DNA of 64,000 nt from Eledone cirrhosa. Taxonomy: Eukaryota. Below the pieces are notes generated by a model. The model was not told where the DNA came from and made no database searches. It saw nothing but the letters and a program-made list of their open reading frames with translations. The first letter of the stretch is position 1, and each line of letters opens with the position of its first letter. Below, in pieces: positions 1 to 64,000 of this stretch. Both the position numbers and the translations under genes were made by a program. The stretch covers positions 363,134,001 through 363,198,000 of the forward strand of contig OZ024741.1 in the NCBI GenBank assembly GCA_964016885.1. Direction: 5' to 3'.

Positions 1-511
1 CACTAGGATTTTCGAATAATTCTGAAAATAATAAAAATTTGGAGGGATTAGTAATATAAATAACTTTTAGTCGATGTTTGGAGCATAACTTCAGAAAAGT
101 TCTTACAAAAAATTATGGAAGGATTTGGGATAAATTTATAAAATAGTTTTGTGTCGAGAAACCAGAGGTAGTTTCTGGTGGTTTGGTATCCAAGAGGTTA
201 ATTAACACTTACTTATGTGAACTTATTTTTTACCAACATAAACTTTGGAAAGATTTGAAATCGTAATGAATGATTTGTAAAAAAAACCCTGAAAATGAAA
301 CTATCAGTCACCATACACCATACCTCTTGTGGGTTTTTACACATTAAAAGAAAATCAGAGTATAATATTTAAAAAAAACTGGCCTGAAAAGTTATTTACT
401 GTAAAAATACCTGGGATGTACAGTGACCAAAGTGATTCACAACAGAGTCTTTTGTTCTCAACTACAATAGTTCCATTTCCTGTTGAATTGTACAGTAGTA
501 CATGTCTTGTT

Positions 512-585
512 TTAAGAGTTCTTTGTTGCTTTATAGTCTAAATTTAAAAACCAGTATCCAGCTACCATGGCACTTGTAGACAAAC
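512..585 (-). CDS. ERG28: ERG28 terminal coding exon (spliced CDS 456 nt, 151 aa)
   Basis: Acceptor tttcccttttAG. Encodes (G)LSTSAMVAGYWFLNLDYKATKNS*. The four exons splice in frame. Confidence 0.88.
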
Positions 586-701
586 CTAAAAGGGAAATAA
601 AGTTGATGTATAAAGAAAAAAAAGGAAGAAATTAAATATTTTTATAAAGTCATTAAATTAAAGAATCAATATAAAATGACTAAATAAAAGTTAAGACTCA
701 C

Positions 702-820
702 CTGAAAAAAGCAGTTGTACCAGAATGCCCGTACCAGTGCCAGCAGTGTGAAACCAAAATAATTCTGAGAGGAAGTGTCCACTAGACATCAAGAATGAAG
801 CCAAAGTCATATGATAGAGC
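702..820 (-). CDS. ERG28: ERG28 coding exon 3 (119 nt)
   Basis: Acceptor ttttttAG, donor GTGAGT. Encodes LYHMTLASFLMSSGHFLSELFWFHTAGTGTGILVQLLFS, with the ERG28 GHFLSE motif. Phases fit the flanking exons. Confidence 0.93.
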
Positions 821-1383
821 CTAAAAAATATGATTTTGTTAGTTTTTTAATTTTGCCATGAGAAGAAAACAAGAAATTGAGTAAAACTGAGGTGGAAAGA
901 TATTGCACCCTTGATCCTTTGAATAAGATATAACAGGAACAATTACAATGTCTTCATCTTTTACCTTTACTGCTACAGAAAACCACCAAAGATAAATTTC
1001 AACATGAAATAAACAGATTTGTATCATAAAGCCAGAAGCAGCCTGGAATCAAATGTTTTAAGTCCTAAAGTTTAATATGCTCTACAATAACAATAGGAGG
1101 ATCAGTTCAAATGATGATTGAATGCTTCTTTCAATTAACTATACCTCTGTGTCATAGCTGTTAAAATTAATGCTATTTCTGAACCATAGGTGTGATGTCA
1201 TAAACATAACTGTAATAAAGTAGAGATATATAAACAAAGATATGGTACAATTATGATATCTCTCATAGGTCTGACATAGTAGCAATATATCTATGATTTA
1301 GGTGGTATATGGTAGTGATAGATGTGTTAAAATAGAGCAAATTAAATGTGACATTTTGACAAAATTAGAATTCATAAACTTAC

Positions 1384-1474
1384 ATGGAGTTAGAAAAGTC
1401 CAGAGAACAGCTAATTCTGAGGAATGCCGAAAGAAGGGACCAAACGCCAAATATACGAGCCAATAGAGGATTAA
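1384..1474 (-). CDS. ERG28: ERG28 coding exon 2 (91 nt)
   Basis: Acceptor tcttttcatttAG, donor GTAAGT. Encodes (V)NPLLARIFGVWSLLSAFLRISCSLDFSNS(M), matching human [31 protein letters not shown]. Confidence 0.93.
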
Positions 1475-2150
1475 CTAAATGAAAAGAAGAGTAAGACGTG
1501 GTCAGTAATGAAGAAATTCTAGAAGGAATTAATTAGACAACAAAATTTTCAATAAATTAGACAGTTATTCAGCATTGTTCAAGGAATAATGCTCTATTAT
1601 AAAAAGGTATAACTATGATACAAATAGTATAAACATTGTTTCTAATGTAATAAATTCATACAGAATAACCATGATTCTCATTCAACAAGATGGCAGCCAA
1701 TTCAGAGCATAAATTTTATGCAATGCCTGGCAATCTAGTATAAAGCGTGTGTGTGTTGGTGATTATAATGCATTTTAAAGAATTGGATGATCACAGTTCA
1801 AATATCTTTAAAAATAATGGATGGTCACAGTTTAAAAAAGGTGGCTGGTCATGGCTGGAACACCATTAAAAGAGATGGTAGGTGGTCACATTTGGAGAGG
1901 AAGAGGAGTTAAACACAACATTTTCCCCGAATCATGCATGTGTCTTGTAGATATTTCGTTTTAAGTGATAGATTAAAAGTATAACAAAATTGTGTGTGTT
2001 TTTATGTCATCTGATCAATATAAGAATGGTTGTAATAGATACTTCAAATGGTGCAAAGTTCTTTATAGACATATTTCTACACCTAGCTTTGATTCTCAAC
2101 ATCTTCCCTTTATAAACATTGCTAATGAGTTTTGGAAAAATAAGTTTTAA

Positions 2151-2735
2151 CCCTTTTGATGCCAACCTGCTGCTGGTTCTATGAAACAGAACTACTCGTT
2201 TTAAAAAGTTCCTATTTAAATTAAAATCATCCAACAAATTGTTACAAATAATACTGTAATGAAATAATTAATAATTTTAGAAAATCCTTTCAAATTCTTA
2301 ATTAATTTAAATACAGTGTATTACATCAATTTAACACCAAAATCTGATTTTTTAATGCCTTTTGCAGAATTCGCTCTTCCAAATATTCATACTGGACATC
2401 TGTCTCTCTCCTCATTTTTTCTATAGATCTCAAACATATGGATGTCAAAAGTAAACACTAATCTCACTAGTACAAGGTATTACTATTTCTATCTTGACTA
2501 AATTATTAACATTTTCATTACCATATTAATGTGTTTTGGTCAAATTTTGAAAATAATCAAGTTTTTGGAGGGATTTAGTAATATAACTGACTTTTTCATT
2601 ATTAAGCTAATGCTTGGAACATTATTCAATAAAAATTTCTTGCATAAAATTATGTTGGAAGGTTTTTACAATAAGTATGAACACTTTAAATGGGCAGTTT
2701 TGTATCAGAATAGTCTCAGGTAGGTTATCAAGAGT
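2151..2735. mobile_element. Old piggyBac-like (TTAA) MITE; related fragments at 1-205, ~8120-8545 and ~12005-12170
   Basis: Begins TTAA|CCCTTTTGATGCCAACC. The copy at 1-205 ends GGTTTGGTATCCAAGAGG|TTAA. Internal blocks are shared among copies. Confidence 0.5.
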
Positions 2736-4192
2736 TTTTTTTTTTATATCACTAAAATCTTATGTCATATCTGTGTAAGCAGTTTCTCTTACTTGTTCAA
2801 CGTTTACTTTGGAACCTTAGTCTTAGGTCTATATCCTTGCCACAGAGTTAACTCTTTCCATACATGAAAAAATCCCAACTGTGCTATTGGGTAAGGCTAT
2901 CTTTGTTAATAAGACTGTAAGATTATGTAATAATAATAAAAATAATATTGTTTTCTAATAATAATAAATTAATACATTTTTTTAAATAAAAAAATATTCT
3001 GAATCTCTAGGGTTTAAAACAAAAAATTCAAAGACCATTTTTTCTTTTTAATTAAAAAAAAAATGGTACAATAGAAAAAGAAGTTAGAGTAGGTTTTAAA
3101 AATTCCAGTCAAAAACGAATGTTCTGAAATCTTTATACTGTCTATTGTGACACAATCACTGATAATCATCAGATGGACCTAAAATATTTTCAACTCAAGG
3201 AACAGTTCTAGTCATTATTCTAATAGAAGAGAAATACCTTTTTTTTTTCAATCACATATTAATCATTCTTTTATGGTTTCGGTCATGCTAGAACAGTCTT
3301 GAAGTGATTTAGTCAAGCAAATCGACCTCAGTACTTAGGTTTTCCAGTCTGGAACTTATTTTATTGATCTCTTTTTGTCAAACCGTTAAGTTATGGGAAA
3401 TACACTCACATAAAATTGATTATATAGAGCCCCCGTTTGTGCATAGACCCAGAGATGTTATTAGAGGCTACTTCATATTATCTATTTGTGAGATTATCTC
3501 CCTTAGTATGCATTTCCGAGACATTCACCAACATAAAGGAACTGTCCAGTGACCAGGTCGCAAACAGTGCGACGAAAATCCTGACGCCAAGAAATAAATG
3601 TAAAGTGAATTTAACAGTTTTTGTTGCTCTTTCATTTTCTTTTTTTAATGGCTCAAGTTAGTTTCCCACTGTGTAATTAATACACAAACGACTTATTTAA
3701 AGTCACTTTCCAAACAAATATAAACTACGTTATTAAAAAAAGAGCACTATCTCAGCCATATACAGCGACGATACCTCGAGGTGCTAAAATAGCAGCTTAG
3801 TGACTGCTTTGAAATGGGAAAAACGCATTGGATAATGTAGTCCTAGATACGCAATGCCTAAGAAAATGGCGAGCACGCTAGTGTTCACAGCTGTGTACAG
3901 TCAGTGTTGATATCAAGCTAAACGCCAAAAAAAGACAAGCATGTACTTGAGGTGATGAAATGATACTACGGTTGTAATTGCGTTAGGACGTTGTCACATG
4001 GTGTGTATCGATATATATTTATATTAAAGTATTAAAAACAGATGGATCACTAACTTTTTTTCATGCTTTAACTAAATTCTTCTCTTAACTCCTATTTTGC
4101 ATGATATAAACATTGAGCAACCGCTTCTTTCCAAGGCTGGCAAATACATTCTATAAATTTGTCTCTCCTCTCCTTTGAGAATTGATTGTATA

Positions 4193-4253
<61 letters not shown>

Positions 4254-5503
4254 GGTGTTGGATGCTTAAAGCGTCCGTATTCAGTAGGCCGTTTGAGCAC
4301 TCGATGCTCTCAGAGCAGAGTATGATATCACAGAAAATCTGCTTCGTAGAATCAAGACGTATCTGAGGACCTTGCGATTTTCAGAATCAGGTTCGATCAT
4401 CACATCGATCGTGCCTCGAGCTGGTCGCCAGAGACACGATTGTAATATGTCCAATAAATTCCATTCGTCGCAACACTGATTCTCTTTTTTTCTGTGATAT
4501 ATATATATATGAATGGATTCAGTTTGAAACTGGTTAGAGTACTCTGGAAATTATATATAATAATTATTTATATAACTTGTTTAGTAAGGAAATGATTCGA
4601 GCATGGAAACCTAAAAATTGGTGACTAAAGAACCTGCTTGATGACAACAGACTGAAGACGTTAATATCAAGCGCTTTTACAGTAATCTTAAGATAGACAT
4701 CTGACGTTGATGTTTAGCCCTCTAGGTCAGTTCTGATCGAATAGACACGTTCCAGCTCTGAATATTCCAGTTTTGTCTTTTCACCTTTCCGAAATTCATA
4801 AACCAGTAATATATCAGGTCACTTTATGAATGAAAAAACACACTTTATAACATTTTATAATTTATAAAAAGCATTATTTGAAAAATACATTAACTATATG
4901 TTTAATAACTATGTATTTATGTATTGTATTGCTTTTATCGTTATGTATGCATGTTTATATATATGTCCGTGGATCTTATGTTTGTGTGATTATTCGTAAA
5001 TTTATATTTGATTATTGTTAGTTAACCGCAAATTAGATCTGATGCAGCAGGTATGAATAATGACATTCTTGCCGTGTCTGTCCACTCATTTTTCTTTTCA
5101 AACATGGTATATCTCGGACTACATTCCTTTTTTAAAGACAGTATGGTGTAATTTGAGGACAATTCGGCTGTTTTTTCCTAACAAGTCGAGTTACACCGAA
5201 GAGAAAGTCTCGTTCGTTTTGTATCTGATTGTAAAAGAAAATGCCTATGTATTTGTGATTATGTTAAAGCAGGTGTGTGTAAATATGTTACTATAGTTGT
5301 GTTTGTATGGATGTATGTGCATTTTGTTTTCTAGCATGTCGAGCCACAGTTTAACAGAGAGGCTCGCTCGTTTTGTGTGAGTAAATGTCTGTGTATATGT
5401 TTTAAGTAGATGTATGCAAATATGTTTGTGTGAATGTACGATTTTTATTTATCTTGTTTTTTCCGGGGTTTTTTTTTTTTTTTTTTTTTCTTGAGTCATT
5501 TAC

Positions 5504-5675
5504 CTGAGCCTGTTGAATTCGTATAGATGGATTTATGAAGAAATTTCATGTCGACGAACGACTGAATACCATTCGCAAATGAAATGAGGGACATCGCTCC
5601 CAACCATCCTCGCAGATAATTTAAATAGACTGACTGTGGCGGACAGCTCTGTTTCTGAGCGACAGTCGTCAACAT
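5504..5675 (-). CDS. ERG28: ERG28/C14orf1 homologue, coding exon 1 (an in-frame upstream ATG at 5729 is an alternative start)
   Basis: Translates MLTTVAQKQSCPPQSVYLNYLRGWLGAMSLISFANGIQSFVDMKFLHKSIYTNSTGS, matching the ERG28 N-terminus as recalled (human FLNVLRSWLVMVSIIAMGNTLQSFRDHTFLYEKLYT). GCCATG start context; phase-1 donor CAG|GTAAAT. Confidence 0.92.
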
Positions 5676-7804
5676 GGCAGTATGTTGACGTCTCAGGATG
5701 AGACTTTCAAATGGGAGTTTGGCTTCCATCTGTTATGTTTGGTTGAAATACTTCCACACACTCAGATTCACACCTATATCGTCTCTTGTTATCTTCAGTA
5801 AAAGAAGAGCGTGTAGCTTTTTTTTCCAGGTAAAGAAGCTAGCTTAGATATTTTTAACTAAAACATAAAGAGAAACTGCTTATATAGAGTTCCATTCATT
5901 TAATTTTACTTGTTTTATGGTATTTTCTTTGGTTCATTCATTTATTATTACTTCCGCCTCTTAATTATTCAGCAATATGTGTGTGCATGTGTGGAAAAAC
6001 ACATACCTGCATTTAAATAAAAGGAACATCTATCTATTAAACGTGAATACCTCCAAGTGATGGAGCGGCGGAAATAATTCCCCACTGGAAAAAGTTTTTG
6101 CTAAAATACCATAGGTAATAAGGGCATACATTAGTAATTCACAACCTTTTCACTACAAAGGACCCCTTTATTAAAATTCACTACAATTTGCATCCCACTA
6201 CCTGCCCTCAAGGTTGTTGTACGGCAAGAAAAGAGTGTATACTTAAAAAAAAGAGTGGTTTCACAATATCATGTACATATGTTTTTAACAAAGTACTTGA
6301 AATTTTGTACTTAGCTCACGGACCCTGCCACTACCACCTTCACGCTGGCGTATATGATCAACTGTCTTACAGACTTGTAGATTACTGGAACGACTCTCTT
6401 TCTTTCTCAGTACAAGTAGAGATAGTAGAGATAAGCTTAGTAGCTTATAGCTAAAAGAAAATGCGGTATCAATTGAGCTTGCTCCTCCTCCTACACCTCG
6501 TTAGACTGCAACCTGAGGAATTGGTTGACATGCACTGGGAAATAGAATCTATACAAATAATAAAAGCGTATCCTTCACTCTACCTAAACAGACTACGGGA
6601 TGTGTTTGGCTCTCGAGAAAAAAAAAAAAAAAATCGAAGATTGATTTTGAATCATCACGCTCCCCCACTATTATCATCATCACCCTTCCCAGTACGCCAC
6701 CACTACCCCTATCACCATTATCTCCATCCTGTTACCACCACCACTGTGATCATCATTCCCCAACATTACTACTACCACTATCATCATCATCTTTGCCATC
6801 ATCACCGTGAGGGAGCTTCTAAATGGTTGCGACATTCTAAAAATAGTAGCCAAACTCCCCATATATCACACCCTACCATCTTAAATAAATAAAGATACAT
6901 TGGACAATGATATAAAAATTGACAATATGGTTATGGCTGATTTACTAAGGAGGTTGACCTGGGGTTAACCAATAACTATCATCATCATTTTGTTGAACTC
7001 AGTATTATTTAGAGTTATCATGGTTGACTGAGTCACAAGAATTGTGCTTACTCAAGACAGTCAACGCTTCAGATTTCTTTATTGAGCGAAGACACTATCC
7101 AATCCAGTTAGTTATAAACTGGAACCATAGGTAGACACATTTAGCCACTATAAGACACAAGTTGTATACTCTAATCCATTGGCATACACTTTGTATCCTG
7201 AAATACACTAGTATACAATAAATCGACCTCTGTTGGCTTTGACATTGTGTTTCAGTTGTTTGATCAATAGAACAGCCTACTCTTTAAACAAACTTGTATA
7301 TGGATGGATATTCCATAGACATATGTACTCTTAACATAATTCTCAGGAAGAATCAACTTAACATTGTGTGACAAGGCTGACTGTTTCAATTACAGGTACA
7401 GTCCATCAAATGAGCTGCCAAACAGTTTCAATCTATCAATTTTACTCACAAAACTTGACTTGGCCTGAAGCTATGGTAAAAGACACTTGCCTAAGATGAC
7501 ATAGAGTTTGACTGTACCTGAAACCTTATGATTATGAAGTGAACTTATTTATTATTAGATCTTGCTGCATTCACAGGTCATATCCAGTAACATACTGCCA
7601 TCATTTCAATGGGAAAAAAGTACCTTTCAAAACTACAAGTCTGAAAAACTGAATTTACCCCAGCACCTACAAATAAAAGGTAGGGGATAAAAAGGGCATT
7701 TTTCATTGAGAAATCTTGATGATAACACAGGTTAACTAGATTGATCAAGTTGGTCTCTACTTGTTGAGGACTTTTGATATGAAGGAGCTAGAATTCCTTT
7801 AGTA

Positions 7805-7915
7805 CAGGCATGGGCAATTTTGAACAGTGGGCTGCACTACTAAAAATATTCAAAGTAATTTTTCATTAGGAATACCATTCAGAAAGCTGAATAGCCTGTG
7901 GTTTGCCCATGACTG
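7805..7915. mobile_element. hAT-type MITE
   Basis: TIRs CAGGCATGGGCAA / TTGCCCATGACTG; near-perfect 8-bp TSD ctttagta / ctttagaa. Confidence 0.75.
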
Positions 7916-8296
7916 CTTTAGAACTTGGCTGGAAGGTCAACATACCACATGGTCCTTGGGGGACTTTAGCAGAGTTCAATCTGTTGTATGTATTCACACC
8001 TCCCTCCCAACCTACATTACTGACTTGTTTTGGCTGGGCACTATTCTCACCAGTTTGGGAGAGACTGCAAATATCATGGGGCTGTACCTCCTCTCTTGAT
8101 AACTCATATACATATTAAAAGAAATATTACAGTATTTCTAATGATTTTGATTAATTTTGAAAAAAATGAAGAATTCACGGGAATTTAATTGTATAACTCA
8201 ACTTTTTCATTATCAGGCTGATGTTTGAAACACTTAACAAAAAATTCTTACATAAAATTATGATAGGAGGTTTTAGTATAAATATGCACACCTTAA

Positions 8297-8483
8297 CCCT
8301 TTAGCATTCACATTACTCTATATATACTATTATATTTTCATGGTAAAGGCTTTACCTCACATAATATCGAATCTATGAGATTTTGAAAGTATTTATTTTG
8401 AGAACAATACCTTAACATCAGTTTGAGCGACCAGTTTCAACAGAAAGAGGTAGAGAATTCTGGCCGGTTTGAACATTAAAGGG
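8297..8483. mobile_element. piggyBac-like MITE nested in an older MITE
   Basis: TTAA TSD on both sides; imperfect TIRs CCCTTTAGCATTCA / TGAACATTAAAGGG. Confidence 0.65.
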
Positions 8484-8935
8484 TTAAACCAAACAGTTTT
8501 ATATAAAAGATAGTTTCAGGTGGATTAGTAACAAAAGAATTAAATGCAGTGGGTATATATTATGGATTATTGGATTATGAAAGATCTGAATGCCACCCTA
8601 TAATTTCAATGTTGTTGTTAACCACAAGTCAGTACTAATCCAGGAAACCTATGATATAAGACATGCTAGCCATGATATAGTCAGTACTGGATTTAGACAT
8701 GAGCAAAACAAACTACAGTTTAGGGGCTGAAAATCTGCAAGGGCCTCAAAATATTTAAAAGACAATTTTGTTACACAATTCTGGGGTAATTTCATATCCA
8801 TTCACTGACACTGACTTAATAGTCAACTCAATAGAAAGACCCTCAACTTTTCTTCATGGCAAAACTACACAGACAGACCTTCACTACTCTGTATCTATTG
8901 TTTTATCTGAATACTAATACACTTTCCTGTAAACA

Positions 8936-9135
8936 GTTGTTGTTGTTTAGCCTCAGGTCACCCATGATCAAGCAGACCTATGATGAAAGGCATTCCATCT
9001 CTGCCGTGTCATTTTATAGTTATCTAAAACTACATTATCTAATGTGTCCATCCTTTTTAAAAATGATATTGTGTGAATTGAGAGAGATTTGACCAGTTTC
9101 TAACAGGTCAAGTTACTGTGTGGAGGCTCTCTCAT
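8936..9135 (-). mobile_element. Old SINE-like interspersed repeat with (AAC)n tail; degraded relatives near 1770-1920, 3780-3930, 4705-4760, 6830-6980, 8610-8680 and 17940-18100
   Basis: Recurring motif ttgttgtttagcc-caggtca-ccctgatc-agcagacctatgat-aaagg-attcca at several loci in both orientations. Confidence 0.55.
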
Positions 9136-9685
9136 TGCCTTGAGCTATGTTAATACTGTTTGTGTCAGCCTGAATCAGTTAAATTAGAAATAAACAAAAG
9201 AGGTGAATGCTGATGTGATATGAAGTAGATAAATACTAATATCTTGGGTGGAACCCTTCATTGAAGTAGAGAGAAAATGTCAGAAATCAATATTTACAGT
9301 TATAAATATTAATTTGTTACATTGGAAGGGGGTCAGAAATTTGTGGAAGATGGGTACTTATGCTATTGACCCCAGAAAGATGAAAGGCAATATTGTCTCA
9401 AGTTTGAACATGGAATGTAGAGGAGCAAATCTAAATACTTGTAAGTAATTTAGTTCATTGTTTAAATTTTTTTGAGCTGTTCCTATCCCACCACCTTTTC
9501 AGACATTGTACATTAAGAACTACATTAGCTAATATGCTATTCTTTTTTTAAGGTGGTTGGATGAGTGAGATTTGGCTGTTATTTCTAAGAGATTGAGGGA
9601 TGGCATGGATGCAGCAAAGTATTATGCACATATGTAGCATACAATCTACCCTTCTCTTGGAGAAACAATTCTTTTATTGCCAACG

Positions 9686-9780
9686 GAGGTAATAGCTCAC
9701 TGACCTTCTTTCACCACGAGGTAATAGCTCACTGATCTTCTTTCACCACGAGGTAATAGCTCACTGACCTTCTTTCACCA
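9686..9780. repeat. 32-bp tandem repeat, 3 copies
   Basis: Unit GAGGTAATAGCTCACTGA(C/T)CTTCTTTCACCAC read directly. Confidence 0.95.
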
Positions 9781-10071
9781 TTTTCTTATTCTAGCTACTA
9801 CAGTTTCTGAACAACCTCCCCCACTGCTAATTAGGTCTTTTAGGTAACAGAAGCTATAAGCTACTTGTATGAAATCTTCCTTTAATTGGAGATAGTTTAT
9901 CACTAGTGCTCTAACTACTAACTGTCTCTGTGCATTTGCCACATACAAATCTATCTTTTCTGTTATCTTGCTTGCAAAATTTTACATTAAGTACATCATA
10001 TGGAATTCCTATAGTAAACAATATATATTATCATAAGCATCAGCATTATACAGCCACTTTATGAATATATA

Positions 10072-11600
10072 TCATCTTCTTCTGACTCTTGTATGATGAG
10101 GCCGGGGTCAACCTAAGCCAGCAATCTCAGAAGCATCATCGTGCGTAGAGCCAACCAGGTTCACCAGCACCCTCCATTCCTGGCAGTCCCATGCCAACTC
10201 CTCTGCATCATCCAAGGTGATGTCAAGCCTCTGGAGATCTTCCCTGATGACTTTCAGTCATTTGGTGCGGGGCCTGTTATGTGCCCTCTTCCAGTCTGTA
10301 GCCACTATATCAAACAAGAGTAAGGCTCTGGTAGGATGATCTGGTGAAAAGTGGAAGACATTTCCACATCAGTGCATAAGGTGGGAAGCTGTAGGCTGAT
10401 CCATTCGTGTACACAACACTTGATGTTTTTCATGGTCCTCAGGGTTCTGCTATTGAAGCTGTCAATCCTCTATGCCAGGGTCTTTGTGGGGGGCATACAT
10501 TTCTACTAGATTGAGCAGTGACATCAAAGAGGCTTCCATAGGGAGTGCATGACCTTGGCAGCCAGGCCACATCTGTGATTGATGTCCAGGGTTAGGTCTC
10601 CATTGTATAACAGTTGAGCCCAGGTAAATGAAGGAGCTGACAAACTCCATGCCGTTGGGGCCAATATGAAGCAGAGGAGGATCTGGGCCATTGCCGACAT
10701 GCATCAGCTTTGTCTTTGCCCAGATTACCTGAAGGCCAAGCTTTGCTGATTCCTCCCAGTATATGGTCAGTGCGTCTCTGAGCTGATTGATTGAGTTGCT
10801 GAATAGGGTGATGTCATCTACGTACTCCAGGTCTGTTAGGTGGTAATTCTGGAAAGTAACACCAGAAACTCGCTCGCAGGCCTTGGTAATGAGATAGTCA
10901 ATGACGCAGTTGAAGAGGTTGGGGGCATCCACTCAGCCCTGTCTGACCCTACTGTTGATGGGGAACCAGTTGGAGTCCTTCTCATTCACCTGCATGCAGC
11001 TCTCAGTACTACTATAGAGCCATTGGAACAGGGTGGTGATCTTGGGAGGAGTGCCGACAAACTGGAAAATTTTCCAGAGGGATGCGTGGTCAATTGTGCC
11101 GAAAGATGCCTTGAGGTCAACAAAGGCAATGTAAATCTACAGAACTCCCAAGATTTTTTGGTGGTGGACCAATTAGGCTTGAATCCGGCTTGTGAGTGAT
11201 GTTCGCTTCTGATGGTGGGAAGAACTCGATTGAGGAGGATCTTGGTGAAGACCATGCTTGGAGTGGAGAGAAGATGCTCCTGTGGTGCTGCAGACGAGTT
11301 TGTCACCCTTCCATTTCCAGAAGGGGAGAATAATGCCTGGGATCCAGTCATTTGAGAGCTGCTCTGACACCCATACATGGTTGATGATATGAGTGAGCCT
11401 CTGGATCATGTTACCTCCGCCCACCTTCAACATCTCTGCGATGATAGTGCTGATTCCAAGGGCTTTGTGGATTTTGAGCTTCTTCGGGAGTGACAGGATC
11501 GAGTCTGCAAGAGTTGTTGGCTGCAGCTGTGTCTGTGGTAATAGTTAGGCAGAGATCGATTGAAGTGCTCCTTCCAGCATTTGAGGCAGGTGGTTTCAGT
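10072..11600 (-). mobile_element. Decayed RTE-like LINE (RT region, many frameshifts)
   Basis: Fragments GIILPFWKWKGDK, QAGFKP, APNLFNCVID, LTDLEYVDDITL (YxDD), AKTKLM, FIYLGS. Confidence 0.85.
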
Positions 11601-12454
11601 GGAGAATATATATATATATAACTGGGCATAGGTCATGGAGTACGAGACATGGCTTTGGGCATCAAAGGAACTCTTGACAATGTCTGGCACAATGGATTCT
11701 ATACTACTAAACTGAAATCCAAGGGATTACGTTGGAAACTGTTATGATGATAGTGAAGTTACCATATCAGGAGATCCATCAAAGTTACCCTTAAAGTAGA
11801 GTGTTGGAGCTACAATCATAGGTTGTGGGTTTAATTTCTGGACTGGGTGGCACAGTGTTTTCTTGAGCAAGAATCTTTATTTCACATTGCTTTTCATGGT
11901 ATAACTGGGTCCTCTATCATTAAAAAACACCTGTGAGATACAAACATAGATGAGAGTTGTAACAATTATGTTTTTTATTTACACTCTGATCCATTACTCA
12001 TAAAAAACTTTTTGATACCAAACCACATGAAACTACTTCTGGTTTTAAAATGTTTATATTTATCTAAAAACGTACCATCATAATTTTATGTAAGATCCGT
12101 TGTTAAGTTATGAAAGCATCAACTTAATAATGAGAAAATTAGTTATAGAACATTTAAATACCTCAGTATTTGTTCAAATCCCGGTGAGGTCAACAGCCTT
12201 TCATCTATTTAGGGTCAATGAATAAAGTCCAGGAGCGGAATTGTTCAAGAGTTGGACATGATGTCTTGCGGTATCTAATCTATCTCTGTGTATTCTAATT
12301 TCAAATCCTGTTTCCTTCAACTAGGAGTTGGTATCAACAAAGGAAAGACCATTGAAAACATTGCTTTCTTGGGCCAATCTGACAACTGGTTCCTTTTTTT
12401 TTTTTTGAAGCATTGATTTTTAGCTAAACTGCATGGGATACTAGAATAGAAGAT

Positions 12455-12620
12455 AGGGTTATTTTCTAAGTCTTTTAGTAGTTTCTTGATTTCTTCTTGT
12501 GTGTCCATCACAAAAAATATGTCATTTATGTACATACTGTACAATTGTGGGGCTGTATTTTGATGTGACTTTATTTTCTATGTTGGCCATGCAAAGCATT
12601 GAGGTGGATAAATGGTAGAC
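12455..12620 (-). mobile_element. Decayed Penelope-like RT fragment
   Basis: MANIENKV followed by YSMYINDIFFVM...EEIKKL, a degenerate RYIDDIF motif typical of PLE RT. Confidence 0.5.
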
Positions 12621-13059
12621 CTCTTAATAATGTTGAATAGAATACCTGGTGGTATTTGTTCTGGTTCTCTGCACTCTGAATTTAAATCCCACCAAAGTCA
12701 ACTTTGCCTTTCATCCTCTCAACATCAATAAATAAAGTATAACCCCAGTATTGGAGTCAATTCTTTCACTGCCTCTCTTCTTTTCTTTTTCCATGGGAGA
12801 TATCAGCTGTGTTCAAACCAGAAGGGTGACTTTCGCTAGGTTGAAAATACACAATACTCCACCAGGAGTTCATTCCTTATGAATGTATTGGTGTAGAACA
12901 TTACAAATCTGACTCAGAGCAGGAAATCCATTACAATTCCATCCTTCTAAGTGTCAACAATGAAAGGAAATCTTGGTTGCAAAAGACTGTAATATTTTCT
13001 GAAGGATATTTGCTGGTATAATGGAAGGCATGCCAAAGAACTGAGTGGACTCCCCAGTT

Positions 13060-14640
13060 ATAATACAGCTGTGTGTGTGAGGGGATTGGCGGTGTTTGAT
13101 TTGCCGGTGACGAAACGTTTATAAAGTCGGAAGTTTTTGTGGACATATAAACTGGTGGATAGAGGGGATCGTAATAGGAGAGAAGGCAAAAATACAGTTG
13201 ACATAAAGAGTGATAGAATAGTGATTAATAGAGAGGACAAGATGAGAGAAACCAATCCATAATAATAATGTTTTCTAATTTAGGCACAAGGCCAGCAATT
13301 TTGAAGGGAAGGGAAAGTCGATTATATCGACCCAGTACTTGACAGGTACTTTTGACCGAGAAGCATGAAAGGTAAATTTGAATCCACAATAATAATATTG
13401 GTTTCTGATTTAGGCACAAGGCCAACGATTCCGGAAGAGGGGAAAGTCGACTAAATCAACCCCAATGCATTACTGGTACTTTATTTTATCGACCGGGGGT
13501 GGATGGTCGGATTTGAACTCAGAATGTAAAGGGCCGTAACTATATACCGTGAAGCATGTTGTCCGACACTGCTAATCCCCCGCCCATATCCACAATAATA
13601 ATAATTGTTTCTACTTTTGGCACAAGGCCAGCAATTACTTAGTCCATTACTGGTACTTTATTTTATCGACCCCGTAAGGATGAAAGGCAAAGTTAACATA
13701 TCCACAATAATAATAATGATGTCAAATTTAAGCACAATGTCAGCAATTTGGGGGTGAAGACGATAAGTTGATTATATCGACATCCAGGGCATGACTGGAA
13801 CTTTACTTTATCGACCCCAGAAAGAATGAAAGGCAAAGTTGACCTCGACTCGATTTTAACATAGACCATAAAGAGACTAATATCGTGAGGCCTTTTGTCC
13901 AACTCTACACATTTATAATAATGTTAATGGTTTGAAATTTAGGCACAAGGCCAGCAATTTTTTTTTGTTGGGGGGGGGGGGGGGCGATTAAATCGTTCTC
14001 AGTACCCGACTGGTATTTTATTATATAATAAATAATAATTAAATAAAAATAACCACTAATATAATTTCATCCAGAAGACCAGACCGTCTTAGAAAAATGA
14101 AGTGACTTTGGAAATTTGTTATACCAAACGAAATATTAGTGACTAATCAGGTAACAGAAAATTGTCAATAAAATATAACTGAAGCAGTTAGGCTTTCAAT
14201 ATATATATAAGTGTGTATCAATACTTATTTCACTACATTTTATACACATATAATTTTATATACATACAATATATATATATATATACACATGTATATGACT
14301 TTGTGTGTGTATGTACGTATGTATGCATATATACATATCTGCTGTAAGTCTATTTCAAATACATGTATACCTTCCTCTACATATTCACACATATTGGTAT
14401 GTTTGGCACTCGTATATAATACAGCTGTGCGTGTTGTTTACATACATACATACGTGTGTGTGTGTATATATATGAGGGGGTGGGGTGTTTGATTTGCCGG
14501 TGACAAAATGTTTATAAAGTCGGAAGTTTTTGTAGACATATAAACTGGTGGATAGAGGGGTCGTCATAGAGGGAGAGAAGGCAAAAATACAGTTGACATG
14601 AAGAGTGATAGAATAGTGGTTAATAGAGAGGACAAGATGA
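13060..14640. repeat. ~190-bp direct repeat (13060-13247 and ~14417-14640) flanking a SINE array
   Basis: GGTGTTTGATTTGCCGGTGAC...GAGAGGACAAGATGA is present twice with few differences. Confidence 0.9.
13261..14020 (-). mobile_element. Array of five 5'-truncated Nin/Deu-domain-like SINE copies with (ATT)n tails; relatives at ~9330-9480, ~12170-12230 and ~12600-12760
   Basis: Repeated aataataat...ttaggcacaaggccagcaatt...actggtactttattttatcgacccc..aaggatgaaaggcaaag. Its reverse complement GCCTTTCATCCT..GGGGTCGATAAAAT..GTACCAG resembles the Nin/Deu SINE core. Confidence 0.75.
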
Positions 14641-14708
14641 TAGAAGCCTGAATAAAGTGAGTGTGACCAGAGCGATAAAGAGAGGGAAAGAGAGAGTGTG
14701 TATGTATG

Positions 14709-14763
<55 letters not shown>

Positions 14764-14779
14764 CGCTAAAGCAGAAATT

Positions 14780-15103
14780 AATAGGAGTGTCATAGAAAGA
14801 AAAAGGAAGAGAATACCGAAGGAAGAATAGGAGTGTCAGACAGATAGAGGACGGAACAGTTAGAGAGAGAGGGAGAGACAGAGAGTGTGTGCGTGAGAGT
14901 AGGGAAGTGAGTTAGACAGACAGTGACTGCAGAAAGGAACTGGAGTGTCAGATAGAGAGAGACGGAGAGGGCAAGAGAAGAAGAGAAGAGAAATTGACGA
15001 GCAGAGAGCGACGGAGGTGGTGGTGGCCCAATGAGGTTTGGAGTATGTTTTAATGGTTAATCCTTGAGAACGGAAGTCTTGTACCAGTCACAGGTGGGGA
15101 ACC
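14780..15103 (+). promoter_or_regulatory. Probable promoter/5' UTR of the THAP gene (GA-rich tract, CCAAT at 15028-15032)
   Basis: Purine-rich GAGA repeats and a CCAAT box just upstream of the THAP ATG. Positional inference only. Confidence 0.4.
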
Positions 15104-15350
15104 ATGCCGAGTAGTTGTATAGTGAAAGGTTGCAAGAGTGTCCAGAAGAAAAACCAGGCGATCCATTTTTACCGGTTGCCGTGGAATGACCGTCCACTGC
15201 TGCGAAAGTGGGTGGAAAGAGCCGGCTACAACCTCAATGATCCCAGCGACGTGGAGAGAATCAGTAAAGAGAGCAGCAGGGTGTGTAGTCTTCATTTCAA
15301 GAACAATGTTCGGATGGGGAAAAAAGATTTGCCACGGATCAACCTACTCG
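15104..15350 (+). CDS. THAP zinc-finger domain protein, first coding exon; downstream exons not identified in the window
   Basis: MPSSCIVKGC...FYRLP...LLRKW...RVCSLHF...LP gives the N-terminal C2CH THAP signature with conserved P, W, F, P. ACCATG start; donor CG|GTAAGG at 15351. Confidence 0.88.
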
Positions 15351-18125
15351 GTAAGGAAATAATTATCTAGATAAAACAAGTGTCTGACTGCTAGCTTGTT
15401 GACACCTTTAGAAAAGCTTGCAATTTATAGATGTTATTTATGTTGTGATTTACTATTATTATTATTATTATTAATAATAATGATAATAATAATTTCTAAG
15501 GCCATGCTTCATTAAGCGTGTCAGAATACCAACGAGATTTATAATTTCTTTCTTTACCGTTCATGTAATTCCATCTTCAGGTTCAAATGTAGCTTTAAAA
15601 AATCTGTTGTTGATTTTTATATAACGGTTGTAGCAGTGGTGAAACACTACTACCATATCTGGTACACTCGCATACACATACATACACTCAAAGACAAATA
15701 TGAACTTACACTTATACATTCATCTGTAATACACACACATTTATATGTATGTCTCTATATTCACACATTTATACGTACATAGTTATATTTATTCAGATAT
15801 GCATATATACACACACTAATACACATGCATCAACAGATAGATATATTAAACATGTGCGTTTTATTTTTACCAATCTTCATTCGGCGCGTGTTGACTGACG
15901 CATGTTTGAATTAAAATTAAGGCAAATAGCCACTGGATCACCATGTACACGCTAGATCTATCGTTGGGATTTTAATCTTAAATGAAAATAATAATCATAA
16001 TAATTTGTCTGTTTTCCGAAAAATAAATAAAATCAAGGTTGATTGATATTTCTGTTGCTTTTTCTTCGTTCTTATTTAAGAAATCCACACGTGTTGCGTG
16101 TGTGTCAGTCTAGAAGCACTACTACTACTGTGTAGAGTGGATTCTCAGAAATAGCCACTTGTGGATCCTACCCCAACACTGCTTCGTTATTCATTCGTAG
16201 TTAAGTCGTTATCCGTAGTAATAATAATGTTCTCTGTTTCAATAAGAACCCGTTAATGCTATTTATTATAACACCGCAATATATTGACTTTACAAAAACA
16301 ATAGGTCAAACAATTTTTTTTTTATTTTTTTTTTATTAGACCTAAATATTTTATTAGTGTTCAATTGGTACTTCCTCATTGTAATAAATTCACAGTTTTT
16401 TTTCTGTTTGTCTGTTTTAATATCAAACATCTAATTGGAAAACGAACGATCAATTTGCCAGGCAGGTGTTCGCATTTGACATGTGTTTCTAGAAGTTTTT
16501 CATTTTTTCCATTCTTTCTTTCTCGCTCTTAACCCTCTCCTTTACTAACCTTGTTTGTTTTCCCACCCTCCCACTCTACGTTATTTTTTTTTTTTGTTTC
16601 GTTTTATCAACGCTCTCCAATTTTATTTTCTTCTCTTATCTCTAATTTATTTGTTTTATTAATTCATTCTGACAATTTCGCCATATTGTTTCTACTGGCT
16701 ATTTGAATAGAGTTTCTGGCATTGGACCCCACCGAGACATCTTTTCCTGGTGACACGCATCTACATCCCGTCACCATATCGTTCGTGTGTACACATACAT
16801 GTATGTGTGTGAATGTGCACACGTACATATGTGTATGTATATGTATGTACTCGTCATTATCAATTATTAGCTGTCGAGACTAGCATTTCTGCTGTTATTT
16901 ATTTTACTTCTGATCATTTAAAGATTTATTTCAACACATCAATTATAGTTGTGACATTTTACATCACACATACAAGCACAGGCATATACATCGTGTGTCT
17001 GTTTTTTTTTTTTCTTCAAAATTTTCATCCCATTCAGATGTTTTGATCGATAAAAATATCCGCAGTTGATGTTATTATATATAATCGTCTCTAGGCAATT
17101 TTACAAACATGTTTTACTCTTTATCCTCTGGGTGGTTTAGTTGACGCACAATTCTCTTGTTCCTTTTTATGTTGCTGTTGATGGGATGAAATGTTAAGTT
17201 TTTGTGAAAGTAAGTGAAGTTTCTAATTAGTAAAATGTCGCCCCGGTTTATTTGTTGTTGTTTTTCTTTTGGTTGAAATTTGAATATGGACAGTGTATAT
17301 GAGTAACTGGGGTGGGAGAGCAATCTTCGGATTATTTGTCAGTATTCAGGTCATGCTGACATGTCTCACACTACTAATTGTCTACCAAAAACCCTCTCCA
17401 ACACCGCTCCAAACTTGTCTGTAATTAACCACTATTTTCACCTTTTAGTGCAATTAGCGAATAGGGGGCTCTCCTATTGGATTAGACATAAAAATAGTCT
17501 CGCCTCACATGCGAAATATTATATGTAATTTGCCATTTCCTTCAGCAAGACAGGCTTCTTCGTTGATTAGGAAATCCTAGTGTACCTGAAGGAAACTTAT
17601 TCAATCAAACATAAGATGAAGTGATTAAGTTAGATCACTGGATGTTGGTTGAGATAAATAGCGATGACCTGTCCGACCCATTGCAGTATGGGAAAAAAAT
17701 CGGGCGTTATATCGACGACGACAATAATGATGCATATATATTAGCATAATGAAATATTCATATAATGTGAATGAAATGTTTTTTCCACGTTAGCATATAT
17801 TTTTATTGGGTAATGTGCTAAAGAGGGGCAGTTACCTTAGCTAATTCAGGCCCTGTTGGACGATCGTGATTTGCTGTACAAAAAACGTAGAGATGGTTGG
17901 AGTGGATAATGAGTGAAAATCTTCAGAGCTAACGACTTTGTTGTGGTTAATTAACCCTGATCCAGCAGATCTATGATCAAAGGTTTTCCAGTCATGACCA
18001 TCCAGTCTTTTATATATTGTCTATGACTACTTTTTTCAATGTGTCTTTCCTATTTTCAAACTAAATTTTGATTTGAGAGCTGCTATTTCTAGTATAGATG
18101 AAACTAGTAAAAATTATATATATAT

Positions 18126-18330
18126 ATCATCATCATCATCATTTTACGTCCGCTTTTCCCTGCTTGCAAGGGTTGGACGGGTCCTATTCAGCACAGCATC
18201 TCTCCACTTGTCACGGTCCTTCGTCATCTCCTCGGTGAGTTTCAGCGAACTGAGGTCTGCTCTCATCACATCCGCCCATGTTTTTCGTGGTCTACCTCTA
18301 CTGCGTCTTCCTTCTACTGGGATTTCTTGG
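18126..18330 (-). mobile_element. 5'-truncated RTE, family-B-like 3' end, inserted in (TA)n
   Basis: (ATG)n tail and 3' sequence similar to 49917-50130; TA runs on both sides. Confidence 0.9.
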
Positions 18331-18404
18331 CATATATATAGTATTGCTAGCAGGAAAACAGGCGTTAACTAATGATGATGCCAATGATATGTATGTATAT
18401 ATAC

Positions 18405-19225
18405 ATATAACATCAATAAGAAGTGGTGTTCCCCAGGGAACTGCCTTGGAACCACTGCTGTTTGTGGTGGCTCTCTTAAACATGCCCTCCTTAGTACAGA
18501 CAACCTTCTTCACTAGCTATGCTGATGACATGAATGTAACACAGGCAATCAAGATTCTAGTCGATGCTACTCTCTTACAAGAAGACTTGGATGCCTTATA
18601 CAAATGGACTGAGGACAACAATATGCAGTTTAATGCCGGAAAATTTCAAGCTCTCCACTATCAATCCGCCAACACCAGGCCATTATAACAAAGCTACATG
18701 GGTAGGAGGAGTTGAAACCAAAAAAGGATCTGGATATTGACATAAGCAATGATGTATCAAATATGTGCATGAAAATGCACATATCACCAAAATGGCAGCA
18801 ATATGCACATGATGCACTGTTTCGATTCTGAGGACTTTCAAAACAAGAGACTGGGATGCCATGCTGGTCCTCTGAAGGACATTTATCTTCAACCGACTGG
18901 ACTATTGCTCTTAGCTGTGGTCACCCCACAGTGTCCAACTAACTACAGAGCTTGAAGCAATCCAATGAAGCTAAATCAAGAGGATTGCCTTAATGAAGGA
19001 GATCAGTTGTTGGGAGAGGCTGAAAGAACTAAAGCTCTACTCCCTGGCATGAACATGGGAGATATATGCAGTGATATACATATGGCAAATCCTGGAAGGA
19101 CAAGCATCGAAACTTTGGCATTGACAGCTGGACCAACCCTCGAATTGGACACTAGTGTGTAGTGCGAAAGGTCCCATCCTTCACATCTAGAGTAAGGACC
19201 AGACACTGTAATAGTCTGGTAGTTA
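18405..19225 (+). mobile_element. Decayed CR1-type LINE RT fragment, same family as 42002-43298
   Basis: [45 protein letters not shown], then stops and frameshifts. Confidence 0.9.
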
Positions 19226-19597
19226 ATGAAAATATATATTATGAAGTATACAATAGAGTTATATCTGTAAATATAGTGTGTCAGAAAATATGAAATTGAA
19301 AAAAGGCCTAAACACCTTAATTAATTAACAATATGAGTGCTAATTATATGCAAATTAGTACATCCATTTCAAATGCTACTAGGAGCAAATGGCTATATGT
19401 TTTTTCTTGTGGTTGTTTAGATGATATACACACAAATAAGGGCTGAATCATTTAAAGGTGTTTATCATTTTTTTTTCAATTGTATTTTCTAACATGTTTA
19501 CTTGTCTACATATGAAACTGTGCATACATATTTATATACACTTGGTGCAGTCTTGGTTACCCACTGTATATCATCATCATCATCATCATCACCGTTT

Positions 19598-19634
<37 letters not shown>

Positions 19635-19639
19635 ATATA

Positions 19640-19670
<31 letters not shown>

Positions 19671-19698
19671 TTATGTATGTATATATATATATGTATGT

Positions 19699-19732
<34 letters not shown>

Positions 19733-19807
19733 GTATATGTATGTATGTATATATATGTATGTATGTATATATATGTATGTATGTATATATATATATATGT
19801 ACGTATG

Positions 19808-19838
<31 letters not shown>

Positions 19839-20055
19839 AGGTAAACAGAAATAACAACACAATTGGTTCTGTATATGGAAGGGATATATTAGGTGAATGC
19901 TTGATATAGCAGAAAGAGGGTCTTAACGTTTTAGACGCTAGTCCTTCATCAGAAGAAAGAATGAGTAATAAGATAGATTGATGGGATGATGTGTATGTAT
20001 ATATACATATGTATGTATATATATATGTGTGTGTGTATATATATATATGTGTGTG

Positions 20056-20088
<33 letters not shown>

Positions 20089-20136
20089 GTATATATATAT
20101 GTATATATATATGTATGTATGTATATATATATATAT

Positions 20137-20750
20137 ATCATCATCATCATCATCATCACCGTTTTACGTCCGTTCTTCCACGCTAGCATGGGTTAGACGG
20201 GTTGTCCTGTTGTGGGCAGTGTCTGGTCGGCTGACCATGCCTTGCTCATACAGGAACTGATCTGGCTTGATTTCTACAGCTGGATGCCCTTCCTAACACC
20301 AACCTCATTTACAGTGAGTGCTGGGTGCTTTTTCGTGGCGCCTACACGTCCACTTTACAGTGTGGGCTGGGTGCTTTTTTGCCGTGGCACCTCCACGACC
20401 ACCTTGCGGTGGGGGGAGTGGGGGCATATTGTTTATATGCTTCAGCATGTACCCATGGGAGGTCGGGTACCCTGTATTACTGCGTGACGCCAGAAGTCAC
20501 GGTCGTGTGTCATTGACTTTGAGAGGTGTAGTTGGGTAAGGTCGGCTTTTATCACCTCATCCCAAGTCATCTTGGGTCTCCCCACTCCGCGGTTTCCATC
20601 AACTTCTAGTGCTCTGCACCTTTTTATGCAGCTGTCATCCTTCATACACATCACATGTCCATACCAGCTTAACCGCCTCTCCTGCACGCAGCATTTGATT
20701 CCTCTTATGCTCAGTCTCTCTCTCAATTCCTTTATGCTTTGTCGTTCACG
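20137..20750 (-). mobile_element. RTE family C, 5'-truncated (duplicate at 22432-23048)
   Basis: Encodes ERRL(S/R)WYGHVM...[11 protein letters not shown]; ~300-bp 3' UTR; (ATG)n tail. Confidence 0.92.
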
Positions 20751-20777
20751 TTTGTATATATATATATATATCACATT

Positions 20778-21312
<535 letters not shown>

Positions 21313-21662
21313 ATATATATACATATATATATGTGTGTATATATATATGTGTATATATATATATATATATGTGTATATATATATATATGTGTATATATAT
21401 ATCATATATATATATATATGTGTATATATATATATGTATATATATATATGTGTATATATATATATATATGTGTATATATGTATATATATATATATATGTG
21501 TATATATATATATGTATATATATATATGTGTATATATATATATATATGTGTATATATGTATATATATATATATATGTGTATATATATATATATGTGTGTA
21601 TATATATGTATGTATATATATTTATGTATGTATATATATGTATGTATGTATATATATATATG

Positions 21663-21694
<32 letters not shown>

Positions 21695-21716
21695 TATGTA
21701 TGTATATATATATATG

Positions 21717-21748
<32 letters not shown>

Positions 21749-21752
21749 TATG

Positions 21753-21784
<32 letters not shown>

Positions 21785-22348
21785 TATGTATGTATGTATA
21801 TATATGTATGTATGTATATATATGTACGTATGTATATATATATATATATATATGTATGTATATATATGTACGTATGTATATATATATATGTATGTATGTA
21901 TGTATATGTACGTATGTATATATATATATGTATGTATGTATGTATATGTACGTATGTATATATATATATGTATGTATGTATATGTATGTATATATATGTA
22001 TGTATGTATATGTATGTATATATATGTATGTATGTATATGTATGTATATATATATGTATGTATGTATATGTATGTATGTATATTTATATGTACGTATGTA
22101 TATATATATGTATATATATATATGTATGTTTGTATAGGTAAACAAAAATATCAACACAATTGGTTCTGTATATGGAAGGGATATATTAGGTTAATGCTTG
22201 ATATAGCAGAAAGAGGGTCTTAACGTTTTAGACGCTAGTCCTTCATCAGAAGAAAGAATGAGTAATAAGATAGATTGATGGGATGATGTGTATGTATATA
22301 TACATATGTATGTATATATATATATGTGTGTGTGTATATATATATATG

Positions 22349-22387
<39 letters not shown>

Positions 22388-23075
22388 GTATATATATATG
22401 TATATGTATGTATGTATATATATATATATATATCATCATCATCATCATCATCATCACCGTTTTACGTCCGTTCTTCCACGCTAGCATGGGTTAGACGGGT
22501 TGTCCTGTTGTGGGCAGTGTCTGGTCGGCTGACCATGCCTTGCTCATACAGGAACTGATCTGGCTTGATTTCTACAGCTGGATGCCCTTCCTAACACCAA
22601 CCTCATTTACAGTGAGTGCTGGGTGCTTTTTCGTGGCGCCTACACGTCCACTTTACAGTGTGGGCTGGGTGCTTTTTTGCCGTGGCACCTCCACGACCAC
22701 CTTGCGGTGGGGGGAGTGGGGGCATATTGTTTATATGCTTCAGCATGTACCCATGGGAGGTCGGGTACCCTGTATTACTGCGTGACGCCAGAAGTCACGG
22801 TCGTGTGTCATTGACTTTGAGAGGTGTAGTTGGGTAAGGTCGGCTTTTATCACCTCATCCCAAGTCATCTTGGGTCTCCCCACTCCGCGGTTTCCATCAA
22901 CTTCTAGTGCTCTGCACCTTTTTATGCAGCTGTCATCCTTCATACGCATCACATGTCCATACCAGCGTAACCGCCTCTCCTGCACGCAGCATTTGATTCC
23001 TCTTATGCTCAGTCTCTCTCTCAATTCCTTTATGCTTTGTCGTTCACGTTTGTATATATATATATATATCACATT

Positions 23076-23121
<46 letters not shown>

Positions 23122-23403
23122 AATGAGATCGTGTAGGTGTCACGACAAAAAACACACAGTCCACGCTGTAATGTGGCCGTGTAGGCAACACGGTAAAAAC
23201 CTCCCAGTCCCACACTGTAAATGTGGTTGGTGTTAGGAAGGGCATTCAGCTGTAGAAAACCCGCCAGACAGTCCTATGCGAGCAAGACAACCACTCTTGC
23301 CTCAAGTGGGAAAAGCCTCGTCCAAACCCATGCAAGCGTGGAACATGGACGTTAAACGATGATGATATATATATATATATGTGTGTGTGTATATATATAT
23401 ATA

Positions 23404-23542
<139 letters not shown>

Positions 23543-24279
23543 ATATATATATATATATATATGTGTGTGTATATATATATGTGTATATATATATATATGT
23601 GTATATATATATATATGTGTATATATATATATATGTGTATATATATATATGTGTGTATATATATATATGTATGTATATATATTTATGTATGTATATATAT
23701 ATATGTATGTGTGTATATATATATATGTATGTATATATATTTATGTATGTATATATATATATGTATGTATGTATATATATGTATGTATGTATATATATGT
23801 ACGTATGTATATATATATATATATATATGTATGTATATATATGTACGTATGTATATATATATATGTATGTATGTATGTATGTATATGTACGTATGTATAT
23901 ATATATATGTATGTATGTATATGTATGTATGTATATGTATGTATATATATGTATGTATGTATATGTATGTATATATATGTACGTATGTATATATATATGT
24001 ATGTATGTATATATATGTACGTATGTATATATATATGTATATATATATATGTATGTTTGTATAGGTAAACAAAAATATCAACACAATTGGTTCTGTATAT
24101 GGAAGGGATATATTAGGTTAATGCTTGATATAGCAGAAAGAGGGTCTTAACGTTTTAGACGCTAGTCCTTCATCAGAAGAAAGAATGAGTAATAAGATAG
24201 ATTGATGGGATGATGTGTATGTATATATACATATGTATGTATATATATATATATATGTGTGTATATATATATATGTATA

Positions 24280-24353
<74 letters not shown>

Positions 24354-24366
24354 TATATATTATAAT

Positions 24367-24765
24367 GGAGGCACATGGCTTAGTGGTTACAGCATTGGCC
24401 TTGCAATTGAAAGGTTGTGAGTTCAATTCTCAGACTGGGTGATGTGTTGTTTCCTTGAGCAAGGCACTTTATTTCACATTGCTCCAGTTTACTCAGCTGT
24501 AGAAATGAGATGATAGGGACTGGGGTCCATATCATTCCACTGTAGAGTGGTCGTGGAGGTGCCACGGCAAAAAAAAAAAGCACCCAGCCCACACTGTACA
24601 GTGGACGTGTAGGTGCCACGGAAAAAAAAGCACCCAGCACTCACTGTAAATGAGGTTGGTGTTAGGAAGGGCATCCAGCTGTAGAAATCAAGCCAGAATC
24701 AGTTCCCGTCCCACCCTTGCAAGCAGGGAAAAGCGGACGTAAAATGAAAAGATGATGAATGATGA
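24367..24765 (+). mobile_element. tRNA-derived SINE with RTE-B 3' tail (second copy 37004-37335, minus strand)
   Basis: A box TGGCTTAGTGG (24376-24386) and B box GTTCAATTC (~24421). Central CCTTGAGCAAGGCACTT core. 3' end CCGTCCCACCCTTGCAAGCAGGGAAAAGCGGACGTAAAATG is identical to RTE-B. Confidence 0.9.
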
Positions 24766-24771
24766 TATATA

Positions 24772-24820
<49 letters not shown>

Positions 24821-24835
24821 ATATATATATGTATG

Positions 24836-24866
<31 letters not shown>

Positions 24867-24987
24867 GTGTATATATATATATGTGTATATACAAGACAAT
24901 CACTCTTGCCTCAAGTGGGAAAACCCCCGTCCAAACCCATGCAAGCGTGGAACACGGACGTTAAACGATGATGATGATGATATATAT

Positions 24988-25045
<58 letters not shown>

Positions 25046-25056
25046 ATATATATATA

Positions 25057-25131
<75 letters not shown>

Positions 25132-25458
25132 ATATATATATATATATATGTGTATATATATATATATATGTATATATAGAATAAGGTTAATATATATCTG
25201 AGGGTACAATGTACCCCCGGAAATATATAGTGTGTCTATGATTTAAGGTGGTTCTATGGTAATAATTTGATATACCAGAACTTAATATCAAGATAAGCAG
25301 AACAAGTAAAATTCAACCAATGTTTCAAAATAAATCAAAATTAATATATATATATATGTGTATATATATATATATATGTGTATATATATATATATGTGCA
25401 TATATATATATATATGTGTATATGTATATATGTGCATATATATATATATATGTATATA

Positions 25459-25489
<31 letters not shown>

Positions 25490-25575
25490 GTGTATATGTA
25501 TATATGTGCATATATATATATATATATATGTGTATATGTATATATATATATATATGTGTATATGTATATATGTGC

Positions 25576-25607
<32 letters not shown>

Positions 25608-25713
25608 ATATATATATATGTGCATATATATATATATATGTGTATATATATATGTGTATATATATATATATGTATATATATATATGTATATATATGTATA
25701 TGTATATATATAT

Positions 25714-26290
25714 GTATCCCAGTACAACCTGTCCCATGGTCGGCTCGTTGGCGACTAAACTGGCAATCCCACCAAGGTTTCTTGGTGAGGAGGGTGACTT
25801 TGGACATCCTGCAGGACTAAAAACAAAACCTGTCAAAGGGCAAAGGAGCTCTTAAGAGTCAATGGCCATCCAAAATCACCGGGAGAGATGACCCCTTAGC
25901 CTTTGTCAGGGCAGAATTCTAGGAGAAGGAAAACTCTGATATAACACCTGTAACTCTGATGGTATCCAATGATGTTGACTTGTTCTTCTTTTTGGTAAAT
26001 ATCATCTTGGTTAAGAGAGTGAGACTGGCTTTGTGCAGTGCCTTTGCTCACTATAAAAGCTTCACGGCACAGGCATTGCTTTATATCTGGATATCTCTCT
26101 GCACTTGTCGTCACATGGTACCATGGGCCCAGCACTATGTGTCAATAATTGTCACGAGTGTAGTGTTTGTACCAGAGTTTTCAAGTCGCTGGCTGGACTA
26201 AAAAGTCACACTCGTCAGTGCATCGGTAGGGGTTCTTCTACATGGATATAAAGTAGTGGCCGTACTCGAAAACGAGTTGGCAGCCACCAT
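25714..26290. mobile_element. Unclassified ~580-bp repeat, possibly a non-LTR 5' UTR (second, slightly longer copy 47170-47785)
   Basis: Two highly similar copies with the same right junction (gcagccaccat|atg), both embedded in TA arrays; no convincing ORF. Confidence 0.6.
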
Positions 26291-26292
26291 AT

Positions 26293-26330
<38 letters not shown>

Positions 26331-26387
26331 GTATATATATATATATGTATATATATGTATAGATATATATATATGTATATATATATG

Positions 26388-26440
<53 letters not shown>

Positions 26441-26441
26441 G

Positions 26442-26472
<31 letters not shown>

Positions 26473-26563
26473 GTATATATATATGTATATATATATGTAT
26501 ATATATATGTATATGTATATATATATGTATATGTATATATATATGTATATGTATATATATATG

Positions 26564-26614
<51 letters not shown>

Positions 26615-26861
26615 GTATATATATATGTATATATATATGTATATATATGTATATATATATATGTATATATATATGTATATATATGTATATATATATGTAT
26701 ATATATATATGTATATATATGTATATATATATGTATATATATATGTATATATATATATATATGTATATATATATGTATATATATGTATATATATATATAT
26801 GTATATATATATGTATATATATATGTATATATATATGTATATATATATGTATATATATATG

Positions 26862-26892
<31 letters not shown>

Positions 26893-27060
26893 GTATATAT
26901 ATATGTATATATATATATATATGTATATATATATGTATATATATATATATATGTATATATATATGTATATATGTATATATATGTATATATATGTATGTAT
27001 ATATATATGTATATATATGTATGTATATATATATGTATATATATATGTATATATATATGT

Positions 27061-40868: not shown

Positions 40869-40945
40869 GTATGTATATATATATATATATATGTATGTAT
40901 ATATATATATATATATGTATGTATATATATATATATATATGTATG

Positions 40946-40978
<33 letters not shown>

Positions 40979-41025
40979 ATATATATATATATATGTATGT
41001 ATATATATATATATATATATGTATG

Positions 41026-41058
<33 letters not shown>

Positions 41059-41225
41059 ATATATATATATGTATGTATATATATATATATATATGTATGT
41101 ATATATATATATATGTATGTATATATATGTATATATATATATATATATGTATGTATATATATGTATATATATATATATATATATGTATGTATATATATGT
41201 ATATATATATATATATATATGTATG

Positions 41226-41262
<37 letters not shown>

Positions 41263-41289
41263 GTATGTATATATATATATGTATGTATG

Positions 41290-41324
<35 letters not shown>

Positions 41325-41329
41325 GTATG

Positions 41330-41368
<39 letters not shown>

Positions 41369-41372
41369 GTAT

Positions 41373-41437
<65 letters not shown>

Positions 41438-41445
41438 ATATATAT

Positions 41446-41487
<42 letters not shown>

Positions 41488-41568
41488 TATGTATGTATAT
41501 ATATATATGTATGTATGTATATATATATATATATAATATATGTATGTATATATATATATATATGTATG

Positions 41569-41601
<33 letters not shown>

Positions 41602-41736
41602 GTATGTATATATATATGTATGTATATATATGTATATATGTATGTATATATATGTATATATGTATATATATGTATATATGTATGTATATATATATATGTA
41701 TGTATATATATATATGTATATATATATATATGTATG

Positions 41737-41767
<31 letters not shown>

Positions 41768-41772
41768 GTATG

Positions 41773-41803
<31 letters not shown>

Positions 41804-41824
41804 GTATATATATATATATGTATG

Positions 41825-41855
<31 letters not shown>

Positions 41856-41860
41856 GTATG

Positions 41861-41891
<31 letters not shown>

Positions 41892-41940
41892 GTATGTATA
41901 TATACATATGTATGTATGTATATATACATATGTATGTATG

Positions 41941-41971
<31 letters not shown>

Positions 41972-42001
41972 GTATGTATATATACATATGTATGTATTAC
42001 T

Positions 42002-43298
42002 CTTTTACTCTTCTACCTGTTTCAGCCATCCAGCTGAGGCCATGCTGGGGCACCGCCCTTGTTGCTACACATTTTATCTCCAGCCTGTATAGGTTGGCCA
42101 CTGATGTAGGAGGGAGTTTGTTGCTGCTGCCCTTAGGTTTCCCTCATGTCTTGCTGTGGGCTCATCCGGGATCCTGGATAACAAGGTGTCGAGATGTTTC
42201 TTAAAGACATCCACCTCCACGTCATGCAAGTATCGCAGATGCCTCGGCAGCCTGTTGAAGAGTTGAGGGCCCTTGAATCCCAGGCTATTGCAATACCTGC
42301 TCCTTATTCTAGATGTGGAAGACGGGACCTTTGGCACCACACAGTGACGTCCTGTTCGACGGTTGGTCCAGCTCCCAATGCCAAAGTTTGGTGGTAGTCC
42401 CTCCAGGATTTTCCACATGTAGATCACTGCGTATCTCTCCCGTCTTCGCTCCAAGGAGTAGAGGTTCAGTTCCTTCAGCCTCTCCCAGTAGCTTGTCTCC
42501 CTCATCTTGGCAATCCTCTTGGTGTAGCTTCGCTGGATTGCCTCAAGCTCCGTGGTTAGTTTGACACTATGGGGTGACCACAGCTGGGAGCAGTAGTCCA
42601 GGCGGCTTAGGACAAAAGTCCTCGACAGTGTCAACATGGTGTCTCGATCTCTTGTAAGGAAAGTCCTCAAGATCCAGCCCGCGAATCGTCTACATGCTGT
42701 CGCCACCTTCATGATGTGTGAAGAAAAAGATGCATCATCGCTCATGTCTATGCCCAGGTCTCGTATCGATTTTGACACGGAGATATCGGTCCCTCCTGGT
42801 CCTGTGTAGCTGTGTTCCGCTATATTTGTGTTTGTGTTTGCAGGTTTGTATTGTAGGGCTTGGAATTTGCCAGCATTAAACTGCATGTTGTTTTCTTCCG
42901 CCCATCTGTATATGGCATCCAGATCCTGCTGTAAGAGGGCAGCGTCAGCCGGGTTTTTGATTGCCTGTGCTACCTTAGTGTCATCAGCATAGCTAGTGAG
43001 GGATGTTGTTGCATGCACCACAGAGGGCATGTCCGAGAGAGCCACCAAAAACAGTAGTGGTCCCAGGACTGTCCCCTGAGGCACCCCACTTGTTATCGGT
43101 GTTTCCCTCGAGAGGGCCCCATTTGCTGCGACTGCCTGGCTTCTGTCCCTTAGGAAGCCATGCAGCCACTCACTTACTTTTCCAGTTATGCCGAGTCCGT
43201 GTAATTTGTGACATATCATTCCGTGGTCGACCTTGTCAAAGGCCTTCGCAAAGTCAAGATATATCACGTCTACATGTGAGCTGTCTAGTAGTTGTCTC
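42002..43298 (-). mobile_element. 5'-truncated CR1-type LINE with an open RT C-terminal frame (42074-43298)
   Basis: [65 protein letters not shown]; short 3' UTR. Confidence 0.9.
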
Positions 43299-43345
43299 AT
43301 GTATGTATATATATATATATATGTATGTATATATACATATATATG

Positions 43346-43377
<32 letters not shown>

Positions 43378-43397
43378 TATGTATGTATATATGTATG

Positions 43398-43430
<33 letters not shown>

Positions 43431-43469
43431 TTATATATATATGTATGTATATATACATATATATGTATG

Positions 43470-43519
<50 letters not shown>

Positions 43520-43525
43520 TGTATG

Positions 43526-43557
<32 letters not shown>

Positions 43558-43629
43558 TGTATGTATATATATATATGTATGTATATATATATATGTATGT
43601 ATATATATATATGTATGTATATATATATG

Positions 43630-43684
<55 letters not shown>

Positions 43685-43763
43685 ATATATGTATGTATGT
43701 ATATATATGTATGTATGTATATATATGTATGTATGTATATATATGTATGTATGTATATATATG

Positions 43764-43860
<97 letters not shown>

Positions 43861-43998
43861 ATGTATGTATGTATATGTATGTATGTATATATATGTATGT
43901 ATGTATATATATGTATGTATGTATATATATGTATGTATGTATATATATGTATGTATGTATATATATGTATGTATGTATATATATGTATGTATGTATAT

Positions 43999-44032
<34 letters not shown>

Positions 44033-44056
44033 GTATATATATATATATATGTATGT

Positions 44057-44090
<34 letters not shown>

Positions 44091-44096
44091 GTATAT

Positions 44097-44130
<34 letters not shown>

Positions 44131-44351
44131 GTATATATATATATGTATGTATGTATATATATATATATATGTATGTATATATATATATATATGTATGTAT
44201 ATATATATATATATGTATGTATATATATATATATATGTCTGTATATATATATATATATGTATGTATATATATATATATATGTATGTATATATATATATAT
44301 ATATGTATGTATATATATATATATGTATGTATATATATACATATATATATG

Positions 44352-44421
<70 letters not shown>

Positions 44422-44455
44422 TATGTATGTATATATATATATGTATGTATATATT

Positions 44456-44488
<33 letters not shown>

Positions 44489-44985
44489 GTATGTATATAT
44501 ATATATGTATATATATATATATGTATGTATATATATATATATGTATGTATATATATATATATATATGTATGTATATATATATGTATGTATATATATATAT
44601 GTATGTATATATATATATATATATGTATGTATATATATATATATATGTATGTATGTATATATATATGTATATATATATATATATGAGATCGGGTAGGTGT
44701 CACGACAAAAAAACACACAGTTCACGCTGTAATTTGACCGTGTAGGCAACACGGTAAAAACCTCCCAGACCCACACTGTAAATGTGGTTGGTGTTAAGAA
44801 AGGCATCCAGCTGTAGAAAACCTGCCAGACAGTCCTATGCGAGCAAGATAATCACTCTTGCCTCAAGTGGGAAAACCCCCGTCCAAACCCATGCAAGCGT
44901 GGAACACGGATGTTAAGCGTTGATGATGATGATGATATATATGTATGTCTATATATATATATATGTATGTAAATATATGTATGGA

Positions 44986-45026
<41 letters not shown>

Positions 45027-45081
45027 ATGTATATATATATATATGTATGTATATGTATGTATATATATATATATATATATT

Positions 45082-45112
<31 letters not shown>

Positions 45113-45366
45113 GTGTATATATGTATATATATGTATATATATATGTATATGTATGTATATATATATATATATATGTATGTATATATATATATGTATATGT
45201 ATGTATATATATATATGTATATATATGTATGTATATATATATATGTATATATATGTATGTATATATATATATATATATATGTATGTATATATATATATGT
45301 ATGTATATATTCCAGAATTAGCCATCGAAACGGCTTGAGCTCAGCCGTCAGGGTCCTACTCGTTCC

Positions 45367-45436
<70 letters not shown>

Positions 45437-45776
45437 TGTATATATGTATGTATATATATATGTATATATGTATATATATATGTATGAAAAATGATGATAA
45501 TGTATATATATATATGTATGTATATATATATATATGTATGTATGTATATATATATATGTATGTATGTATATATATGTATATATGTATGTATATATATATG
45601 TATGTATATATATATATGTATATATGTATATATATATGTATTTATATATATATGTATGTACATATGTATGTATATATATATGTATGTATATATATATGTA
45701 TATATGTATATATATATGTATGTATATATATATGTATGTATATATATATATATGTATGTATATATATATATTTATG

Positions 45777-46541
45777 GTTATACTTGGGGAGGGTCATATT
45801 TGTGTAATATTGCCAGAATTAATAACAGAACACACTCACTGTTTGGTTGGTTTTAGCTTTTCGCTTCTGTGTCTTTTATATCGGTAATCAAATTTATGCG
45901 GTCCTCAATGTTGCCATTGACTGACCAACGGTCAAAAATAATACAGATACAATATAGACACAAACACATATATATAGTTTATCAAAGTTCTTTCGCTGCA
46001 CATCTGCAACATCGTCAGTGGTGCTATAGATTCCTCCCGTTGCATTGTATTTCTACGCCATCTTTATTTAGTCTGTTTATATATTTATTTATTTAATTGT
46101 TTGTTTATTTTATTTTGTCTTCTTTGCGCATGGGTTTGCGTGGTGTATAGTGTTTTGTTTGATGTGTGTTCGTGATTGGGTGACTGTGTATTGGTTAATG
46201 TGTTCTATGTTTACTTGTGTGTGTTTATATGTGTTTGTTGTTATTGTGCTTGTGTATGTATTTATTTATTTATTTATCTATTTATTTATACTTCTCTTAG
46301 GTCAGTGTTGTTTGTTTGGGTGTTGTTATTCCATTCATTCTTTCTGTTTAGTCTTGGACTTCTAAGTTCTATTTCACTGGCCTCTCTGATTTGCCTATGT
46401 GCTGGGTCATTTCTATGTTTAGATATTATTCTAATTGATTACCGATATAAAAGACACAGAAGCGAAATCCAACTAAACAGTGAGTGTATTCTGTTATTAA
46501 TTCTGGCAATATTACACAAATATGACCCTGCCCAAGTATAA
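45777..46541. mobile_element. ~765-bp element with ~110-bp inverted repeats (duplicate ~55363-56128)
   Basis: GTTATACTTGGG-AGGGTCATATTTGTG...TATCGGTAATCAA (45777-45891) is the reverse complement of ~46434-46541. Confidence 0.75.
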
Positions 46542-46633
46542 CAATATTTGTTTCGACAGACGATCTCATATAAAAAACCTCGCAAAACTAATTTATATAT
46601 ATATGTATGTATATATATATATATATATTTATG

Positions 46634-46664
<31 letters not shown>

Positions 46665-46669
46665 TTATG

Positions 46670-46711
<42 letters not shown>

Positions 46712-47819
46712 CATATAAATATATATATGTATGTATATATATATATGTATGTATATATATATATATGTATGTCCCCGTCCCACCACCCCCATCCCATCCA
46801 CACCGCCCCTTTCAATGTAAAGTTATGTTGGTGCCACAACATCCAGGCCGAAACAAATGAGATCGTGTAGGTGTCACGACAAAAAAACACACAGTCCACG
46901 CTGTAATGTGGCCGTGTAGGCAACACAGTAAAAACCTCCCAGTCCCACACTGTAAATGTGGTTGGTGTTAGGAAGGGCATCCAGCTGTAGAAAACCCGCC
47001 AGATGGTCCTATGCGAGCAAGACAACCACTCTTGCCTCAAGTGGGAAAACTCCCGTCCAAACCAATGCAAGCGTGGAACATGGACGTTAAACGATGATGA
47101 TGATGATATATATATGTATGTATATATATATATATATGTATGTATGTATATATATATATATATATATGTATTGTGTCAGGTCACCAGTTGGTGCTACTGG
47201 TAACATGTATCCCAGTACAACCTGTCTCATGGTCGGGTCGTTGGCGACTAAACTGGCAACCCCACCAAGGTTTCTTGGTGAGGAGGGTGACTTTGGACAT
47301 CCTGCAGGACTAAAAACAAAACCTGTCAAAGGGCAAAGGAGCTCTTAAGAGTCAATGGCCATCCAAAATCACCGGGAGAGATGACCCCTTAGCCTTTGTC
47401 AAGGCAGAATTCTAGGAGAAGGAAAACTCTGATATAACACCTGCAACCCTGATGGTATCCAATGATGTTGACTTGTTCTTCTTTTTGGTAAATATCATCT
47501 TGGTTAAGAGAGTGGGACTGGCTTTGTGCAGTGCCTTTGCTCACTATAAAAGCTTCACGGCACAGGCATTGCTTTATATCTGGAGATCTCTCTGCACTTG
47601 TCGTCACATGGTACCATGGGCCCAGCACTATGTGTCAATAATTGTCACAGGTGTAGTGTTTGTACCAGAGTTTTCAAGTCACTGGCTGGACTAAAAAGTC
47701 ACACTTGTTCAGGGCATCGGTAGGGGTTCTCCTACATGGATATAAAGTAGTGGCCGTACTCGAAAACGAGTTGGCAGCCACCATATGTATGTATATAAAT
47801 ATATATATATATATGTATG

Positions 47820-47865
<46 letters not shown>

Positions 47866-47871
<6 letters not shown>

Positions 47872-48325
47872 AAATCCATAATACAATTAATTAATAATTA
47901 TAACCTTAAGTTAGAAATAGAGAATAACTATAAAATAGTTAACTTTTTAGACGTAACATTAAACCTTAGCACAGGGCTCTACTATCCATTCCATAAACTC
48001 TGGTAATAAAAAAAAAAAATTTTTGATGATAAGGCTGAATACTATAATGAAGCTTTAAATAGAGCAGGGTATTCGAATAAAATTAAATACATTGACAACA
48101 ATAATAAGGCAAATCACCCTAGTATTAATTACAATAATAATAAACAATTTAACTTAAACTCTAAAACAAACAAAAGAACTAGATCTAGAAATATTATTTG
48201 GTACCCCCCCCCCAATTCTCATTAAGCGTTAAAACACCTTTAGCAAAGCTATTTTTTAAAGCACTAGACAAATGTTTTCCTAAAGCCCACAGATACCACT
48301 CAATCTTTAACACATACTATAAAAC
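47866..48325 (+). mobile_element. Penelope-like RT/linker fragment, internally deleted (duplicate 56797-57254)
   Basis: LKLEIENNYKIVNFLDVTLNLSTGLYYPF, YYNEALNRAGY, RSRNIIWYPPP..FSLSVKT..FFKALDKCFPKAHRYHSIFN. These resemble the RNIIWFNPPYS-type linker of Naiad-like PLEs. Confidence 0.75.
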
Positions 48326-48908
48326 TGATGCGCATGAAAGACGACTGCTGTATAAAAAAGTGCAGGGAAATAAAGATAGACGGTAGCCACGGAGTAGGCA
48401 GACCCAGAAAAACCTGGGACGACCTGATAAACTCCGACCTCACACATTTACAACTCTCCAAGACAATGTCACTGGACCGAGATCTTTGGCGGCACTCAGT
48501 AATAGAGAAGACCCGCCTTACCTAAATACAAAGTAAAACCTACTACAGTCAGTAGGCATCTCTAACAAAATACACCCCCGTCCCACCACCCCCACCCCAT
48601 CCACACCGCCCCTTTCAATGTAAAGTTATGTTGGTGTTACAACATCCAGGCCGAAACAAATGAGATCGTGTAGGTGTCACGACAAAAAAGCACACAGTCC
48701 ACGCTGTAATGTGGCCGTGTAGGCAACACGGTAAAAACCTCCCAGCCCCACACTGTAAATGTGGTTGGTGTTAGGAAGGGCATCCAGCTGTAGAAAACCC
48801 GCCAGACAGTCCTATGCGAGAAAGACAACCACTCTGGCCTCAAGTGGGAAAACTCCCGTCCAAACCCATGCAAGCGTGGAACATGGACGTTAAACGATGA
48901 TGATGATG
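48326..48908 (+). mobile_element. RTE-A 3' fragment joined directly to the Penelope fragment (duplicate 57255-57840)
   Basis: [30 protein letters not shown] plus the A 3' UTR and tail. Confidence 0.9.
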
Positions 48909-48941
48909 ATATATGTATGTATATATATATATATATGTATG

Positions 48942-49054
<113 letters not shown>

Positions 49055-49237
49055 GTATGTATATAAATATATATATATGTATGTATATATATATATGTAT
49101 GTATATAAATATATATATATGTATGTATATATATATATGTATGTATATAAATATATATATATGTATGTATATATATATATATGTATGTATATAAATATAT
49201 ATATATGTATGTATATATATATATATATGTATGTATG

Positions 49238-49416
<179 letters not shown>

Positions 49417-49439
49417 ATAAATATATATATATATATATG

Positions 49440-49486
<47 letters not shown>

Positions 49487-49623
49487 ATAAATATATATAT
49501 ATATATATGTATGTATATAAATATATATATATATATATACATGTATGTATATATATATATATATGTATGTATATAAATATATATATATATATATATGTAT
49601 GTATATATATATATATATGTATG

Positions 49624-49660
<37 letters not shown>

Positions 49661-49683
49661 GTATGTATATATATATATGTATG

Positions 49684-49718
<35 letters not shown>

Positions 49719-49723
49719 GTATG

Positions 49724-49795
<72 letters not shown>

Positions 49796-49803
49796 TATGT
49801 ATG

Positions 49804-49838
<35 letters not shown>

Positions 49839-49870
49839 GTATGTATATATATATATATGTATGTATATAA

Positions 49871-49916
<46 letters not shown>

Positions 49917-49918
<2 letters not shown>

Positions 49919-52900
49919 CATCATCATCATCATCATTTTACGTCCGCTTTTCCCTGCTTGCAAGGGTGGGACGGGTCTTATTCAGCACAGCATCTCTCCA
50001 CTCGTCACGGTCCCTCGTCATCTCCACCGTGAGCTTCAATGATCTGAGGTCTGTTCTCACCACCTCTGCCCATGTTTTTCGTGGTCTACCTCTACCACGT
50101 CTTCCTTCAACTGGCATTTCCTGGCACTTCTTTACCCATCGGTCATCCTCCATGCGCATCACATGTCCATACCACCTCAGTCTCCTCTCCCGTACATTAC
50201 ATTCTATCCCTCTCAGACACAGTTTCTCTCTCAACACATTTATGCTGGGTCGTTCACGCACATTTACACTGCACATCCAACGGAGCATGCTTTCCTCATT
50301 TCTCTCCAGCCGTTGCATATCCTCTGCGGTTGCTGCCCATGTCTCACTACCATGCAGCATCGCGCTCCTCACACAGGCATCATACAACTGGCCTTTCGTA
50401 CGCAGGGAGAAACCCTTCTTCGTCAACAGAGGAAGCAGCTCCCTAAACTTCTTCCAACCCGTCCTTATTCTAGATACTATGGCCTCGGAACACCCTCCTC
50501 CCATGCTAATCTGATCTCCTAGGTACCGGAAGCTATCCACCACTTCTATAGCGCCGTCTCGCATTTGAAAAATGTGTCTATCAGTGCGACTTCTGTCTAA
50601 TTTCCCTGTACATCTACTGCATACATATTTCTCCCTACCTGTTAGTTTGCCTGCTATCCCGCTACATCTCTTGTGTACCCAGGACCTGCATTGTGTTCAT
50701 TTTATAGAATTTATGCCAGTTCCTTTTCTGCATATCGAACATGGCCATTTCCCTGACGGAATCAGGGTTTTGTCCTCTTTTCTACTCATCAACACTTTTG
50801 TCTTAGCTAGATTTACTCTCAGTCCTCTTGCTTCCAACTGCTGTTTCCATAGCCGGAATTTATTCTCTAGCTCCTCTACTGATTCTGCTATAAGAGCCAG
50901 ATCGTCAGCATAGAGAAGTTCCCATGGACAGCTAGTCTTAAACTCCTCTGTTATGGCTTGGAGGACTATAATGAACAAGAGCGGGCTGAGGACCGAACCC
51001 TGATGTACTCCTACTTGTATCTGGAATTCCTCACTAAACTCCATTCCTACCCTGACTTTACTGAGAGTACCTCTGTACAAAGTTTGCACTGTCCTCACAA
51101 GCCATTCCTCAACACCTAGCTTCCTTAGGGACCACCAGATGACAGATCGGGGTACCCTATCAAAGGCCTTCTCTAGGTCAACAAAGGCTAAGTATAGTGG
51201 CTTATTCTTCTCTAAGAACCTCTCTTGCATTTGTCTCACCAAGAAGAGGGCATCTGTTGTACTCTTCCCAGGCACAAAACCAAACTGCATCTCATCTAGT
51301 TTGACCCTTTCTCTAATTAGTTGTGCTAAAATCCTTTCTGCCACTTTCATAACCTGATCTATCAGTTTTATACCCCTATAATTGCTCCTCTCCAAAGCAT
51401 CCCCTTTACCTTTGTAGCAATTTATGAGAATACTGCTGCACCAGTCTTTGAGTATGACACCACCATATATAGCCTGATTGATGATGCGTGCAACCAGTTT
51501 AGTGCCTACGTCCCCTGATGCCTTCAGCATCTCAGCAACTATTCCCGATGGTCCGGCCGCCTTACCATTTTTCATTTCCCTAATCGCCTCTTGGACCCTA
51601 TATTCGTCAATCTCAATAGCTGGTCCCTCTGTCGGATCTACCAAGGGTAATTTCTCTCTCTCCCATTCGTTCTCCACATTCATCAGTCTCTCATAATGAC
51701 ATTTCCAGGCCTCCTTTTTCTGGTCATTCGTGACACTAAGTACACCGGCATCATCCCGGACACATTTATCTCCAACAACATCCTGATTTGCATTGACACA
51801 CTACCTTGCAATGTGGAACACCGCACGCCTCTGATCTTCCCGTCGCAGAACATTGGCAAACCTCCTACTCTCTGCCTCCCTGCGTGCTAAGTACACCTGA
51901 CGTCTAGCTTCTCTCTTAGTGGCTGTATATCCTTCCCTACTCCCACCCTTTTTCCAAGCCTTCCATGTTAGTCTTTTGTCTCTAATAGCCTTATCTACTG
52001 TACTGTTCCACCACCAGGTCACTCTCTGTCTGGTTGGAGCTCTGCTCCAGCCACAGGTTTCATCAGTAGTCTGCAGCAAGTTGTCACGTAAGAACTTCCA
52101 GTTATTATCTATGTCATACGTCTCTAAATCGTCTTCTTTTTCGTCATATACATCTTGAAGGGCTTTCCTAAATTTGTATTTTAGTGAAAGGTCTTTTAGC
52201 TTCCAGACCTTTCTTCTCCACACCTTCCTATATGTCTCATTCCATCTCTTGCTTACTGAGATATCACTAACAACTAACCTATGCTGTGGGGTACATTCTT
52301 CCCCAGGGTATGCCTTGGTATTAGACACTATCTGCCTGTCCCGCTGCCTAACTAGCAGGAAGTCAATCTGGCTTATGTGCTCACCAAATTTGTAGGTTAT
52401 TAGGTGATTGGCAGGTTTCTGGAAGTTTGTGTTGCAAATAGTCAATGTACTCGCATCACAAAATTCAAGAAGTCTCACTCCTTCTTCATTTCTTGAACCG
52501 TAACCGTGCCCACCATGTACCCCAGTGTAACCATCCTGGAGCTGTCCAACATGACCATTGAAGTCTCCTGCTAGCATAACGATGTCTCCGTCCTCTGTCA
52601 TTGTGGTTGTTTGCAAAAGTTGCTCATAAAAGCAGTCTTTCTCATCTTTGCCTAGGCCTGCTTGGGGAGCATAGACCGAGATGATTGTCAGTAGTCTCCT
52701 ACCTACAACTAATCTAAGCTTAATTATTCGATTACTAACTCAAACTACCTCTATTGTCTTATTGATCCATTTCTCAGCCAGGAAAATGCCTACTCCCCCT
52801 AACCCATCATCCTTACCTACCCAGAATAGCTTATAGCTAAGACGCTTGCCTACGACTAGTCTCGCAGAGGCACCTCTCCATCTCACCTCTTGCACGCAGC

Positions 52901-53272
52901 ACATATCCACCTGCCTTCTCTCCAGCATCTCCGCTATTTCAGCAGATCTACCTCTGAGAGTGCCAACATTAAGTGTTGCAACTCTGAGATGCGACGTCTT
53001 CATATTTTCCTATGCTGTTTTGTTGCTGTGCTGATAAGCTTTTTGGCATTGATACACTGGTTGGATGCCCTTCCTAACACCAGCGCCACTTTACAGCATG
53101 GACTGGGTGCTTTTATTTGTGCCACCAGCACTAGAGAGGATGTCTTACTAGACTCAAGGGCCCTCTCTACCCCTCCATTTTACAGCATGGTCATAAAAAA
53201 AAAAAAAAAAAAAAATTATTGACATGACGCACACACAAACACTCACACACCAATACTCATGCATACAAACCA
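49917..53272 (-). mobile_element. Full-length RTE family B, copy 1
   Basis: 5' UTR with a poly-T tract, ATG at 53003; the ORF ends immediately before the (ATG)n tail. Confidence 0.95.
49938..53003 (-). pseudogene. RTE-B EN-RT ORF with three in-frame stops (52740 TGA, 51801 TAG, 50697 TGA) and no frameshifts
   Basis: ORF-track pieces 52740-53003, 51801-52616, 50697-51683 and 49938-50564 are collinear and in one frame. Confidence 0.92.
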
Positions 53273-53367
53273 TATATATGTATATATATATATGTATGTA
53301 TATAAATATATATGTATGTATATATATATATGTATGTATATATATATATATATATGTATGTATATAA

Positions 53368-53399
<32 letters not shown>

Positions 53400-53512
53400 G
53401 TATGTATATATATATATATGTATGTATATATATACATATATATATGTATATATATATTTATGCATATACATATATATATATATATATATATGTATGTATA
53501 TATATATGTATG

Positions 53513-53607
<95 letters not shown>

Positions 53608-54014
53608 GTATATATATATATATATGTATGTATATATATATATATGTATGTATATATATATATGTATGTATATATATATGTATGTATATATATATATATA
53701 TGTGTGTATGTATATATATATGTATGTATATATGTGTAGGCAACACGGTAAAAACCTCCCAGCCCCACACTGTAAACGTGGTTGGTGTTAGGAAGGGCAT
53801 CCAGCTGTAGAAAACCCGCCAGACAGTCCTATGCGAGCAAGATAATCACTCTTGCCTCAAGTGGGAAAACCCTCGTCCAAACCCATGCAAGCGTGGAACA
53901 AGGACGTTAAACGTTGATGATGATGATGTATGTATATATATATATATATATGTATGTATATATATATATGTATATATATATATGTATGTATATATATATA
54001 TGTATGTATATATT

Positions 54015-54049
<35 letters not shown>

Positions 54050-54200
54050 GTATGTATATATATATATGTATGTATATATATATATGTATGTATATATATA
54101 TATGTATGTATATATATATATATATATATGTATGTATATATATATGTATGTATATATATATATGTATGTATATATATATATATATGTATGTATGTATATA

Positions 54201-54239
<39 letters not shown>

Positions 54240-54624
54240 TCGGGTAGGTGTCACGACAAAAAAACACACAGTTCACGCTGTAATTTGACCGTGTAGGCAA
54301 CACGGTAAAAACCTCCCAGACCCACACTGTAAATGTGGTTGGTGTTAAGAAAGGCATCCAGCTGTAGAAAACCTGCCAGACAGTCCTATGCGAGCAAGAT
54401 AATCACTCTTGCCTCAAGTGGGAAAACCCCCGTCCAAACCCATGCAAGCGTGGAACACGGATGTTAAGCGTTGATGATGATGATGATATATATGTATGTC
54501 TATATATATATATATGTATGTAAATATATGTATGGATATATGTATATATATATATATATATATATTTGTATGTATATATATATATATGTATGTATATGTA
54601 TGTATATATATATATATATATATT

Positions 54625-54655
<31 letters not shown>

Positions 54656-54676
54656 GTGTATATATGTATATATATG

Positions 54677-54709
<33 letters not shown>

Positions 54710-54877
54710 GTGTATATATGTATATATATGTATATATATATGTATATATATGTATGTATATATATATATATATATGTATGTATATATATATATATATATG
54801 TATGTATATATATATATATATATAAGTATGTATATATATATATATATATGTATGTATATATATATATGTATGTATAT

Positions 54878-54941
54878 ATTCTGAGTCCAGAATTAGCCAT
54901 CGAAACGGCTTGAGCTCAGCCGTCGGGGTCCTACTCGTTCC
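54878..54941 (+). ncRNA. 3' half of a hammerhead ribozyme, truncated in stem II (copy with a 6-nt deletion at 45309-45366)
   Basis: attctg-agtc-cagaat-tagccatc-GAAA-CGGCT-tgagctc-AGCCG-TC-gggg. 6-bp stem III (ACGGCT/AGCCGT), GUC triplet; the CUGANGA half is absent. Confidence 0.6.
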
Positions 54942-55003
<62 letters not shown>

Positions 55004-56192
55004 TGTATATATGTATGTATATATATATGTATATATGTATATATATATGTATGAAAAATGATGATAATGTATATATATATATGTATGTATATATATATAT
55101 ATGTATGTATGTATATATATATATGTATGTATGTATATATATGTATATATGTATGTATATATATATGTATGTATATATATATATGTATATATGTATATAT
55201 ATATATGTATTTATATATATATGTATGTATATATGTATGTATATATATATGTATATATGTATATATATATGTATGAAAAATGATGATAATGTATATATAT
55301 ATATGTATGTATATATATATGTATGTATATATATATATATGTATGTATATATATATATTTATGGTTATACTTGGGGAGGGTCATATTTGTGTAATATTGC
55401 CAGAATTAATAACAGAACACACTCACTGTTTGGTTGGTTTTCGCTTTTCGCTTCTGTGTCTTTTATATCGGTAATCAAATTTATGCGGTCCTCAATGTTG
55501 CCATTGACTGACCAACGGTCAAAAATAATACAGATACAATATAGACACAAACACATATATATAGTTTATCAAAGTTCTTTCGCTGCACATCTGCAACATC
55601 GTCAGTGGTGCTATAGATTCCTCCCGTTGCATTGTATTTCTACGCCATCTTTATTTAGTCTGTTTATATATTTATTTATTTAATTGTTTGTTTATTTTAT
55701 TTTGTCTTCTTTGCGCATGGGTTTGCGTGGTGTATAGTGTTTTGTTTGATGTGTGTTCATGATTGGGTGACTGTGTATTGGTTAATGTGTTCTATGTTTA
55801 CTTGTGTGTGTTTATATGTGTTTGTTGTTATTGTGCTTGTGTATGTATTTATTTATTTATTTATCTATTTATTTATACTTCTCTTAGGTCAGTGTTGTTT
55901 GTTTGGGTGTTGTTATTCCATTCATTCTTTCTGTTTAGTCTTGGACTTCTAAGTTCTATTTCACTGGCCTCTCTGATTTGCCTATGTGCTGGGTCATTTC
56001 TATGTTTAGATATTATTCTAATTGATTACCGATATAAAAGACACAGAAGCGAAATCCAACTAAACAGTGAGTGTATTCTGTTATTAATTCTGGCAATATT
56101 ACACAAATATGACCCTGCCTAAGTATAACAATATTTGTTTCGACAGACGATCTCATATAAAAAACCTCGCAAAACTAATTTATATATATATG

Positions 56193-56233
<41 letters not shown>

Positions 56234-56234
56234 G

Positions 56235-56280
<46 letters not shown>

Positions 56281-56735
56281 CATATAAATATATATATGTA
56301 TGTATATATATATATGTATGTATATATATATATATGTATGTCCCCGTCCCACCACCCCCATCCCATCCACACCGCCCCTTTCAATGTAAAGTTATGTTGG
56401 TGCCACAACATCCAGGCCGAAACAAATGAGATCGTGTAGGTGTCACGACAAAAAAACACACAGTCCACGCTGTAATGTGGCCGTGTAGGCAACACGGTAA
56501 AAACCTCCCAGTCCCACACTGTAAATGTGGTTGGTGTTAGGAAGGGCATCCAGCTGTAGAAAACCCGCCAGACGGTCCTATGCGAGCAAGACAACCACTC
56601 TTGCCTCAAGTGGGAAAACTCCCGTCCAAACCAATGCAAGCATGGAACATGGACGTTAAACGATGATGATGATGATATATATATGTATGTATATATATAT
56701 ATATATGTATGTATATAAATATATATATATATATG

Positions 56736-56802
<67 letters not shown>

Positions 56803-57868
56803 AAATCCATAATACAATTAATTAATAATTATAACCTTAAGTTAGAAATAGAGAATAACTATAAAATAGTTAACTTTTTAGACGTAACATTAAACCTTAG
56901 CACAGGGCTCTACTATCCATTCCATAAACTCTGGTAATAAAAAAAAAAAAATTTGATGATAAGGCTGAATACTATAATGAAGCTTTAAATAGAGCAGGGT
57001 ATTCGAATAAAATTAAATACATTGACAACAATAATAAGGCAAATCACCCTAGTATTAATTACAATAATAATAAACAATTTAACTTAAACTCTAAAACAAA
57101 CAAAAGAACTAGATCTAGAAATATTATTTGGTACCCCCCCCCAATTCTCATTAAGCGTTAAAACACCTTTAGCAAAGCTATTTTTTAAAGCACTAGACAA
57201 ATGTTTTCCTAAAGCCCACAGATACCACTCAATCTTTAACACATACTATAAAACTGATGCGCATGAAAGACGACTGCTGTATAAAAAAGTGCAGGGAAAT
57301 AAAGATAGACGGTAGCCACGGAGTAGGCAGACCCAGAAAAACCTGGGACGACCTGATAAACTCCGACCTCACACATTTACAACTCTCCAAGACAATGTCA
57401 CTGGACCGAGATCTTTGGCGGCACTCAGTAATAGAGAAGACCCGCCTTACCTAAATACAAAGTAAAACCTACTACAGTCAGTAGGCATCTCTAACAAAAT
57501 ACACCCCCGTCCCACCAACCCAACCCCATCCACACCGCCCCTTTCAATGTAAAGTTATGTTGGTGCTACAACATCCAGGCCGAAACAAATGAGATCGTGT
57601 AGGTGTCACGACAAAAAAACACACAGTCCACGCTGTAATGTGGCCGTGTAGGCAACACGGTAAAAACCTCCCAGCCCCACACTGTAAATGTGGTTGGTGT
57701 TAGGAAGGGCATCCAGCTGTAGAAAACCCGCCAGACAGTCCTATGCGAGCAAGACAACCACTCTGGCCTCAAGTGGGAAAACTCCCGTCCAAACCCATGC
57801 AAGCGTGGAACATGGACGTTAAACGATGATGATGATGATATATGTATGTATATATATATATATATGTA

Positions 57869-57981
<113 letters not shown>

Positions 57982-58168
57982 GTATGTATATAAATATATA
58001 TATATGTATGTATATATATATATGTATGTATATAAATATATATATATGTATGTATATATATATATGTATGTATATAAATATATATATATGTATGTATATA
58101 TATATATATGTATGTATATAAATATATATATATGTATGTATATATATATATATATGTATGTACGTATG

Positions 58169-58285
<117 letters not shown>

Positions 58286-58546
58286 ATAAATATATATATA
58301 TATATATATATGTATGTATATATATATATATATGTGTGTATATAAATATATATATATATATATATATGTATGTATATATATATATATATATATGTGTGTA
58401 TATAAATATATATATATATATATATATGTATGTATATATATATATATATATATGTATGTATATAAATATATATATATATATATATATGTATGTATATATA
58501 TATATATATGTATGTATATAAATATATATATATATATATATGTATG

Positions 58547-58585
<39 letters not shown>

Positions 58586-58666
58586 GTATGTATATATATA
58601 TATATATATGTATGTATATAAATATATATATATATGTATATATATATATATGTATGTATATATATA

Positions 58667-61600
58667 TCATCATCATCATCATCATTTTACGTCCGCTTTT
58701 CCCTGCTTGCAAGGGTGGGACGGGTCTTATTCAGCACAGCATCTCTCCACTCGTCACGGTCCCTCGTCATCTCCACCGTGAGCTTCAATGATCTGAGGTC
58801 TGTTCTCACCACCTCTGCCCATGTTTTTCGTGGTCTACCTCTACCACGTCTTCCTTCAACTGGCATTTCCTGGCACTTCTTTACCCATCGGTCATCCTCC
58901 ATGCGCATCACATGTCCATACCACCTCAGTCTCCTCTCCCGTACATTACATTCTATCCCTCTCAGACACAGTTTCTCTCTCAACACATTTATGCTGGGTC
59001 GTTCACGCACATTTACACTGCACATCCAACGGAGCATGCTTTCCTCATTTCTCTCCAGCCGTTGCATATCCTCTGCGGTTGCTGCCCATGTCTCACTACC
59101 ATGCAGCATCGCGCTCCTCACACAGGCATCATACAACTGGCCTTTCGTACGCAGGGAGAAACCCTTCTTCGTCAACAGAGGAAGCAGCTCCCTAAACTTC
59201 TTCCAACCCGTCCTTATTCTAGATACTATGGCCTCGGAACACCCTCCTCCCATGCTAATCTGATCTCCTAGGTACCGGAAGCTATCCACCACTTCTATAG
59301 CGCCGTCTCGCATTTGAAAAATGTGTCTATCAGTGCGACTTCTGTCTAATTTCCCTGTACATCTACTGCATACATATTTCTCCCTACCTGTTAGTTTGCC
59401 TGCTATCCCGCTACATCTCTTGTGTACCCAGGACCTGCATTGTGTTCATTTTATAGAATTTATGCCAGTTCCTTTTCTGCATATCGAACATGGCCATTTC
59501 CCTGACGGAATCAGGGTTTTGTCCTCTTTTCTACTCATCAACACTTTTGTCTTAGCTAGATTTACTCTCAGTCCTCTTGCTTCCAACTGCTGTTTCCATA
59601 GCCGGAATTTATTCTCTAGCTCCTCTACTGATTCTGCTATAAGAGCCAGATCGTCAGCATAGAGAAGTTCCCATGGACAGCTAGTCTTAAACTCCTCTGT
59701 TATGGCTTGGAGGACTATAATGAACAAGAGCGGGCTGAGGACCGAACCCTGATGTACTCCTACTTGTATCTGGAATTCCTCACTAAACTCCATTCCTACC
59801 CTGACTTTACTGAGAGTACCTCTGTACAAAGTTTGCACTGTCCTCACAAGCCATTCCTCAACACCTAGCTTCCTTAGGGACCACCAGATGACAGATCGGG
59901 GTACCCTATCAAAGGCCTTCTCTAGGTCAACAAAGGCTAAGTATAGTGGCTTATTCTTCTCTAAGAACCTCTCTTGCATTTGTCTCACCAAGAAGAGGGC
60001 ATCTGTTGTACTCTTCCCAGGCACAAAACCAAACTGCATCTCATCTAGTTTGACCCTTTCTCTAATTAGTTGTGCTAAAATCCTTTCTGCCACTTTCATA
60101 ACCTGATCTATCAGTTTTATACCCCTATAATTGCTCCTCTCCAAAGCATCCCCTTTACCTTTGTAGCAATTTATGAGAATACTGCTGCACCAGTCTTTGG
60201 GTATGACACCACCATATATAGCCTGATTGATGATGCGTGCAACCAGTTTAGTGCCTACGTCCCCTGATGCCTTCAGCATCTCAGCAACTATTCCCGATGG
60301 TCCGGCCGCCTTACCATTTTTCATTTCCCTAATCGCCTCTTGGACCCTATATTCGTCAATCTCAATAGCTGGTCCCTCTGTCGGATCTACCAAGGGTAAT
60401 TTCTCTCTCTCCCATTCGTTCTCCACATTCATCAGTCTCTCATAATGACATTTCCAGGCCTCCTTTTTCTGGTCATTCGTGACACTAAGTACACCGGCAT
60501 CATCCCGGACACATTTATCTCCAACAACATCCTGATTTGCATTGACACACTGCCTTGCAATGTGGAACACCGCACGCCTCTGATCTTCCCGTCACAGAAC
60601 ATTGGCAAACCTCCTACTCTCTGCCTCCCTGCGTGCTAAGTACACCTGACGTCTAGCTTCTCTCTTAGTGGCTGTATATCCTTCCCTACTCCCACCCTTT
60701 TTCCAAGCCTTCCATGTTAGTCTTTTGTCTCTAATAGCCTTATCTACTGTACTGTTCCACCACCAGGTCACTCTCTGTCTGGTTGGAGCTCTGCTCCAGC
60801 CACAGGTTTCATCAGTAGTCTGCAGCAAGTTGTCACGTAAGAACTTCCAGTTATTATCTATGTCATACGTCTCTAAATCGTCTTCTTTTTCGTCATATAC
60901 ATCTTGAAGGGCTTTCCTAAATTTGTATTTTAGTGAAAGGTCTTTTAGCTTCCAGACCTTTCTTCTCCACACCTTCCTATATGTCTCATTCCATCTCTTG
61001 CTTACTGAGATATCACTAACAACTAACCTATGCTGTGGGGTACATTCTTCCCCAGGGTATGCCTTGGTATTAGACACTATCTGCCTGTCCCGCTGCCTAA
61101 CTAGCAGGAAGTCAATCTGGCTTATGTGCTCACCAAATTTGTAGGTTATTAGGTGATTGGCAGGTTTCTGGAAGTTTGTGTTGCAAATAGTCAATGTACT
61201 CGCATCACAAAATTCAAGAAGTCTCACTCCTTCTTCATTTCTTGAACCGTAACCGTGCCCACCATGTACCCCAGTGTAACCATCCTGGAGCTGTCCAACA
61301 TGACCATTGAAGTCTCCTGCTAGCATAACGATGTCTCCGTCCTCTGTCATTGTGGTTGTTTGCAAAAGTTGCTCATAAAAGCAGTCTTTCTCATCTTTGC
61401 CTAGGCCTGCTTGGGGAGCATAGACCGAGATGATTGTCAGTAGTCTCCTACCTACAACTAATCTAAGCTTAATTATTCGATTACTAACTCAAACTACCTC
61501 TATTGTCTTATTGATCCATTTCTCAGCCAGGAAAATGCCTACTCCCCCTAACCCATCATCCTTACCTACCCAGAATAGCTTATAGCTAAGACGCTTGCCT

Positions 61601-62020
61601 ACGACTAGTCTCGCAGAGGCACCTCTCCATCTCACCTCTTGCACGCAGCACACATCCACCTGCCTTCTCTCCAGCATCTCCGCTATTTCAGCAGATCTAC
61701 CTCTGAGAGTGCCAACATTAAGTGTTGCAACTCTGAGATGCGACGTCTTCATATTTTCCTATGCTGTTTTGTTGCTGTGCTGATAAGCTTTTTGGCATTG
61801 ATACACTGGTTAGATGCCCTTCCTAACACCAGCGCCACTTTACAGCATGGACTGGGTGCTTTTATTTGTGCCACCAGCACTAGAGAGGATGTCTTACTAG
61901 ACTCAAGGGCCCTCTCTACCCCTCCATTTTACAGCATGGTCATAAAAAAAAAAAAAAAAAAATTATTGACATGACGCACACACAAACACTCACACACCAA
62001 TACTCATGCATACAAACCAT
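58667..62020 (-). mobile_element. Full-length RTE-B, copy 2 (ORF 58687-61752; in-frame TGA at 61489, 60592 and 59446)
   Basis: Near-identical to copy 1. Shares two stops and differs at the third. Confidence 0.95.
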
Positions 62021-62154
62021 ATATATGTATATATATATATATGTATGTATATAAATATATATGTATGTATATATATATATGTATGTATATATATATATAT
62101 GTATGTATATAAATATATATATATATATGTATGTATATATATATATATGTATGT

Positions 62155-62185
<31 letters not shown>

Positions 62186-62454
62186 TATGGTTTGTATGCA
62201 TGAGTATTGGTGTGTGAGTGTTTGTGTGTGCGTCATGTCAATAATTTTTTTTTTTTTTTTTTTATGACCATGCTGTAAAATGGAGGGGTAGAGAGGGCCC
62301 TTGAGTCTAGTAAGACATCCTCTCTAGTGCTGGTGGCACAAATAAAAGCACCCAGTCCATGCTGTAAAGTGGCGCTGGTGTTAGGAAGGGCATCTAACCA
62401 GTGTATCAATGCCAAAAAGCTTATCAGCACAGCAACAAAACAGCATAGGAAAAT

Positions 62455-64000
62455 ATGAAGACGTCGCATCTCAGAGTTGCAACACTTAATGTTGGCACTC
62501 TCAGAGGTAGATCTGCTGAAATAGCTAGAGTCCTTGTAGGAAAAAGCCAGTGCTACAAATTTTTCTGGGTGGGAAATGACGATGGGATGGGTGGTGTAGG
62601 TATACTATTAGCTGACAAGTGGGTAGATAAAGTAATCTCAGTGTACAGGGTAAATGCAAGAATCATTAAACTCAGACTAGTCCTGAATAAGACAATTACC
62701 ACAATAATATCAGCTTACGCACCCCAATCGGGGCTGCCAGACGAACTTAAGGATAGGTTTTACGAGTCCCTAATACACACTACTGCTCTAACAGACGACA
62801 AGGACTTCCTAATCATTGCAGGAGATTTTAACGGACACGTAGGTAAACACTGCGACGGCTTCAATAGAGTACATGGAGGCCATGGAGTTGGCACAAGGAA
62901 TGAGGAAGGATTCAGACTTCTAGAATTCTGCGACGCCAATGACATGTCGATATGTAACACAAACTTTAAAAAACCCGACAACCACCTGATCACCTATAGA
63001 TCAGGGGAGCACTCTAGTCAGTTAGATTTTATCCTCATCAGAGGACGTGACAGATGGACGGTCGTAAACACAAAAGCCTTCCCTAGTGAGGAATGTACAT
63101 CCCAACATAGCTTAGTTGTCAGCGACCTCACGGTCAGAACTAGACGAGCCCTGAAACAGAGGCCAACCTGGAGAAGAAAGATCTGGAAGCTGAAAGTCCC
63201 CTCAACCAGTAACAGATTTAAAGATATTTTACTCAACGCCTACGACAGTAAAGAAGAACAGATAGAGACATTTAACGTAGAAGAGAACTGGGAGTTCCTA
63301 AAAAATAACTTACTAGAGGGGACGGATGAGGTTTGTGGCTGGAGTAAGACCTCAAGCAGGAGGAGAGTGACTTGGTGGTGGAACAATAAGGTAGATGAAG
63401 CAGTCAAGGCCAAGAGACAGGCATGGAAAGAATGGAAGAACGGGGGGAGCAGGGTACATTACATAGAGACCAAGAGGGAAGCTAGGCGACAAGTATACTT
63501 AGCTAGGAGGGAAGCAGAGGATAGAAAATTCAAGCATGTTTTACAACGTGAGGACCAGAAACAGGAGGTATTCAAGATTGCGAGGCAGTGTGTCAGAGAT
63601 AGTTGTGATGTCATTGGAGAGAAGTGTATCCGGAATGATAAAGGTGAGCTTGCCCTCACAAGTGCTGAGAAGAAAGATGCATGGAAGAGTCATTATGATA
63701 GATTACTAAATGAGGAGAATGCATGGGAAGAAGAGACCCTACCCCACGTAGACCCTATAGAGGGACCAGCAGTACAAGTCAGCGGCAGCGTAGTAAGTAA
63801 GGCAATCAGAGATATGAAGATAGGGAAGGCAACCGGTCCATCGGGTATAGCTGCCGAGATGCTGAAGGCATCTGGGTCTGTAGGTCACACTATAACCACA
63901 CGTATCGTTAACCAGGTAATACTAGAGGGGGCCATACCAAAAGATTGGTGCAGTAGCATCATTGTCAACTGCTACAAAGGTAAAGGCGATGCACTAGATA
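62455..64000 (+). CDS. Chimeric RTE ORF: 24 codons of RTE-B fused in frame to a family-D EN/RT region, open to the window end
   Basis: MKTSHLRVATLNVGTLRGRSAEIA|RVLVGKSQCYKFFWVGNDDG...SAYAPQ...GDFNGH...QLDFIL...NCYKGKGDALD with no stop found. Confidence 0.88.
   Translation, partial: MKTSHLRVATLNVGTLRGRSAEIARVLVGKSQCYKFFWVGNDDGMGGVGILLADKWVDKVISVYRVNARIIKLRLVLNKTITTIISAYAPQSGLPDELKDRFYESLIHTTALTDDKDFLIIAGDFNGHVGKHCDGFNRVHGGHGVGTRNEEGFRLLEFCDANDMSICNTNFKKPDNHLITYRSGEHSSQLDFILIRGRDRWTVVNTKAFPSEECTSQHSLVVSDLTVRTRRALKQRPTWRRKIWKLKVPSTSNRFKDILLNAYDSKEEQIETFNVEENWEFLKNNLLEGTDEVCGWSKTSSRRRVTWWWNNKVDEAVKAKRQAWKEWKNGGSRVHYIETKREARRQVYLARREAEDRKFKHVLQREDQKQEVFKIARQCVRDSCDVIGEKCIRNDKGELALTSAEKKDAWKSHYDRLLNEENAWEEETLPHVDPIEGPAVQVSGSVVSKAIRDMKIGKATGPSGIAAEMLKASGSVGHTITTRIVNQVILEGAIPKDWCSSIIVNCYKGKGDALD

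What the first reader, a model, noticed from the sequence alone, without database searches (positions are those of the whole stretch)
62245..62455. Mobile tandem-pseudoknot RNA module: 5' UTR of RTE-B, 3' UTR of RTE-A and RTE-C, and body of a SINE
Seen: the same ~48-nt unit, in element-sense orientation, can fold as two stacked H-type pseudoknots with covarying pairs. PKa is a hairpin whose loop pairs downstream after an A-run: A tcgtg-taGGTGT-cacga..ACAC and ccgtg-tAGGcaa-cacgg..CCT; C tcgtg-gaGGTGC-cacgg..GCACC; B gtgc-tGGTG-gcac..CACC. PKb is cag(t/c)-CCAC-(a/g)ctg-taaa-GTGG, with variants CTCA/TGAG (C) and CCAT/ATGG (B). The units are followed by a hairpin around TGTTAGGAAGGGCAT whose closing stem also covaries (gttgg/ccagc in A and C; cgctggt/accagtg in B). 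B adds a further pseudoknot (aggggt/gccctt, loop agagagg pairing with cctctct) behind a T19 tract, and the module ends ~50 nt before the ATG. B has no 3' UTR at all. Inference: a shuffled cis-acting translation or stability module (IRES-like at the 5' end, poly(A)-substitute at the 3' end) for LINE RNAs that end in (AUG)n. It is architecturally reminiscent of the stacked pseudoknots in tobamovirus 3' UTRs. It could move between ends when elements insert head-to-tail.
Basis: partly seen in the sequence, partly recalled or inferred. Interest (0 to 1): 0.8.

Follow-up and report, generated by a model that had tools for sequence, protein, structure and literature searches.

The report
Stacked RNA pseudoknots in RTE retrotransposons
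Jumping genes of the RTE type in this animal genome carry a run of small predicted RNA knots in front of a motif shared by RTE elements across animals; the block sits at the front of one family and at the tail of others and of a non-coding passenger element, so it likely acts as a position-independent handle that the RNA needs in order to be copied back into the genome.

Summary
Largely confirmed, with corrections. The ~48-nt unit exists and can form two abutting H-type pseudoknots (shuffles 1, 0, 0 of 150). Loop/partner pairs covary between lineages, and two predictions held genome-wide (loop GGAG: partner T in 95 of 100 listed; loop CUCA: partner GAG in 100 of 100). Independent events are few, and PKb stem 1 never varies. 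The following motif (120,880 exact copies, control 0) is no local invention. It is an RTE 5'-UTR element found across animals, often right behind a twister ribozyme, and kept in bipartite SINEs (hagfish, Kojima 2020). The copy at the given coordinates is a one-off chimera: 337 nt of B's 5' end joined to C's body, with the module at both ends. The 5' position is probably ancestral, with one move to the 3' UTR by tail capture rather than repeated shuffling. Retention in untranslated SINEs argues for a retrotransposition/RNP docking role (0.42) over an IRES/poly(A) substitute or ribosome docking (0.3). No function was tested. New variant of a known kind.

The parts
62165..62525 (+). Perfect inverted copy (361 bp) of the adjacent B(-) 5' end and 24 nt of TA flank; 5' part of a one-off B/C chimeric insertion
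   Evidence: arms 61682-62042 / 62165-62525, spacer 122 nt
62245..62263 (+). T19 tract in B's 5' UTR
62268..62283 (+). Distal PKb remnant of B (CCAT/ATGG helix only; CAG/CTG stem missing)
   Evidence: sequence
62284..62325 (+). B-specific predicted pseudoknot in the PKa position (GGGG(T)/(G)CCCT; AGAGAGG/CCTCTCT)
   Evidence: no double change seen within B subfamilies; stem 1 only 4 bp in one subfamily
62327..62352 (+). PKa (GTGC/GCAC; GGTG/CACC; A-rich loop 3)
62353..62372 (+). PKb (CAG/CTG; CCAT/GTGG; TAAA loop 3)
62373..62413 (+). Pan-animal RTE 5'-UTR core, predicted third pseudoknot PKc (GTT-A-GGA / TCY-AAC; loop GGCA pairs TGCC at 62410-62413), with a B-specific extension CGCTG/CAGTG
62455..64000 (+). 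Chimeric ORF: B start codon and first 24 codons joined in frame to a C ORF that lacks part of the endonuclease N-terminus; frameshifted near residue 540, beyond the window; C 3' UTR with a second module follows beyond the window (L031)
58668..62042 (-). RTE family B copy, 5'-truncated, module in 5' UTR, ORF runs into the tail; source of the inverted copy
49922..53268 (-). Second B copy (local duplication)
27063..30773 (-). RTE family A, near full length (EN, RT, PHD-like finger); 5' UTR lacks the module
27174..27311 (-). Module in A's 3' UTR: two PKa-PKb units plus core, 125 nt before the (ATG)n tail
32495..32629 (-). Module in C's 3' UTR: two units plus core, 136 nt before the tail
24365..24770 (+). 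SINE: tRNA-like head (A/B-box-like motifs by eye; ARAGORN finds no tRNA), C-type module at 24551-24694, B-type tail
37012..37337 (-). SINE variant with a single unit

Best explanation
This is the 5'-UTR motif shared by RTE retrotransposons across animals, here preceded by a lineage-specific tandem unit, predicted to fold as a continuous stack of small H-type pseudoknots, and it likely serves as a position-independent docking site that lets the RTE protein complex select and copy the RNA together with the tail hairpin. Shown: the sequence, its positions, its spread and the covariation between lineages. Predicted: the folds PKa, PKb and PKc. Inferred history: in other animals the core lies in the 5' UTR, often behind a twister ribozyme; bipartite non-autonomous elements and SINEs keep it next to the tail; an A/C ancestor probably captured such a (module + tail) end as a new 3' UTR and lost the 5' copy, while B kept the 5' position. 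Inferred and untested: the binding partner.
For: Core in the 5' UTR of RTEs outside this genome: L185, L186 and L213 have the endonuclease 211-232 nt downstream. Twister-P1 hits lie directly upstream in L213, L214 and L156 (E 2e-6, 2e-3, 3e-9, all below gathering). [quoted passage not shown] Here 190 of 216 core contexts have the tail hairpin within 260 nt and 53 are in the SINE. Structure: 88% of cells paired and 4 of 18 pairs double-changed over 13 lineages, slid controls 26-52%. Family with loop GGAG (6,207 copies): partner T in 95 of 100 listed. Loop CTCA (46,798 copies): partner GAG in 100 of 100 listed. Core register 98.8% paired. The GCY partner lies at +10..14 in 13 of 26 outside families versus 0-6 of 26 in other windows, and in 7 of 7 hagfish sequences. 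The same topology (TAGC/GCTA) follows the twister in another RTE family of this genome.
Against: No binding, probing or reporter data, and no RNA run listed. Independent compensatory events are about five, and related rows inflate the shuffle test. PKb stem 1 is invariant, so only its loop-partner helix covaries. The young A family's second PKa is broken or re-registered (GGCAA vs CCTCC), and C's second has a C.A mismatch. Nested folding is no better than shuffles for A, B and C (z -0.2 to -0.5; SINE -2.1). Y/R covariation outside this genome is not significant (p about 0.1), and the scan pattern fixed most core positions. Near-invariant sequence across phyla fits a conserved host partner at least as well as the RTE protein (45-53% identical). 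A+C clade support is only 58/83.
Confidence: 0.42

Rival explanations
1. The stack binds a conserved host translation component (eEF1A, an initiation factor or the ribosome), like the TMV upstream pseudoknot domain. It would drive translation of uncapped or unpolyadenylated LINE RNA from either end, and park SINE RNA on ribosomes to capture new RTE protein.
For: The architecture resembles the TMV UPD, which binds eEF1A and can replace poly(A) (PMC4683447 passages). The core follows a twister whose cleavage removes the cap yet permits translation (PMC8501958). B's 1.1-kb 5' UTR has 24-26 upstream ATGs in 900 nt and an A/C-rich stretch before the ATG. Sequence invariance across phyla suits a conserved host partner. 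Ribosome parking of Alu-type SINEs is a precedent (PMC7245038 passages; details recalled).
Against: C's 5' UTR has 14-19 ATGs in 700 nt without the module. No twister was found in the held 5' regions of B or C. No sequence homology to viral elements was tested, and no Rfam hit reaches gathering in the window. No functional data.
Confidence: 0.3
2. The stack is a nuclease barrier that protects uncapped or (AUG)n-ended RNA from exonucleases and may leave stable 3' fragments (xrRNA-like; family features recalled).
For: Tandem pseudoknots with no spacers. An HDV-like double pseudoknot gives cap-like protection to R2 templates (PMC13708176 passage).
Against: 5' truncation points of 21 A and 23 C copies do not pile up at unit edges (small sample). 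A single unit suffices in many SINE copies.
Confidence: 0.13
3. Only the core is functional. The tandem unit is a slippage-prone repeat carried along, and its apparent covariation comes from a few chance double changes in master copies.
For: The unit expands into 12-19-copy minisatellites, as do unrelated element parts. Unit number varies from 1 to many. Second units decay in active families. There are few independent events, and the unit was not seen outside close relatives.
Against: Three separate WC-to-WC changes in crossing helices, two confirmed on genome-wide lists. Loop lengths fit pseudoknot geometry (rules recalled), with zero-nucleotide joints. B keeps the topology with different sequence (62284-62325).
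Confidence: 0.15

Closest known systems
RTE 5'-UTR fragments kept in bipartite non-autonomous RTEs and SINEs (Kojima 2018 PMC5786205; hagfish RTE-2_EBu, RTE-4_EBu, SINE1-1_EBu and SINE2-1/1B/9/10_EBu, Kojima 2020 PMC7245038)
   Same: The identical core motif and its downstream TGCC occur in the hagfish LINE 5' UTRs and SINEs; the SINE here has the same layout: head + 5' piece + tail.
   Different: The passages read give no structure for the piece. Here it is preceded by tandem PKa-PKb units and sits in the 3' UTR of autonomous LINEs. The Ceph-domain RTE piece of Kojima 2018 is a different sequence (motif absent from that supplement).
Twister-P1 ribozymes at RTE 5' ends (Perere-3 T-variants, PMC8501958; truncated twisters, PMC7761336; Rfam RF03160)
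   Same: Same position: directly 5' of the core in other animals. This genome has another RTE family with a 5' twister (9 matches).
   Different: The module here gives no twister hit. Similarity of PKb to the twister 3' half is not significant (p 0.07, 0.36, 0.47).
Tobamovirus upstream pseudoknot domain (TMV PK1-3; PMC4683447)
   Same: Consecutive small H-type pseudoknots upstream of a terminal replication signal in an RNA without poly(A).
   Different: Retrotransposon, not virus; also found in a 5' UTR and a SINE; no tRNA-like end; homology, eEF1A binding and poly(A) replacement untested.
3' stem-loop recognition signals of stringent LINE/SINE pairs (PMC3747384)
   Same: Structured RNA shared by LINE and SINE near the tail; a separate terminal hairpin is shared by A, B, C and the SINE.
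   Different: The module is upstream of and distinct from that terminal hairpin, and in B it lies about 3 kb from it.

Membership tests
RTE-type non-LTR retrotransposon (host elements) | Single ORF with AP-endonuclease and reverse transcriptase | tested here: met
   Pfam Exo_endo_phos and RVT_1 in A (1027 aa) and in B pieces; clade assignment to RTE rests on layout and on likeness to the hagfish RTEs, not on an RT classification
RTE-type non-LTR retrotransposon (host elements) | Short-repeat 3' tail | tested here: met
   (ATG)n tails on A, B, C and the SINE
Conserved RTE 5'-UTR piece of bipartite RTE/SINEs | Same sequence in the 5' UTR of autonomous RTEs | tested here: met
   L185, L186, L213; RTE-2_EBu, RTE-4_EBu; family B
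Conserved RTE 5'-UTR piece of bipartite RTE/SINEs | Kept next to the RTE tail in non-autonomous elements | tested here: met
   SINE here; L196, L209, L214; five hagfish SINEs
Ceph-domain RTE 5' piece | Sequence similarity to the Ceph-domain 3' half | tested here: not met
   Motif absent from the Kojima 2018 supplement; sequences shown there differ by eye
Twister-P1 ribozyme | Match to RF03160 with P1/P2/P4, T1/T2 and the catalytic loop | tested here: not met
   No hit at gathering in the window or at E<=10 in 62150-62520
Twister-P1 ribozyme | Descent of PKb from the twister P4/L4 half | tested here: inconclusive
   A p=0.07, B 0.36, C 0.47 against shuffles
H-type pseudoknot stack | Two crossing helices per knot with compatible loop lengths | tested here: met
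   Geometry search and shuffles; geometry rules recalled
H-type pseudoknot stack | Covariation in both crossing helices | tested here: inconclusive
   PKa: both helices covary. PKb: only the loop-partner helix; stem 1 invariant. PKc: one pair in stem 1; loop fixed by the scan pattern
H-type pseudoknot stack | Fold shown by probing or structure | not testable with these tools
   needs SHAPE/DMS or structure
Tobamovirus UPD-like translation enhancer / IRES | Enhances cap- or poly(A)-independent translation; binds eEF1A | not testable with these tools
   no assay possible
xrRNA-type nuclease barrier | Stable ends at the 5' edge of the structure | tested here: inconclusive
   No pile-up of 5' truncations among 21 A and 23 C copies; indirect and small

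The most novel reading that the evidence does not exclude
RTE retrotransposons across animals share an undescribed pseudoknot behind their 5' twister that docks the RNA on a conserved host translation component. In this lineage it grew into a tobamovirus-like stack of pseudoknots and moved to the 3' UTR, where it works as a poly(A) substitute or 3' translation enhancer. SINEs keep it to capture RTE protein at the ribosome. That would explain why RTEs, almost alone among LINEs, spawn bipartite SINEs.
Probability: 0.25. Interest if true: 0.85.

Novelty: new variant of a known kind. Interest (0 to 1): 0.6.

Why it matters
Kojima 2018 leaves open why only a few LINE clades (RTE, Ingi, Vingi, R2) give bipartite non-autonomous elements and why their 5'-UTR pieces are conserved. 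A concrete predicted fold, with natural compensatory variants and natural 5' and 3' placements, makes that question directly testable by mutation and rescue. It also bears on RTE-based gene-insertion tools, whose templates carry both UTRs (PMC13708176 passage). No description of these folds or of the 3'-UTR placement turned up in searches. Repbase entries and most subscription papers were not searchable.

Tried and rejected
Rfam on the window: no match at gathering; only microsatellite noise at E<=10. Twister origin of PKb looked good by eye but was not significant, so it is kept only as a lead. No twister in the held 5' regions of B (L005) or C (L226). A loose test for a partner of the core loop did not discriminate (19 of 29 vs 28 of 58 control windows); only the sharper, post hoc position test did. 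Nested folding z-scores are uninformative for pseudoknots. The viral-contig scan gave 2 chance-looking hits. Several GTDB hits are chance bacterial matches, and others look like animal DNA in bins; 25 loci (26 hits) were hand-picked from 154 hits as distinct families. The first unit regex required CAG/CTG and GTG/CAC and so could not test those pairs; it was redone anchored on the core (177 of 212 parsed). A lineage with a broken proximal PKb is rare (0 of 100 listed with the stem-1 break). No pile-up of truncations. No RNA holder listed. No contig piece listed bridged the B/C junction, which proves nothing either way. A B 5'-piece/tail fusion is single-copy. The search for short B 5' UTR variants was too narrow to inform. 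The endonuclease trees leave A, B and C unresolved. Earlier scan findings: none. A genome count for the GTTGGTG-loop array variant was not obtained.

Full report
Setting. The window is a cluster of LINE copies inserted in (TA)n tracts of a 3.0-Gb animal genome. The landscape recalls octopus genomes; that is recalled, not tested. Three families with an endonuclease-RT ORF and (ATG)n tails are present (A, B, C), plus a SINE. The motif GGAAGGGCAT occurs 20 times exactly, against a chance mean of 1.9 with one mismatch. An 18-nt form has 120,880 exact genomic matches, reversed control 0. A B-specific pattern has 953 matches, so most copies are not B.

Observation check. The unit also lies after the stop codons of A and C, 125-136 nt before the tail, and in the SINE, 79-86 nt before it. 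The native 5' UTRs of A and C lack it. B's ORF runs into the tail. The copy at the given coordinates is special, however. 62165-62525 is a perfect 361-bp inverted copy of the neighbouring B(-) end, including its truncation point and 24 nt of TA flank. It joins a C body by a 2-nt GC overlap and ends beyond the window with C's 3' UTR and a second module. Of 30 loci retrieved with the B piece, 29 continue into B's ORF. The chimeric ORF lacks part of the endonuclease N-terminus and is frameshifted near residue 540. Local copying during a C insertion is the likely cause; an assembly artefact is not excluded.

Is the fold real? Two abutting H-type pseudoknots in 48 nt were matched by 1, 0 and 0 of 150 shuffles. 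Loop lengths fit the usual geometry (recalled), and the helices abut with no spacer. Over 13 hand-chosen lineages, 88% of cells pair and 4 of 18 pairs change on both sides, versus 26-52% for slid partners; relatedness inflates the shuffle test, and one row is a single-locus array. Two predictions were then tested genome-wide. A family with PKa loop GGAG (6,207 copies) has the partner T in 95 of the 100 rows listed, with A in 3 and C in 2 (counted by eye; some rows are tandem neighbours). The PKb loop CTCA (46,798 copies) is followed by GAG in 100 of 100. In 60 fresh 10-kb stretches the PKb loop base paired with its partner in 169 of 178 units and the PKa base in 31 of 44. Against: independent events number about five; PKb stem 1 never varies; the young A family's second PKa is broken or shifted and C's has a C.A mismatch; B's extra knot shows no double change and its stem 1 shrinks to 4 bp in one subfamily; nested folding is not better than shuffles except for the SINE; the unit can expand as a minisatellite.

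The core. Scans of metagenome and genome contigs gave 120 and 32 stretches, mostly animal-looking repeats. None of those displayed showed the tandem unit, which was otherwise seen only in DNA runs of two other, closely matching organisms. In L185, L186 and L213 an RTE-like endonuclease starts 211-232 nt downstream. In L213, L214 and L156 a twister-P1 match lies directly upstream (below gathering; the look-alike L148 was not hit). The supplement of PMC7245038 shows the same core in the 5' UTRs of hagfish RTE-2_EBu (after a twister-like start, by eye) and RTE-4_EBu, and in five SINEs next to the RTE tail. On 27 homologues RNAalifold chose GUY-A-GGA[AGGGCA]UCC-RGC: 98.8% paired with one covarying pair. 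The loop's GGC has a GCY partner 10-14 nt downstream in 13 of 26 outside families, versus 0-6 elsewhere (post hoc), and in 7 of 7 hagfish sequences (two source LINEs). A twister-bearing RTE family of this genome has the same topology with TAGC/GCTA. So the core is probably a third pseudoknot. Descent of PKb from a twister half is not supported statistically.

History. Endonuclease identity is A-C 70%, A-B 59%, B-C 62%, and 45-53% to L185/L186. The outgroups and B have the 5' position, so one move to the 3' UTR in an A/C ancestor is the simplest reading, but A+C has only 58/83 support. The 3' ends of A and C have the layout of bipartite elements (5' piece, then tail), and the SINE joins a C-type module to B's tail. 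Of 216 core contexts, 190 have the tail hairpin within 260 nt and 53 are SINE (only L003 of the 30 B-search loci was included, plus L031, so B is under-counted). A single B 5'-piece/tail fusion shows that such junctions arise.

Mechanism. Non-coding SINEs with their own heads keep the block, in this genome and in hagfish. The best reading is therefore a handle needed for retrotransposition that works near either end (0.42; partner inferred). Docking on a conserved translation component, as the TMV UPD does with eEF1A (PMC4683447), would explain the same facts plus the cross-phylum invariance (0.30). B's 24-26 upstream ATGs favour it, but C copes with 14-19 without the module. A nuclease barrier (0.13) found no support in truncation points. 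A hitch-hiking repeat (0.15) is not excluded for the tandem unit.

What was read. PMC5786205: parts 1-4 of 5 and supplement term searches. PMC7245038: passages and supplement hits. PMC8501958: abstract, first part of section 18, section 22 and a supplement search. Passages only: PMC7761336, PMC9115989, PMC13708176, PMC4683447, PMC10976276, PMC3747384, PMC4758252. Figures were not visible. No description of these folds or of the 3'-UTR placement was found in searches.

Verdict. A real, covarying RNA block: a known RTE 5'-UTR piece with a newly proposed pseudoknot fold, a lineage-specific tandem extension and an unusual 3'-UTR position. Function untested. New variant of a known kind; interest 0.6.

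Noticed in passing
window 61682-62525: Perfect 361-bp inverted duplication of local DNA at the 5' junction of a truncated C insertion, sharing a private T at 62395 with its neighbour: looks like template switching onto flanking DNA during insertion, or an assembly artefact.
   Followed up: partly
L216-L224 (e.g. L216:1501-1612): A distant RTE-like family with a 5' twister-P1 ribozyme (9 matches, below gathering) followed by a hairpin whose loop can pair downstream after a GTAAAA linker.
   Followed up: partly
whole window: A, B, C and the SINE sit almost always in (TA)n tracts, often nested or head-to-head: apparent microsatellite targeting.
   Followed up: no
L035, L047, L051, L061: An A subfamily has an internal duplication of PKb + unit 2 + core (two cores in tandem), apparently formed at a CAGTCC microhomology.
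   Followed up: partly
L377 / L278:60-260: Single-copy internally deleted B: core, ORF start and tail joined.
   Followed up: yes
L294:9388-10000; L295:5495-6379, 9195-9991: The unit expanded into 12-19-copy minisatellites, beside arrays of unrelated element parts.
   Followed up: partly
window 30540-30580 (minus): A's long ORF starts right after a TAA with an in-frame ATG 12 codons upstream; a copy-specific stop or read-through was not checked.
   Followed up: no
L005:590-1709: Full-length B has a ~1.1-kb 5' UTR rich in (CAA)n, (CCA)n and (TG)n repeats, ending in a T tract of variable length.
   Followed up: partly
A, C, G-type and SINE copies, about 20-30 nt after the core stem: A TCCT/TTCC/TTCT stretch could pair with the GGA(A) of the core in an alternative fold; not tested.
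   Followed up: no
L185-L215: Several prokaryote genome bins hold contigs with animal-like RTE and SINE sequence, probably contamination.
   Followed up: no
window 27457-30540, residues 767-810: PHD-finger-like match after the RT domain of A.
   Followed up: no
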